DNA of 64,000 nucleotides, from the sequence record PZ809289.1, one strand, 5' to 3'. Within the stretch, counting starts at the first letter, position 1. The number at the start of each line of letters is the position of its first letter. Source of the stretch: a phage. The notes under the pieces are model-generated. The model did no database searches. It saw nothing but the letters and a program-made list of their open reading frames with translations, and had not been told where the DNA came from. This document shows positions 1 to 64,000 of the stretch, piece after piece. A program made the position numbers and the translations under genes.

Positions 1-311
1 AAGCCGAACAACTTTTTAACAGGTCGGTTGAAAATGCTCGTAGAGCTATTCTGCGTAATCCTAAATTGAAACCTGTTTATGATGTACTGGACGAAGTTCG
101 TCGTTGTGCTTTAATTAACATGGTATTCCAAATGGGTGAAGCAGGTGTAGCTGGGTTCACTAACTCTTTACGTATGCTCCAACAGAAACGTTGGAATGAT
201 GCGGCAGTTAACCTGGCTCAATCCCGTTGGTATAAACAAACCCCTAATCGTGCTAAGCGCGTGATTTCTACATTTAAAACAGGTACTTGGAAAGCATATG
301 AAAACTTATAA
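1..311 (+). CDS. e: Endolysin (T4-type lysozyme), C-terminal part; 5' end outside window
   Basis: Frame open from window edge; ...[49 protein letters not shown]...[20 protein letters not shown] matches the T4 lysozyme C-terminus nearly residue for residue. Confidence 0.95.
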
Positions 312-696
312 TGAATTTATCGCAGAGAATGTAATTCCTGCATCTAAAGAACTTTTGGCAATGTTCGAATCTGAAGAGTTCACTGAAGAACTGAATGAGA
401 ATCTGACCCAGGCCACTCCTCAGGTTATTCGCGTTCGTAATGCCCTTCAGACAGGCATGCAGGCTCGCGTCTCTAAGACTATGAAGCTGGCCTTCACCAC
501 TTCTAAAAATGAAGACTACGGTGATGGTATTGCAATGAACACTGGACAGTATTATGTTGAGTGGAATGGCGAAACCGGTACTGCTAAGATTCGCCAAACC
601 AGAGCAGCGGGTGGTAAAATGTTGGACATTAAACTGAACGTTAAAGAGAAAGACGTCGCGGCTTTGTTCAAGAATTGGATGAAGACCTATAAATAA
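298..696 (+). CDS. Internal head protein-like (132 aa) with capsid-targeting sequence
   Basis: N-terminus [10 protein letters not shown] = T4 internal-protein CTS (prohead protease cleaves after E); start overlaps e stop. Confidence 0.8.
688..695 (+). promoter_or_regulatory. T4-type late promoter box TATAAATA
   Basis: Exact TATAAATA overlapping the stop of the preceding ORF, upstream of internal-protein gene 779. Confidence 0.5.
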
Positions 697-725
697 GTTT
701 ACATCTCCTAGAATTGTGATAGTAT
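697..725 (+). promoter_or_regulatory. Early promoter-like element (GTTTAC -35, 17-bp spacer, TAGTAT -10)
   Basis: GTTTAC 697-702, hexamer 720-725; member of repeated cassette family. Confidence 0.5.
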
Positions 726-778
726 ATCTACAGTTACTTGAACAGACCAATTAAAATATTTTCCTTTAAGGAACCCGT

Positions 779-1375
779 ATGAAAACGTATAAAGAATTTA
801 TCGCCGAAGCTTCTGTAGGAAAGGTCCAAGGCATTAATAAAGATGAGTGGACTTACAAAGGAAACGGCGTTGACAACCCAGGAAACGGTTTTGACGCTAA
901 AACAGCTCCTATTGAACGGTACTTGGCTACAAAAGCTTCCGACTTTAAAGCTTTCGCCTGGGAAGGACTTCGCTGGCGTAACGACCTAAATATTGAAGCT
1001 GATGGACTTAAATTTGCCCATATCCAAGATGTTGTTGCTAGTAACTTGGACGCAGCTTTTGTTAAAGCTGACGGTGACCTTCGTCGCTGGAATTTAAAAC
1101 TGTTCTCTAAACAGAAAGGTCCTGTATTTGTACCTAAAGCAGGTAAATGGACTATTGATAATAAATTGGCTAAAGCAGTTAACTTCGCTGGTCTTGAATT
1201 TGCCAAGCATAAATCCGCATGGAAAGGTCTTGATGCAATGACTTTCCGTAAAGAATTTGCCGATGTTATGGCTAAAGGCGGCTTTAAGGCAGAAATAGAT
1301 ACCTCTAAAGGTACGTTTAAAGACGCTAATATTCAGTACGCTTACGCCGTTGCTAATGCAGCCCGTGGTAATTAA
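779..1375 (+). CDS. Internal head protein-like (198 aa) with capsid-targeting sequence
   Basis: N-terminus MKTYKEFIAEA; RBS AAGGAA upstream. Confidence 0.8.
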   Translation: MKTYKEFIAEASVGKVQGINKDEWTYKGNGVDNPGNGFDAKTAPIERYLATKASDFKAFAWEGLRWRNDLNIEADGLKFAHIQDVVASNLDAAFVKADGDLRRWNLKLFSKQKGPVFVPKAGKWTIDNKLAKAVNFAGLEFAKHKSAWKGLDAMTFRKEFADVMAKGGFKAEIDTSKGTFKDANIQYAYAVANAARGN

Positions 1376-1399
1376 TAAAGCCGATACTTGATAAAAGTT

Positions 1400-1428
1400 G
1401 TTTACATCTCCTGTAGTCATGATACTAT
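1400..1428 (+). promoter_or_regulatory. Early promoter with stem-loop (PeSL-like cassette) upstream of denV
   Basis: GTTTAC 1400-1405, TG-extended -10 TACTAT 1423-1428; 12-bp perfect inverted repeat 1406-1417/1439-1450 pairs the spacer with the SD GGAG of denV. Confidence 0.6.
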
Positions 1429-1455
1429 AGACCTATCAACTACAGGAGATTAAAA

Positions 1456-1863
1456 ATGACTCGTATCAACCTTACCTTAGTATCTGAATTGGCTGACCAA
1501 CACTTAATGGCTGAATATCGTGAATTACCACGTGTTTTCGGTGCAGTTCGTGAACGTATTGCCAAAGGGCAAGGCTTCTCTGATATCCCTAAAGACTTCC
1601 GCCTTGGTTCAGGGCACGTCAAGTTCTTTTATGACAAAATTGGTTTTTTGTTCTTGCGACAAAATGCAATAATTGAGGAACTTCTGAAGCGTGGTTACCA
1701 GATTCAAAATACCCATGTAGACGTAGCGGATATTCCATTACGGCTTATGAACGATTTCACTCCAACCGAAGCTGATATAGCTTTAAGCCAAGCTCGTCTG
1801 GATGAAAAAATTGCACAGCGTCCTACCTGGTACAAACATTATGGCAAGGCTATTTACGCTTAA
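1456..1863 (+). CDS. denV: Endonuclease V, pyrimidine-dimer DNA glycosylase
   Basis: [31 protein letters not shown]...[15 protein letters not shown] is near-identical in ends and length to T4 DenV. Confidence 0.95.
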
Positions 1864-1906
1864 TTAAATCCGTGATAGAATACTTCTATCAACTTAAGGA
1901 ATAACA

Positions 1907-2206
1907 ATGAAAACTTATCAAGAATTTATCACAGAAGCCAAAGCTCCTAAAGCATTTCAAATTGGAGTTCAAGGCAATTTAGACCAAGAATATGTTGATG
2001 CTATTGTAGCAAGCCTCGGTAAACAGGGCGTACAAGTCGATTTTGTTGATTTTACCAAAGGTAATACTTTTAATATTGTTACATCTAAAGGTTCTTTAGC
2101 TAAAGTTAAAAAGGCCTTTGGCGTAGCACAAGCATATGAAATCGACCACTCCGAATTAGAAAATAAAGGTCGCCAGAACACAATTAGAGGTTCTGGTTCT
2201 TTCTAA
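1907..2206 (+). CDS. Internal head protein-like (99 aa) with capsid-targeting sequence
   Basis: N-terminus MKTYQEFITEAK; RBS AAGGAA. Confidence 0.8.
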   Translation: MKTYQEFITEAKAPKAFQIGVQGNLDQEYVDAIVASLGKQGVQVDFVDFTKGNTFNIVTSKGSLAKVKKAFGVAQAYEIDHSELENKGRQNTIRGSGSF

Positions 2207-2310
2207 TAAAGGCAAGCCGGCCCTCTCCTCATGAACGTCTAGTCCTCTGGGTGATGAACCCAAGGATGAATTATGTGCCAAGGATTAGTCCATAACTTAA
2301 AGAGTCAAAA

Positions 2311-2670
2311 ATGAAAACATATCAGCAATTTATTACTGAATCTACCCAACGTATTAACGAAGCTATGTCGCCTGAACAGTTGGCTAAAGCTAAAGAAGGC
2401 CTGAACCCATCTGAAGTTTTTAAAGTTACAGGTAAAGACTTTGCTTCTATGGCCACTAACCAAAGCCTGGCTAAAGAACTTAAATCTAAATCTAACTTCA
2501 TTCATGCTACATGGAATGGTGATTCTCTTACTTCAATAAGTGTGTACAATAAAAAAGGTCTCCTTAAGAGTTCTTATGGCGCGGATGCCATCCGTGTTTC
2601 TAAATCAGATTGGCATAAAAACACTACTAAAGCAGAAAAACCTCATAACCCGGCACTAGACCATCTTTAA
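2311..2670 (+). CDS. Internal head protein-like (119 aa) with capsid-targeting sequence
   Basis: N-terminus MKTYQQFITEST; preceded by 13-codon uORF. Confidence 0.8.
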   Translation: MKTYQQFITESTQRINEAMSPEQLAKAKEGLNPSEVFKVTGKDFASMATNQSLAKELKSKSNFIHATWNGDSLTSISVYNKKGLLKSSYGADAIRVSKSDWHKNTTKAEKPHNPALDHL

Positions 2671-2678
2671 GGCTTAAT

Positions 2679-2936
2679 ATGAAAACTTACCAAGAATTTA
2701 TTACAGAATCCACTTTAGTTTCTAAACGTTGGAATATGATTGTAAACGTTAAACCTTCCGGCACTGAAGTTTCTATGGCCGACCCTAATGATGACGAACT
2801 TGAGCACGCTTTTAGCTCTAAAGAAACTGACGAGAAAGTGGTTAAGCAACTGGTTGCTGATGCAGATCAACTTCGTAAAGTAGCAGATGTTGTTAAGCTG
2901 TTTACTAAGAAAGGTTTTAAACACGAAGAACGTTAA
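2679..2936 (+). CDS. Internal head protein-like (85 aa) with capsid-targeting sequence
   Basis: N-terminus MKTYQEFITEST. Confidence 0.8.
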   Translation: MKTYQEFITESTLVSKRWNMIVNVKPSGTEVSMADPNDDELEHAFSSKETDEKVVKQLVADADQLRKVADVVKLFTKKGFKHEER

Positions 2937-3052
2937 TTAGCATTTTAAATGGGAGCAACCTGGACCTCACAATTCTGTGAGGGACTCCCGCCAACCTGTA
3001 ATAAGGTCGAGCCCAAGTGCGGTAATGGGTAAATGCAGAAAGGGACGAATTA

Positions 3053-3613
3053 ATGTGCCAAGGAACGGCCCTCAAAGGAAATACTATGAAATTTTTAACC
3101 CCTATTTATCTAACCTTAATGCACGCCTTCGCTGAACGCGCCATTGAACGTTTAGACTCAGACCAATATACCTGGTATGAACCTACTTCACGAATGCAAG
3201 AGTTTGGTACTCTTCGTCTTGATGGCGGTCGACAAACGGGTAAAACAAGTGCCATTGCGCAGTTTGCTGCGGATTGGGTTTCCAAAGGTAATGATGTGAT
3301 TGTTATGTCGAGTTCTTCGCATCGCTCGCGAGAAATTTGTAATATAATAAAACAGGTTTCTAAGGCACACCCACATCTCCAAGTCGAAGGTCCCGGTTTT
3401 GTTGTCTATGATACCGTGCGCAGTTTCCTTGATGAAGACAATTTCCATAAGTATCGTGGACTATCTGTTACTCGATTATTGATTATTATCGAAGAGCCAA
3501 TGCGCCTTCCAACGATGGATAAGTTCTATGAAGCTTACCAGGTAATGATTAATAAATTTATGTGCCAAGGCGACAAGCCTTTGCCTCTGTTCTTTGTGAT
3601 AGGAATGCAATGA
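3053..3613 (+). CDS. Hypothetical protein with P-loop-like GRQTGKTS motif (186 aa; alternative start 3086)
   Basis: ORF with RBS AAGGGA before ATG 3053; second RBS AAGGAA before ATG 3086; Walker-A-like DGGRQTGKTS. Confidence 0.55.
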   Translation: MCQGTALKGNTMKFLTPIYLTLMHAFAERAIERLDSDQYTWYEPTSRMQEFGTLRLDGGRQTGKTSAIAQFAADWVSKGNDVIVMSSSSHRSREICNIIKQVSKAHPHLQVEGPGFVVYDTVRSFLDEDNFHKYRGLSVTRLLIIIEEPMRLPTMDKFYEAYQVMINKFMCQGDKPLPLFFVIGMQ

Positions 3614-3906
3614 TGACCGATGAAGAACTTTTTGAGTTCTGTTATTTCTCACGTAAGGTCCGAAGAGAGGACCTTACTGCAAATTTCGAATATGCTTATT
3701 TCTACCCACTAGAATACGTGTTCATGACAGGGCCCTTTAAGGGCTCTCGTTTTAGATGTCATGCTCCTAGTATCCGATTAATGAAACAGGTTCCTTACTT
3801 CACTCTCGAGTTCATCTCAGGGCCTTGTAAGGGTATTATTACTCGTAGTCTCTTGACTTATGACCAAGAGATTCATATGATTTCTGACTGGAAAAAATAT
3901 GTCTAA
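3610..3906 (+). CDS. Hypothetical protein (98 aa)
   Basis: ATG overlapping upstream stop (ATGA coupling); track ORF begins at upstream GTG 3562. Confidence 0.5.
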   Translation: MMTDEELFEFCYFSRKVRREDLTANFEYAYFYPLEYVFMTGPFKGSRFRCHAPSIRLMKQVPYFTLEFISGPCKGIITRSLLTYDQEIHMISDWKKYV

Positions 3907-4117
3907 ATTGACAATTGAAGGCTCTGATGAAGCTCTGAAGATGTTTGTTGACTGGTTCCATGAACAAGGCGAGCATGGCTTTATGGAATGTTGGGATGGC
4001 GGACAATGGAATGGTAAAGAAACCGTTTATCCTAGCACATATATCTCTGTTCGTGGTGGATATGATGGGATTCATTTAGTTGAATATGATATTGCATCTG
4101 ATGAGGAAGTGAAATGA
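3899..4117 (+). CDS. Hypothetical acidic protein (72 aa)
   Basis: ORF overlapping upstream stop; acidic composition typical of T4 early proteins. Confidence 0.5.
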   Translation: MSKLTIEGSDEALKMFVDWFHEQGEHGFMECWDGGQWNGKETVYPSTYISVRGGYDGIHLVEYDIASDEEVK

Positions 4118-4392
4118 TTGAAGATATCAAGGGTTATAAACCGCATACCGACGATAAAATCGGTAAAGTGAATGCTATCAAAGATGCTGAAGTTCGTCTT
4201 GGGTTAATGTTTAAAGCTCTAGAAGAAGAACATGTTACCTATTATATGAACTTAGATACCGAAGAGGTTTCTGAACAAGAACTAGACCAGGCTCATGAAC
4301 GCATTACCCAGATTCGTAATGCAATTGACCGTCTTAAAGAAGCTAGTATGTGGGCTTGTCGCTCTGTGTTCCAACCAGAAGAAAAGTACTAA
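4114..4392 (+). CDS. Hypothetical protein (92 aa)
   Basis: ATGA start/stop coupling with upstream ORF. Confidence 0.5.
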   Translation: MIEDIKGYKPHTDDKIGKVNAIKDAEVRLGLMFKALEEEHVTYYMNLDTEEVSEQELDQAHERITQIRNAIDRLKEASMWACRSVFQPEEKY

Positions 4393-4396
4393 AGCA

Positions 4397-4425
4397 GTTT
4401 ACATCTCCTGTAGGTATGATACTAT
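4397..4425 (+). promoter_or_regulatory. Early promoter with stem-loop (PeSL-like) upstream of regB
   Basis: GTTTAC 4397-4402, TACTAT 4420-4425, CCTATCAAC box, inverted repeat ATCTCCTGTAG/CTACAGGAGAT around the SD. Confidence 0.6.
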
Positions 4426-4453
4426 AAACCTATCAACTACAGGAGATTACAAA

Positions 4454-4912
4454 ATGTCAGAAATTAATTCAGAAGTATTCATCCGCCGCAACAAATTACG
4501 TCGTCAGTTCGAAACCGAATTCCGTGAACTGAATGCGTCCATCAAAAAAGCCGCCATTAAGAGCGGAGTCCCAGCCTTCTTTATTAAGTACTCTAATCAC
4601 TTGTTGGACCGTGCTATCCAACGTGAAATCGACGAAAAATACGTTTTTGCTTTATTCAAGCAACTCCATAACCATGTTAAAGAAATTCATGAATTTTTAA
4701 TCCAGGAACCTCTACCTGATGTAGAATCCGAAATTGTCCCTGGTAAAGTGTATCGTCCATTGCGTCTCGAAATTACCGATAAAACCTTATGGCTAGGTAT
4801 GACAGTAGACCGTAAACATCCTGATAAAGGATACTCATTAAAATGTCGTATGGCATTTGTTAACTCTAAACGTTTAGAAGGTAAAACCAGCACGAAAGTA
4901 ATCTATCTTTAA
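4454..4912 (+). CDS. regB: RegB sequence-specific endoribonuclease
   Basis: MSEINSEVFIRRNKLRRQFETEFRELN...HLLDRAIQREIDEKYVF...LEITDKTLWLG closely matches T4 RegB (about 152 aa). Confidence 0.9.
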   Translation: MSEINSEVFIRRNKLRRQFETEFRELNASIKKAAIKSGVPAFFIKYSNHLLDRAIQREIDEKYVFALFKQLHNHVKEIHEFLIQEPLPDVESEIVPGKVYRPLRLEITDKTLWLGMTVDRKHPDKGYSLKCRMAFVNSKRLEGKTSTKVIYL

Positions 4913-4924
4913 TAATGAGGTCTC

Positions 4925-5464
4925 ATGAAAAAAGTATTAGCCACTTTACTATTGACAGTTAGTATGTCTGCCTATAGCGTAGAGCCTACTTTCAACAGTG
5001 AGCAACTCGACAATTTGCATTATGCATATGCTTTCGGTGAACAATACCAAAAGTCGGGAAAGTTCAAAGAAACCCCTAATCAAAAAGGATTAGGATATAT
5101 TATGGCCGGATTACTATGGCAGGAATCATCCGCCGGAATTAATCAAGGTTTAAATAAAGATAAGCACCATGCTTATGGCATGTTCCAAAATTACTTGCCT
5201 ACGTTAAGAAGTCGTGTTCAACAGGTAGGTTGGAAGATGTCTGACAAAGAAATAATTCGTATGGTCCAAAAACGACAGAACAGTGCCTCTTGGGCCTACA
5301 TTGAGCTGTCTTATTGGATTGATGTTCACAAAGGTGACCTGAGAAAAGCGATTGCTTCTTATAATGCGGGCTGGAACGTCAAAGCAGGCAGTAAATATGC
5401 TTCTGAAGTTCTAGAAAAGGCCAATTATCTAAAATCTAAAAAGATGTTTGAGGCGGTGTATTAA
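4925..5464 (+). CDS. Secreted lytic-transglycosylase-like protein (SLT fold), 179 aa
   Basis: N-terminal signal peptide MKKVLATLLLTVSMSAYS; catalytic-type E-S motif (LLWQESSAGINQG) and AYNAG motif of family-1 lytic transglycosylases. Confidence 0.7.
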   Translation: MKKVLATLLLTVSMSAYSVEPTFNSEQLDNLHYAYAFGEQYQKSGKFKETPNQKGLGYIMAGLLWQESSAGINQGLNKDKHHAYGMFQNYLPTLRSRVQQVGWKMSDKEIIRMVQKRQNSASWAYIELSYWIDVHKGDLRKAIASYNAGWNVKAGSKYASEVLEKANYLKSKKMFEAVY

Positions 5465-5821
5465 ATGATTAAGCAGATGACTATAGCGCTTATGTTGATT
5501 GCTCCGGGAGTATTAGCGTCACAAGTTGGTGATAGTAATAATTCAATTGTCGAGTATGCTACCCGTACAGCAAAAGATTATTGTCATCCGAGCAATACTG
5601 AATGCATTATCGAATTCAGTTCAAAAATCACAGCTGCTTTTAAAGATGGCCAGAACGACGTAGAGCATCGCCGAATGAAAGAGAAAACTCTTTCTAAAAG
5701 ATACGAGCAACGTCTAAACGTTACTGAATGTATTCCATCTGATAAAAAGTACAAAGAAATGTGCGCGTCTATGGTAGACAGACTCGTTGACTCATACAAC
5801 CGAGGATTAAACTCTAAATGA
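5465..5821 (+). CDS. Secreted/periplasmic hypothetical protein (118 aa)
   Basis: Signal-peptide-like N-terminus MIKQMTIALMLIAPGVLASQ; TAAATG coupling. Confidence 0.55.
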   Translation: MIKQMTIALMLIAPGVLASQVGDSNNSIVEYATRTAKDYCHPSNTECIIEFSSKITAAFKDGQNDVEHRRMKEKTLSKRYEQRLNVTECIPSDKKYKEMCASMVDRLVDSYNRGLNSK

Positions 5822-6285
5822 TTATTGATTATATTAAGGGCGATATCGTCGCCCTGTTTCTTCAAGGTAATAATGTTGCACACGGGTGCAACTGTTTCCA
5901 CACAATGGGTTCAGGTGTAGCTGGGCAATTGGCTAAGGCTTATCCGCCTATTCTCGCTATCGATAAAACTACTTATTTAGGCAATTTGGCAAAACTTGGC
6001 ACGTTTACTCAAGCTACAGGTAATAATGGCCAAATTTGCTATAATTTATATACCCAATACGAACCAGGCCCTAATCTTGATTATGGTGCTTTAGTAAACT
6101 GTATGATAGAATTAAATCAACAAGCAAAAGGTCTTTTGTTTAAACCAAGAATTTATATCCCTCGCATTGGTTGTGGTATTGCTGGTGGTGATTGGGACAA
6201 GGTTTATCAATTGATTAATTTGTTTACTCCTGATATTAATTTAGTGGTGGTAGATTATGAAAGCCCATTACCCGCATCCGTTTGA
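5818..6285 (+). CDS. Macro-domain protein (155 aa)
   Basis: Motifs VAHGCNCFHTMGSGVAGQLAKA (N-terminal Gly-rich ADP-ribose-binding loop) and IPRIGCGIAGGDW (C-terminal macro motif). Confidence 0.65.
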   Translation: MIIDYIKGDIVALFLQGNNVAHGCNCFHTMGSGVAGQLAKAYPPILAIDKTTYLGNLAKLGTFTQATGNNGQICYNLYTQYEPGPNLDYGALVNCMIELNQQAKGLLFKPRIYIPRIGCGIAGGDWDKVYQLINLFTPDINLVVVDYESPLPASV

Positions 6286-6469
6286 CCCTAAAAACAAAGC
6301 GGAAATTATTCGACGCTGGACCGAAACACGAGTAACTAAATGCCCTATAAAAAGTCAACACAACACCGATAAATGGTATATTGGTGAATATGTTGAATAT
6401 ACTTTTATAGATAAAAATAAACGTAAACAGCATGTAGAAGAATATTGCTTAAAGGTGCAATGGTTATGA
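6257..6469 (+). CDS. Hypothetical protein (70 aa)
   Basis: ORF overlapping end of macro gene; weak RBS. Confidence 0.4.
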   Translation: MKAHYPHPFDPKNKAEIIRRWTETRVTKCPIKSQHNTDKWYIGEYVEYTFIDKNKRKQHVEEYCLKVQWL

Positions 6470-6651
6470 GTCTGAGTAAAGAACAGAAAGATAAATTGTT
6501 TGAGCTTATCCATGAACTTCTAGATGAGCATGCAGAAGCAAATTCTTTTTATGATGAATATGGCCCGCTATCTCCCGAACATCAGGAAGAATTTGTCAAT
6601 CGATTTGATGAGAAAGAAAACGAATTAATAGCTTATGTGAATACGCTTTAA
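6460..6651 (+). CDS. Hypothetical acidic protein (63 aa; alt starts 6445 TTG, 6466)
   Basis: RBS AAGGTG 5 nt upstream of ATG 6460. Confidence 0.45.
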   Translation: MVMSLSKEQKDKLFELIHELLDEHAEANSFYDEYGPLSPEHQEEFVNRFDEKENELIAYVNTL

Positions 6652-6660
6652 GAAGGTAAT

Positions 6661-7398
6661 ATGGCAAAGGAATTCCATTATAATTACTTGACTGTAATAA
6701 AAACCCATAAGGCAAATTATTACTATGTAGGTAAACACTCCACTGATAATCTTTCAGACGGGTATTATGGAAGTGGTACGGTAGTTAAAAATATTTGTAA
6801 AAAGCATCCTTATAAAACTCGTATATTAGAATTCTTCGAATCTGAAGAAGAGGCGTATGCCGCCGAAATTCCTTTAGTTGAAAAGGCTAAATTAAAATAT
6901 GGTAAGCATTCTTTAAATTTTGCTGATGGCGGAAGAGGTAAAAAGAAAGGAACCAAATTATCTAATTTAACTAAACAGAAAATGTCTAGGTCTAGAAAAG
7001 GAGTTAAATGGAGCAAAGCCAGAATAGAAGCTTCTAAATTCACCACTTCTAATAAAGGTTTAAACCATTATTCCAATAGAATAGGATTTAGTGATGAGCA
7101 TAAAGCTAAAATAGGATTAGCCTCTAAAAAATTAAAAGGATTTAAACATAGCGCTGAAACCATAGAAAATATGAGTAACGCCAAAAAGGGCAAAAAGAAT
7201 CCCATGTACGGTAAAAAGGGCGCTATGGCAGGAAAACCTTCTCCTATAAGAAACGAATCTTGGAAATTTTACGATGAATTAAAACTCTTATGGGAAGAAT
7301 CCAATAAGCCTTCAGCATATATGTTTAAAAAGATAGCTATAAGCAAAGGTTATCCTAATTGCTCTTATAGAGGAGTTGTATTTAAATGGCAAGCTTGA
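6661..7398 (+). CDS. GIY-YIG homing endonuclease (Seg-like) with NUMOD3-type repeats
   Basis: YNYLTVIKTHKANYYYVGKHS GIY-YIG core; repeated NPMYGKKG-type motifs; inserted just upstream of tk. Confidence 0.75.
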   Translation: MAKEFHYNYLTVIKTHKANYYYVGKHSTDNLSDGYYGSGTVVKNICKKHPYKTRILEFFESEEEAYAAEIPLVEKAKLKYGKHSLNFADGGRGKKKGTKLSNLTKQKMSRSRKGVKWSKARIEASKFTTSNKGLNHYSNRIGFSDEHKAKIGLASKKLKGFKHSAETIENMSNAKKGKKNPMYGKKGAMAGKPSPIRNESWKFYDELKLLWEESNKPSAYMFKKIAISKGYPNCSYRGVVFKWQA

Positions 7399-7958
7399 TG
7401 TTTCACTATGCGGCGATGAATTCCGGGAAAACCGCTTCATTGCTAACGGCAGCTCATAACTACAAAGAACGTGGTATGGGCGTACTCCTTTTAAAGCCTG
7501 CGATAGACAATAGAGAATCAAGCCATAGCATTTCGTCTCGTATAGGGATTAGTCAAGAGGCTAATGCCGTGACTCCGGATATGGACCTATACGAGTTCTA
7601 TCGTTGGGCTGAATCTCAAAAAGATATCCACTGTGTATTTGTGGATGAAGCACAGTTCTTAGAACCTGCACAGATAAAACAACTGGCAAAGATAGTAGAC
7701 AATTATAATGTTCCGGTTATGTGCTATGGACTAAGAACTGATTTTCAGGGTAAACTGTTTCCTGGCTCTGCTGAATTACTCGCTACAGCAGATAAACTCG
7801 TTGAGTACAAAGGTGTGTGCCATTGCGGCCGTAAAGCTACTATGACGGCTCGTATCCAGGATGGTATCGCAATTAAGGACGGCGCCCAAGTTTCTATAGG
7901 TGGCAACGATTCTTACGTGTCATTGTGCAGGAAGCACTGGATAGAAATAACGAGTTGA
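7386..7958 (+). CDS. tk: Thymidine kinase
   Basis: MASLMFHYAAMNSGKTASLLTAAHNYKERGM... with Walker A and C-terminal zinc ribbon CHCGRKAT...C; matches T4 Tk. Confidence 0.95.
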   Translation: MASLMFHYAAMNSGKTASLLTAAHNYKERGMGVLLLKPAIDNRESSHSISSRIGISQEANAVTPDMDLYEFYRWAESQKDIHCVFVDEAQFLEPAQIKQLAKIVDNYNVPVMCYGLRTDFQGKLFPGSAELLATADKLVEYKGVCHCGRKATMTARIQDGIAIKDGAQVSIGGNDSYVSLCRKHWIEITS

Positions 7959-7965
7959 GGGTATT

Positions 7966-8244
7966 ATGGACCTAAATTCAAAGATTTTAATTCTAGCGTT
8001 CGCTGTGGCCATTTCTTATATTGTTCTTTCGCCTATCATGGATGATGTGGCTTACAAAAGAGAGATAGAGGTTGTAGCAGCGACGTATAATGCTAATAAT
8101 AAAGAGTGTCCTAATAAAAATGGGATGGATTTAATTAAAGCGCATTATATGCTTTCCATTACCTCGCCTATACAGAGGAATTGGGTTGAATATAATTTTA
8201 ACGACGTGTTCTATTCTTATTGTCGTAAGCTTAAAAAGCTATAA
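7966..8244 (+). CDS. Hypothetical membrane-anchored protein (92 aa)
   Basis: Hydrophobic N-terminus ILILAFAVAISYIVL. Confidence 0.5.
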   Translation: MDLNSKILILAFAVAISYIVLSPIMDDVAYKREIEVVAATYNANNKECPNKNGMDLIKAHYMLSITSPIQRNWVEYNFNDVFYSYCRKLKKL

Positions 8245-8247
8245 ATA
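8240..8247 (+). promoter_or_regulatory. T4-type late promoter box TATAAATA
   Basis: Exact TATAAATA about 90 nt upstream of lipoprotein ORF 8337. Confidence 0.4.
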
Positions 8248-8336
8248 ATAATACTAACCGTAGAGCTTTAGCTTTTGGTAATCGCTATCGGTTAAGGCCG
8301 AAAGGCAAATAGTATAAAACAACAAAGGACTTTTGT

Positions 8337-8630
8337 ATGGATATTTTCCGTACAGCGGCTTGTATCCTTATGGCGGGATGTTTAAGCCCTACAGTTTCAC
8401 TAGCAAATAATACCAATGATAAATTGATGGATGCATTTGCTAGTAGTGCGATGCCTGTTTATGCGCAAATGAGTAGACCCAGCGTAAAGGCCTCCGAAGA
8501 CTATTGGGCCTATGTTACGGCTTCCTGGAAGATTTCAAGTTGTCGGACTATAGAAGCGTGCTCAATTGAAGGTCGGGCCATCGGAGAGCGTTATGTAAAA
8601 CTAATGAAGGTGGAAGATGAAGTTCAATGA
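8337..8630 (+). CDS. Predicted lipoprotein (97 aa)
   Basis: Lipobox ILMAGC near N-terminus; RBS AAAGGA. Confidence 0.55.
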   Translation: MDIFRTAACILMAGCLSPTVSLANNTNDKLMDAFASSAMPVYAQMSRPSVKASEDYWAYVTASWKISSCRTIEACSIEGRAIGERYVKLMKVEDEVQ

Positions 8631-9000
8631 TTTCGTACCCGGTCGAGGGTCTGAAGTGGATTCTTATATTGGTTGGCTACTGGTTTCTTTAGCCTATTTT
8701 AAGTCAGCCCATTTAGAAACCAAAAGCTATGCAAGACACAAAGCGTATGACTTCTATTATGTAGAAGTTCAAGGACCGCTGGACCAATTTAGTGAGCAAT
8801 ATCTTGGGTTCAGTGGCAAAGAATATAAAGCATCATTACCGTCTGCTTCAGACTTGCCTAAGGACCCGGTAGATTTTCTTGACGAGCTTCTTAAAGCATC
8901 TGATAAAATCTATGACACCCTTCCTAAGGCCATCCAGTCGACTTTGGACGATATCACTGGCGTCTTTTACCAGACTAAGTATTTGCTGACGTTAGAATAA
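8617..9000 (+). CDS. Hypothetical protein (127 aa)
   Basis: RBS GGTGGA; overlaps upstream ORF end. Confidence 0.5.
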   Translation: MKFNDFVPGRGSEVDSYIGWLLVSLAYFKSAHLETKSYARHKAYDFYYVEVQGPLDQFSEQYLGFSGKEYKASLPSASDLPKDPVDFLDELLKASDKIYDTLPKAIQSTLDDITGVFYQTKYLLTLE

Positions 9001-9005
9001 TCAAA

Positions 9006-9031
9006 GGTCTCACTTCGGTGGGACCTTTTTT
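9006..9031 (+). terminator. Rho-independent terminator (8-bp stem, UUCG tetraloop, U6)
   Basis: GGTCTCAC-TTCG-GTGGGACC followed by TTTTTT. Confidence 0.8.
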
Positions 9032-9040
9032 CGTTTAGGT

Positions 9041-9069
9041 GTTTACATCCTCTAGGAACATGATACTAT
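9041..9069 (+). promoter_or_regulatory. Early promoter (PeSL-like)
   Basis: GTTTAC 9041-9046, TG-extended TACTAT 9064-9069, CCTATCAAC box. Confidence 0.6.
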
Positions 9070-9097
9070 AGACCTATCAACTAATGAGGAGAACAGT

Positions 9098-9334
9098 ATG
9101 AAACTTACAAGTACTACGGTTTCATTAGAATATGAAATCAACGGTCGTATCCTTGAGATTAAGATATTCGACGACCGAAGTATCTTCGCTGATTATCGAG
9201 GATACAGAATTCGTCTAGAAAAGGACGAGCTCAAGGAACCGTGGCTCCTTAAAGACACATTAAAGGGTTGTGGATGTAAACTGAATACTACTCAAGCCCA
9301 AGAATTAATTTCTACTATCAACAAATACTGGTGA
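9098..9334 (+). CDS. Hypothetical protein (78 aa)
   Basis: RBS GAGGAG; first gene after promoter. Confidence 0.55.
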   Translation: MKLTSTTVSLEYEINGRILEIKIFDDRSIFADYRGYRIRLEKDELKEPWLLKDTLKGCGCKLNTTQAQELISTINKYW

Positions 9335-9338
9335 TATT

Positions 9339-9521
9339 ATGTTAACTACTGAACAGATTGAACAAATCCTTAAACTAGCTACTGCTATTGAACGTGATTC
9401 TTATGATAGTGCAGTAGAACATTGCGAAGGCTATTCATATTCCGCAATAGAGCAGTGTAAACGAGATTTGGATAACTCTAAAGCGGCATTGGTTGAGTAT
9501 CTTAATGAGTTGAAAGCATAA
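9339..9521 (+). CDS. Hypothetical protein (60 aa)
   Basis: ORF tightly packed after 9098 gene. Confidence 0.45.
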   Translation: MLTTEQIEQILKLATAIERDSYDSAVEHCEGYSYSAIEQCKRDLDNSKAALVEYLNELKA

Positions 9522-9540
9522 TGGCTGATGGCACAGGAAC

Positions 9541-9642
9541 ATGAAGATGATTTATTACTTAGAACCCTGGGCTTGGTCAACAATGATTATAGGCCCTATT
9601 TTAATCGGTTTATTCTTTTCATGGTTAGTGAGGAAATTGTAA
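9541..9642 (+). CDS. Hypothetical small membrane peptide (33 aa)
   Basis: MKMIYYLEPWAWSTMIIGPILIGLFFSWLVRKL; stop overlaps next start (TAAATG); below ORF-track cutoff. Confidence 0.35.
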   Translation: MKMIYYLEPWAWSTMIIGPILIGLFFSWLVRKL

Positions 9643-9840
9643 ATGTTATACGATCCAAATGGTTGTTCTGAAGATGGTGTGATTGCCCTTTTAGCAGATG
9701 TTGAAGAATCTGACGATGACGTCTTTGTTAAAGATTGGGAAGAAAAAGGTGGAATCACGCTCCAACAAGAAAATGATATGATTTGTCTGAATGCAGACCA
9801 AGTCGAAGAGCTTTATAGTATTTTAAAACATAACCGTTGA
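9643..9840 (+). CDS. Hypothetical very acidic protein (65 aa)
   Basis: ORF; D/E-rich. Confidence 0.5.
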   Translation: MLYDPNGCSEDGVIALLADVEESDDDVFVKDWEEKGGITLQQENDMICLNADQVEELYSILKHNR

Positions 9841-9850
9841 GGAATAGAAA

Positions 9851-10411
9851 ATGATTATTGAAACAACTGAATTGTTTGGCGAACTGTCCGCTGAAGTAGT
9901 TAATAACGCAATTGAGCTTTCACAAGAAGACGATAAAATCGTACTGACTATCGCTGATATTAAACCGCTTTATGATTTAATGGTTTTAGATAGACACGAT
10001 TATCTTAACGGTCGGGCTAGTGCTCCTATCGATATCAATGATGATATGTTTGCCTATATCTATAAAAATGAAACCGGGTTTAATCTGGAAAATGGTATTG
10101 AATGTCTGAGCATCAGCGATTCTGATAAATTCTTTGATTGTATTTTCAAACTGTTCCAGGAAGAATGCAAGCCGGAAGTTGAATGGAAAGTCCCTGGCCA
10201 AGATGCCGTGATTCGTTCTAGTGAAACCTTTGAAGGTGATGAAGAAGAACTGAATTATGATACTGAATTAACCGTGTATCAACATCAGGGCCGTGATTTG
10301 TTATCCTTGACCCAAAGACACGATGGTGAAAGTGAAGTGGTATTTACTAAAGACGAACTAAAAGTTTTAGTCTCTTATCTGAACTCTGTTATCCCAACTA
10401 TGAACTCTTAA
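9851..10411 (+). CDS. Hypothetical acidic protein (186 aa)
   Basis: RBS GAGGAA; strongly acidic composition. Confidence 0.55.
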   Translation: MIIETTELFGELSAEVVNNAIELSQEDDKIVLTIADIKPLYDLMVLDRHDYLNGRASAPIDINDDMFAYIYKNETGFNLENGIECLSISDSDKFFDCIFKLFQEECKPEVEWKVPGQDAVIRSSETFEGDEEELNYDTELTVYQHQGRDLLSLTQRHDGESEVVFTKDELKVLVSYLNSVIPTMNS

Positions 10412-10421
10412 GGAAAATATT

Positions 10422-10874
10422 ATGATTATCAATGCAAACTCTTGGCACGCTAAACTTCATGACCGTTTTTATGACAGTCATTCTCGACCGCACTCTTTAT
10501 GTGCTTACTTCTGGAAAATGGTTTGGGCTTGTTTTGCTTGTGCTGTTGTTGCAGGTAGTACGCTTTTTGGATTAACTGTTGCAGGTGTTGGTGTATTAGA
10601 GCATTTCTTTGTATTAAGTACCCCTGTTCTGTTGAGTCTAGGGTTTGTTTTAGGATTGGTTGCAATAGCTCTTATTATTGCGCTATCCATTGGTTTGGCA
10701 TTAGGTGTGATGAATTTACACGCATGGTATGATGCACGTAGAGAAGAAAAGGAATGGCAACGTATTCAAGCTGAGCGTGAAGGCCGAGAAACTAAAGAAA
10801 ATATCGTTATTCAATACATTAAAGCTCGTAAATCTAAGGTCTGTCCGGTAATCCACTTCGAGGACAAAGAATGA
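10422..10874 (+). CDS. Hypothetical membrane protein (150 aa)
   Basis: Two long hydrophobic segments (VWACFACAVVAGSTLFGLTVAGVGVL..., LLSLGFVLGLVAIALIIALSIGLALGV). Confidence 0.55.
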   Translation: MIINANSWHAKLHDRFYDSHSRPHSLCAYFWKMVWACFACAVVAGSTLFGLTVAGVGVLEHFFVLSTPVLLSLGFVLGLVAIALIIALSIGLALGVMNLHAWYDARREEKEWQRIQAEREGRETKENIVIQYIKARKSKVCPVIHFEDKE

Positions 10875-11881
10875 GAACAGTTATGAAAGGCTACTTCGGT
10901 AGCCACCTTTATGGAACAAGTACTCCGGAATCTGACGTCGATTTTAAAGAAATCTTTGTTCCACATCCGCGTGATATTCTGTTAGGTACGGCTATGAACC
11001 ATACCAACCTGAATACGAATAACACTGCTTCCAAAAACACTAAAGATGATGTTGACCATGAGCTTTACAGCCTGAAATATTTCTTTAAACTAGCGGCTGA
11101 AGGCGAAACCGTTGCTCTGGACATGATTCATACTCCACCTGAACTGGTGGTTAAATCTGATTTACCTGATGTATGGAAATTTATCCAAGACAATCGTTCT
11201 CGGTTCTATACGACTAACATGAAAGCCTATTTAGGGTACGTCCGTAAGCAAGCTTCTAAATATGGTGTTAAGGGTTCTCGACTAGCTGCACTGCGTGGTG
11301 TACTGGCTATTGTTAACCAGATTCCTGAACAGTGGGTCGATTATCAAGAAGATGGTTCGACTAAACAACGTCGTACTAAGGTAGAAGATATTAAACATCG
11401 ACTCCCTGAAAATGAGTTCTGTGAATGGGTATTCCATAACCATGAGAAAACAGGCCCTCAAACGTTCTATACTGTTCTAGGACGTAAGTACCAAACTACT
11501 TTGTCTTTAATCGAGCTCAAGCAATCTCTGAATAAGCTTGATGCTGAATATGGCGAACGTGCTCGTAAGGCTGAAGCTAATGAAGGTATTGACTGGAAAG
11601 CTCTGAGCCATGCTTATCGGGCTGGATATCAATTGTTGGAAATCTACCAAACAGGCGACCTGGTATTCCCATTGCGCGAAGCCTCTATCATTAAGCTGAT
11701 TAAGGCCGGTGAACTTCCATTTAAAGAGGTCCAAGAACTTCTTGAAGACACTGTTGATTTAGTCGAAGTACTGGCTATCCAGGCTCATAAGAACGGTATG
11801 CCTGCTAAGGTAGATATGAAGTTCTGGGACAAGTTTGTTGAAGAGGTATACCTTGACAACCACAACTCTTATTATCGATAA
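10871..11881 (+). CDS. Pol-beta-superfamily (minimal) nucleotidyltransferase-domain protein (336 aa)
   Basis: GSHLYGTSTPESDVDF fits the GS-x9-13-DxD nucleotidyltransferase signature; ATGA coupling. Confidence 0.6.
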   Translation: MRTVMKGYFGSHLYGTSTPESDVDFKEIFVPHPRDILLGTAMNHTNLNTNNTASKNTKDDVDHELYSLKYFFKLAAEGETVALDMIHTPPELVVKSDLPDVWKFIQDNRSRFYTTNMKAYLGYVRKQASKYGVKGSRLAALRGVLAIVNQIPEQWVDYQEDGSTKQRRTKVEDIKHRLPENEFCEWVFHNHEKTGPQTFYTVLGRKYQTTLSLIELKQSLNKLDAEYGERARKAEANEGIDWKALSHAYRAGYQLLEIYQTGDLVFPLREASIIKLIKAGELPFKEVQELLEDTVDLVEVLAIQAHKNGMPAKVDMKFWDKFVEEVYLDNHNSYYR

Positions 11882-11888
11882 CGAAGAA

Positions 11889-12077
11889 ATGAAGGTCTTT
11901 TTATCATATGGAAGACCCCATAAAACCCGACGTTGGTATCTTGAAGCTGTCTGTAAAGAAACCGGACGTCGAGTCAATATCAAGTACGTGTGCAAACCTA
12001 CGCCTAAACAGACAAGACAATTTGTTAACTGGGCTATAAATGATATACGCTTCCATAATTTTTGGAGCGCAATTTAG
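11889..12077 (+). CDS. Hypothetical basic protein (62 aa)
   Basis: ORF between NTase gene and terminator; track start 11835 overlaps upstream gene. Confidence 0.4.
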   Translation: MKVFLSYGRPHKTRRWYLEAVCKETGRRVNIKYVCKPTPKQTRQFVNWAINDIRFHNFWSAI

Positions 12078-12098
12078 GAACCTTCGGGTTCCTTTTTT
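12077..12098 (+). terminator. Rho-independent terminator (GGAACC-UUCG-GGUUCC-U6)
   Basis: Perfect 6-bp stem, UUCG loop, T6. Confidence 0.8.
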
Positions 12099-12118
12099 GG
12101 GTTTAGTGCAAAAAAAGA

Positions 12119-12147
12119 GTTTACACCTTCGTAGAGCATGTTATTAT
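12119..12147 (+). promoter_or_regulatory. Early promoter (PeSL-like)
   Basis: GTTTAC 12119-12124, TATTAT 12142-12147, GACCTATCAA box. Confidence 0.55.
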
Positions 12148-12172
12148 GGACCTATCAAATCTACTGAGTGAA

Positions 12173-13165
12173 ATGGAGAATATAATGTTAACTATCAAAA
12201 TCAACAAAGGTATCTATCGCGGTAATGTAATCTCCGGTACGTTCATGAGTTCAGGTAAAACCTGGTTCCCTAATAAAATTCATGAATCCGAAGCTCACCT
12301 CGGTGATGGTAAGGTATTTGTACAGATTGATGGTGTTGAACGTGGTGTATGGGTGTTCAAATGTGACGTTGAAATGGAAGGTGCTGAAGCTCCTGCAGTT
12401 GTTACTGAATCCGCTGAAGAAATGAAACATCGCATTAACAAACGTTTTAAAGTAATGAACATGATGACTAGTGGAATCATCGATGGTAAAATTCGTTCCC
12501 TTATCATCTCTGGTGCCGCAGGTATTGGTAAAACATATTCTTTGGATAAAGCATTACAGAATGCCCACGAAAATGAAACTATCGAATATAAATCAATCAA
12601 CGGAAAGATTAGTGGAATCGGTCTTTACGAGCAGCTTTGGAATAACCGCGGCCCTAATAGTGTTCTTCTTATTGATGATGTTGATGTATTCTCTGATATG
12701 GATATCCTGAACCTGTTAAAAGCAGCATTGGATACTGGTGAAAAACGTAAGGTGTGCTGGAGCACTTCAAGTTCTTATCTTGATGATAAAAATATCGATA
12801 AAGAATTTGAGTATGAAGGCACCATCGTGTTCATCACCAACGTTGATATTGACCGTGAATTAGAGCGTGGAACTAAACTTGCTCCACACCTCCAGGCTTT
12901 AGTATCTCGTTCAGTTTACTTAGACCTCGGAGTTCACTCTAACGAAGAGATTATGGTTCGTGTTGAAGACGTTATCCTGTCCACTGATATGATGCAAAAC
13001 CGTGGTCTGACTGATGCCGAGACTTACCAAGCTTTAGCATGGATGAAGGCTAATGTATCTCGTCTTCGTAACGTATCATTACGTACAGCTCTTTATCTGG
13101 CGGACTTCATTGCCACCGATAAAAATGACTGGAGCGAAATCGCTGAAGTTACACTTCTGAAATAA
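12173..13165 (+). CDS. P-loop NTPase (AAA-like ATPase) of unknown role (330 aa)
   Basis: Walker A SGAAGIGKT and Walker B VLLIDDVD; ATG 12146 of the track ORF lies inside the promoter -10, so start moved to 12173 after ACTGAG RBS. Confidence 0.6.
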   Translation: MENIMLTIKINKGIYRGNVISGTFMSSGKTWFPNKIHESEAHLGDGKVFVQIDGVERGVWVFKCDVEMEGAEAPAVVTESAEEMKHRINKRFKVMNMMTSGIIDGKIRSLIISGAAGIGKTYSLDKALQNAHENETIEYKSINGKISGIGLYEQLWNNRGPNSVLLIDDVDVFSDMDILNLLKAALDTGEKRKVCWSTSSSYLDDKNIDKEFEYEGTIVFITNVDIDRELERGTKLAPHLQALVSRSVYLDLGVHSNEEIMVRVEDVILSTDMMQNRGLTDAETYQALAWMKANVSRLRNVSLRTALYLADFIATDKNDWSEIAEVTLLK

Positions 13166-13174
13166 GGGTGAATT

Positions 13175-13516
13175 ATGTTTGAACAATTTAGTTATGACCT
13201 TATAAAAGCAGAGTTGAAGTACTCTAATGCCGTGAAACAGTCCGTCGAGGACTATGATAAAGAACTTATCGATGGATATACTAATAGAGTTTATAAAACT
13301 GATTGTGAAGAAGGAGACTACAAGAGACTGCTCTTGGCCGCGAAGACCCAGGCCTTAATAAATCTAGACCGCAAGCAGGTAAAGTTGGCAGGCGACTTCC
13401 GAGATGAACTCTGCGCCATCAGGAATGAATATCGCATTCGTATTGAACACCAACGGAAAGAGAACACCCAATCCGCCTGGTTTAGTGGTCAAGCCGGTGA
13501 AAAAAGTTTCTATTAG
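13175..13516 (+). CDS. Hypothetical protein (113 aa)
   Basis: RBS AAGGGTG. Confidence 0.5.
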   Translation: MFEQFSYDLIKAELKYSNAVKQSVEDYDKELIDGYTNRVYKTDCEEGDYKRLLLAAKTQALINLDRKQVKLAGDFRDELCAIRNEYRIRIEHQRKENTQSAWFSGQAGEKSFY

Positions 13517-13518
13517 TT

Positions 13519-13547
13519 GTTTACATCTCCAGTAGAAATGATACTAT
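13519..13547 (+). promoter_or_regulatory. Early promoter with stem-loop (PeSL-like)
   Basis: GTTTAC 13519-13524, TACTAT 13542-13547, CCTATCAAC, inverted repeat TCTCCAGTAG/CTACTGGAG. Confidence 0.6.
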
Positions 13548-13573
13548 AGACCTATCAACTACTGGAGGTTAAC

Positions 13574-14098
13574 ATGAACGCTAAAGATATTTTTTCACTC
13601 ATCAATTATAACAATGGTAATTTCAAATCCGAAAAACAAAGCAAGTTCTTTAACGACGTTGCTTGTGGTAATGAGATTACTGTATCTGGAGGAGAGATTT
13701 ACAAAAGCCGTTGGAACTGGATTGTTGTCATCGATTCAGTTGGTATTGTAGAGCTCTATAAAAACACTAACAAAAAACGTACTCTTCACTGGAGTCGTGA
13801 AACCAATCAAGCTTATCAAGCTGAACGTAACAAACGTTTAATGCCTACCGAATCTGACCTGGCAAACGTTAAATCTGATATCGCTTATTTCGATAATCTG
13901 ATTGCTGAACAACAAGCAGTTATTGATAAGTTTGACGAAATCAAAGCTTGTAAAGAGATTCCTGAATTTATGCGGGAATCAGTAAACGAACAGTACGCCC
14001 TCACTTCAGGTCGTATCGAGCAGTACAAATCACAACGAGCTGAACGCCAAGCTCTGCTTCATAAATTTGAAGAGCGTTTAAAGACGGTTCTCGCATAA
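13574..14098 (+). CDS. Hypothetical protein (174 aa)
   Basis: ORF after promoter; SD inside hairpin 3' arm. Confidence 0.55.
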   Translation: MNAKDIFSLINYNNGNFKSEKQSKFFNDVACGNEITVSGGEIYKSRWNWIVVIDSVGIVELYKNTNKKRTLHWSRETNQAYQAERNKRLMPTESDLANVKSDIAYFDNLIAEQQAVIDKFDEIKACKEIPEFMRESVNEQYALTSGRIEQYKSQRAERQALLHKFEERLKTVLA

Positions 14099-14161
14099 AC
14101 GCTTTATACCAAGGATGGTATAATGGTTCTAGGTTCTTAATTACTTACTGAGGAAATTATT

Positions 14162-15004
14162 ATGTCACAGGCAATTAATCAAATTCGTTCTGAAGTTAAA
14201 AAAGTTATTAAATTTGGTCGTATTCCACTGAATAAAGAAGTGGTTGAAAAGGTTTTGGCCATGATGTGGGAAAAGTTTGAAGTTTGTATTTCTGTAGATG
14301 AATTCACTAAAATATTTGACAAGACTAAAGGTTTGTTTACGTTAGAAGACCGAGTCATGAAATCTCTTCACAGGGCCGGTATGTTGACTCGTGCTAACGC
14401 CAGAATTATTCTTAGAAATTATAACAAAGGCTATGACCTCTATGGTCGTTTAATTCCAGCGATGTCATTTGATGAAGTTGTTAAAGACCTTCGTACTAAC
14501 CAACGTCGTTTACTAGCACTGGGTGCTCGCCTTGCAAAAGGTCAAGATAAGCAAATGCCATTTAAGACTAATGGTTCAGGCGATTGGATTATCTTTAATA
14601 TTGTCAACCAACCAGGTAACGAAAACGAGTATCTTACTTCAACTTTTAGTGGTTGTCAATATGACAACTGGAAATTCCATCTTCGATTGGCTTTGTCCGA
14701 ACTCGAACGTAGTGGTATTCTTACCTTCGATAATGTTAATACCAGTACAGGCTGGCGTATTAAACTTGTTAAGCCAGGTAATGATGTTAAGAGTCATTCA
14801 GAAGCTCCTAAACCGGAACCTGTACCAGTGCGCAGCAATGAGAAGCACCAAGCTCAAATCGAGTATTTTAGCAATTTGCTTACTTGTCTTAATGTTACAA
14901 TTCAACAACAAGATGATGAGATTTTCCGACTCTCTGGTCTGAATGCTAAAGCCAAGGCTGAACGTCAAAAATATATCGATATCCTAAATCTTCTTAAGGA
15001 TTAA
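14162..15004 (+). CDS. Hypothetical protein (280 aa); leader and first codons shared with ORF 21282
   Basis: RBS ACTGAGGA; N-terminus MSQAI. Confidence 0.55.
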   Translation: MSQAINQIRSEVKKVIKFGRIPLNKEVVEKVLAMMWEKFEVCISVDEFTKIFDKTKGLFTLEDRVMKSLHRAGMLTRANARIILRNYNKGYDLYGRLIPAMSFDEVVKDLRTNQRRLLALGARLAKGQDKQMPFKTNGSGDWIIFNIVNQPGNENEYLTSTFSGCQYDNWKFHLRLALSELERSGILTFDNVNTSTGWRIKLVKPGNDVKSHSEAPKPEPVPVRSNEKHQAQIEYFSNLLTCLNVTIQQQDDEIFRLSGLNAKAKAERQKYIDILNLLKD

Positions 15005-15006
15005 TT

Positions 15007-15222
15007 ATGGAAATTATTGGTTTTATTCTTGCTTATCTTGTGATAGGATTTATTACTGCTTTGATTGCGCATAAAACAGGCGCGTGGAACCCGGTTAAAA
15101 TTGAATCAAGCTATGATGCGGTATTCATTACATTTGTATGGCCAGTATTTTGCTTTGCCTGGTTATGTATGCTAATTCTGTGGCCTATCGCTAAACTCTA
15201 TGAAAAATTATTTGGACTCTGA
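15007..15222 (+). CDS. Hypothetical small membrane protein (71 aa)
   Basis: Two hydrophobic helices; RBS AAGGA. Confidence 0.5.
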   Translation: MEIIGFILAYLVIGFITALIAHKTGAWNPVKIESSYDAVFITFVWPVFCFAWLCMLILWPIAKLYEKLFGL

Positions 15223-15223
15223 T

Positions 15224-16093
15224 ATGAACATTAAAACACGTAAAGAATATTCCATCTATGACCATGACACGACTCGTCGTATCGCTATCGATCGGCTGGC
15301 AGACTTTGGCCATATTTGTAATGGTAATTATACTTATGGTGTAGGTCGTAAAGGGACTTATATTAGTTCTTTGAACGATTATTGCCGTTGCCCTGCTCAT
15401 TTATTTGGTGCAACACTGCGAGCTAATATCAAAGACCTCTTGGCTACCGCAGGACGTATTTCTACGGTTCCTGTCAATATCAAGAATATTAATTTTACGG
15501 CTCGTAACCTAGTCATTAATATTCTGCCTGACGGTATTCAAGTTCGTTTCCGTCCTACCTCAAAAGGTAATAAGGCCCTTCGTGAAGCATTCGAAACCTT
15601 ATTCAGAGAGGCAATGACCCGTATTAAGGCAGTAGAATCATATAAAGTTACAACCGATGAATATGCTGATTGTTTTGAGCGGGCTGATGCAGTGTATTTT
15701 AATGTTAAACTAACTCGTGAATATCTTTTGTCTTATGCCCCTTATCAATCCCAACAAAAGGACCCACAAATGGAACGTCGTATCTCTACCGCATCATATG
15801 GGCCCGTAGGCCAGTATGCAGCCTATGACAAATTCAAAACCACTGCTGTACCAAGCCCATTCAATTCCGAACCGTATCATTGGAAAATTAAACCCGAGAA
15901 TTCTTTGGTGGTTACTAACCCTACGATGAAACCTATCGAGAAGTATCATGAGGACCACCTCCAGGAATCAATCCACCGTTTAAACGGTCAGATCGAAGAT
16001 GAGAAAAAGAGTATCCAAGACGTATTGATTCGCATCAAGAACATGGAACTCCAGCGTGACAAGCTCCGCGCGGCAGTATTAGCTCTAAAATAA
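15224..16093 (+). CDS. Hypothetical protein (289 aa)
   Basis: ATG immediately after upstream stop; track start 15200 overlaps upstream gene. Confidence 0.5.
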   Translation: MNIKTRKEYSIYDHDTTRRIAIDRLADFGHICNGNYTYGVGRKGTYISSLNDYCRCPAHLFGATLRANIKDLLATAGRISTVPVNIKNINFTARNLVINILPDGIQVRFRPTSKGNKALREAFETLFREAMTRIKAVESYKVTTDEYADCFERADAVYFNVKLTREYLLSYAPYQSQQKDPQMERRISTASYGPVGQYAAYDKFKTTAVPSPFNSEPYHWKIKPENSLVVTNPTMKPIEKYHEDHLQESIHRLNGQIEDEKKSIQDVLIRIKNMELQRDKLRAAVLALK

Positions 16094-16094
16094 T

Positions 16095-16124
16095 GTTTAC
16101 ATCCAAGGATGGATGGAGTATAAT
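16095..16124 (+). promoter_or_regulatory. Early promoter-like element (GTTTAC, 18 bp, TATAAT)
   Basis: GTTTAC 16095-16100, TATAAT 16119-16124. Confidence 0.55.
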
Positions 16125-16150
16125 CTTTTAAATCTACTGAGGAGAATATC

Positions 16151-17161
16151 ATGACTCGTACTGAATACATCAATGCCTTTACTACGTATATCACTACCAA
16201 CACCCCTCCGTTAACCCCATACGAGGTAATAGTTTCTAATATCAATAAATGGGTCGACCAAATTGATGATGCATTATCGCGCTGTTTCAAAGCTGAAATC
16301 GAAAAGATTGCAGGCCGTTTGTGCATTCATGATATCATTAAAACATTTAAAGGTTCTCGACTGCTTTCGCGCCTGGTCAATAAGGACATCCTTTCTGAGT
16401 TCGGTAAAGAGAAATATCCAGGTTCCAACCGTGTTGTTAACTACAAATGGTTTGGTGATACCATAAAAGGTTATATCAAAATTAAAGGTATGGACCCTAA
16501 TAGTTTATTTCCGCAACGTTGGGTTAGCGAATTCAAGGCTAACTCTGCATTAATTCTCAAAGCGGCCTCTAAAACTATAGTTTCCGGTGATTGTCGTACT
16601 ATTCACCCGATGGCTAATTGCATGATTAAAACAAATAGTTATAAAGGAAAAGCTATTATTTCTGTTATTTGGTCACCTAATAGGAAACCTAAAGATGATG
16701 TGGAAGTTGTAAAGTATCAAGATATTGCTTACGATACCTTGAATACTATCGAACAAGCTTTAGCTCTGATGGATACCGTAGAGAAATATGAGACCCAAGA
16801 AGTTAAACACCACTTAGGCTGGAAAGGATATGAAGTCTTAGTAACAGTCCGTGAAATCAAATGTACCGTTCCAAAAACTGATGCTGAAATTTACAAAGAA
16901 AAATGTGAGGAAATTGTGAACACTGATAAAGAGCCTGCTACATTAGAAGATTTGATTAACGACTTGAACAGCCCTATCATGGCCCCTACACCAATTACTA
17001 AATCCAAGTTACCGGAAGTCGTTGCCTTGGAAAAAGCGTATAAAGACGCCCTTGCTATCAACAAAAAACTGGCCGGGCAATATACTGCTGCCAAGAAACT
17101 TTGGGAAGAGTCTACCAATCGTTTAGACCGTCTTGAACAAGCTCTGGAGCTGTTGAAATGA
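16151..17161 (+). CDS. Hypothetical protein (336 aa)
   Basis: RBS ACTGAGGAG. Confidence 0.55.
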   Translation: MTRTEYINAFTTYITTNTPPLTPYEVIVSNINKWVDQIDDALSRCFKAEIEKIAGRLCIHDIIKTFKGSRLLSRLVNKDILSEFGKEKYPGSNRVVNYKWFGDTIKGYIKIKGMDPNSLFPQRWVSEFKANSALILKAASKTIVSGDCRTIHPMANCMIKTNSYKGKAIISVIWSPNRKPKDDVEVVKYQDIAYDTLNTIEQALALMDTVEKYETQEVKHHLGWKGYEVLVTVREIKCTVPKTDAEIYKEKCEEIVNTDKEPATLEDLINDLNSPIMAPTPITKSKLPEVVALEKAYKDALAINKKLAGQYTAAKKLWEESTNRLDRLEQALELLK

Positions 17162-17379
17162 AATACCAATTAGCTGAAGATATTGACCAAACTATTCCTG
17201 ATTGGAATGCCATTATTAAAATTGTCGAACGTCGTGAAAAAGCTTCTAAGAACGTTCCGAACTGTCCGGAATGTGGAACTGAACAGGTTCAATTGGTCCA
17301 TTGGCAGACTAGTAATCTTCGTTACAAATGCCGCCATTGTAAACATAAATTTGAGCGAGAAGAAAATGGCAAAGCGTAA
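17158..17379 (+). CDS. Small zinc-ribbon protein (73 aa)
   Basis: CPECG...17 residues...CRHC four-Cys arrangement; ATGA coupling. Confidence 0.5.
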
Positions 17380-17602
17380 AGAATATGTAGAGGCTGCCGA
17401 TAAGGCAGTCCGCGAACTTACTCTAGCTTATTATAAAGAGCACGGTAAATTTCCGGACAGTTATTCAGTATTGAAATCTGCTTTAACTCGCTCGTATAAT
17501 AATATACTATCTGATGTGTATAATTTAAAATATGAGCACATGGAAAAATATGGAACAGAACTTGACCGTTCTGAAGCATTCAAACAAATATTAGGAATTT
17601 AA
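17366..17602 (+). CDS. Hypothetical protein (78 aa)
   Basis: [15 protein letters not shown]...; RBS GAGAAGAAA; track ORF 17183 extends upstream in same frame. Confidence 0.45.
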
Positions 17603-17603
17603 A

Positions 17604-17867
17604 ATGTTTAAAGTTTATGGTTATGATTCAAATATTCACCGTTGTGTTTTCTGTGATAATGCCAAACGACTGCTTGATGTTAAGAAACAACCTTACGAAT
17701 TCATTAACGTGATGCCGGAAAAAGGTGTATTTGATGATGAGAAGATTGCTCAACTCCTGGCTGCGCTTGGTCGCGAATCTCAAATCGGTTTGACCATGCC
17801 GCAAGTATTTGCTCCGGACGGAACTTCTATTGGTGGCTTTGACCAACTGCGAGCGTATTTCAAATGA
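17604..17867 (+). CDS. nrdC: Thioredoxin/glutaredoxin NrdC
   Basis: MFKVYGYDSNIHRCVFCDNAKRLLDVKKQPYEFINVMPEKGVFDDEKIAQLL... near-identical to T4 NrdC (87 aa). Confidence 0.9.
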   Translation: MFKVYGYDSNIHRCVFCDNAKRLLDVKKQPYEFINVMPEKGVFDDEKIAQLLAALGRESQIGLTMPQVFAPDGTSIGGFDQLRAYFK

Positions 17868-18034
17868 TTGAATTAATGTTGGTTGTTTTGTATCTTATCA
17901 TCGGTATTGGTTATGCTAAGACCCTAGCTAAATTAGATGATTCAGGTGACTTTTGTTGGTGGTTGACGTCTATGATTTGTTGGCCTTTATTTCTGGTTGG
18001 TGCTTCATTCTGGAACTTCAAATGATTGAATTAA
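17859..18034 (+). repeat. Direct repeat of 18-bp junction TTCAAATGATTGAATTAA flanking a small ORF
   Basis: Copies at 17859-17876 and 18017-18034; each supplies a stop plus overlapping ATG so both downstream ORFs begin MIEL. Confidence 0.7.
17864..18025 (+). CDS. Hypothetical small membrane protein (53 aa)
   Basis: MIELMLVVLYLIIGIGYAKTL...; ATGA coupling with nrdC; not in ORF track (<60 aa). Confidence 0.4.
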   Translation: MIELMLVVLYLIIGIGYAKTLAKLDDSGDFCWWLTSMICWPLFLVGASFWNFK

Positions 18035-18330
18035 ACGAACAAACCATTTTTCTAGGTGATGGTACCGAAGATGACCTGGAATATAAACTATACGAATATA
18101 TGGTTTGGTTGGCTAAAGCAGAAGGTATAGACTTTGCTGTAGCCCATCCATATGGCGAGAACACTGTTGTAATCGGCGGCACCGCTTACGAAGTCCAATG
18201 GCAATACGTTGGCCTTGAATCTGAAGAATTTGAAGAAGATGAACACGGTGATTGGCATCCAGTCGGTCCTTGGTACTGGGAACACGGTGAACCTGATTTT
18301 GAAGTAAGTAGTTGGTGGTGTGACCGTTAA
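18022..18330 (+). CDS. Hypothetical acidic protein (102 aa)
   Basis: MIELNEQTIFLGDG...; ATGA coupling. Confidence 0.5.
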   Translation: MIELNEQTIFLGDGTEDDLEYKLYEYMVWLAKAEGIDFAVAHPYGENTVVIGGTAYEVQWQYVGLESEEFEEDEHGDWHPVGPWYWEHGEPDFEVSSWWCDR

Positions 18331-18385
18331 GCCATGGTATGTCGCTCGGTGGGATACGATAGAACCTACCGAGCCAGAGGAACCC

Positions 18386-18415
18386 GTTTACAACGATTCC
18401 GAAATAGAGTATAAT
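18386..18415 (+). promoter_or_regulatory. Early promoter-like element (GTTTAC, 18 bp, TATAAT)
   Basis: GTTTAC 18386-18391, TATAAT 18410-18415. Confidence 0.5.
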
Positions 18416-18461
18416 GAACCTTCAAACAATGATTTAATTGATATGGAATATGGGTTTTACT

Positions 18462-18647
18462 ATGAAAACTGAACTGATTTATACTGAAAAGTTAAATGGC
18501 GGTAAAGTCTGGAAACTTCTTATTAAAGGAAGTCCTACTGATCAGTTTATGGCCACTTGTGTAGGGTTATACACCCGTCCTACTAAAAAGATGATTCGTC
18601 AATTTAAACGGTTGCATCGCTCGTTTTATAGTACATTTGAAAAATAA
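18462..18647 (+). CDS. Hypothetical protein (61 aa; alternative starts TTG 18438 or ATG 18450)
   Basis: ORF downstream of promoter; start uncertain. Confidence 0.4.
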   Translation: MKTELIYTEKLNGGKVWKLLIKGSPTDQFMATCVGLYTRPTKKMIRQFKRLHRSFYSTFEK

Positions 18648-18682
18648 TAAATACCCTTATCTAATAATGGTAAGGGTTTATT

Positions 18683-19156
18683 ATGTTGTTGACCGGCAAA
18701 TTATACAAAGAAGAAAAACAAAAACTTTATGATGCACAATGTGGTAAGTGTTTGATTTGTAAACGTGAATTAAACCCTGATGTTCAAAGTAACCACCTTG
18801 ACCACGACCATGAATTGAACGGGCCAAAAGCCGGTAAGGTTCGTGGTTTACTATGTAACCTGTGCAATGCTGCAGAAGGACAAATGAAGCATAAGTTCAA
18901 CCGTTCTGGTCTTAAAGGTCAAAACGTTGACTACCTCGAATGGTTAGAGAATTTGCTGGTCTATCTGAAAGCTGATTATACTGAAAACAATATTCATCCT
19001 AATTTCGTTCCTGATAAAACCAAAGAGTTCAGCAGGTTGGGTAAGGAAGAAATGATTGCTGAAATGCTTTCACACGGAATGACTTATAATGAATCTGCCA
19101 CTAAGAAACAAATGGTGGATTCATTCAAAAAACAACTGAGGAAATCGCTTAAATGA
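18683..19156 (+). CDS. 49: Endonuclease VII (Holliday-junction resolvase)
   Basis: MLLTGKLYKEEKQKLYDAQCGKCLICKRELNPDVQSNHLDHDHELNGPKAGKVRGLLCNLCNAAEG... near-identical to T4 gp49 (157 aa). Confidence 0.95.
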   Translation: MLLTGKLYKEEKQKLYDAQCGKCLICKRELNPDVQSNHLDHDHELNGPKAGKVRGLLCNLCNAAEGQMKHKFNRSGLKGQNVDYLEWLENLLVYLKADYTENNIHPNFVPDKTKEFSRLGKEEMIAEMLSHGMTYNESATKKQMVDSFKKQLRKSLK

Positions 19157-19278
19157 TTAATTTTTATGGCTACACATTTTATGCTTTAGCCGAATCTCTG
19201 AATGATGCGGTGCGTATTATGGGTGTTGAGTATCCTGCTCAATGGTTATTTGTTGTAACTAACATGTGGGTTCTTTAA
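19153..19278 (+). CDS. Hypothetical small protein (41 aa)
   Basis: ATGA coupling with gene 49; below track cutoff. Confidence 0.35.
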   Translation: MINFYGYTFYALAESLNDAVRIMGVEYPAQWLFVVTNMWVL

Positions 19279-19493
19279 TGAATAAATTTCGTAATGCTGT
19301 TTCTGATATCCTGGCTAATATAACATTGGTTCTGTTTATCGTATGCCTTTTAATCCTGGCTATTCCGTTTGGATTGCTGTTCATGATTATTGGTGCTCTG
19401 AGTACTGAAAAAGGTCTTGAAGGGTCCGAGTTCGACAAACGAATCCAGGCTGTTCATAGTGTTATTGCAAAAATGATGAAGGTGAAAGAATGA
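19278..19493 (+). CDS. Hypothetical membrane protein (71 aa)
   Basis: MNKFRNAVSDILANITLVLFIVCLLILAIPFGLLFMIIGAL; track start is GTG 19266. Confidence 0.5.
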   Translation: MNKFRNAVSDILANITLVLFIVCLLILAIPFGLLFMIIGALSTEKGLEGSEFDKRIQAVHSVIAKMMKVKE

Positions 19494-19786
19494 AACGTTT
19501 TGAAGAATATGTAGCTTTGAATTGGACCGCTTGGGACAAGTTTGGTGATGATTGGTACTTCCATGACTGTGACCTGAACCCTGAATTCTTTAAAGGTAAG
19601 GAAGACGACCTCAAGGACATCTATGCTCTGTCAGAGATTCATGGTATTAAACCTACTGTCTATTTCTCTTTTGATGATACCGGGTTCCTTATCCAGATTT
19701 ACGTCCCATACGGAACTAATGAAGACGAAGTTCTAAAAACTTGGGACTACCAAGGAGTTATTTCCTGTGGACCAAAAGTTAACTAA
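19490..19786 (+). CDS. Hypothetical protein (98 aa)
   Basis: ATGA coupling. Confidence 0.5.
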   Translation: MKRFEEYVALNWTAWDKFGDDWYFHDCDLNPEFFKGKEDDLKDIYALSEIHGIKPTVYFSFDDTGFLIQIYVPYGTNEDEVLKTWDYQGVISCGPKVN

Positions 19787-20084
19787 AATTGAGATTTACG
19801 GTATCCCTGAGACAGTCATGCGCTGTCCAGGGTGCATTGCTGTTCTATCGCTCCTAAATTCCCTTTCTATCCCACATACTTTCTATCCTGTGATTAATCA
19901 GACGCCGTCAGGCGCAGTATATGACAAGCCTCTTATAGTATCATTGGCCAAACGTGCAGGCTTCAAGAGCTTAGCGATACGCTATCCTGTCATATTTGTC
20001 GATAATAAGAAAATAGAAAATATTCCTGCCTTCAAATCGCTTTTGATTGAACTTGGTTATGACCAAGATTTAATTGAAGATTAG
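19767..20084 (+). CDS. Glutaredoxin/thioredoxin-fold protein with CPGC motif (NrdH-like position)
   Basis: GTG start; KIEIYG beta-strand followed by CPGC redox motif. Confidence 0.5.
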   Translation: MDQKLTKIEIYGIPETVMRCPGCIAVLSLLNSLSIPHTFYPVINQTPSGAVYDKPLIVSLAKRAGFKSLAIRYPVIFVDNKKIENIPAFKSLLIELGYDQDLIED

Positions 20085-20085
20085 T

Positions 20086-20114
20086 ATTTACTTCCTCTCC
20101 TCACGTGTTATAGT
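20086..20114 (+). promoter_or_regulatory. Early promoter variant with stem-loop (PeSL-like)
   Basis: ATTTAC 20086-20091, TATAGT 20109-20114, CCTATCAAC box; 13-bp near-perfect inverted repeat pairing spacer with SD GAGGAG. Confidence 0.5.
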
Positions 20115-20143
20115 CTATCCTATCAACACATGAGGAGAACATT

Positions 20144-20326
20144 ATGACTATCCAAGATAAAGAAATTAAAGCCGACCAGTATTATTCAGTAAATGGCTAC
20201 CCTGTTCAAGTAACAAAGGTAACAAATCTCGATGTATGGTATCAACCTTTGACTCACCCTGATGCTCCATTGATGGTGTGTGACCGTTCTTTATTTTGTT
20301 CAGTAGCTAAGGAAATTAAATCATGA
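20144..20326 (+). CDS. Hypothetical protein (60 aa)
   Basis: RBS GAGGAG. Confidence 0.5.
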   Translation: MTIQDKEIKADQYYSVNGYPVQVTKVTNLDVWYQPLTHPDAPLMVCDRSLFCSVAKEIKS

Positions 20327-20577
20327 GTCTGAAATTACATTCAATGAAAAATATCATTACCCTTAATCTGGATGATGAGCGCCTGATTTTTCTCACCGTC
20401 ACTGATAAGAATATTGAAATTGCAAATGGTCCTAAGACTTATTGTTGCCCGGTGAAGAATTGGAAACATGTAACCTTTTTGACCCTGTGCGACCGTCTGA
20501 AAGATATTAAGTTAGATTTGGATGTCAAAGATGTCCAATACATTAAAAATCTTATTGGATACAAACTGCTGAGGTAA
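20323..20577 (+). CDS. Hypothetical protein (84 aa)
   Basis: ATGA coupling. Confidence 0.5.
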   Translation: MSLKLHSMKNIITLNLDDERLIFLTVTDKNIEIANGPKTYCCPVKNWKHVTFLTLCDRLKDIKLDLDVKDVQYIKNLIGYKLLR

Positions 20578-20579
20578 CT

Positions 20580-20873
20580 ATGGGTAAAACTATTCGTCGT
20601 AAAGAATTGTCTGTAAAAGATTTTTATTATTCCGGACGTCGTAAAGCACCGGACGGCGTAAGTCAGGAACTGGTTGAAGAAAATATCTTCCGTTCCGACA
20701 AGTGGAAACGTATGCGCGGTGTTGATTCTGAAGTTAAGAACGAAATGAACCGCCAGCTTCGTAAAGAAGTGAGAAAGCTGAAAAAAGATGTTTACAATGA
20801 CGATGAACCTGATTACAATACTTCTCATCGAGTTGCAAAACGTAAATCAAACGAATGTTATCGTTATAGCTGA
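20580..20873 (+). CDS. Hypothetical basic protein (97 aa)
   Basis: RBS GAGG; K/R-rich. Confidence 0.5.
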   Translation: MGKTIRRKELSVKDFYYSGRRKAPDGVSQELVEENIFRSDKWKRMRGVDSEVKNEMNRQLRKEVRKLKKDVYNDDEPDYNTSHRVAKRKSNECYRYS

Positions 20874-20880
20874 GGAAAAT

Positions 20881-21012
20881 ATGAATATCAAACGAATGCT
20901 TTTTAAGCAAGGACTATACACTTTAAATGTTAGTCCAAAGGGCGATACAACCACGTGGTCAGTAAATGACTGGATTAAATTCATTGATAAACACGGAAAC
21001 TGGAAAATTTAA
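20881..21012 (+). CDS. Hypothetical small protein (43 aa)
   Basis: RBS GAGGAAAAT; track ORF 20788 extends upstream in frame. Confidence 0.4.
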   Translation: MNIKRMLFKQGLYTLNVSPKGDTTTWSVNDWIKFIDKHGNWKI

Positions 21013-21213
21013 ATGAATCCTGAATCTAAATTATCACAGCGAATTGCTGAAGCTCGTCGTCAGTTCTTTGAAAATATGATAGCCCAAGGTATTGATGACG
21101 AAGTTTTTCTGAACTGGTTTTGGAACCACAAATATTCAAGTTGTTCAGGCGCTTTATTAATTTCAGCTGCATCTATGTACGAAGGCTGGAAAGGTGCAAT
21201 GAGTCAAAAATAG
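21013..21213 (+). CDS. Hypothetical protein (66 aa)
   Basis: TAAATG coupling. Confidence 0.45.
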   Translation: MNPESKLSQRIAEARRQFFENMIAQGIDDEVFLNWFWNHKYSSCSGALLISAASMYEGWKGAMSQK

Positions 21214-21242
21214 TTTACAAACTCTTGGGACCAGAGTATAAT
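21213..21242 (+). promoter_or_regulatory. Early promoter-like element (GTTTAC, 18 bp, TATAAT)
   Basis: GTTTAC 21213-21218, TATAAT 21237-21242; GGACC/GGTCC hairpin across -10. Confidence 0.55.
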
Positions 21243-21281
21243 GGTCCTACGGATTATAACTTTAAAACTGAGGAAATTATT

Positions 21282-21611
21282 ATGTCACAAGCTATTAAAA
21301 ACGTACTGAACTCTTTCGCTTTCGATAAAGTAAACGAACTGATGAAAACAGGTTTTGTAACTCCTCAGGTTCTTGACCAATGGGTTGCTGAACTGTTACC
21401 TATCATGCACTCTAAAGACCAGAAAATTGGTAAGAACGGTATTCGTGAAATCCTGGTTCAATATATCCTCGATGAATTCGATGTCGCTGCCTTTGGTGTA
21501 GAATCTAAAGCTTGGTGCCCTGGTGAAATCACGGATAAAACTATCCGTCGTATGAAAAACCAACGTAAGAAAAAATTCGTCGACCTGAAAATTGTTAAGG
21601 CAGCTAAATGA
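21282..21611 (+). CDS. Hypothetical protein (109 aa); leader and first codons shared with ORF 14162
   Basis: RBS ACTGAGGA; N-terminus MSQAI. Confidence 0.55.
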   Translation: MSQAIKNVLNSFAFDKVNELMKTGFVTPQVLDQWVAELLPIMHSKDQKIGKNGIREILVQYILDEFDVAAFGVESKAWCPGEITDKTIRRMKNQRKKKFVDLKIVKAAK

Positions 21612-21856
21612 ATAATTTGCCTGAGGGTGTATCGGTTATAATAGTCCTTAAAGCTTTAGCCGGGTTCCAACGTACACCCATGATGAATAATATTGAAACT
21701 ATTATAAAAGCGGCTAAGATGCTAAGTGGAAGTCATCGTGATTTCAGGATATTTCCTATAAGCTCTAAAACCACTTATATGAAAATGCCTGACCCAAAAA
21801 TAGCTTGGGATGAAGGCATGACATTAAATGAATTTGAGGATTATTTGAATGATTAA
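21608..21856 (+). CDS. Hypothetical protein (82 aa)
   Basis: ATGA coupling. Confidence 0.5.
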   Translation: MNNLPEGVSVIIVLKALAGFQRTPMMNNIETIIKAAKMLSGSHRDFRIFPISSKTTYMKMPDPKIAWDEGMTLNEFEDYLND

Positions 21857-22115
21857 AATAAAACTCTCTAATTACGATAAAAACTTGGAAATGATTGCTA
21901 TGAAAGAAGAACTCTTGAATGATGTCCGCTTTACCGGTTATGCAGTTCAATTTAATGGTGATGGGACTCTCCAGATTGAGGGTGACCACTTTATCATCGA
22001 ATACGAATTTAAACAGTACTGGCTTTATGCGAAGGATGAAGTTGGCGGTGTTGATTACGTCGACGAGTTCGATAACCTAGATGACGCATTGGAAGGAGCT
22101 CGATTCCTACAATGA
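21849..22115 (+). CDS. Hypothetical acidic protein (88 aa)
   Basis: Overlapping start. Confidence 0.5.
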   Translation: MIKIKLSNYDKNLEMIAMKEELLNDVRFTGYAVQFNGDGTLQIEGDHFIIEYEFKQYWLYAKDEVGGVDYVDEFDNLDDALEGARFLQ

Positions 22116-22375
22116 AACCCATATCCACCACCCTCGCCTACGAAGGTCTCGGATTTTTCTTAATAGATAACTGTATGGATGTTGAGTTTGTTTGTGGTGA
22201 GACTTCTTTAGTATGGAAGTCTCATATTTCCAAATACAACCATCGCGAATATCCAGGTCTTTTTAAAGAATTTTGTGGATATATGTCTGAACATGGATGT
22301 ACTGATACAATTTCTTATTCCGAGTTCACACAAATCCTTGAAACCGTATTTCAGGCTTATTGCTTACTCCGTTGA
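22112..22375 (+). CDS. Hypothetical protein (87 aa)
   Basis: ATGA coupling. Confidence 0.5.
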   Translation: MKPISTTLAYEGLGFFLIDNCMDVEFVCGETSLVWKSHISKYNHREYPGLFKEFCGYMSEHGCTDTISYSEFTQILETVFQAYCLLR

Positions 22376-22441
22376 TGCTTTAAAAGGGTCTTCAAATACT
22401 ATGATATAATAGACCTATGATTTGAGTTATCTGAGGTAACA

Positions 22442-22999
22442 ATGACCGAAATTAAACTGACTAAAAATAACTATGTAAATAATAAGGAGCTTCTGAAAGC
22501 TATCACCCAATGGAAAACAGAACTCAGAGAAAATACCGATCCTAATAAAATAGTTCGCCAGAACGACGTTATCGGCTTGGCTATTATGCTCATTGCTGAA
22601 GGACTAAGTAAACGTTTCAACTTCTCAGGATATACCCAATCTTGGAAGCAAGAAATGATTGCTGATGGAATCGAAGCTTCGATTAAAGGTCTTCACAACT
22701 TCGACGAAACAAAATACGACAACCCACATGCATATATCACTATGGCTTGTTTTAATGCCTTCGTTCAGCGTATCAAAAAAGAACGTAAAGAAATGGCAAA
22801 GAAATATAGCTACTTCGTCCATAATGTCTATGACAGTAATGATGACGACATGGTAGGTATTGCAGATGAAACCTTTATCCAAGATATCTACGACAAAATG
22901 ACTCAGTATGAAACCTCTTTAACTAAAGCACCAGGGTCTGATAAGAGTGCCGAACCTAAAGTTGGTGAACTGGATTTTTTATATGGAACATCAGATTAA
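22442..22999 (+). CDS. 55: Late-transcription sigma factor gp55
   Basis: ...[91 protein letters not shown]... essentially T4 gp55 (185 aa). Confidence 0.95.
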
Positions 23000-23213
23000 T
23001 ATCACTCCACTTTTAGATGGAATGGAAGACTTCGAAGCACTCCCTTATTTTATTAAATTGATATTACGGGATGTTAAAGGTCTTCCTATTGATATTGACC
23101 CACTTAACGTCAGGAATATTGAATTCACTTCTCCTGACAATAACGTAGATTACCGTTATCATGTTGAGAACGCTAATTTCTACTTCACTATTGAATTGAC
23201 TCCAAAGGATTAA
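22983..23213 (+). CDS. Hypothetical protein (76 aa)
   Basis: ATG overlapping end of gene 55; track start 22947 further upstream. Confidence 0.45.
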
Positions 23214-23214
23214 T

Positions 23215-23526
23215 ATGCAAAGCCATGACATTTCTCAATTGACTGATGAGCAAATTGAAGAAGCCCAGCAACGTTTAGAAGAGCACAATATTAAAGAAGC
23301 TAATTCTCAAGCGGCTAAGATTCTTAAGAAGAATGCTCGTGAAATCCGTCGTTTAAATCTCCATGCCCAAGGCGCTGTACTTGAAAACAACTTTGAAGCA
23401 TATAAGTACGCTTTAATTAAATTACGTGGTATTTACCGTCAACCTGTTACTGATGAACTTGTTCAATTGATGTGGGAATCTACCCGCAAACAAATTTGGG
23501 AAATCGTCAATGGCCCTAGTAAATAA
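23215..23526 (+). CDS. Hypothetical protein (103 aa)
   Basis: RBS AAAGGA. Confidence 0.5.
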   Translation: MQSHDISQLTDEQIEEAQQRLEEHNIKEANSQAAKILKKNAREIRRLNLHAQGAVLENNFEAYKYALIKLRGIYRQPVTDELVQLMWESTRKQIWEIVNGPSK

Positions 23527-23710
23527 ACCCTTTAAACGGCTTCTTATTGGAGCCGCCTTTAGACTTCGCTCATACGGTAATATCTGTATTAAGCAGTCCG
23601 AAACCGAATATAAAATGGTCGGCCAGTATTCCGATGGAATTTTTCGGATTGAGCCCGTAGCCAAGGTTTGGGTAGATTCTCATCAACTTAAGAAATGGTG
23701 GCAACGATGA
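23510..23710 (+). CDS. Hypothetical protein (66 aa)
   Basis: ORF overlapping upstream end; weak RBS. Confidence 0.35.
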   Translation: MALVNKPFKRLLIGAAFRLRSYGNICIKQSETEYKMVGQYSDGIFRIEPVAKVWVDSHQLKKWWQR

Positions 23711-23768
23711 TAACGTGGACAGGCGGCTAATGAAAGACGAATACGAAAAAGTTTAAGAGGTTGTATGA

Positions 23769-23942
23769 ATGACGAATTCGATGGATTTTGATAAGATTAA
23801 ATCTGACAAAAATGAGATGATACTTCAATTTGAAGCCGCTCGTATTAAAGCAGAAAATGAAGGTACTATTACCTATAAGCCTATCAAGTTCAGGTCTAAT
23901 CACGAACCTCTGTACGGTGTATTAGTTGGTAAAGGAGCTTAG
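23769..23942 (+). CDS. Hypothetical small protein (57 aa)
   Basis: RBS AAGAGG; ends inside terminator stem; below track cutoff. Confidence 0.35.
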   Translation: MTNSMDFDKIKSDKNEMILQFEAARIKAENEGTITYKPIKFRSNHEPLYGVLVGKGA

Positions 23943-23953
23943 GCTCCTTTTTT
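23934..23953 (+). terminator. Rho-independent terminator (GGAGC-UUAG-GCUCC-U6)
   Basis: 5-bp GC stem, 4-nt loop, T-run. Confidence 0.7.
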
Positions 23954-23982
23954 GCTTTATATTCGGATGATAAAATAAATCT

Positions 23983-24600
23983 ATGAAATACATCACATAC
24001 CTGACAATATATTCCGGGACTAAGCTTCCACCGTTTTATATAGGGTCTACCACTTTAGAGAAGCATTCAAAAGGATATCACGGGAGTGTCCTTTCTAAAG
24101 CATATAAAGAAATCTATAAAAATGAGCTTTTAGAGCATCCAGAATTATTTGACTCATGTATTGTAAGTGAACACCCTACAAGAGAAGAGGCTTTAGAAGC
24201 TGAAAGAATGTACCAGTTAAGAACGGATGCGGCCCAAAATCCTCTATTCTTTAATAGGGCTGTCGCAGCTCCTAAAGGATTCTTTGGGCTTTCGCTACCT
24301 AAAGAGCAACACCCTCTTTACGGCTCTCATAATGCTAAAGGGTATATTCATTCCTATAATCCTATTACATTAGAACAAACCTTTGCACCTACAGTCCCCG
24401 AAGGATATGTAGAAGGTCGTTCACCTAATTATAAAGCATCTAGTCATAATAAGGGCAGGAAGTGGTATAATAACGGAATAGAACATAAACTGATTAACCC
24501 ATCTAATATTCCTGATGGGTGGGTCAAAGGTAAACTTCCTGGCTCTGCTTCTAAAGCAGCCTCCAAAATGTGGGAACGGATACGTAATGAAAATTCTTAA
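23983..24600 (+). CDS. GIY-YIG homing endonuclease (Seg-like), paralog of 56748
   Basis: MKYITYLTIYSGTKLPPFYIGST GIY-YIG core; NUMOD-like HPLYGSHNAKG; sits where T4 has alpha-gt (between 55 and 47). Confidence 0.75.
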   Translation: MKYITYLTIYSGTKLPPFYIGSTTLEKHSKGYHGSVLSKAYKEIYKNELLEHPELFDSCIVSEHPTREEALEAERMYQLRTDAAQNPLFFNRAVAAPKGFFGLSLPKEQHPLYGSHNAKGYIHSYNPITLEQTFAPTVPEGYVEGRSPNYKASSHNKGRKWYNNGIEHKLINPSNIPDGWVKGKLPGSASKAASKMWERIRNENS

Positions 24601-25609
24601 TACGGGTGACTGGCACCTTGGAGTGAAGAACGACGACCCTTGGGTGCAAAATATTCAATTGGCAGGCATTAAAGACGCCATCAATTATTCTAAAGCAAAT
24701 GGTATCACTGTCTGGATTCAGTATGGTGATATTTTTGATGTTCGTAAAGCAATTACTCATAAGTGCATGGAATTTGCCAGACATATTTCAGATTTGCTTA
24801 AAGAAAATGGCATTACCATGTATACTGTTGTTGGTAACCATGATGCACACTACAAAAATACCTTGACACCGAACGCTGCTTCTGAAGTTCTGGGTAAATA
24901 CGACCATATCAAGGTTATTGAGAAACCTACTACGGTTAATTTTGATGGTACAGAAATTGATTTGATTCCATGGATGTGTGAAGAAAACACGACCGATATC
25001 ATGGACCATATCAAAAATACTACTGCCGATTTCTGTATTGGCCACTGGGAATTAAATGGTTTCTATTTCTATAAAGGAATGAAATCACATGGTTTAGAAC
25101 CTGATTTCCTTAAGAAGTATAAGCAAGTATGGTCTGGTCACTTCCACACCATTTCTGATGCAGCAAACGTCAAGTATATTGGTACGCCATGGACCCTGAC
25201 TGCAGGTGATGAGAACGACCCTCGTGGCTTCTGGATTTTCGATACAGAAACCCATAAAATGGATTTCATCATCAATGAAACTTGTTGGCATCGTAAGATT
25301 CATTATCCGAATGCGACTATCGATTACAAAGATTTTACAAATATTGCGGTTCGTGTTATAGTCGATAAAATTGATGACGGGCTTACCAAGTTCGAATCTG
25401 AACTTGAAAAGGTTGTTCACTCTTTACGTATTGTGTCTAAGGTAGATAACAGTGTTGATATCGATGATTCTGAAGAGGAAGATGAAGTTAAGTCCCTCTT
25501 GGATATGATGTATGATTATATCGATGCCCTTCCTGATGGCCACACTGAAGACGATGTTAAAGCCCTTAAGACTATGGCCGCACAACTTTATAATGAGGTT
25601 ACACGATGA
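24587..25609 (+). CDS. 47: Recombination nuclease subunit gp47 (Mre11/SbcD-like)
   Basis: MKILNTGDWHLGVKNDDPW... calcineurin-like phosphoesterase motifs (GDWHLG, GDIFD, GNHD, GHWE...H); track ORF 24515 begins upstream in frame. Confidence 0.9.
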   Translation: MKILNTGDWHLGVKNDDPWVQNIQLAGIKDAINYSKANGITVWIQYGDIFDVRKAITHKCMEFARHISDLLKENGITMYTVVGNHDAHYKNTLTPNAASEVLGKYDHIKVIEKPTTVNFDGTEIDLIPWMCEENTTDIMDHIKNTTADFCIGHWELNGFYFYKGMKSHGLEPDFLKKYKQVWSGHFHTISDAANVKYIGTPWTLTAGDENDPRGFWIFDTETHKMDFIINETCWHRKIHYPNATIDYKDFTNIAVRVIVDKIDDGLTKFESELEKVVHSLRIVSKVDNSVDIDDSEEEDEVKSLLDMMYDYIDALPDGHTEDDVKALKTMAAQLYNEVTR

Positions 25610-25869
25610 CTTTAGATGAATTCAAAAAATCAGGCCTTGAACTAGAACACGACTGCATCGTTATTGATGACGATAACCAAACGAATATCATTAAGTTCTG
25701 GTTTGAAGCCGTGAGCACTCGCGATACCAACGAGCTTATTAAAGTTTATGTTGCTACTGATTGGGCTGTGGAATTTAGCTTTAATGTAATGGTAGATGAT
25801 ACTCCAGAAACATTAATTCATATGGCTGAATCATGCATCAAGGATGCTTATAATGATGAAAATGTATAA
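25606..25869 (+). CDS. Hypothetical protein (87 aa)
   Basis: ATGA coupling with 47. Confidence 0.5.
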   Translation: MTLDEFKKSGLELEHDCIVIDDDNQTNIIKFWFEAVSTRDTNELIKVYVATDWAVEFSFNVMVDDTPETLIHMAESCIKDAYNDENV

Positions 25870-26068
25870 ACATGATTTTCATATTGGCGATGGCTGGTTC
25901 GGTAATGTAGAATGGGACGTGGATGGTTCTTGGTATACCGGAACTATGTATGTCACTTCTGAATATTCTGAAGGTGTTTCATGGGCCATGGAACTTGACG
26001 ACGTGTTTGCTTCTTCCGAAGAAATGCTAGAATATGCTGAACAAACAATTCGTGAGAACAATACATGA
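25853..26068 (+). CDS. Hypothetical acidic protein (71 aa; track start 25844)
   Basis: RBS AAGGA 9 nt upstream of ATG 25853. Confidence 0.45.
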   Translation: MMKMYKHDFHIGDGWFGNVEWDVDGSWYTGTMYVTSEYSEGVSWAMELDDVFASSEEMLEYAEQTIRENNT

Positions 26069-27747
26069 AAACGTTTAAGTTAAAGAAAGTAACGTATAAA
26101 AATATTATGTCGGTAGGCCAGCAACCTATTACAATCCAACTTGATAAGGTCCAAAAGACCTTAGTCACCGGTAAAAACGGCGCTGGTAAATCTACGTTCC
26201 TTGAAGCCGTTACATTTGCTCTGTTCGGTAAGCCTTTTCGTGATGTTAAGAAAGGGCAGTTGATTAACTCAAGTAATAAGAAAGACCTTTTGGTCGAACT
26301 GTGGATGGAATATGATGGCAAAGAATACTATATCAAGCGCGGGCAAAAACCCAATATTTTTGAAATCTCTTGTGGCGGTGAACGTCTTGATGAATCTGCC
26401 AGCAGTAAAGACTTCCAAGCAGAATTTGAACAGCTTATCGGAATGTCATATACCAGTTTCAAACAGATTGTCGTACTTGGTACAGCAGGGTATACCCCTT
26501 TCATGGGTTTGTCGACCCCTGCGCGCCGAAAGCTTGTGGAAGACCTCTTAGAGGTTTCTGTATTAGCGGATATGGACAAGTTGAACAAATCTTTGATTCG
26601 TGAGACTAATAGCCAAATCCAAGTAATCGACGTTAAACAGGATTCTATTATCCAGCAAATTAAAATTTATAATGACAACGAAGAACGTCAGCGTAAATTA
26701 TCAGGTGAGAACGCAGCACGTCTACAAACAATGTACGATGAGCTCGTTAAAGAAGCCAGGACTGCGAAGGGCAATATAGAAAAACTGACTGATGAATTAC
26801 TCAATGTCATCGTCGATGATGACCCTAGCAACTCTATGAGTGACCTGAGCAATAAAGGATTTGCAATCAAGAATGATATGGCAACCTTTACTAAGGTCGT
26901 GAAATTATACGAAACCGGTGGTAGTTGTCCTACATGTATGCAAGGACTGGAAGAGCATGGAAATATCCTTACTAAAATTAAGGATAAGAACTTTGAGCTT
27001 CAAAAATCTTTGGATAAGATTAACGAACAGTACCAAGAACTCAAGCTCATTAAGGACCAAGTAACCGAACAACGTAATAAAGCTCTGGCTATTAAATCTC
27101 AGATAGCTACTCATAAGCAACAAGCCATTACTGCCGTAGAGAAAGCTAAAAAAGTTAAAGTATTAATCGACCAAGCAGCTGCTGAGTTCGTAAGTAATGC
27201 CGAAGAGATTGCCGCGCTTCAAGCAGAGCTTGATAAAATCGTCTCTACCAAATCGTCCTTGGTAATGGAAAAATACCATCGTGGAATTCTGACAGAAATG
27301 TTGAAGGATACTGGTATTAAAGGTTCCATTATTAAGAAATACATTCCTATCTTTAATAAGCAGATAAATTCTTATTTGAAGATTATGGAAGCGGACTACG
27401 TCTTTACACTAGACGAAGAGTTCAATGAGACGATTAAATCACGTGGACGTGAAGACTTTAGTTATGCTTCATTTTCACAGGGTGAGAAAGCACGTATTGA
27501 TATCGCACTACTTTTTACATGGCGCGATATTGCTTCTAAGGTATCAGGTGTTAATATCAGCACGTTAATTCTTGATGAGGTATTTGACAGTGCTACTGAC
27601 GCTGAAGGCGTTAAGACCATTGCAACCATCTTGAATAGCCTTGAGGATACGAACGTGTTCATTATCTCTCACCGAGACCATGACCCACAAGCTTATGGCC
27701 AACATCTTCAAATGAAGAAAGTTGGACGATTCACGGTGATGGAATGA
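26065..27747 (+). CDS. 46: Recombination ATPase subunit gp46 (Rad50/SbcC-like)
   Basis: 560 aa; Walker A GKNGAGKST, Zn-hook CPTC, signature FSQGEKAR, Walker B LILDE; collinear with T4 gp46. Confidence 0.95.
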   Translation: MKTFKLKKVTYKNIMSVGQQPITIQLDKVQKTLVTGKNGAGKSTFLEAVTFALFGKPFRDVKKGQLINSSNKKDLLVELWMEYDGKEYYIKRGQKPNIFEISCGGERLDESASSKDFQAEFEQLIGMSYTSFKQIVVLGTAGYTPFMGLSTPARRKLVEDLLEVSVLADMDKLNKSLIRETNSQIQVIDVKQDSIIQQIKIYNDNEERQRKLSGENAARLQTMYDELVKEARTAKGNIEKLTDELLNVIVDDDPSNSMSDLSNKGFAIKNDMATFTKVVKLYETGGSCPTCMQGLEEHGNILTKIKDKNFELQKSLDKINEQYQELKLIKDQVTEQRNKALAIKSQIATHKQQAITAVEKAKKVKVLIDQAAAEFVSNAEEIAALQAELDKIVSTKSSLVMEKYHRGILTEMLKDTGIKGSIIKKYIPIFNKQINSYLKIMEADYVFTLDEEFNETIKSRGREDFSYASFSQGEKARIDIALLFTWRDIASKVSGVNISTLILDEVFDSATDAEGVKTIATILNSLEDTNVFIISHRDHDPQAYGQHLQMKKVGRFTVME

Positions 27748-27935
27748 GTGATTTTATAACAGGCCAGCATTTGTTGGCCGTTCCTGAACTAAAGCGGTAT
27801 GTTTTAGTTAATAACTTCTCTGGAGACGAACATCTTGTTACTGAAGATTATCTCCGAAATGCTTTTAAGTCAGAGTATGATAGAATCATGTCGAACAGGA
27901 ATCCTGCCTGGTTCGTTTATGAATACTTTGATTAA
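27744..27935 (+). CDS. Hypothetical protein (63 aa)
   Basis: ATGA coupling with 46. Confidence 0.5.
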   Translation: MSDFITGQHLLAVPELKRYVLVNNFSGDEHLVTEDYLRNAFKSEYDRIMSNRNPAWFVYEYFD

Positions 27936-27995
27936 ATTAAGTGCTTTAAAATATTGATTTATAATACATCTACCAACCAAATGAGAGAAAATATT

Positions 27996-28409
27996 ATGTT
28001 TGCTAACGCTATTACTGTTAAAGATATCCAAGTTAAAACCATTCGTACTGATTCCAACCCACATAATCAAAACCGTATCCGTAAATCATGGGTACTGAAT
28101 ATTGATACCGACTCTGCACGTCGTCTGCAGTCTCTTCCACAAGAAACTAAGTTCATGCTCTACGGTATCATTGATAACGACGTATCCGATAAGTGGGTAG
28201 AAATTATGCGTCGCCACTATAATGATTCACTGGCCGCAGGTGCTAAACTGGTTATCGACCGTGATGGTTCTGAACGTCTCGAAGATGATTATTGCGTAGA
28301 TTTTGACGAACAACTGCTTGAAGCCGGTGCTATTGTTGCTTCCCAGATTCCAGAGTATATTGAATCTCTGCCTGAATCCATTCGTAAACAAATGATCGTT
28401 ATTGCTTAA
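27996..28409 (+). CDS. Hypothetical protein at the rpbA position (137 aa)
   Basis: RBS GAGAGAAA; lies between 46 and 45 as T4 rpbA does; identity by position only. Confidence 0.45.
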   Translation: MFANAITVKDIQVKTIRTDSNPHNQNRIRKSWVLNIDTDSARRLQSLPQETKFMLYGIIDNDVSDKWVEIMRRHYNDSLAAGAKLVIDRDGSERLEDDYCVDFDEQLLEAGAIVASQIPEYIESLPESIRKQMIVIA

Positions 28410-28433
28410 TTTTTGACTTGATAAGGAAACATT

Positions 28434-29132
28434 ATGAAATTCTCTAAAGAAACTCTGAACATTCTGAAAAACTTCTCCAGTATTAACCCAGGTATCATGC
28501 TTAAGCCTGGTAACACTATTCTAACTCGTTCAGTAACGGGTGCAAGTTATGGTGAAGCTACTGTAAGCGATACCTTTGATATCGAAGCCGCAATCTATGA
28601 TTTGAACGGCTTCTTAAGTATTCTGTCATTGGTATCTGATAGTGCTGAAGTTTCGGTAAGTGAAGACCAAACCACCTTAATTATTAAAGACCAACGTTCA
28701 ACTATTAAATGGCCTATTGCCGACCCAAGTACAATTGCATTCCCAAGCAAAGCTATTCCATTCCCGGTGGCTGAAGTTATTTTTGACCTTAAAGCCGAAG
28801 ATTACCAACAGTTGATGCGTGTGTCCTCTGGATTGAGTATTGATACATTTGCTATCACTGTAGACAACGGTAAAATTGTAATCAATGGCTACAAACAAGT
28901 TGATGATAAGGACCTGGCACGTCCATTGTATTCCTTAGTGGTTGCAGACCATGATGGTCCTGAATTCAAATTCATTATCAACAAAACTAATATGAAAATG
29001 ATGCCTGCCGATTACCATGTATTGTTATGGGCTCGTGGTGAAGGTCAGGACGCTCGTTTCGCAGCCAAGTTTGAAGGTTCACAAGCTTCTTATGTATTGG
29101 CTATGGAAGCAGGCTCAAGCCACTCGTTCTAA
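28434..29132 (+). CDS. 45: Sliding clamp gp45
   Basis: MKFSKETLNILKNFSSINPGIMLKPGNTILTRSVTGASYGEA...AIYDLNGFLSILSLV... collinear with T4 gp45 (about 230 aa). Confidence 0.95.
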   Translation: MKFSKETLNILKNFSSINPGIMLKPGNTILTRSVTGASYGEATVSDTFDIEAAIYDLNGFLSILSLVSDSAEVSVSEDQTTLIIKDQRSTIKWPIADPSTIAFPSKAIPFPVAEVIFDLKAEDYQQLMRVSSGLSIDTFAITVDNGKIVINGYKQVDDKDLARPLYSLVVADHDGPEFKFIINKTNMKMMPADYHVLLWARGEGQDARFAAKFEGSQASYVLAMEAGSSHSF

Positions 29133-29710
29133 TGTATATATGTTATCATAATACGATAACCAACACTAAAACCAAGTGTGTCTATCATTATTTTGGTAGA
29201 CACCGTGTTACTGCTGAAGAATACTACGGTACAGGTAAGTTTGTTAAGAAATGCAAACGAGAAAATGCTATTACTCCAGGTCTTTGGGAGTTTTGTGTTG
29301 AAGTTATCCATACAGTGGATACGTTTAAAGAAGCCAAGATTATTGAAGAAGAGCTTGTTAAAGAAGGCATATCAAAATATGGTATCCTTTGTGTTAATAA
29401 GAATCCTGGTGGTGATGGCGGTGTGGATTACCACACCGAAGAATCTAAACGTAAAATGTCAGAAACTAGAACAGGAAAATCAAGAATATTTTCCGAAAGT
29501 CATAAAGAAAATTTAAGTAAACGAGCCAGAAAATACTCTGATGTTTGGTCCGAACCTGTATATTCAAATCTTAAAACCATTTGGCTGGAAACAGGTATGT
29601 TAAAACGCGGACGGTTTAGTACGCTTTTACAAAAATATGGGTATAATTATTCTGCGAATGAATTGAATAAAATTGTTAAACATTTTAATGAGGAAAATAA
29701 TAATGAGTAA
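29132..29710 (+). CDS. GIY-YIG-like homing endonuclease inserted between 45 and 44
   Basis: YICYHNT...VYHYFGRH core like the other Seg-like ORFs; NUMOD-like NPGGDGG...SRIFSESHKENLSKRA; TAATG coupling. Confidence 0.6.
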   Translation: MYICYHNTITNTKTKCVYHYFGRHRVTAEEYYGTGKFVKKCKRENAITPGLWEFCVEVIHTVDTFKEAKIIEEELVKEGISKYGILCVNKNPGGDGGVDYHTEESKRKMSETRTGKSRIFSESHKENLSKRARKYSDVWSEPVYSNLKTIWLETGMLKRGRFSTLLQKYGYNYSANELNKIVKHFNEENNNE

Positions 29711-30680
29711 AGTAGTAAATGGTTTAACTATTAATGAAAACGACTTCATGTGGGAACAGAAATATCGTCCAGGTACTTTATCTGAGTGTATTCTGCCTGC
29801 TCATGATAAAGAAACCCTCCAAGCCATTGTTAATAAGGGCCTAATCCCTAACATTATCCTAGTCTCTGCTTCACCAGGCACAGGTAAAACTACCGTAGCT
29901 AAAGCATTGTGTGCTGATACAAATTCAGATATGCTTTTTGTTAACGGTTCCGACTGCCGTATTGATTTCGTTCGTAATGAACTTACTCGTTTTGCATCTT
30001 CCAAATCTATCGAAGGTAAACGTAAGGTAATTGTTATCGACGAATTCGACCGTGCTGGTGTTGCTGAAGCTCAACGTCACCTTCGTTCGTTCTTAGAAGC
30101 CTATTCCTCAAACTGTTCTGTAATTATTACAGCAAACAATATTGATGGTATTATCGGCCCACTTCAATCCCGTTGTCGCGTTATTAAATTTGGTGAAGCC
30201 ACTCCAGCTGACCAAACATCCATGATGAAAGAAATGATTCATCGTGCTGTAGCGATCTGTAAAAACGAAAATATCGAAGTCGAAGACCTTAAAGTTATTG
30301 CTGCTTTAGTTAAACAAAACTTTCCTGATTTCCGTAAAACAGTTAACCAACTGGACCGTTACTCATCCAGTGGTAAAATCGATACAGGCATTTTGAGTAT
30401 TGTAATGAATACCAATTCGCCTATCGATGAAGTAGTGGCTGCACTTAAAGATAAAAACTTTAAAGAACTCCGTGCATTAGCTCCACGCCATGTCAATGAC
30501 TATTCCAACTTTATTATGACGCTGGCTAACGAACTCTATGGTAAATTGCCTGGGCCAAGCATTGTTAGAATGTATGAAATTGTCGGTGAAAATAACCAAT
30601 ACCACGGTATTGCGGCTAACCCAGAAATTCACATGACTTATCTGTTCATCCAACTTGCTCTGGAGCTCCAATGGCTATAA
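29703..30680 (+). CDS. 44: Clamp-loader large subunit gp44 (AAA+)
   Basis: ...WEQKYRPGTLSECILPAHDKETL...SASPGTGKTTVAKALC...VIDEFDR...SNCSVIITANN... collinear with T4 gp44; track ORF begins 29673. Confidence 0.9.
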   Translation: MSKVVNGLTINENDFMWEQKYRPGTLSECILPAHDKETLQAIVNKGLIPNIILVSASPGTGKTTVAKALCADTNSDMLFVNGSDCRIDFVRNELTRFASSKSIEGKRKVIVIDEFDRAGVAEAQRHLRSFLEAYSSNCSVIITANNIDGIIGPLQSRCRVIKFGEATPADQTSMMKEMIHRAVAICKNENIEVEDLKVIAALVKQNFPDFRKTVNQLDRYSSSGKIDTGILSIVMNTNSPIDEVVAALKDKNFKELRALAPRHVNDYSNFIMTLANELYGKLPGPSIVRMYEIVGENNQYHGIAANPEIHMTYLFIQLALELQWL

Positions 30681-31243
30681 GTCTTTTTGATGATGACGTT
30701 GAACTGAACGAACATGAAGTTGCTTGGAAATCACGTAACGACGCTGCAATTCAAGCCTTGGCCGATTCATTTAAAGAAAAGGCTGAAAACGAACTGTTCG
30801 CCATTATGAACGATATCACATATGGTAAGAACCAACGTAACTTGGCTCAGTCGGAAAACTACAATCAATTTTGGCTCGATAATAGTTTGAGCCAACATGT
30901 GGATTGTATTATGCAGGCTGCAATGGTTAACTGTCTGAAACTTGATGACCAAAGTCATTTCAACTATCTTTTACACGCTGTTCCTAAGGGTAAGAGGTTT
31001 GGTAAATGGGCTAAGGCCCATGATGATGAAGTTAGTGTAGTTTTTATTACTCGTTTATTGATGAAATACCATTCAATTAATAATGATGACGCTTATCGTT
31101 ATCTCGAGACTTATAAAATTAAAGGCCATCTTCCTGCAGTGCTTAAGAAGATGAAAGGGTTGGTTACGGACGAATTCCTGAAATCCGTAACTAAAAATGT
31201 TAAAGAACAAAAAGACTTGAAAAAGAAAGCATTGGAATGGTAA
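30671..31243 (+). CDS. 62: Clamp-loader small subunit gp62
   Basis: 190-aa ORF overlapping end of 44, in the T4 44-62-regA order. Confidence 0.8.
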   Translation: MAISLFDDDVELNEHEVAWKSRNDAAIQALADSFKEKAENELFAIMNDITYGKNQRNLAQSENYNQFWLDNSLSQHVDCIMQAAMVNCLKLDDQSHFNYLLHAVPKGKRFGKWAKAHDDEVSVVFITRLLMKYHSINNDDAYRYLETYKIKGHLPAVLKKMKGLVTDEFLKSVTKNVKEQKDLKKKALEW

Positions 31244-31249
31244 ATTAAA

Positions 31250-31612
31250 ATGATTGAAATTACTCTGAAACAACCTGAAGACTTCTTGAAAGTTAAAGAG
31301 ACCCTAACTCGTATGGGTATCGCTAATAATAAAGAAAAGAAACTATATCAATCCTGCCACATTCTGCAAAAGCAAGGGCTGTATTATATCGTCCACTTTA
31401 AAGAGATGTTACGTATGGATGGCCGCCAAGTTGATATCGATGGTGAAGACTACCAACGTCGTGATTCAATTGCCCAGCTTCTTAAGGAGTGGGGACTGAT
31501 TGATATAGTAGACGACTCTGAGCTGTTCGAAATCACTAATAATTTCCGTGTCATTTCCTTTAAGCAGAAAAATGACTGGGAACTACTGTCTAAGTATACC
31601 ATTGGTAATTAA
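31250..31612 (+). CDS. regA: Translational repressor RegA
   Basis: MIEITLKQPEDFLKVKETLTRMGIANNKEKKLYQSCHILQKQGLYYIVHFKEMLRMDGRQV... near-identical to T4 RegA. Confidence 0.95.
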   Translation: MIEITLKQPEDFLKVKETLTRMGIANNKEKKLYQSCHILQKQGLYYIVHFKEMLRMDGRQVDIDGEDYQRRDSIAQLLKEWGLIDIVDDSELFEITNNFRVISFKQKNDWELLSKYTIGN

Positions 31613-31613
31613 T

Positions 31614-31829
31614 ATGATTCTTGAAATTGAAACGTGTGAACGTCTTAAAGAGGTATACGGACTTTCTCCAACTCAAACGATTTTTGACCTTTCCGAAGAG
31701 CTCCAAATAGAATTTCAAAAGGACCTCCAAAAGTTACTACATCCTGGCCAGCAAGTCTTCCAGGCTATGATTAAAACTAAAGACGAAGATGGTAATTCAA
31801 CTATTAAACGTCAGACAATAGAAATTTAA
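31614..31829 (+). CDS. Hypothetical protein (71 aa)
   Basis: ATG 2 nt after regA stop; track ORF 31548 overlaps regA. Confidence 0.45.
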   Translation: MILEIETCERLKEVYGLSPTQTIFDLSEELQIEFQKDLQKLLHPGQQVFQAMIKTKDEDGNSTIKRQTIEI

Positions 31830-31832
31830 GCA

Positions 31833-31852
31833 AAGGGACTTCGGTCCCTTTT
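31833..31852 (+). terminator. Hairpin AGGGAC-UUCG-GUCCCU + U4 (terminator, or part of gene 43 regulatory region)
   Basis: 6-bp stem with UUCG loop and short T-run about 60 nt upstream of the polymerase start. Confidence 0.55.
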
Positions 31853-31910
31853 GGAGTATAATGATTCATCAACAAACAAAAGACAATCACTCGTCTATAA
31901 AGGAAATGAA

Positions 31911-34622
31911 ATGCAAGAATTCTATTTGACAGTCGAACAAATCGGTGATAATATTCTCGAACGTTACATCGATAAAAATGGTAACGAACGTAGTCGTGAA
32001 GTTCCTTACAAGCCTACAATGTTTATGCATGCTAATCCAGAGCAAGCCGTAAAATACATTGATATCTATGGTAAGGGTTGTGTTAAGAAAGAATTCGATT
32101 CTATGCGTGATGCATCCCAATGGATGAAACGTATGGATGATATGGGTCTCGAAGCCCTGGGTATGGACGACTATAAATTAGCCTATTTGTCTGATACCTA
32201 TCGTAAAGAAATCAGATATGATTCTTCTAAGATTCGTATTGCTAACTTCGACATCGAGGTAACATCTCCTGATGGATTCCCTGAACCAGCTCAGGCTAAA
32301 CATCCTATCGATGCCATTACCCACTACGACTCGATTGACGATAAATTCTATGTATTCGACCTTTTAGTTTCGCCTTATGGTACTGTCGAAGAGTGGTCGA
32401 TTAAAATCGCTGAGAAACTCCAAGACGAAGGCGGTGACGAAGTTCCACAAGAAATCATTGACAAAATCGTTTATCTTCCGTTTAATTCTGAAGAAGAAAT
32501 GATGCTTGAGTACTTGAATTTCTGGCAACAGAAAACTCCTGTGATTTTGACTGGATGGAACGTTGAGTCGTTTGACGTACCATACGTTTATAACCGTCTG
32601 AAAAATCTGTTCGGTGAGAACACTGCTAAGCGATTAAGCCCACATCGTAAAACTCGTGTTAAAGTTATCGAGAACATGTACGGTGCTCGTGAAATCATTA
32701 CATTGTTCGGTATCTCTGTTCTGGATTATATCGACCTGTATAAAAAATTCAGCTTTACCAACCAGCCTTCTTATTCTCTGGATTATGTTTCTGAATATGA
32801 ATTGAAAGTAGGTAAGTTGAAATATGATGGCCCAATCTCCAAGTTACGTGAGACGAACCACCAACGATATATTTCCTATAACATTATCGACGTATATCGT
32901 GTAGTGCAGATTGATATGAAGCGTCAGTTCATTCTTCTGAGTTTGGACATGGGTTATTATGCCAAGATGCAGATTCAGTCGGTGTTCAGCCCAATTAAGA
33001 CTTGGGACGCTATTATCTTTAATAGCCTTAAAGAACAAGGCAAGGTAATTCCACAAGCTCGTTCGCACGTGGTCCAACCTTATCCTGGTGCTTTCGTTAA
33101 GGAACCGATTCCTAACGCTTACAAATATGTAATGAGTTTCGACCTTACATCTCTGTACCCGAGTATCATTAGACAAGTGAATATAAGCCCAGAGACCATC
33201 GCAGGGACATTCGCTAACGCACCGATACATGAATATATTGCCGGAACAGCTCCGCGTCCTAGCGACACCTACAGTTGCTCTCCTAACGGCATGATGTATT
33301 ATAAAGACCGTGAAGGTGTGATTCCGACAGAAATCACAAAGGTATTCTTGCAGCGTAAAGAACATAAAGGTTACATGCTTGCAGCTCAACGTAATGGCGA
33401 GTTAATTAAAGAAGCATTGGAAAATCCTAATCTCTCAGTTGATAGTCCACTGGATATCGATTATCGTTTTGACTTCTCTGACGAAATCAAAGCCCAGATT
33501 AAAGCACTGTCAGCGCCTTCTTTAAGAGAAATGTTGAAGAAAGCCGAGCTCACTGAAGTTGCAGGTAACACTGCTCAGATTAACCGTAAGTTGCTTATCA
33601 ACTCCCTTTATGGTGCACTTGGTAACGTATGGTTCCGTTACTATGACCTCAGGAACGCAACTGCAATCACATTGTTTGGTCAAATGGCCCTCCAATGGAT
33701 TGAACGTAAGGTTAACGAATATCTGAATAGCGTGTGTAAGACTGAAAACCAGAAGTTCGTGCTCTACGGTGATACTGACTCCATTTATGTTAAGGCAGAT
33801 GCAATCATCAATAAAGTAGGCGAAGATAAATTCCGTGATACTAACCACTGGGTCGACTTCTTAGATAAATTTGCACGTGAACGTATGGAACCAGCTATTG
33901 ATGCAGGCTTCCGTGAGATGTGTGAGTACATGAACAACAAACAGCACTTGATGTTCATGGACCGAGAAGCTATCGCAGGTCCTCCACTTGGTTCTAAAGG
34001 CCTTGGTGGATTCTGGACAGGCAAGAAACGTTATGCACTTAACGTTTGGGACATGGAAGGTACTCGTTATGCTGAACCACACTTGAAAATCATGGGTCTC
34101 GAAACTCAGAAATCAAGTACACCTAAAGCAGTTCAGAAAGCTCTGAAGGAATGTATCCGTCGTATGCTTCAGGAAGGCGAGGCATCTTTGCAAGAATATT
34201 TCAAACAGTTTAATAAGGAATTTAACGAACTCGATTATGTAAGCATTGCAGCAGTATCCAGTGCTAACAACATCGAGAAATATAATGAAGGTGGATTCCC
34301 GGGTTCTAAATGTCCATACCACATCAAAGGTTGCTTAGCTTACATGCGTGCTTCTGCAGGTGATTTGACTATGCCTCGCATCGTTGATGGTGAAAAGGTA
34401 TATGTACTGCCACTTAAAGAAGGCAACCCGTTTGGTGAAGCTTGTATGGCATGGCCGTCAGGTATTGAACTTCCGGTTCAGATTCGTGACCAAGTCCTCC
34501 GTTGGATGGACTACAACGTACTGTTCCAAAAGACCTTTATCAAACCTCTGACCGGTTTTACTGAGTCTGCTAAAATCGACTACGAGAAAAAAGCAACATT
34601 ATTTGATATGTTCGACTTTTAA
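31911..34622 (+). CDS. 43: DNA polymerase gp43 (family B, with 3'-5' exonuclease)
   Basis: MQEFYLTVEQIGDNILERYIDKNGNERSREV... collinear with T4 gp43; Exo I FDIEV, pol motifs SLYPSII and YGDTDS; RBS AAGGAA; track ORF 31851 has 20-codon upstream extension. Confidence 0.95.
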   Translation: MQEFYLTVEQIGDNILERYIDKNGNERSREVPYKPTMFMHANPEQAVKYIDIYGKGCVKKEFDSMRDASQWMKRMDDMGLEALGMDDYKLAYLSDTYRKEIRYDSSKIRIANFDIEVTSPDGFPEPAQAKHPIDAITHYDSIDDKFYVFDLLVSPYGTVEEWSIKIAEKLQDEGGDEVPQEIIDKIVYLPFNSEEEMMLEYLNFWQQKTPVILTGWNVESFDVPYVYNRLKNLFGENTAKRLSPHRKTRVKVIENMYGAREIITLFGISVLDYIDLYKKFSFTNQPSYSLDYVSEYELKVGKLKYDGPISKLRETNHQRYISYNIIDVYRVVQIDMKRQFILLSLDMGYYAKMQIQSVFSPIKTWDAIIFNSLKEQGKVIPQARSHVVQPYPGAFVKEPIPNAYKYVMSFDLTSLYPSIIRQVNISPETIAGTFANAPIHEYIAGTAPRPSDTYSCSPNGMMYYKDREGVIPTEITKVFLQRKEHKGYMLAAQRNGELIKEALENPNLSVDSPLDIDYRFDFSDEIKAQIKALSAPSLREMLKKAELTEVAGNTAQINRKLLINSLYGALGNVWFRYYDLRNATAITLFGQMALQWIERKVNEYLNSVCKTENQKFVLYGDTDSIYVKADAIINKVGEDKFRDTNHWVDFLDKFARERMEPAIDAGFREMCEYMNNKQHLMFMDREAIAGPPLGSKGLGGFWTGKKRYALNVWDMEGTRYAEPHLKIMGLETQKSSTPKAVQKALKECIRRMLQEGEASLQEYFKQFNKEFNELDYVSIAAVSSANNIEKYNEGGFPGSKCPYHIKGCLAYMRASAGDLTMPRIVDGEKVYVLPLKEGNPFGEACMAWPSGIELPVQIRDQVLRWMDYNVLFQKTFIKPLTGFTESAKIDYEKKATLFDMFDF

Positions 34623-34624
34623 GT

Positions 34625-34654
34625 GTTTACATACCACAAGGAACGTGGTAGTAT
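34625..34654 (+). promoter_or_regulatory. Early promoter variant (PeSL-like)
   Basis: GTTTAC 34625-34630, TG-extended TAGTAT 34649-34654, CCTATCAAC box. Confidence 0.5.
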
Positions 34655-34684
34655 CCTTCCTATCAACTACATGAGGAAATTACA

Positions 34685-34921
34685 ATGGAAGCTTTAATCG
34701 TTAGTGCTGGTGTTTTAGGATTCGGTTCTCTGGTTATTATGTTCATCGGTTACTTTTTACCATGGATTCTGGCTCTTCTGCGAGGCACTCGTAGTAATGT
34801 AGGAATTTTCTTCCTTAATCTCCTGTTAGGCTGGACGATGATTGGTTGGGTAGTGGCTTTAATCTGGGCTATCGTCGCTGAACGTAAATCAAACGCACAA
34901 ATCATTATTGTTAAACAATGA
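34685..34921 (+). CDS. imm: Small inner-membrane protein at the T4 imm position (78 aa)
   Basis: Two transmembrane helices; located directly downstream of 43 as T4 imm is; identity by position and topology. Confidence 0.55.
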   Translation: MEALIVSAGVLGFGSLVIMFIGYFLPWILALLRGTRSNVGIFFLNLLLGWTMIGWVVALIWAIVAERKSNAQIIIVKQ

Positions 34922-35055
34922 AAATAATTGTTTTATTTCTTATAATGGCTGCCTTTACCGTTTATTGGGCAGTGGCAATTCCGCCAATGATTCCGACACT
35001 CATCATTGGATGGATTATTCTTATAGCACAAATTAAGTATAACTGTTTTAATTGA
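34918..35055 (+). CDS. Hypothetical hydrophobic peptide (45 aa)
   Basis: MKIIVLFLIMAAFTVYWAVAIPPMIPTLIIGWIILIAQI...; ATGA coupling; below track cutoff. Confidence 0.35.
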   Translation: MKIIVLFLIMAAFTVYWAVAIPPMIPTLIIGWIILIAQIKYNCFN

Positions 35056-35062
35056 GGATATT

Positions 35063-35563
35063 ATGAAAAAGTTAATTATCGCAATGAGTATGCTCCTATC
35101 AGGTTGCGCGGTCCAATATGGTGATACAGTTTCGGCCGATGAAGTTGGTAAAGCTCGTATCGCAGCTGAACAGAAACAATTCGATGGCGAAATGAAATTC
35201 CGTGCAGGTTCTGGACTTGTGTACACCCGAGCTAATAATCAATGCGGTAATAACTGTGCAAAATATGCTCAACAAGAAATCGAATTCCAACGTGAACAAG
35301 AGTCCAAGCGTGAAGCGGTACTAGCCAAACACCAGGCAGAAATGAAGCGTCAAGATGATTTGTACAAAAAGCAGAAACTGTATGCGATGTGCGTAAACCA
35401 TATCAATCTACAGATTTCCATCCACGAGGCTCGTTATTACGAAATGCTCGAAACCGAGAGCTTCGGTAAAGCTCGTGATTATAAGAAACAAATCGATAAG
35501 CTCAAGACCAAAGTACCGGCGGCAATAGAACAGTGTATTGAAATCGGTAAAGATAAGATTTAA
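35063..35563 (+). CDS. Predicted lipoprotein with coiled-coil (166 aa)
   Basis: Lipobox LLSGC after signal sequence MKKLIIAMSM. Confidence 0.55.
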   Translation: MKKLIIAMSMLLSGCAVQYGDTVSADEVGKARIAAEQKQFDGEMKFRAGSGLVYTRANNQCGNNCAKYAQQEIEFQREQESKREAVLAKHQAEMKRQDDLYKKQKLYAMCVNHINLQISIHEARYYEMLETESFGKARDYKKQIDKLKTKVPAAIEQCIEIGKDKI

Positions 35564-35623
35564 GCAATACCAATTTATTAAAAATAGTGTATAATGTACC
35601 TACATTCACTTGAGGAACAGATA

Positions 35624-37297
35624 ATGAAAAAGGTTGTTATTTTAGGCGCGGGTCTTGGCTCACGGTTGTATCCAATTACCAACGAAATCCCGAAGGTACT
35701 GGTTAACTACAAACAACATACTGTATTAAAACATTTGTATGATTTGTATAGTAATCAATCAGATGAAATTATTCTGGTTATTCACAGCAAATTTAACGAC
35801 CTCGTTAAAGGCTATATTAAATCCATTAACATGATTAATAGTGATAAGCCTAAATTCACTATTCGTAACGTTGATGTTGCCAATGGTTCGGCTCATGCTA
35901 TCGATTGCATTGCTGAAGATATCATTGGGCACAATGTCTTGTTTAACTGGTGTGATATTATTCCTGAAGGTCATAAAGTTGAGTGGGATACCGACTACTG
36001 TTATACCTATGGGACCGACTGTCGTTTTACATTTGAAGAACCGTACTTGCGTGAAATTGGTACCGGTGGTGGCGTAGTTGGCTTGTATCAGGTGGCTAAT
36101 TGGACAGGTTTCGACCGTTCTAATTATGGTGAAGACCTTGCTGACAACCTGGATTCAATGGTCCATTTGACTGAACGTAAGTTAGACTTTGTAGTTGATG
36201 TTGGTGACAAACTGAAACTGGCTAAGGCCCATGAAGATTCTGAAATTAACCGTGAATTTAATAAATTAGAGTTCACTGAGAATCTAGCTATTAAAGTACC
36301 TACAAACGAATTAGGTAAAGAAATCCAATCTAAAGAAATCAATTGGTACAATTCTATTGATTCTGAATTCGTTCCTAGCATTGTAGACTTTGCTCCAGGT
36401 GAATTCATTAAAATGGAACGTATCTTTGGTCGAACCATGGCAGATGCCTACCGGTTTATGTCTAAAGAAACTAAAGTCCTAATGGTTTATAAGGTTATTA
36501 GTGCATTACGTTCGTTCGGTGGAACTATCGATAATCCGTCCGATGAGCAATGGTATTCTGATGTTAAGAAAGAAGTATTGGACAAGGTCCTTATTCGTAA
36601 TGCTTCTATTGCCGGATTGATTGAAGGCTTTGCTCCACAGGGTATTACCCATGTTAACGACTTCAAGGTAGGCGACCCAGAAAAACTTCTTCGTCACGCC
36701 TTAGAAATTCTGTCTGAACATAAAGAACCGTACCAACTTATTCATGGCGACCCGCACTACAGTAATATTATGTTGTCGGACGAAGGTAATATTAAAATCA
36801 TCGACCCACGTGGTTATTTTGGTAATAGTTCTAAAGGCCCTGCGATTTATGATGAAGCTAAGGTGCTTTATTCTATCGATGGTTATGACAAATTTAACTC
36901 TGACCCTCTATGGGGTGGCTTAACTCGTAACGGAACTCGTGTATTCGTTGATATTGAAAAGGTTATGCCTTTAGATGATATTCCGATGTGTACATTTAAG
37001 CACAAGCTCTGGATTGCTGTTATCTGGATGGCATTGGCAGGTTACTTTAAAAATAACCCTCTGAAAGCTCTGGGCGCTTATTACAATGGGCTATATCAAC
37101 TGAGTGTGCTGCTGAAGCGGCATCCTCGTAAGCGTAAGCTTATCACAGGTGAATTCGTTGATGAAGTTCGCGACCCTATCACGGCTCAAATTATCACTCG
37201 TTGTCCTGATAAGTGGGTTTTGCTTGACCAGGAAACTGGTGTAAAATATAAACCTACAGGTTCTACCGAACTCCACAAACAATGGAAGAAAATTTAA
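35624..37297 (+). CDS. Bifunctional sugar-phosphate nucleotidyltransferase / APH-choline-kinase-like kinase fusion (557 aa)
   Basis: N-terminus KVVILGAGLGSRLYPITNEIPKVLV = G-x-G-x-R-x-P...PK NDP-sugar pyrophosphorylase signature; C-terminus HGDPHYSNIM...IIDPRG = Brenner kinase motif; RBS GAGGAA; track ATG 35594 lies inside TATAAT. Confidence 0.65.
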   Translation: MKKVVILGAGLGSRLYPITNEIPKVLVNYKQHTVLKHLYDLYSNQSDEIILVIHSKFNDLVKGYIKSINMINSDKPKFTIRNVDVANGSAHAIDCIAEDIIGHNVLFNWCDIIPEGHKVEWDTDYCYTYGTDCRFTFEEPYLREIGTGGGVVGLYQVANWTGFDRSNYGEDLADNLDSMVHLTERKLDFVVDVGDKLKLAKAHEDSEINREFNKLEFTENLAIKVPTNELGKEIQSKEINWYNSIDSEFVPSIVDFAPGEFIKMERIFGRTMADAYRFMSKETKVLMVYKVISALRSFGGTIDNPSDEQWYSDVKKEVLDKVLIRNASIAGLIEGFAPQGITHVNDFKVGDPEKLLRHALEILSEHKEPYQLIHGDPHYSNIMLSDEGNIKIIDPRGYFGNSSKGPAIYDEAKVLYSIDGYDKFNSDPLWGGLTRNGTRVFVDIEKVMPLDDIPMCTFKHKLWIAVIWMALAGYFKNNPLKALGAYYNGLYQLSVLLKRHPRKRKLITGEFVDEVRDPITAQIITRCPDKWVLLDQETGVKYKPTGSTELHKQWKKI

Positions 37298-37656
37298 TGC
37301 ATCTGTGTTTTGATATCGATAATACCATTACTCACTGGCAAGATGACCGTGATTACGAAAACTTTAAACCGGACACCGAAATGGTGTCCATGATTAATAA
37401 GCTTTATGATGAAGGGTACGAGATTACCTTGTTCACTGCCCGTGGTATGACTTCATGCGGCCCGGGTCGAATCTTGGTTGAAGTAGTTCCTGCATTAGTT
37501 AAGAACCTTGAAAAGATTGGATTGAAATATCACAATCTGCTTACACATAAGCCGAGTTATACTTTTATCATCGATGACCGAGCAATCCGTCCTGACCACT
37601 TTAAAGAAATGGTTCGTGAAGGAACTCTTGAAACCTATAAGGCATATCATCCGTGA
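37297..37656 (+). CDS. HAD-superfamily phosphatase (119 aa)
   Basis: Motif I FDIDNTIT (DxDxT), later T, K and IIDDR motifs; TAATG coupling. Confidence 0.6.
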   Translation: MHLCFDIDNTITHWQDDRDYENFKPDTEMVSMINKLYDEGYEITLFTARGMTSCGPGRILVEVVPALVKNLEKIGLKYHNLLTHKPSYTFIIDDRAIRPDHFKEMVREGTLETYKAYHP

Positions 37657-38189
37657 AACCAAAAATCATTGTTATCGACGGCCCGGATAATTCCGGGAAG
37701 TCTACTTTAATTGAATCACTTTTATCTGATAAGAAATATCGTCTTATTGATTTCCCTAAAAAGATTAATGGCAAATGCATTTCATTAGGGACTGATAATG
37801 ACAAGGCTTTAGTCGAGACGTTGTATAAGTTTTTAGACCCTAATTTTGTCTACATCTTAGACCGTGGGTATCCTAGTAATATTGTTTACTCTGGATTCCT
37901 TCGTGGTGAAATGGACCCTTATGTAGAACTGGAAGATTGGAAAGGGTTTAAATCTGAATTCAATATTATTGAGGTTATTTTAACCCGTAATCCACTGGAT
38001 AAAGACTTTGAAGATGACCTTATTAAATTAACCAAAGACGAGTTCAACCTAACTATCCGGCAATATGAAACATGTTTTGAAAACGTGTTTAAAATCTTAA
38101 ATCACGACGGCCATAATAACTTGCTTAACGTCGATATGGTAGAATTAAAACGTCTGAATGAATATATTGAAAATAAGGTGAATAAATGA
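37653..38189 (+). CDS. P-loop nucleoside/nucleotide kinase-like protein (178 aa)
   Basis: IVIDGPDNSGKSTL Walker A at residues 6-19, dTMP/dNK-kinase-like; GTG start overlapping upstream stop. Confidence 0.6.
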   Translation: MKPKIIVIDGPDNSGKSTLIESLLSDKKYRLIDFPKKINGKCISLGTDNDKALVETLYKFLDPNFVYILDRGYPSNIVYSGFLRGEMDPYVELEDWKGFKSEFNIIEVILTRNPLDKDFEDDLIKLTKDEFNLTIRQYETCFENVFKILNHDGHNNLLNVDMVELKRLNEYIENKVNK

Positions 38190-38884
38190 AACACATTACC
38201 GCTGTTAGTTTTGAAAACGCGTTTAAGCAAATGAACGAAGAAATCCTGGAAGCCCCACAGTTTGCAGTTGATTCTCGTATCGGCCGTTGTTATGAAATTG
38301 GTTCTGCTTCGGTAGAAGTACTGGATGCAAGCACCTATAAATTCACCGACCCTCGTATTAATCGTATCAACTATGATTATGCCGAATCTTTCTGGAAGTT
38401 TATGATTTCTGGTGGTACTGACGCCGCCGAAGCATTTAAGGAATACCCTAATGTTGCTAAGTTCATTGATAAGCCGAAAAGTGACGTATTGCCTGCAAAC
38501 TTCAACACTTTCTATGGACCTAGAATTGTGGCCCAACTCCCAGCCTTACTTAAAGAGCTTAAAGAGAAGCCTAACTCAAGACGAGTTGTGTTCCAAATTC
38601 TCCAAGAACAAGACCAAGCCCTCCTTGATTCTGACGAATCCTTAGAATATCCATGTACTGATTCAGTGACATATTATATTCGTGATGGACGTCTTTATGC
38701 ACATACCCATATGCGTTCACAGAACTGTGCTATTGTTATGCAGCTGGATTTCTATCTGCAGGGTAAACTGATGGCCTTTATTGCTGAACAGTGTGGTGTT
38801 GGTCTGGGTACGTATTCCCATACTATGGTTAGTGCACACGTATTTGAACGTGATTTTGACTACGTTCGAGGATTCCTGAAATGA
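38186..38884 (+). CDS. 42: dCMP hydroxymethylase-like enzyme (thymidylate-synthase fold)
   Basis: NSRRVVFQ..., YPCTDSVTYYIRD (catalytic Cys), HMRSQNCAIVMQLDF (Asp at the cytosine-specifying position) align with T4 gp42 MCTNTVQYLIRD...MRSNDVVFGFRND. Confidence 0.7.
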   Translation: MKHITAVSFENAFKQMNEEILEAPQFAVDSRIGRCYEIGSASVEVLDASTYKFTDPRINRINYDYAESFWKFMISGGTDAAEAFKEYPNVAKFIDKPKSDVLPANFNTFYGPRIVAQLPALLKELKEKPNSRRVVFQILQEQDQALLDSDESLEYPCTDSVTYYIRDGRLYAHTHMRSQNCAIVMQLDFYLQGKLMAFIAEQCGVGLGTYSHTMVSAHVFERDFDYVRGFLK

Positions 38885-39774
38885 GTTTGTTTATCGTTCC
38901 TATTTTCAGTATGCGTAGTTACGAAACAGGTGAATATGCCGTCCTTAAGGACGGCAATTTTCAACTCCATTTAAACCGTGCTTGCCCAGGTGATTATCTG
39001 GCTTATCCTAGAAATTCGAGCGATATCAAAGAATGCATTGAATTATTTCCTGAACTGAATTTTGTACCTCTTTGGTATAAAGAAAATGCTTATGAAACTC
39101 GTAAACATTTTTGGTCTGAAAATGAGTTCGTTGTTGATTCGTTAATCGAATACTATGACTGCTCAGGATTGGTAACCGATATCACAGGTTATGATGGTGC
39201 TCATACCGTACAATTCAACTTTAACATTACAATGGACCCTGAAGTTCCTCGTTATTACATCGATGAGTTTATTGATACCGACGTGGGTTCAGTTGAACGT
39301 TCGATTTATACTACAGTCTTGAATCAATGTCAGAAAGACGTCCTGGTGTCACGAGGTGCGTCCTCTGATAAGATTTTTGTAGACCAAAAGGTAATTAATC
39401 CGGCAGTAATTGAGCGTTACTCTGAAGGTCTAGCGCCTATTAAAATTGATGGTATTTTCCATCCATTCCGTATCTCTGATAAATGTTATCAATTCGAAAG
39501 AGTTGTAGACCAAGCTGCGGCTGAAGGTTCTCGCCTTTATATCACCGATCCGAATGATTCATTTAAGCGTGAAGACTATCGTCCTGATGTAGAGATTATT
39601 AAATTCAAACCGAGTAAGGTTGAATATTATCAGATTCTGAAATCAAGACCTCATATCATTTATCATGAGAATCCCGGTTTAGTATTCCATCCTGGTCTGG
39701 CTGAATTCATTTATTTCGGTGCCCACATCCATTCTGAGCACGAAATGCCAAGTTATGAGGACGTGGTCCTTTAA
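38881..39774 (+). CDS. Unassigned 297-aa protein in the beta-glucosyltransferase slot (candidate DNA-modifying transferase)
   Basis: ATGA coupling to hydroxymethylase gene; lies between 42 and uvsX; no similarity to T4 beta-gt recognised by eye. Confidence 0.5.
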   Translation: MSLFIVPIFSMRSYETGEYAVLKDGNFQLHLNRACPGDYLAYPRNSSDIKECIELFPELNFVPLWYKENAYETRKHFWSENEFVVDSLIEYYDCSGLVTDITGYDGAHTVQFNFNITMDPEVPRYYIDEFIDTDVGSVERSIYTTVLNQCQKDVLVSRGASSDKIFVDQKVINPAVIERYSEGLAPIKIDGIFHPFRISDKCYQFERVVDQAAAEGSRLYITDPNDSFKREDYRPDVEIIKFKPSKVEYYQILKSRPHIIYHENPGLVFHPGLAEFIYFGAHIHSEHEMPSYEDVVL

Positions 39775-39851
39775 CGCTGTAAATGTGAAGTGATATAATT
39801 ACCCTATCTTAAAACGTGAGTAAAATATAATGATGCCTATGGAAAAATATA

Positions 39852-41024
39852 ATGTCTGATTTAAAATCCCGTTTGATTAAAGCTTCTACTTCTAAAATGA
39901 CCGCCGACCTGACCAAATCTAAATTGTTTAATGGTCGTGACGAAGTTCCTACTCGTATCCCTATGCTGAATATTGCATTGGGCGGTGCGTTGAATGCAGG
40001 CTTACAATCAGGTTTGACAATCTTTGCTGCTCCATCTAAACACTTTAAAACGTTGTTTGGACTTACCATGGTTGCGGCATATATGAAGAAATATCCAGAC
40101 GCAATTTGTTTGTTCTATGACTCTGAGTTTGGTGCTTCAGAATCTTATTTCCGTTCGATGGGTGTTGATTTGGAACGTGTGGTTCATACACCAATCCAGT
40201 CAGTCGAACAGCTTAAAGTTGATATGACCAACCAGTTAGAAGAAATTACTCGTGGCGAAAAGGTTATTATCTTTATCGACTCCATTGGTAACACTGCTTC
40301 TAAGAAAGAAACCGAAGATGCTTTGAACGAGAAAGTTGTAGGTGATATGACCCGTGCTAAGTCACTGAAATCTCTGTTCCGTATCGTAACACCTTATCTG
40401 ACTATCAAAGATATCCCTTGTGTAGCAATCAACCACACGGCTATGGAAATTGGTGGAATGTACCCTAAAGAGATTATGGGTGGTGGTACTGGTATTCTGT
40501 ACTCTGCTTCTACCGTGTTCTTTATCTCTAAACGTCAGGTTAAAGATGGTACTGAGCTCACTGGTTATGACTTCACACTGAAGGCCGAGAAATCTCGTAC
40601 GGTTAAAGAGAAATCAACGTTCCCGATTACAGTGAACTTCGAAGGTGGTATCGACCCATTCAGTGGATTGCTTGAAATGGCTACTGATATTGGCTTTGTC
40701 GTGAAACCTAAAGCTGGCTGGTATAATCGTGCATTCCTTGACGAAACCACAGGCGAAATGGTTCAAGAAGAAAAAGCATGGCGTGCTAAAGCTACCGATT
40801 GTGTCGAGTTCTGGGGACCGCTGTTTAAACATGCCCCGTTCCGTGAAGCAATCGAGAATAAGTATAAGCTCGGTGCAATTAATTCTATTAAAGAAGTTGA
40901 CGATGCAGTGAACGACCTTATTAACTCTCGTGTCTCTAAGAACGTTGCTGTTAAATTAGGTGGTAATGCCCAAAGCGCCGCTGATATCGAAAACGATTTG
41001 GAAGAGATGAATTTAGATGACTGA
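39852..41024 (+). CDS. uvsX: Recombinase UvsX (RecA-like)
   Basis: 390 aa; RecA core with Walker A; collinear with T4 UvsX. Confidence 0.9.
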   Translation: MSDLKSRLIKASTSKMTADLTKSKLFNGRDEVPTRIPMLNIALGGALNAGLQSGLTIFAAPSKHFKTLFGLTMVAAYMKKYPDAICLFYDSEFGASESYFRSMGVDLERVVHTPIQSVEQLKVDMTNQLEEITRGEKVIIFIDSIGNTASKKETEDALNEKVVGDMTRAKSLKSLFRIVTPYLTIKDIPCVAINHTAMEIGGMYPKEIMGGGTGILYSASTVFFISKRQVKDGTELTGYDFTLKAEKSRTVKEKSTFPITVNFEGGIDPFSGLLEMATDIGFVVKPKAGWYNRAFLDETTGEMVQEEKAWRAKATDCVEFWGPLFKHAPFREAIENKYKLGAINSIKEVDDAVNDLINSRVSKNVAVKLGGNAQSAADIENDLEEMNLDD

Positions 41025-41346
41025 TTTATCTGATTTAGATAATTTCGTTAAAGATACCGAAGAGGGTCCTAGTGACCCTCGTTATTATGAGAAATCATTA
41101 GATATAATCCGTAAGTCAATGGGTTCTGTTAAGCAGGAAATTATGCTTACTTTACCCGATGGCACTGCTCACATCGTTTATGTGATGAATATTGTTATTG
41201 AGAAAGATGGAAAAGTGTCGGTTGATTTCGGAACACCTTCCGAAGACCGAAAAGAAGAGCTGGCGCTTCATGTAGAAAAATGTGTTACAATGCAAATACA
41301 AGAAGAACTGGATAAAATTAAATCTAAGAGGTGGTGGAAGTGGTAG
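41017..41346 (+). CDS. 40: gp40 head-vertex assembly chaperone-like protein (109 aa)
   Basis: Position between uvsX and 41; overlaps both neighbours. Confidence 0.7.
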   Translation: MTDLSDLDNFVKDTEEGPSDPRYYEKSLDIIRKSMGSVKQEIMLTLPDGTAHIVYVMNIVIEKDGKVSVDFGTPSEDRKEELALHVEKCVTMQIQEELDKIKSKRWWKW

Positions 41347-42770
41347 AAACTATTTTGGCTCAACTGCTAGGCAATAGTGATTATTTCACTAAGGTCTGGC
41401 CTTATATGAATGATTCTTATTTTGACCAGGGTCCTGCAAAGACCCTTTTCAAAGAAATTAAAAAACATGTCAATGAATATAATGCAGTGCCTTCTAAGAA
41501 CGCATTGAGCATTGCATTAGATAACAGTACGCTTTCAGAAGTTGAACACCAAGGCGCTAAAGAGCTTTTAAGTTCGCTGAATGCCGGACCTGAAGACCAA
41601 GAATGGTTGGTTAAAGAGACGGAGAAATACGTTCAGAAAGCAGCGATGTATAATGCAACTTCAAAAATCATTGAAATCCAAACTAATGCCGACCTTCCGG
41701 TTGAGCAACAAAATAGAAAACTTCCAGGTATTGGTGCTATTCCAGATATCATGCGTGATGCATTATCGATTTGTTTCGATTCTGAATTAGGTCATGACTG
41801 GATGGATGACTATGAAGAACGATTCAAAAGTTATTCTGATAAAGCACGTAAGGTTCCATTCCGTCTTAATATTCTGAATAAGATTACCAAGGGTGGTGCT
41901 GAGTTTGGTACTGAAAACGTATTGTTGGCAGGAACAAACGTAGGTAAGTCTCTTGGTCTTTGTTCATTGGCTGCTGATTACCTTCAATCTGGTTACGATG
42001 TTCTTTATATCTCCATGGAGATGGCAGAGGAAGTATGTGCTAAGCGTATCGATGCCAACCTTCTGGACGTGTCGCTGGATGATATCGATGATGGTCACGT
42101 CTCGTGGCCTGAATATAAAGCTAAGATGGATAAATGGCGTTCAACTGCTACTTTAGGTCGTTTAAAGATTAAACAGTATCCTACTGGCGGTGCTAATGCC
42201 GATACATTCCGTGCATTATTAAACGAATACAAGCTCAAACAAAACTTTGTCCCTCAGGTTGTTATCGTTGACTACTTGGCTATCTGTGCATCGTCTCGTA
42301 CGAAAGTTTTCTCTGAAAACAGTTACGGATTGATTAAGATGGTCGCCGAAGAACTACGTGGACTTGCAGTAGAGAAGAAATTATTGCTGTGGACAGCAGC
42401 CCAGACTACTCGTGGTGCGAACGTTGCAGCCGAAATCGATATGGCCGATATTGCTGAATCCTTTGGTATTGCACATACTGCAGACTTCATGTTAGGTGTG
42501 GTCGAGACAGAAGAATTTGCTCAAATGGGTATGCAGATGGTTAAGCAGCTTAAATCTCGTTATGGTGATAAGAGCTACTACAACAAATTTAAGATTGGTG
42601 TTAAGAAAGGAAATCAACGTTGGTATGAAGTTGAAGACGATTCCAACCCAGGTCCAGTGAACACGGTACGTGAGGCTACAGGTGAGATGAATCGCCAAGC
42701 CGAGGTCAATCGACAGACGCGTGTTAATAGAAGTGATTTGGACGATTTAGCAGCATCTATCAAATTTTAA
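41331..42770 (+). CDS. 41: Replicative DNA helicase gp41 (DnaB-like)
   Basis: GTG start; MVEVVETILAQLLGNSDYFTKVWPYM... and LAGTNVGKSLGLCSLAADYLQSGYDVLYISMEMAEEVCAKRIDANLLDVSLDDIDDGH match T4 gp41. Confidence 0.95.
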   Translation: MVEVVETILAQLLGNSDYFTKVWPYMNDSYFDQGPAKTLFKEIKKHVNEYNAVPSKNALSIALDNSTLSEVEHQGAKELLSSLNAGPEDQEWLVKETEKYVQKAAMYNATSKIIEIQTNADLPVEQQNRKLPGIGAIPDIMRDALSICFDSELGHDWMDDYEERFKSYSDKARKVPFRLNILNKITKGGAEFGTENVLLAGTNVGKSLGLCSLAADYLQSGYDVLYISMEMAEEVCAKRIDANLLDVSLDDIDDGHVSWPEYKAKMDKWRSTATLGRLKIKQYPTGGANADTFRALLNEYKLKQNFVPQVVIVDYLAICASSRTKVFSENSYGLIKMVAEELRGLAVEKKLLLWTAAQTTRGANVAAEIDMADIAESFGIAHTADFMLGVVETEEFAQMGMQMVKQLKSRYGDKSYYNKFKIGVKKGNQRWYEVEDDSNPGPVNTVREATGEMNRQAEVNRQTRVNRSDLDDLAASIKF

Positions 42771-42790
42771 GGAGCTTCGGCTCCTTTTTT
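42771..42790 (+). terminator. Rho-independent terminator (GGAGC-UUCG-GCUCC-U6)
   Basis: Immediately after gene 41 stop. Confidence 0.8.
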
Positions 42791-42800
42791 GTTTTTAAGG

Positions 42801-42829
42801 GTTTACATCTCCTGTAGGTGTGATACTAT
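42801..42829 (+). promoter_or_regulatory. Early promoter with stem-loop (PeSL-like)
   Basis: GTTTAC 42801-42806, TACTAT 42824-42829, GACCTATCAAC box. Confidence 0.6.
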
Positions 42830-42853
42830 AGACCTATCAACTTGGAGAACAAA

Positions 42854-43171
42854 ATGAAAACCATCGACTGTAAAGCAGAATATAAAGTGTATTATCACGG
42901 AAGTTGTAGTGTTGCTAATATCGGTAATATGCTTTGTCCTCCTGAGGAGACAGGAGTTCTGTCTGAAACTGGTCGTAAGAAAAACCTAAATCGTGTGTTC
43001 TTTACTGAAGATATTGGTTTGGCTAAGATTTATGCTGGACGTGCAGCTCGTTCAGTGGGAGGAGAACCCCGTCTTTATCGTGTAATTGCTCCGGTAGATG
43101 TGGTTTGTTTAAATGATACTAAAGGCGCTACGGTTTATCATGCTGAATGGGCCTTCTGTGAGGAAATCTAA
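42854..43171 (+). CDS. Hypothetical protein (105 aa)
   Basis: RBS GGAG; track start is TTG 42842. Confidence 0.5.
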   Translation: MKTIDCKAEYKVYYHGSCSVANIGNMLCPPEETGVLSETGRKKNLNRVFFTEDIGLAKIYAGRAARSVGGEPRLYRVIAPVDVVCLNDTKGATVYHAEWAFCEEI

Positions 43172-43366
43172 ATGTCCAAATTGACTACGGTAAAATTTGT
43201 ATGCTGTTTTAATAATGATGATACCACTACCAAAGAAGCTTCAGTACCTGAAAATGATATTGTGTGGGTGGCTACTCAATTCGCTGAAGTCAATAACATT
43301 CTAGTCAAGGCCTATGTTGATGGCGTAGAAGTTTATGAACATGATGCACGTATTAAGGAAATCTAA
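43172..43366 (+). CDS. Hypothetical protein (64 aa), tandem paralog 1
   Basis: Shares ...QFAEVNNILVKAYVDG...E.D.R with the next ORF. Confidence 0.5.
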   Translation: MSKLTTVKFVCCFNNDDTTTKEASVPENDIVWVATQFAEVNNILVKAYVDGVEVYEHDARIKEI

Positions 43367-43570
43367 ATGCCTAAATTAGAGAAAGTAGTGTTTATTGGTT
43401 GGTTTGAAAATGGTAATATGTTTACCAAAGAAACCGTTCTAGATGTTAGTGACCAAAATATGATTGAATGGGTTACAGTGCAGTATGCAGAAGTGAATAA
43501 TGCGCTGGTGAAAGCCTTTGTTGATGACAATAAAGTTTTTGAGTGTGATTATCGTTCTAACGAAAAATAA
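43367..43570 (+). CDS. Hypothetical protein (67 aa), tandem paralog 2
   Basis: ...QYAEVNNALVKAFVDD...ECDYR; same architecture as 43172 ORF. Confidence 0.5.
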   Translation: MPKLEKVVFIGWFENGNMFTKETVLDVSDQNMIEWVTVQYAEVNNALVKAFVDDNKVFECDYRSNEK

Positions 43571-43572
43571 CA

Positions 43573-43601
43573 GTTTACATCAAAGGGGTAATGTAGTATA
43601 T
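43573..43601 (+). promoter_or_regulatory. Early promoter variant with hairpin (PeSL-like)
   Basis: GTTTAC 43573-43578; 8-bp inverted repeat GGGGTAAT/ATTACCCC across the -10; CCTATCAAC box. Confidence 0.5.
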
Positions 43602-43630
43602 TACCCCTATCAACTACCGAGGAGAACATT

Positions 43631-43924
43631 ATGAAAAAGTTATTAATCGCAGCAATCCTTACAGTAGCATCATGTGGCACAGCTCCAGTTACGGCTGGAT
43701 TGGATAAAGACCTTTGTGAATGGTCTATGACTGCAGACCAAGAATCGGTTGAACATCAGATTTATGCCGATATCATGAACATCACTAAACGCGACCGCCC
43801 TGATATGGCTAAAGAAGTGTCAGACCAATTAGCTTCAGGTGGTGTTATGCAATATAACCGGAATTTGTATTGTGATGCCAATTTCGATAACAAAAATATC
43901 GTTAAAGAGGTGACAGGTGAATAA
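43631..43924 (+). CDS. Predicted lipoprotein (97 aa)
   Basis: Signal sequence MKKLLIAAILTVASCG with lipobox; RBS GAGGAG. Confidence 0.55.
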   Translation: MKKLLIAAILTVASCGTAPVTAGLDKDLCEWSMTADQESVEHQIYADIMNITKRDRPDMAKEVSDQLASGGVMQYNRNLYCDANFDNKNIVKEVTGE

Positions 43925-44357
43925 GATTAACAGAAATTTAGTTATCAAAAAACTTCGTTGTAAAAATCCAAATGCACAAGCATACAGGATGTTTTGGAGC
44001 GACGACCACCAATACCTGGGTTATTTTCTTGTTGATAGCGATGATCGAATTACAATGGCTCATAAACTTCTTAACAGAGAATTAAACCATTGGCAAGAAC
44101 TTATCGCGGTGAGGTCTAAATTATTTTCGTGCAATACAATGCACCAATTGGTTTATTTTTTCGCTGAAGGTATTCCTGACAAGGTTGAGTTTGATGGATT
44201 CGAATTTAAAGACATCCTCCCAGACAACGAATTGAACGACCGCGTTAATATGGACATCCCTAGCAAGTATATCAAAAACAGTCTGTTGAAAATTCTGGAA
44301 GCTCCGGTTTATTCAATAGATGACCAGATTTTTAATGCCTTTATGAATCGAGGTTAA
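43917..44357 (+). CDS. Hypothetical protein (146 aa, GTG start; first ATG at 43989)
   Basis: RBS AAAGAGG before GTG. Confidence 0.45.
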   Translation: MNKINRNLVIKKLRCKNPNAQAYRMFWSDDHQYLGYFLVDSDDRITMAHKLLNRELNHWQELIAVRSKLFSCNTMHQLVYFFAEGIPDKVEFDGFEFKDILPDNELNDRVNMDIPSKYIKNSLLKILEAPVYSIDDQIFNAFMNRG

Positions 44358-44358
44358 T

Positions 44359-44580
44359 ATGTTTGTCTTAACTCAATTCTCTAAAGCGGTGTATAGTTAC
44401 TCTTGTCAGTGGGAAGTCTTTATCGATTCTCCTTCACCTAAGTATGGTGTTTTTGGACGAGTAACTACTCAAGCTTATGTCGCACGGCCGACTAAGCGCC
44501 AGCTTCGTAAACTTAAAAAGGCCCATCGCCAACTGATTGAGAGAAGGGAACAATATGAGTGCAATGTGTACGGGCTCTAA
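44359..44580 (+). CDS. Hypothetical basic protein (73 aa)
   Basis: RBS GAGG. Confidence 0.5.
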   Translation: MFVLTQFSKAVYSYSCQWEVFIDSPSPKYGVFGRVTTQAYVARPTKRQLRKLKKAHRQLIERREQYECNVYGL

Positions 44581-53014: not shown

Positions 53015-53685
53015 AAGATATAATTATTGACTTTGAAACCTTTGCCACTACTCAAAATGCAGCGGTTATCGACCTAGCCGTAATTGCTTACGACCCTAAT
53101 CCAGAGGTTGTAGAAACGTTTGAAGAGCTTACTCAACGAGGCCTTCGTATTAAATTTGACCTCGCTTCTCAACGTGATAAACGACTGTTTTCTAAAAGCA
53201 CGTTGCAGTGGTGGAAAGAGCAAGGGCCTGAAGCGCGTAAAAACCTGGCTCCATCTGAAATTGATGTGTCCACTTCTATTGGTCTCGGTAATTTCCTGGA
53301 ATACTGCCGTAAAAACGAAGTGGACCAATGGAAATCTCAGATGTGGTGTCGTGGAATGTCCTTTGACTTTCCTATCTTAGTCGACCTTATTCGTGATGCT
53401 TATCGTTCTGAAGGTGTTCCTGAGAATGAAATCGATACCAGTAAATTAGAACCGGTTAAATTCTGGAACCAACGTGACATCCGTACGGCTATTGAAGCAT
53501 ATTCACTAACTCGTGGATTGAGCATGTGTCCTCTGCCTAACGGAACATTGAATGGCTTTGTTGCCCATGACTCCATCCATGACTGTGCTAAGGATATCTT
53601 GATGCTGAAATATGCCCAACGTTATGCCTTAGGCCTGGAAGATGTCCCTGAGAATCCTGACCCGTTAAGTGTAAAAAATCGATAA
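53011..53685 (+). CDS. dexA: Exonuclease A (DEDD-type 3'-5' exonuclease)
   Basis: MKDIIIDFETFATTQNAAVIDLAVIAY... DEDD exo I motif at N-terminus; 224 aa; position downstream of dda as in T4. Confidence 0.85.
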   Translation: MKDIIIDFETFATTQNAAVIDLAVIAYDPNPEVVETFEELTQRGLRIKFDLASQRDKRLFSKSTLQWWKEQGPEARKNLAPSEIDVSTSIGLGNFLEYCRKNEVDQWKSQMWCRGMSFDFPILVDLIRDAYRSEGVPENEIDTSKLEPVKFWNQRDIRTAIEAYSLTRGLSMCPLPNGTLNGFVAHDSIHDCAKDILMLKYAQRYALGLEDVPENPDPLSVKNR

Positions 53686-53689
53686 AAGT

Positions 53690-53718
53690 GTTTACTTCTC
53701 CTCATGACATGATACTAT
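53690..53718 (+). promoter_or_regulatory. Early promoter with stem-loop (PeSL-like)
   Basis: GTTTAC 53690-53695, TACTAT 53713-53718, CCCTATCAAC; 11-bp inverted repeat TTCTCCTCATG/CATGAGGAGAA. Confidence 0.6.
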
Positions 53719-53745
53719 CTACCCTATCAACATGAGGAGAACAAA

Positions 53746-54255
53746 ATGAAAATTTATCGAGTGGAGTCATCGTTCAGTATCTTAGATAACAGCGATGTTA
53801 TAGCAATCACTCACCAACAGTGCCGCCAATTAACACCGTATAGAGGCTCGTTTGATGAATGGAGCGAAGGTTGGTTATTAGAAGTAGGTTTCGACAAACC
53901 TAATTTTAGACACCACCATACCAATAATAAAAATATTCCGCTACCAGGTCAAGACAAGTTGTTGGTGGAAAATTCTAATAAAACCATTCGAACTAAGTGG
54001 GGCCAGCCTGATTATGAAGGCTGCGATGATTATATTCCAGGTTGGTTTGTTAATCTCTACCATTTTGCTTTTGCCAGTGAGTATGATATGATGCGCTGGT
54101 TCACTCGTGAAGAGCGTGAAGAATTATCTTCTAAAGGATTCTATCTTGCCGTTTACGAAATCCCTGAAGATGAGGTTGTCATTGGTGGCCGCCAAGTAAT
54201 GTTCCGCAAATCCCATGCTGAACTCGTAGATTTTATTGAATTGAGAACAATATGA
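53746..54255 (+). CDS. Hypothetical protein (169 aa)
   Basis: RBS GAGGAG. Confidence 0.55.
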   Translation: MKIYRVESSFSILDNSDVIAITHQQCRQLTPYRGSFDEWSEGWLLEVGFDKPNFRHHHTNNKNIPLPGQDKLLVENSNKTIRTKWGQPDYEGCDDYIPGWFVNLYHFAFASEYDMMRWFTREEREELSSKGFYLAVYEIPEDEVVIGGRQVMFRKSHAELVDFIELRTI

Positions 54256-54800
54256 AATTTAATTACAACCCTAAATACACCCCGAATCCGGCAGCTAAAC
54301 TGATTGATTTTGATGTTTTAAGCACTTATGTATGCCCTGTTAAACCACTGGAAATTAAGGAACCTGCTATGAATACTCAGACTATCGAAATCGGCAAAAC
54401 CTACAAACTGGTTGAACCTGAAATTAAAACTAAGGCCTTGATTTCTGGCCATAAAACTCTGACTGAGGTTTTTGGCGAAGGCGAATTTATTGTTGAAGAA
54501 TTTACCAAAAGTGACTGGTTTACTAAATCTTACGTCATCCACGGCCGTCGATTAGATAATAACAAAATAGAGAAAATCTTGGTTTATGAAGATGAGTTCA
54601 TCCTGTTCCAAGAAGTTGAAGAACAAGACCCTACCGACCTTCTGTGTGCTGCTGTGTCTATCCGTCGTCCTTTTGATAATCCTATCTGTGGTTGGGTAAC
54701 AGACCAGTGGGTTGAAGACGGTGTTGAGCTGCTGAACGTTGTACATGCTGGTGATTTTAGCGTAGTACCTCGTAGTGCAGTGGTTAATGTATTGAATTAG
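54252..54800 (+). CDS. Hypothetical protein (182 aa), paralog of 54874
   Basis: C-terminus ...CGWVTDQWVEDGVELLNVVHAGDFSVVPRS parallels the next ORF. Confidence 0.55.
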   Translation: MKFNYNPKYTPNPAAKLIDFDVLSTYVCPVKPLEIKEPAMNTQTIEIGKTYKLVEPEIKTKALISGHKTLTEVFGEGEFIVEEFTKSDWFTKSYVIHGRRLDNNKIEKILVYEDEFILFQEVEEQDPTDLLCAAVSIRRPFDNPICGWVTDQWVEDGVELLNVVHAGDFSVVPRSAVVNVLN

Positions 54801-54802
54801 TA

Positions 54803-54831
54803 GTTTACTTTATCGAGAGCCATGTTATAAT
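54803..54831 (+). promoter_or_regulatory. Early promoter with hairpin across -10
   Basis: GTTTAC 54803-54808, TG-extended TATAAT 54826-54831; 9-bp inverted repeat GAGAGCCAT/ATGGCTCTC. Confidence 0.55.
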
Positions 54832-54873
54832 GGCTCTCATGGAGAATAAACTTATTAACCAAGAGAGAAAATT

Positions 54874-55425
54874 ATGATTACTATCGGTGAAATTGTTCGT
54901 GTATCCAAAGAATCTCGCTCAAAAGCCGCGGGTCGTTTTGTTGAAGTTGCTGGTATTCGTACTAATTTAGTAGGTGGAATTAAAGAAGTTAAAGTGCGTA
55001 TTATTCCTAAAAATGGCCAGACTGAAACTCAATTCGCTTATGTGCATCCTAAATTCCTGGAATCAACTGAATTCACTGGACACATCGCTCCTGTAGTTGA
55101 AGAAGTTGAATCCCATGATGGGTATGTATGTGAAAGCAATGATATCCGTGGCGTAGTAGCTCAAGACGTTGAAACTATTGACCAATCTCATGTTGGTGTT
55201 GATTTCAAATGGAAATTAGGTAAAGGTGTCTTTTTCGTTTCACCTAAACCGTTTGAATACAATTGCAAGTATGGTCCGACTTATGAAACCACTAGTATGT
55301 CCGGTTACATCACAGACCAATGGGTTGAAGAAGGTGTTAAGCTGTATAACATCGTGTTCCTTGGCACCTTTAAAGTAGTTCCTGAAAGTTTTATTGTTGA
55401 GTACGCTGATATTCATTTTGCATAA
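54874..55425 (+). CDS. Hypothetical protein (183 aa), paralog of 54252
   Basis: C-terminus ...SGYITDQWVEEGVKLYNIVFLGTFKVVPES. Confidence 0.55.
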   Translation: MITIGEIVRVSKESRSKAAGRFVEVAGIRTNLVGGIKEVKVRIIPKNGQTETQFAYVHPKFLESTEFTGHIAPVVEEVESHDGYVCESNDIRGVVAQDVETIDQSHVGVDFKWKLGKGVFFVSPKPFEYNCKYGPTYETTSMSGYITDQWVEEGVKLYNIVFLGTFKVVPESFIVEYADIHFA

Positions 55426-55436
55426 AGTTTAAAAAC

Positions 55437-55467
55437 AGTATACAACAGGGTAGTAGTGTGATACTAT
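55437..55467 (+). promoter_or_regulatory. Early promoter variant (PeSL-like)
   Basis: GTATAC at -35 position, TG-extended TACTAT 55462-55467, CCCTATCAAC box. Confidence 0.4.
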
Positions 55468-55497
55468 TACCCTATCAACAAATGAGAGGAAAATAAA

Positions 55498-55716
55498 ATG
55501 GCTAAAGTTACTGTGAACTCGACTCGTGAAGAATTTGAAGATGTTCTGTTCAACCCTGATTTAATCGTGGTTCAAAAGGAACATTCTGATACGTTTTCTC
55601 ATTTATCGTCGGTTTATGTATACGAAAACCAAGGTGATGAAAACCCTATCTATGCGGTGTTCCGTGAAATCACTGCTGAAGGCACCGACTTCTGGAAGGA
55701 AACTTATAATGCTTAA
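55498..55716 (+). CDS. Hypothetical protein (72 aa)
   Basis: RBS GAGAGGAAAA. Confidence 0.5.
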   Translation: MAKVTVNSTREEFEDVLFNPDLIVVQKEHSDTFSHLSSVYVYENQGDENPIYAVFREITAEGTDFWKETYNA

Positions 55717-56236
55717 TCAAGAACTTGAATTTGAAAAAGGTAAATGGTACTATTTTAAAGATGATGCGGCAGAAGCTGAATTCCGTAAGCTGAATTCCCA
55801 TAATATTAGGAATCCTAATAATTCTTCTATAGCAGATATCATTGTCAATTCTGAAGGTTTTTGCCCTGTTAGATTAGCGGCAGGTTATGTGATGAACGTG
55901 GACTTGGCTTATGGTGATAACACTGATATGGTTTTATATCCAAGCGAGCGTAAATTCTTTACTGAAATGGTTGTAGTTGACAGTGAAGACGAATGGGCTG
56001 AAGATGGTTTCTCTGAAGAAGACAAGTCTGAAGATGCAGCCCCATCTGAACCAAGCGATTTCCCTTTGACTAAAATCACTATGGAAATGGGTTTAGTTAG
56101 CAGTGAAGACGAAGACCAGTCTGAAGATGCCGCCCCATCTGAACCTAGTGATTTCCCTTTGACTAAAATCACTATCTCTAATAATTCTGAAGCCTGGACT
56201 GTTTACCAGATGTTGAAAGCTCACTTTAAGGAATAA
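55709..56236 (+). CDS. Hypothetical acidic protein with internal tandem repeat (175 aa)
   Basis: ATG overlapping upstream stop (ATGCTTAA); contains two copies of SEDAAPSEPSDFPLTKIT; track start 55616 overlaps upstream gene. Confidence 0.5.
   Translation: MLNQELEFEKGKWYYFKDDAAEAEFRKLNSHNIRNPNNSSIADIIVNSEGFCPVRLAAGYVMNVDLAYGDNTDMVLYPSERKFFTEMVVVDSEDEWAEDGFSEEDKSEDAAPSEPSDFPLTKITMEMGLVSSEDEDQSEDAAPSEPSDFPLTKITISNNSEAWTVYQMLKAHFKE
56027..56175 (+). repeat. Intragenic direct repeat, two 56-bp copies 93 bp apart
   Basis: 56027-56082 and 56120-56175 differ at about 3 positions; in-frame duplication. Confidence 0.8.
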
Positions 56237-56238
56237 TA

Positions 56239-56412
56239 TGCCACTTTATGATTATAAATGCCAATCTGAAGACTGTGCAAAAGAATACGAAAAAATCAAG
56301 AAAATCTCTGAAAGAGATAATGATGTTTGTCCTGATTGCCATCGGCTGGCTGTTCGGTTAGTCTCGGCTCCTAAACATGTTAATGGCGGTTTTTACGACC
56401 TGCTGACTAAGT
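56239..56412 (+). CDS. Small zinc-ribbon protein (57 aa)
   Basis: CQSEDC...17 residues...CPDC four-Cys arrangement; below track cutoff. Confidence 0.4.
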
Positions 56413-56420
56413 GAGAAATT

Positions 56421-56681
56421 ATGAAATATATTAATCGTTCTATTGCAGCTCTCGTATTAGCAGTTTCGTTGGTTGGATGTACTGATGCTGATAATGCTAC
56501 CCGTGTATTGGATGCAAATGGCTACGAACAAATCCAAATCACAGGATACAACCTATTCGGCTGTTCTGAAGATGATTTCCAACGTACAGGCTTTATTGCT
56601 GTGGGTCCGACAGGTAAAAGGGTTGAAGGAACAGTTTGTTCTGGGTTATTCTTTAAAAAGTCGACCATTCGATTTGATTAA
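56421..56681 (+). CDS. Predicted lipoprotein (86 aa)
   Basis: Signal sequence with lipobox LVGC. Confidence 0.55.
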   Translation: MKYINRSIAALVLAVSLVGCTDADNATRVLDANGYEQIQITGYNLFGCSEDDFQRTGFIAVGPTGKRVEGTVCSGLFFKKSTIRFD

Positions 56682-56700
56682 GGGCTTCGGCCCTTTTCTT
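56681..56700 (+). terminator. Rho-independent terminator (AGGGC-UUCG-GCCCU-U4)
   Basis: Stem-loop begins at last base of upstream stop codon. Confidence 0.7.
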
Positions 56701-56747
56701 GTTAAGCAAAGTATCCAAATCCTTAAATCTATGTTATAATACATATT

Positions 56748-57428
56748 ATGAAATATATAACATACTTAACAATATATGATGGAACAAAGCTACCTCCATT
56801 TTATATAGGCTCCACTTATTTGGATAAACACCTAGCTGGATATCATGGTTCGGTGACATCCAAAAAGTACGAAGACCTATATAATAAAGAGCTTGAGGAA
56901 CATCCTGAATTATTTGATAGCATGATTTTGGGTGAATTTGAAACCAGAGAAGAAGCTACATTTTGCGAGCTTTATTACCAAAAACTTTATAACGTGGTCA
57001 AAAGTAATTTATTTTTCAATATGGCATATGCTACCGTTGACGGATGTTTTGGTATGGATGTTTGTAAAGAAAATAATCCATTTTGGAACCATAAACATTC
57101 TGAAAGTACATTAAAAGCCCAATCTGATGCTAAGATTGGAGAGCTTAATCCTATGTACGGGACTAAACGCCCTGAGCATTCTAAAGCAATGTCAAAAGAA
57201 AATAATCCTTTTTATGATAAGAAACACACCGAAGAAGGATTGGTTAAGTGTGGAATTAAAAATCGTAAAAGTCCGGTATGGGAATATGAATCTGCTTTAG
57301 AAAAATTATGGTTAGAATTAGATAAACCTAAATTGGCTATGTTTATGCGAGAAAGTATTAAACGCGGTTTTCCTGAAGGTTCATACAAAAATATTTTACG
57401 ACAATTCGAGAGAAGACATAATGATTGA
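56748..57428 (+). CDS. GIY-YIG homing endonuclease (Seg-like), paralog of 23983
   Basis: MKYITYLTIYDGTKLPPFYIGSTYLDKH...; NUMOD3 repeats NPFWNHKHSE, NPMYGTKRPEHS, NPFYDKKHTEEG; directly upstream of gene 39. Confidence 0.75.
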   Translation: MKYITYLTIYDGTKLPPFYIGSTYLDKHLAGYHGSVTSKKYEDLYNKELEEHPELFDSMILGEFETREEATFCELYYQKLYNVVKSNLFFNMAYATVDGCFGMDVCKENNPFWNHKHSESTLKAQSDAKIGELNPMYGTKRPEHSKAMSKENNPFYDKKHTEEGLVKCGIKNRKSPVWEYESALEKLWLELDKPKLAMFMRESIKRGFPEGSYKNILRQFERRHND

Positions 57429-59241
57429 TAATAAAATTGAAATGCTTAGTATTAAAGAACACGTTATTAAACGCCCTGGAATGTACATAGGAAGTGTATC
57501 ATTCGAGGACCATGAACGTTTTCTCTTTGGCGAATTTAAAAAAATTCGTTATGTTGCGGGTGTTCTCAAATTAGTAGATGAAATCATTGATAACTCTGTC
57601 GATGAAGCCATTCGTACCAATTTTAAATTTGCAAATAAAATCTCAGTTGGTATTGATTTAAAAACTAATAAAGTTACTGTAGAAGATAATGGTCGTGGCA
57701 TTCCACAGGCTATGGTTATTACTCCTGAAGGTGAAGAAATCCCAGGACCTGTGGCTGCCTGGACCAAGACTATGGCAGGTGGTAACTTTGGCGACGATAA
57801 AGAACGAGTCACGGGTGGCCAAAACGGTGTAGGCTCAAGCTTAACAAATATTTTCTCTACATTGTTTACAGGTGTAACTTCAGATGGCAAAAATGAGCTA
57901 TCAGTAAATTGTTCTAATAACGCCGATAACGTTTCTTGGAAAACCAAAGCATCTAAAGCCAATGGAACAAAGGTTGAATTTATTCCAGATTTTACCCACT
58001 TTGAAATGTCGGCTTTTGACCAAATCTATTTAGATGTTACTTTAGACCGTTTGCAAACCTTGTCAGTGGTTTATCCCGACATAGAATTTAAATTTAATGG
58101 TAAAAAGGTTCAAGGCCAGTTTAAAAAATATGCTAAGCAGTTTGATGAAGAAGTTGTAACTCAAGAACAAGAAACATGCTCTATTGCAATCGGTCGAAGC
58201 CCTGACGGATTCCGTCATTTAACTTATGTGAACAATATTCATACTAAAAATGGTGGCCATCACATTGAATGCGTAATGGATGATATGTGTGATGAATTGA
58301 TTCCAGCTATTAAAAAGAAATATAAAATCGAAGTAACTAAGGCTCGCGTTAAAGAATGTCTAACTATGTTGATGTTTGTCCGTGGAATGAAAAACCTTCG
58401 TTTTGATTCCCAGACTAAAGAGCGTTTGACTAGCCCTTATGGCGAAATCCGTAGTCATATTCAGTTAGATACTAAAAAGTTGGCCAAAAGCATTCTGAAT
58501 TCTGAAGCAGTATTGATGCCCATTATCGAAGCTGCTTTAGCACGTAAATTAGCAGCTGAAAAGGCTGCCGAAACTAAAGCCGCTAAGAAAGCTTCTAAAG
58601 CCAAGGTCCATAAGCATATTAAAGCTAACCTATACGGCAAAGATGCTGATACAACCCTGTTCCTAACCGAAGGTGATTCCGCTATGGGTCCTTTCATTGA
58701 AGTCCGTAATAAAGACCTTCAAGGTGGCTATCCATTACGTGGTAAGGTTATGAATACCTGGGGAATGACAGCAACAGATATCATGAAGAACAAGGAACTA
58801 TTTGATATCTGTGCAATCACTGGATTGGTTATTGGTGAACCTGCAGAGAAAACTAACTATCGTAATATTGCTATTATGACTGATGCCGATGTGGATGGTA
58901 CTGGCTCGATTTATCCATCATTGCTAGCCTTCTTTAGTCAATGGCCTGAATTGTTCGAACAAGGCCGAGTACGTTTCTGTAAAACACCTGTAATTATTGC
59001 CCAGGTTGGTAAAGAACAAGAATGGTTCTATGATGTTCCTAGTTATACCAAAGCTAAGGACTCTCTACCAAAACATTCTATTCGGTATATCAAAGGACTA
59101 GGTTCTCTTGAGAAAGCTGAATACCGTCGAATGATTCAAGACCCTAAATTTGATGTGGTTCAATTACCTGAAGATTGGAAAGAACAGTTCGAAATGCTCC
59201 TTGGTAATGACCCACAACTCCGTAAGGCCTGGATGTCGTAA
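57421..59241 (+). CDS. 39: DNA topoisomerase II large subunit (GyrB-like ATPase), unsplit 39+60 form
   Basis: 606 aa; GHKL ATPase N-terminus aligning to T4 gp39, continuing without interruption through the region T4 encodes as gene 60. Confidence 0.9.
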   Translation: MIDNKIEMLSIKEHVIKRPGMYIGSVSFEDHERFLFGEFKKIRYVAGVLKLVDEIIDNSVDEAIRTNFKFANKISVGIDLKTNKVTVEDNGRGIPQAMVITPEGEEIPGPVAAWTKTMAGGNFGDDKERVTGGQNGVGSSLTNIFSTLFTGVTSDGKNELSVNCSNNADNVSWKTKASKANGTKVEFIPDFTHFEMSAFDQIYLDVTLDRLQTLSVVYPDIEFKFNGKKVQGQFKKYAKQFDEEVVTQEQETCSIAIGRSPDGFRHLTYVNNIHTKNGGHHIECVMDDMCDELIPAIKKKYKIEVTKARVKECLTMLMFVRGMKNLRFDSQTKERLTSPYGEIRSHIQLDTKKLAKSILNSEAVLMPIIEAALARKLAAEKAAETKAAKKASKAKVHKHIKANLYGKDADTTLFLTEGDSAMGPFIEVRNKDLQGGYPLRGKVMNTWGMTATDIMKNKELFDICAITGLVIGEPAEKTNYRNIAIMTDADVDGTGSIYPSLLAFFSQWPELFEQGRVRFCKTPVIIAQVGKEQEWFYDVPSYTKAKDSLPKHSIRYIKGLGSLEKAEYRRMIQDPKFDVVQLPEDWKEQFEMLLGNDPQLRKAWMS

Positions 59242-59285
59242 TAAATACGTATGGTACTAATTGGTGCCATACAAAAGGAGACTTT

Positions 59286-59447
59286 ATGAGAAAGTACTGG
59301 GTTACGCTCGTCACCGGTGAATACGGTTATATCTGGACTGATACTAGACCTCAGTTTGCAGAATACGTGACTATTACAGTCGAGACATGGGACGGCGAAG
59401 TTTACCAAACCCGCGGACAAGTCTATAAGGTCGATTCAAGTAACTAA
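59286..59447 (+). CDS. Hypothetical small protein (53 aa)
   Basis: Strong RBS AAGGAG; followed by terminator; below track cutoff. Confidence 0.45.
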   Translation: MRKYWVTLVTGEYGYIWTDTRPQFAEYVTITVETWDGEVYQTRGQVYKVDSSN

Positions 59448-59448
59448 T

Positions 59449-59468
59449 AAGGGCCTTCGGGCCCTTTT
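59449..59468 (+). terminator. Rho-independent terminator (AAGGGCC-UUCG-GGCCCUU-U4)
   Basis: 7-bp stem, UUCG loop, T-run. Confidence 0.75.
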
Positions 59469-59472
59469 CGGG

Positions 59473-59502
59473 GTTTACAAAGACCCGTGGTTATGATAGG
59501 AT
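59473..59502 (+). promoter_or_regulatory. Early promoter-like element
   Basis: GTTTAC 59473-59478, TG-extended TAGGAT 59497-59502. Confidence 0.45.
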
Positions 59503-59519
59503 TATCTAGAGGTGAGAAT

Positions 59520-59843
59520 ATGATTATGCAAGATAACAGTATAGTGAACACTGACAACCTGGCTCTATCCTTTATGGAAACAGCCATACGAAATTGTAAG
59601 GACGAAGGAATAGTGACTACAAGCGGTAAGGGACTTGAATACCTTAAGGCTGTAAAATCTATTGCCTTAAAGATTAAAGATAACCAGGCGCTCTCTCCTG
59701 TGGTCCAGGAAAAGGTTTTAGAGATAATGTATCGCCACAGAGAGCACAAAAGTACAATGGGTTCTATGAGAAGAATTCTGGCTGAACTAGGTTCTACCAG
59801 AGAATATGTTCAACATGAGGTAGTTAAAAATGACAAACTTTAA
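59520..59843 (+). CDS. Hypothetical protein (107 aa)
   Basis: RBS GAGGTGAG; track start 59487 falls inside promoter. Confidence 0.5.
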   Translation: MIMQDNSIVNTDNLALSFMETAIRNCKDEGIVTTSGKGLEYLKAVKSIALKIKDNQALSPVVQEKVLEIMYRHREHKSTMGSMRRILAELGSTREYVQHEVVKNDKL

Positions 59844-60033
59844 AGTGAATATTGATTTGTTCGATAAAGCCGTCCATAAAGAATTCCGGTTAATCCAGCG
59901 ATTTTTTGATATCAATGCGGCTGAGGATTTTAAAGAACGCTTTAAAGAAATCAGATATAAAATACTCAACGACATCGCTACTAAGGACGAGCTCCTTGAA
60001 GTGGCAGACATTTTTAAACGTAACCTGAATTGA
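59830..60033 (+). CDS. Hypothetical protein (67 aa), rIIA-proximal
   Basis: ORF overlapping upstream end. Confidence 0.5.
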   Translation: MTNFKVNIDLFDKAVHKEFRLIQRFFDINAAEDFKERFKEIRYKILNDIATKDELLEVADIFKRNLN

Positions 60034-60040
60034 GAAAAAT

Positions 60041-62251
60041 ATGATTATTGAAACCGAAAAAGAACAAATCATTGGTAATGGTGCTAAGTCCACAGGCTTT
60101 ACTATTCAGGCATCGCCTAAGGTCTTTAAAATTTTGTCATCAGACCTTTATAGTAATAAAGTACGTGCCGTAGTTCGTGAACTGATTACTAACATGATTG
60201 ATGCCCATATTCTAAATGGTAATAAAGAACGTTGGAAAGTACAGGTTCCTGGTAAACTGGACCCTCGCTTTGTATGCCGTGACTTCGGGCCGGGTATGAG
60301 TGATTTCCAAATTCGTGGTGATGAAAACGAAACAGGTTTGTATAACTCTTATTTCGCGTCGTCCAAAACCGCTTCTAACGATTTCATCGGCGGCTTTGGC
60401 CTTGGTTCAAAATCTCCGTTCAGTTATACCGAAACGTTTAATATTACCTCATGGCACAATGGCGAAGTTCGCGGTTATGTAGCATATATGGATGGTGATG
60501 GCCCGCAGATTAAACCTACTTTCGTAGAACCTATGCAGCCAGGTGATAAAACAGGTATCGAAATCACGGTTCCTGTTGATGAAGAAGATTTCCGTAAGTT
60601 TGAAACTGAAGTTCGTTATATCATGCGGCCTTTCATTGGTCTTGGTGATGTAGACGGTGTTGAAGTTGATTATTTCCCTGAATTTGACGATTACCATCCT
60701 GTAACCACTACAAATTATGGCAGCTTCGAACGTTCAGGACTTTATGCAGTTTATGGTGGTATTGTTTATCCATTGGATTCCGCCTATAATAAAGGCACGT
60801 GGATGCGTACTCGCCATGATGTAGTTTATATTAAGTTCCCTATGGGTTCACTGGATATTGCTCCTTCTCGTGAAGTGTTGTCTCTTGATAAACGTACGAT
60901 GGAAAATATTGCAACCCGTATCGAAGCACTGGATGCAGTGGTCTTTAAAAACGATACACAGGAATGGGTTGAATCTGATAATCCACGCCATGTTTATCGT
61001 GACCTTTCTAACCTTGGTTACAGTGCTCGTGACTATCTTACCAAAAAAGGTGGAACTAGCCTGTTTACTACAGAAAAATTGACATATGAGAAATTATACC
61101 AGCGTTATACCCTTCAAAACGACCTTATTAATTTAGGTGTGGTTTACGAAGTCGTTTCAGACCCACGTTTGAAACGAATTAAGTCAAGTGGTAATACTTC
61201 TTCGGTAGCAGGACTTAGTAATTTATTAGGCATTAATAAGAAAGAAATCCATGTTGTTTATGATGATGAAAAAGGTCGTGTGCCATTAGTTCGAGGTCTT
61301 TGGGCTCTGGCAATGGACAACAGTGCTTCGGCTAAGAAAATTGTTAAAGAGAACAATATTCCTAAATACGGAACTGACCTTATTTTTGTCGACCCAAATT
61401 CAATGTTGCAAATGCAACAACTTGAAAAGGTTAAAGAACTTTTTAAAGGTGACACAATTCATTTTTATAAAGTCTCTGAACTGAATAAAATTGTTAAGCC
61501 ATGGATTCCGGTTACTGTCCGTTCATCAGAACCGCGTCCTAAAACACCGAGTGCTTATCGTTGGTTCATTAAAGACGGGCGCTGGCAACAAGAGACCATG
61601 TATTTGACTGCTGCCGAAGCAGAAGAAATTACAGGTTATGTTCTGTTTGGCAGTCGTTCTGATATTATGGGAATGGATGAAGCTTATGGTATCTTTGACA
61701 TCAATACCACTACCATGTGTCGTATGGCTAATTTGATTGGTGCTACCGAATTCCATATCATTCGCCCTCAGATTGCCAAAAAGATTAAAAAGTTAGGCCA
61801 ATGCGAATGCTTGATGGAAGCTACATTAGAAGCTTATGCTGAAGCCTTAGACGCGGTAGATGTTGATGACTACCTTGGTAGCAATACTCGAGCTCGGTAT
61901 TACCTTGAAATCATTGCTAAGTTCCCTCAGCTTAATTTCATGACCAAGTATTTCAGTGATAAGCCGGTAACTGAAGCATATACTCGTCTGAGTAATTTCT
62001 ATGATATATTCCGTTATATGAATTTCCATGGTTATATCACTGATGATAAGCTTTCCGTTATCAAGAAAATTTGTAACAATACTTTTTTTAAGTTGACTGA
62101 TAATGCTTCAAGCAACAATGATAAAATGACTGTACAGTTTGAATCTGATTACCATTTAGTTTCGGACTACATGTATCGTCGTGGAACATCCATTACCGAG
62201 GCTTCTGTAGCTCAAATTGTTAAATTCATGAAAGCCGTGGAAGCGGCTTAA
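60041..62251 (+). CDS. rIIA: rIIA membrane-associated protein (lysis-inhibition/exclusion locus)
   Basis: 736 aa; N-terminal GHKL-like motif VRAVVRELITNMIDAH and GFGLGSKS; size and position match T4 rIIA. Confidence 0.9.
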   Translation: MIIETEKEQIIGNGAKSTGFTIQASPKVFKILSSDLYSNKVRAVVRELITNMIDAHILNGNKERWKVQVPGKLDPRFVCRDFGPGMSDFQIRGDENETGLYNSYFASSKTASNDFIGGFGLGSKSPFSYTETFNITSWHNGEVRGYVAYMDGDGPQIKPTFVEPMQPGDKTGIEITVPVDEEDFRKFETEVRYIMRPFIGLGDVDGVEVDYFPEFDDYHPVTTTNYGSFERSGLYAVYGGIVYPLDSAYNKGTWMRTRHDVVYIKFPMGSLDIAPSREVLSLDKRTMENIATRIEALDAVVFKNDTQEWVESDNPRHVYRDLSNLGYSARDYLTKKGGTSLFTTEKLTYEKLYQRYTLQNDLINLGVVYEVVSDPRLKRIKSSGNTSSVAGLSNLLGINKKEIHVVYDDEKGRVPLVRGLWALAMDNSASAKKIVKENNIPKYGTDLIFVDPNSMLQMQQLEKVKELFKGDTIHFYKVSELNKIVKPWIPVTVRSSEPRPKTPSAYRWFIKDGRWQQETMYLTAAEAEEITGYVLFGSRSDIMGMDEAYGIFDINTTTMCRMANLIGATEFHIIRPQIAKKIKKLGQCECLMEATLEAYAEALDAVDVDDYLGSNTRARYYLEIIAKFPQLNFMTKYFSDKPVTEAYTRLSNFYDIFRYMNFHGYITDDKLSVIKKICNNTFFKLTDNASSNNDKMTVQFESDYHLVSDYMYRRGTSITEASVAQIVKFMKAVEAA

Positions 62252-62265
62252 TCTAAGGAAATATT

Positions 62266-63234
62266 ATGTACAATATTAAGTGTTTGACCTCCGCTGAGCA
62301 AGTTGAAATCGTTAAGTTATATATTTCTGGTAATTATACTCAGAATGAGTTGGCTGACTGGTACAGTGTATCAGTTGATACAATCCGTAAAGTCCTGAAA
62401 AATGCTAAAGGAGCTGGACAGGCCCAGGTAGTTATTACCGGAAATATCAAAGTAACAGTTCCTAACGAGCCTCGTGAAGTTCCCGTTGAAGTTACTATTG
62501 GCGGCTCTCGCCCTGAAATTATCTGGAACGCGAGTTCTAAATTCGTATCCATCACTGAAGGTCGTACAGTATGGAACACCACTAATAAGAACAAACATTT
62601 TGATGCCATCGTACAGGCTCTTAAAGAATCTCGTTTCGATGACGCGATTAAACTGATTTCCATTAAAGAAGCCGTTAAGGCCTTTGTTAAAGGCAACGTT
62701 CGTATTGAAGGTGGACGTCTGGTTTACCAAGGCATTGAATTGCGTTCAGGGTTGATTGACCGTATTATCACTTCAATGGAAAACGGTGAAGACTTCGAAT
62801 TCTACCTGCCGTTCCTTGAGAACCTGTTAGAAAACCCAAGCGAAAAAGCTGTACAACGTTTGTTCGACTTCTTGGTGGCAAACGACATCAAAATTACTGA
62901 AGATGGTCACTTTATTACGTGGAAGGTGGTTAACTCCGATTACACCGACTGCCGTACCGGTACGTTTGATAACTCGCCAGGCAAACCGGTTAAAATGCCT
63001 CGTTCTCGTGTAAATGACGATGATGAAGTAACCTGTTCAAGTGGTCTGCACGTTTGCTCTCGTAGTTATATCGGTCATTTTGGTAACTCAAGCTGTAAAG
63101 TGGTTTCATGTAAAGTTAACCCACGTGATGTTGTTAGTATTCCGGTCGATTACGGTGATGCTAAAATGCGTGTATGTTATTATGAAGTTCTAGAAGACGT
63201 CACCGAACAGTTCGCAAACGAATACAAATACTAA
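62266..63234 (+). CDS. rIIB: rIIB protein
   Basis: 322 aa immediately downstream of rIIA; N-terminus MYNIKCLTSAEQVEIVKLYISGNYTQNELADWYSVSVDTIRKVL resembles T4 rIIB. Confidence 0.85.
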   Translation: MYNIKCLTSAEQVEIVKLYISGNYTQNELADWYSVSVDTIRKVLKNAKGAGQAQVVITGNIKVTVPNEPREVPVEVTIGGSRPEIIWNASSKFVSITEGRTVWNTTNKNKHFDAIVQALKESRFDDAIKLISIKEAVKAFVKGNVRIEGGRLVYQGIELRSGLIDRIITSMENGEDFEFYLPFLENLLENPSEKAVQRLFDFLVANDIKITEDGHFITWKVVNSDYTDCRTGTFDNSPGKPVKMPRSRVNDDDEVTCSSGLHVCSRSYIGHFGNSSCKVVSCKVNPRDVVSIPVDYGDAKMRVCYYEVLEDVTEQFANEYKY

Positions 63235-63240
63235 ATCAAT

Positions 63241-63262
63241 AACGGAGGCTTCGGCCTCCTAA
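63241..63262 (+). terminator. Hairpin GGAGGC-UUCG-GCCUCC after rIIB (possible weak terminator, no U-tract)
   Basis: Perfect 6-bp stem with UUCG loop; lacks T-run. Confidence 0.4.
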
Positions 63263-63271
63263 TGAGGAATT

Positions 63272-63469
63272 ATGTTAGGTTACCAAGCACGTGTAGTTGA
63301 AGAATACGACCAGTTGGTTCTTAAAATTAACGCACTAGAAACCTTTATTGAAGGTGGTGTTTTTGAAACTCTTGATATCCGTCAACAAGGGTTACTGATT
63401 GCACAACTGGATGCGATGGGCGCTTATGCTCATTGTTTAGAGGTTCGTATTTCTTATTTCGGTGAGTAA
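63272..63469 (+). CDS. Hypothetical protein (65 aa)
   Basis: RBS GAGGAA. Confidence 0.5.
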   Translation: MLGYQARVVEEYDQLVLKINALETFIEGGVFETLDIRQQGLLIAQLDAMGAYAHCLEVRISYFGE

Positions 63470-63470
63470 A

Positions 63471-63788
63471 ATGATTAATTATATGAATGTTGGCGACGAA
63501 GATATCAAAAATTCATATCTCCAAGGTAACCATGTGGTAGATAAGGTTTATTGTGTAGATGTAATCAAATCCGATAAAGCCACGGGCCATCTTTTCGCCG
63601 CAGACGTGATTTTTGATTCAATTGAAAACCTTAAAAAATTAGACCACAGTAAATTGAGTGAAAACTCTCGTATCTATTTTGGTAATGTTCACGTCGAAGA
63701 ATTGTATATTGGTGGTGATTATGAACCCGTCAAATCCGGGACTAGTTCGACTGTCGAAGATGCCGACATTTACCCTGAAGACATCTGA
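63471..63788 (+). CDS. Hypothetical protein (105 aa; track uses GTG 63462)
   Basis: RBS GGTGAG before ATG 63471. Confidence 0.5.
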   Translation: MINYMNVGDEDIKNSYLQGNHVVDKVYCVDVIKSDKATGHLFAADVIFDSIENLKKLDHSKLSENSRIYFGNVHVEELYIGGDYEPVKSGTSSTVEDADIYPEDI

Positions 63789-63801
63789 TTTAACAGGTGA
63801 A

Positions 63802-64000
63802 ATGAAGGTCAAGATTAAGGACACCGTATTGTATTCCTTAAGCCAAGACCCGTCCCAAGATAAGAAAGAAGTATTGACTCGGTGTGTCATTGCAACGTAT
63901 GCCGAGTATATGGTGGCTGATTGGTTGAAAGGATACGTTAACAGTGGTCTGGAAGACCATGATGACCCTTATACCTATGCCTGGGATGTTTTAGCGCATC
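63802..64000 (+). CDS. Hypothetical protein, 3'-truncated by window edge
   Basis: RBS AGGTGA then ATG 63802; frame open to end of window. Confidence 0.45.
   Translation, partial: MKVKIKDTVLYSLSQDPSQDKKEVLTRCVIATYAEYMVADWLKGYVNSGLEDHDDPYTYAWDVLAH

Follow-up and report, generated by a model that had tools for sequence, protein, structure and literature searches.

The closest described relatives of the locus analyzed here are phage gene clusters for arabosylated 5-hydroxycytosine, a base in which arabinose is ether-linked to C5 and which is not arabinosyl-hydroxymethylcytosine; it has recently been demonstrated for the RB69 cluster, Acinetobacter phage DLP3, and E. coli phage HY126 (PMC13326640). 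The cluster of RB69 (Mosigvirus) comprises gp45-gp55 and gp3 and occupies the slot between the polymerase gene and uvsX (Thomas 2018, PMC6024577; Lee 2026, PMC13326640), and RB69 DNA is both mono- and di-arabinosylated. RB69 gp48 and DLP3 gp80 have been shown experimentally to bind flavin and to make 5-hydroxy-dCMP (5hodCMP) with O2 (PMC13326640). The Afh system of HY126 (He et al., Nat Chem Biol 2026; PDB 9iqu/9iqc/9ir2) has a flavin-dependent hydroxylase of the thymidylate synthase (TS) fold, and its bifunctional AfhE and phosphatase AfhF make UDP-arabinose from arabinose 5-phosphate, which is phosphorylated at C1, loses its C5 phosphate, and is then uridylylated (Lee et al., PMC13326640). 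The HY126 enzyme is nearly identical to that of RB69, which suggests that HY126 is a Mosigvirus. Shewanella phage Thanatos (TH1_060-065; PMC12838424) has a single transferase of the arabinosyltransferase 1 (GT1) type and is reported to be mono-arabinosylated. T4 uses the same slot and the same general logic, in which dC is excluded by gp56, a TS-fold enzyme acts on dCMP, and a sugar transferase follows. However, the T4 enzyme carries out folate-dependent hydroxymethylation, and T4 draws on host UDP-glucose, so that it needs no sugar-activation genes.

The DNA that we analyzed (the window; 64,000 nucleotides, PZ809289.1) comes from a T4-like Dhakavirus coliphage with 99.4% identity to Escherichia phages LHE83 and QL01. 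A cluster of five genes, which we call w1 to w5, sits on the + strand between imm and uvsX. A previous sequence-only reading had placed it between the same two genes, in a slot said to hold only 42 and beta-gt in T4; the flanks were correct, but the T4 slot also holds segA. The features are as follows.

34685-34921: imm (Bp7 RefSeq annotation)
35624-37297, + strand: w1, predicted bifunctional sugar-activating enzyme, AfhE-like (Pfam, PHROG, homology); longest ORF from 35594
about 35624-36265, + strand: w1 N-terminal domain, sugar-1-phosphate nucleotidyltransferase
about 36266-37294, + strand: w1 C-terminal domain, APH/choline-kinase-like kinase
37297-37656, + strand: w2, predicted small HAD-family phosphatase, AfhF-like (motifs, homology); alternative start at 37282
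37653-38189, + strand: w3, thymidylate-kinase-like P-loop kinase, RB69 gp45 homologue (homology, family profile)
38186-38884, + strand: w4, TS-fold, flavin/O2-dependent 5-hydroxy-dCMP synthase (by homology)
38881-39774, + strand: w5, predicted compact GT-B glycosyltransferase, base-proximal "arabinosyltransferase 1" (homology, model)
39852-41024: uvsX (Bp7 RefSeq annotation)
46280-46801, + strand: gp56 dCTPase/dUTPase (homology, Pfam)

Direct reading of the junctions confirmed that the five genes are joined by start/stop overlaps. The w1 stop codon TAA (37295-37297) overlaps the ATG at 37297 by one base (TAATG), and the remaining junctions are GTGA at 37653 (w2/w3) and ATGA at 38186 (w3/w4) and 38881 (w4/w5). 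The longest-ORF starts of w1 (35594) and w2 (37282) are probably not the true ones. We favor 35624 for w1 because a GAGGAA Shine-Dalgarno motif precedes this ATG, which is also where the alignment to the PHROG profile starts; it gives the 557 amino acids proposed previously. The RefSeq annotation of QL01 uses the starts that correspond to 35624 (w1) and 37297 (w2) of the window. All of the motifs quoted earlier (GAGLGSRLYPIT...PKVL, HGDPHYSNIM, IIDPRG, FDIDNTIT, GPDNSGKST) were found in the translations. Because the 5.2-kb region is covered to at least 80% in 52 phage records, the kinase is present in 344 phage records, and w5 has 117 homologous protein clusters, the five ORFs, judged by this conservation, are real genes and not chance ORFs.

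Each of the five products has a homologue in the RB69 cluster (79% identity for w4, 64-70% for w5, 62% for w2, 41-44% for w1, and 37% for w3), and the same five proteins occur in Thanatos (42-71% identical), CHI14, and Kimel. These homologies support the earlier proposal that the genes form a coupled operon and serve to modify cytosine with a sugar other than glucose. We estimate a probability of about 0.8 that the operon represents the Dhakavirus form of the pathway that replaces virion-DNA cytosine by 5-O-arabinosyl-5-hydroxycytosine. Gene order differs among these phages: the kinase gene is downstream of GT1 in RB69, whereas in the window it lies between the phosphatase and TS-fold genes, and Thanatos has the usual order of TS, GT1, kinase.

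Exclusion of dC through gp56, as proposed previously, is supported, the gp56 gene being confirmed by homology. Its product shares 72% identity with the protein annotated as gp56 dCTPase in Serratia phage CHI14, is the counterpart of QL01 gp027 ("gp56 dCTPase"), and matches Pfam dUTPase_2 with 28 bits (cut-off 22.9). RB69 has gp56 in common with the window.

The identity of the modified base depends on w4, which had been taken for a gp42-type hydroxymethylase that would give 5-hydroxymethylcytosine (hmC), with a non-glucose group on the hydroxymethyl oxygen. The features behind that assignment are all present: w4 has the TS fold (Pfam Thymidylat_synt, 52.6 bits; cut-off 24.3), the catalytic Cys, and, at ThyA-177, the Asp that specifies cytosine, and it shares them with gp42. 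The RB69 base was also read as arabinosyl-hmC in the original paper (PMC6024577), but later work calls that assignment erroneous. In E. coli ThyA numbering, w4 has C146, L143E, D169N, N177D, and W80A, and it is the same as RB69 gp48 at 13 of the 13 active-site positions compared. T4 gp42 retains Asp at position 169 and Trp80, where w4 has Asn and Ala. The D169N change is a diagnostic signature that predicts 5hodCMP synthase activity (Lee et al., PMC13326640). Moreover, w4 is 79% identical to RB69 gp48, a verified 5-hydroxy-dCMP synthase, and about 79% identical to the HY126 hydroxylase (PDB 9iqu/9iqc, E 1.5e-125), compared to 25% for T4 gp42. Given D169N and these identities, the hydroxymethylase step is wrong, a base built on hmC is very improbable, and w4 is predicted to be a 5-hydroxy-dCMP synthase.

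The sugar donor would be made by w1 and w2. Both domains proposed for w1 scored above their Pfam cut-offs (NTP_transferase, 34.3 bits, cut-off 21.2; APH, 26.0 bits, cut-off 23.2), and phrog_4098 covers its full length (E 5.9e-269). Over its full length w1 is 41-45% identical to RB69 gp53:52, Thanatos TH1_060, and the CHI14 and Kimel homologues. The assignment of w2 as a HAD phosphatase held up: its translation has the DIDNT motif I and an IIDD motif, and its identity is 62% with RB69 gp51 and 68% with its counterpart in CHI14. The NCBIfam model TIGR01689 ("capsule biosynthesis phosphatase") matched w2 at 1.9e-14, under its cut-off. The database name of phrog_1238, "phosphoheptose isomerase", is a misnomer for w2. 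Homology to AfhE and AfhF supports the view that the first two genes activate a sugar. We assigned the function of w1 through AfhE as described in PMC13326640, and the order of reactions in HY126 contradicts the earlier suggestion that the phosphatase acts first. The predicted reactions are D-arabinose-5-P to Araf-1,5-P2 and Araf-1-P plus UTP to UDP-Araf for w1, and Araf-1,5-P2 to Araf-1-P for w2.

This route may be compared to the ADP-heptose pathway, by analogy and not homology. In that pathway (GmhA/HldE/GmhB), an isomerase, an anomeric sugar-phosphate kinase, a distal-phosphate phosphatase, and a nucleotidyltransferase act in turn, with the kinase and nucleotidyltransferase fused. The logic of w1 and w2 would parallel that of HldE and GmhB; the kinase domain is APH-like in w1 and ribokinase-like in HldE, and the sugar and nucleotide differ too.

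RB69 has four proteins that are missing from the window: the gp55 isomerase, gp50 (U32-family), gp49, and gp3 (second arabinosyltransferase). Searched with tblastn at E up to 1, neither the window nor the complete genome of QL01 gave a homologue of RB69 gp3, gp50, or gp55 or of the T4 glucosyltransferases alpha-gt and beta-gt. An arabinose-5-phosphate isomerase, a U32-family protein, and a second arabinosyltransferase were likewise not found in either. Thanatos has kept its U32-family gene (TH1_065). For these absences QL01, 99.3% identical over the cluster, stands in for the remaining genome of the window phage. Conventional glucosyltransferase genes elsewhere, which would have spoken against a non-glucose modification, were thus not found, and the QL01 RefSeq annotation has no product named "glycosyltransferase". 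The T4 transferases are unrelated in sequence to w5.

Given the lack of a phage isomerase for arabinose 5-phosphate and the divergence of w1, Dhakaviruses might attach another pentose or other sugar to 5-hydroxycytosine. The missing gp55 homologue is one arabinose marker fewer, and each of the arabinosylating relatives compared shares just 41-45% identity with w1. Rhizobium phage RL38J1 decorates the same base with galactose and glucose, and a Thanatos protein is reported to have UDP-xylose pyrophosphorylase activity in vitro. However, w5 and w2 share 62-70% identity with their counterparts in RB69 and CHI14, and the architecture of w1 matches that of AfhE. E. coli produces arabinose 5-phosphate itself through KdsD/GutQ, which would make a phage isomerase dispensable. 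A different sugar therefore seems unlikely, and arabinose remains the preferred reading; w1 and w3, at only about 37-45% identity to characterized relatives, could differ in their specificity for donor or substrate.

The last gene, w5, had been named as the candidate transferase on no recognizable motif, and it had no match in Pfam or NCBIfam searches. It is 64-70% identical to RB69 gp46:47 (also gp47:46), "arabinosyltransferase 1". The structure search suggested previously was run for w5: its AlphaFold model (pLDDT 94.6, pTM 0.89) matched UDP-GlcNAc 2-epimerases and the GT-B transferases MshA 3c4q, HepE 4xso, and 7qsg in the PDB (Foldseek, E about 1e-6, TM 0.5-0.57). Thus, w5 confidently models as a GT-B glycosyltransferase, and the earlier choice of this gene as the transferase holds.

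The role of w3 bears on when the sugar would be added. Members of the w3 family share an invariant P-loop (GxDxxGK) and a DR motif. In the PDB the family profile hits YorR and thymidylate kinases, and among 1.84 billion proteins only 61 representative clusters were found. A fusion to a TS-fold domain occurs in one distant relative. The earlier choice between a nucleotide kinase and a DNA-base kinase falls to the former: with phage M6 gp54, a 5-hmdU DNA kinase candidate, the P-loop alone aligns, and an analogy to 5-hmdU DNA kinases is unsupported. We infer that w3 is most likely a kinase for modified dCMP.

One possibility is that w5 arabinosylates 5-hydroxy-dCMP before replication, w3 is a dedicated arabinosyl-5hodCMP kinase, and the polymerase incorporates the glycosylated nucleotide. 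The RB69 gp1-type dNMP kinase already takes 5hodCMP, leaving the conserved, thymidylate-kinase-like extra kinase without an obvious job, and the kinase, GT1, and TS-fold genes occur together even in RL38J1 with its different sugar. GT1 enzymes were inactive in vitro on 5hoC-containing DNA; the first arabosyl transfer was not reconstituted, and the authors left undecided whether the mononucleotide or DNA is the substrate (Lee et al., PMC13326640). The GT1 proteins are also acidic (window pI 4.9, net charge -19; family median pI 5.2) compared to T4 beta-gt (pI 9.05), but this argument is weak, as T4 alpha-gt has a pI of 6.1. Glycosylation after replication is the T-even paradigm, the second and third DLP3 transferases do work on DNA (PMC13326640), and the fusion of distant w3 relatives to HhH-GPD or UDG-like domains points to action on DNA. 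Pre-replicative arabinosylation is doubtful on balance, and we prefer addition of the sugar by w5 after incorporation of 5-hydroxycytosine.

In the pathway that we propose, gp56 would convert dCTP to dCMP, supplying w4, which would hydroxylate dCMP to 5-hydroxy-dCMP using flavin and O2 instead of folate. A dNMP kinase, most likely w3 or else a T4 gp1-like kinase encoded outside the window, would make the diphosphate, and host NDP kinase the triphosphate, for incorporation by the phage polymerase. Lacking an isomerase itself, the phage would depend on the host isomerases KdsD/GutQ for D-arabinose 5-phosphate. The w1 kinase domain would then phosphorylate C1, w2 would remove the 5-phosphate, and the w1 nucleotidyltransferase domain would produce UDP-arabinofuranose, from which w5 would place arabinose on the 5-hydroxyl. 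Gene structure, homology, the active-site signature, the w5 fold, and the absences come directly from our analyses; the chemistry would follow, by homology, that of the RB69, DLP3, and HY126 experiments.

The system is already known, not new. Publications of 2025-2026 describe the pathway in related phages, and Lee et al. 2026 named Dhakaviruses among the genera with a syntenic cluster (PMC13326640). A literature search, the reach of which did not extend to Mahler 2025 and He 2026, found no chemical analysis of any Dhakavirus DNA. The five genes are a real operon that almost certainly replaces phage cytosine by arabinose-bearing 5-hydroxycytosine. The slot between DNA polymerase/imm and uvsX is the conserved home of this cluster, and the Dhakavirus version is a minimal set: with no second transferase, we predict a product that is mono-arabinosylated only, unlike that of RB69, and built on arabinose 5-phosphate that the host would supply.

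We found five overlapping + strand genes between imm and uvsX in the window, and the operon proposed in the sequence-only reading was confirmed at all four of its junctions. Read directly from the sequence, these are TAATG at 37295-37299, GTGA at 37653, and ATGA at both 38186 and 38881. The genes and their flanks are as follows.

Genes of the operon and flanking genes (positions in the window)
34685-34921, imm, upstream flank of the operon
35594/35624-37297, + strand, w1, ORF between imm and uvsX, nucleotidyltransferase-kinase fusion
37282/37297-37656, + strand, w2, ORF between imm and uvsX, HAD phosphatase
37653-38189, + strand, w3, ORF between imm and uvsX, P-loop kinase
38186-38884, + strand, w4, ORF between imm and uvsX, thymidylate synthase-fold enzyme
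38881-39774, + strand, w5, ORF between imm and uvsX, candidate glycosyltransferase
39852-41024, uvsX, downstream flank of the operon

A Shine-Dalgarno sequence (GAGGAA) precedes the w1 ATG at 35624, the PHROG profile alignment begins at the same ATG, and a perfect TATAAT (35590-35595) overlaps the upstream ATG, favouring the 35624 start. The likely products are therefore a 557-aa w1 and a 119-aa w2, the sizes annotated in the RefSeq record of phage QL01. A scan of 34500-40200 for promoters and terminators gave 18 sites, compared to 17.5 in shuffled sequence; because there was no excess, we make no claim about transcription. Base composition gave no indication of recent foreign origin, as the GC content of the operon (0.38-0.40) is like that of the rest of the window.

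The operon region is 99.4% identical to that of LHE83, 99.3% to those of QL01 and WG01, and 97.5% to that of Bp7, all Escherichia phages of the genus Dhakavirus (Tevenvirinae). The window aligned to QL01 from about 59.6 kb, descending to position 1 and then continuing round into the record at its rIIB end. The cluster lies between DNA polymerase/imm and uvsX in a genome that also encodes gp56 dCTPase, and the earlier proposal that dC is excluded from the DNA still holds. Between imm and the operon, roughly at the position of the RB69 isomerase gene, there is a 166-aa ORF (35063-35563, + strand) with a lipoprotein-like N-terminus (MKKLIIAMSMLLSGC). It had no significant Pfam match, and the RB69 and T4 regions used for comparison yielded no homologue. 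Just upstream of it, 34945-35052 matches the small RB69 gp54 ORF.

All five window proteins have homologues in the gp45-gp55 cluster of phage RB69, as determined by tblastn, and all five also have homologues in Shewanella phage Thanatos, Serratia phage CHI14 and Acinetobacter phage Kimel.

Identity of the window proteins to their RB69 homologues (tblastn)
w4, RB69 gp48, 79%
w5, RB69 gp47:46, 64-70%
w2, RB69 gp51, 62%
w1, RB69 gp53:52, 41-44%
w3, RB69 gp45, 37%

In the DNA of RB69 and DLP3, 5-hydroxycytosine is mono- and poly-arabinosylated through an ether bond between the sugar and C5 itself, and Dhakaviruses are listed among the genera carrying a syntenic cluster (Lee et al., NAR 2026, PMC13326640). 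An earlier 'arabinosyl-hydroxymethyl' assignment for RB69 was declared erroneous by a second, later paper. By homology, the operon belongs to this phage arabinosyl-5-hydroxycytosine (5ara-hC / Afh) cluster, and its predicted chemistry is taken from the RB69-type relatives. The system is already known, having been published in 2025-2026 with Dhakaviruses explicitly included; our literature search found no published analysis of nucleosides from Dhakavirus virion DNA. The gene order differs from that of RB69-type clusters elsewhere (fusion, phosphatase, in some cases U32, hydroxylase, base-proximal transferase, kinase), in that the Dhakavirus kinase w3 lies between the phosphatase w2 and the hydroxylase w4.

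The identity of the modified base depends on w4, which has a thymidylate synthase fold (Pfam). In an alignment that also included E. coli ThyA, T4 gp42, RB69 gp48, the corresponding enzymes of Thanatos, Kimel and CHI14, and the genuine thymidylate synthase of this phage, we compared w4 at the 13 active-site positions of ThyA that Lee et al. examined (PMC13326640). w4 agrees with RB69 gp48 at 13 of 13 sites, with C146 kept and L143E, D169N, N177D and W80A changed (ThyA numbering), and so has the Asn169, Cys146 and Asp177 expected of a 5-hydroxy-dCMP synthase. RB69 gp48 and DLP3 gp80 bind flavin and convert dCMP to 5-hydroxy-dCMP (5hodCMP) with O2 as the source of oxygen, and an Asn in place of E. 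coli ThyA Asp169 serves as the diagnostic mark of this activity (PMC13326640). w4 does have the catalytic Cys and the Asp specifying cytosine that were noted previously. The gp42-type hydroxymethylase and 5-hydroxymethylcytosine (hmC) deduced from them were dropped, since T4 gp42 retains D169 and W80 where w4 has Asn169 and Ala80, and w4 is only 25% identical to gp42 compared to 79% for RB69 gp48. In a PDB sequence search with w4, entries 9iqu, 9iqc and 9ir2 were recovered at E 1.5e-125 and T4 gp42 (1b49) at 4.7e-6. Judged by its active-site residues, w4 is a hydroxylase and not a hydroxymethylase, and the predicted base is 5-hydroxycytosine and not hmC.

The T4 glucosyl-hydroxymethylcytosine system combines a gp42-type enzyme (Asp169, Trp80) with an alpha- or beta-glucosyltransferase, and the window has neither. 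There was no tblastn match in the window or the complete QL01 genome to T4 alpha-gt or beta-gt, to RB69 gp3 or gp50 (U32), or to the arabinose-5-phosphate isomerase (SIS domain) of the RB69 gp55 type. For a gp3-type GT-B transferase, nothing was found in the window or QL01 at E up to 1; the Kimel locus, used as a control, gave strong matches for RB69 gp3 and gp55, with two for the transferase (1e-99 and 1e-89). No glycosyltransferase is named in the QL01 annotation, and none was detected by a Pfam scan of the other large unknown ORFs in the window. Given the five homologues of the RB69 arabinosylation cluster and the lack of glucosyltransferase matches in the window and QL01, the earlier proposal of a sugar other than glucose stands.

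The protein expected to attach that sugar is w5, previously guessed to be the transferase. It has no Pfam or NCBIfam family match, and its only PHROG match is unnamed. Its AlphaFold model (pLDDT 94.6, pTM 0.89, from a 34-sequence alignment) has a GT-B fold, and a Foldseek search of the PDB returned UDP-GlcNAc 2-epimerases and GT-B glycosyltransferases (E ~1e-6, TM 0.5-0.57). The matches include MshA (3c4q), which was also the top structural match for RB69 gp46:47 in Lee et al. (PMC13326640). On the basis of the model and these matches, and with 64-70% identity to RB69 gp47:46, the base-proximal GT-B arabinosyltransferase (GT1), we consider w5 a candidate base-proximal transferase, in line with the earlier guess.

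The remaining sugar enzymes are w1 and w2. w1 scores above the Pfam cut-offs for two domains, NTP_transferase at the N-terminus and an APH-type kinase at the C-terminus, and is homologous over its full length to its counterparts in RB69, Thanatos, CHI14 and Kimel (41-45% identity), as expected for a bifunctional nucleotidyltransferase-kinase of the AfhE type. w2 is a small HAD phosphatase of the AfhF type with a DIDNT motif (DxDxT), 62-68% identical to RB69 gp51 and its CHI14 homologue; its best NCBIfam match, a capsule-biosynthesis phosphatase, is below cut-off. In phage HY126, according to the account of He et al. given in PMC13326640, AfhE makes a 1,5-bisphosphate from arabinose 5-phosphate, AfhF strips the 5-phosphate, and the N-terminal domain of AfhE then yields UDP-arabinofuranose. 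From sequence, w1 and w2 are the predicted counterparts of AfhE and AfhF. The sequence-only reading was right to assign them to donor synthesis, but its order, with the phosphatase acting before an anomeric kinase, agrees with an older scheme that still appears in Table 1 of Lee et al. (PMC13326640) and is contrary to the biochemically supported HY126 order. Overall, the sugar, transferase, donor synthesis and dC exclusion of that reading were retained and its base chemistry was replaced.

We predict from this gene content a minimal pathway leading to mono-arabinosyl-5-hydroxycytosine in Dhakavirus DNA, since no second transferase, isomerase, U32 or glucosyltransferase was matched in the window or QL01. 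Poly-arabinosylating variants have a second or third transferase (RB69 gp3, DLP3 gp76/77, 'Aat'), and none of the gp3 type was matched in the window or QL01. Thanatos, a single-transferase phage, is reported to be mono-arabinosylated, and the same outcome is predicted here. E. coli has its own route to arabinose 5-phosphate (KdsD/GutQ), so we treat a phage isomerase as an accessory feature; host KdsD/GutQ would supply the arabinose 5-phosphate.

The U32 gene is present in RB69 (gp50, 8493-9662 of comparison locus L002) and Thanatos (TH1_065, 6560-7696 of L010), and is missing from the window and from Dhakaviruses and Lazarusviruses. Called a 'sugar or heterocycle reductase' in PMC13326640, its product is a member of the Peptidase_U32 family (42 bits, cut-off 22.4). 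It is 79-83% identical among RB69, Thanatos and CHI14, and is better conserved than the hydroxylase. The U32 family includes RlhA (5-hydroxycytidine in 23S rRNA), TrhP (5-hydroxyuridine in tRNA) and UbiU/V, which hydroxylate independently of O2, taking the oxygen from prephenate. The cluster protein could be an anaerobic cytosine-5 hydroxylase that backs up the O2-dependent thymidylate synthase-fold enzyme.

The P-loop protein w3 gave weak matches to thymidylate and cytidylate kinases. Because Pfam and NCBIfam thymidylate kinase models scored below their cut-offs, we regard it as divergently related to thymidylate kinases rather than orthologous. It is 37-43% identical to the in-cluster kinases of RB69, Thanatos, CHI14 and Kimel, and has homologues in 344 phage records, from T4-like phages of Escherichia, Acinetobacter, Klebsiella, Serratia and other hosts. 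A word-indexed search found just 9 matches, and we therefore used an exhaustive HMMER search. Only 61 representative clusters were found among 1.84 billion proteins, so this family of phage proteins is a narrow one. Invariant throughout it are the P-loop GxDxxGK, the pair D70-R71 (thymidylate kinases have a comparable DRY motif), N76 and D121. Compared to the PDB, the family profile matched YorR first and then many thymidylate kinases, with S. aureus thymidylate kinase aligned over residues 2-178 (full length). The P-loop with Asp, the DR(Y) motif and the full-length match are those of a thymidylate kinase-like nucleotide-monophosphate kinase.

The sequence-only reading had allowed either a nucleotide kinase or a DNA-base kinase for w3, and only the former was kept: an hhalign comparison of the w3 family with phage M6 gp54, which we take to be a 5-hmdU DNA kinase (5-HMUDK), covered only 29 P-loop columns. 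Because it depends on that assignment of gp54, the comparison carries less weight than it may seem to. Distant relatives of w3 are fused to a thymidylate synthase-fold domain (protein P0177), HhH-GPD domains (P0158, P0159) or a UDG-like domain (P0178). In P0177 (268-1251 of distant locus L014), the thymidylate synthase-fold domain has Asp169 and Asp177 and is of the hydroxymethyl-dCMP type. This natural fusion, as judged from its sequence, ties the kinase family to the nucleotide-level products of such enzymes. w3 is most likely a nucleotide-monophosphate kinase for modified dCMP. 5hodCMP is already phosphorylated by the gp1-type kinase of RB69 (PMC13326640).

Lee et al. saw no activity of GT1 on 5-hydroxycytosine (5hoC) DNA in vitro, and their data are compatible with arabinosylation of either nucleotide or DNA (PMC13326640). 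w5 has a pI of 4.9 and a net charge of -19; the median pI of the GT1 family is 5.2 and that of T4 beta-gt is 9.05. The acidity of the family may be a weak hint, suggestive only, of a nucleotide substrate. We raise, as an improbable order of events, a pre-replicative route in which w5 would glycosylate 5hodCMP, w3 would phosphorylate the bulky arabinosyl-5hodCMP, and the polymerase would use the glycosylated dNTP. If true, it would account for the fact that all such clusters keep a second nucleotide kinase next to the hydroxylase and GT1, for the inactivity of GT1 on 5hoC-DNA in vitro, and for the strongly acidic GT1 family.

A distant version of the pathway is present on a metagenomic phage contig (GCA_034680565.1, JAXOUH010003483.1; 4616-10512). 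It encodes a thymidylate synthase-fold protein with the Asn169/Asp177 signature, an FMN reductase, a 624-aa AfhE-like protein, a 123-aa ORF, a protein joining a w3-like kinase to an HhH-GPD (DNA-glycosylase-like) domain, and an SIS isomerase 49% identical to RB69 gp55. No GT1 was seen within 10.8 kb of the contig. The presence of an FMN reductase is consistent with a hydroxylase that depends on flavin. In the window itself, NUMOD3 motifs, typical of homing endonucleases, occur in three + strand ORFs (6661-7398, 29132-29710 and 56748-57428), one of them located between the genes for the sliding clamp and the clamp loader (compare a 192-aa 'hypothetical protein' of Bp7, 132-710 of locus L001).

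Public names for these genes are misleading or uninformative. The HAD phosphatase w2 is called 'phosphoheptose isomerase' and the hydroxylase w4 'thymidylate synthase' or 'dCMP hydroxymethylase'; w3 is 'thymidylate kinase' or 'AAA domain-containing protein', and the w1 fusion and w5 transferase are each a 'hypothetical protein'. The main value of our analysis is corrective, with respect both to these names and to the base, 5-hydroxycytosine and not hmC. Sugars on cytosine allow T4-like phages to evade restriction enzymes, DNA glycosylases and CRISPR-Cas, and they determine which modification-dependent defences still target a phage. This is relevant to the choice of therapeutic coliphages, for which the Dhakaviruses LHE83, QL01 and JS98 are candidates. 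The naturally minimal five-gene Dhakavirus cluster, with no isomerase, U32 or second transferase, is a convenient system for studying the role of the extra kinase, the addition of the first sugar to nucleotide or to DNA, and the use of an O2-dependent hydroxylase in the anoxic gut.
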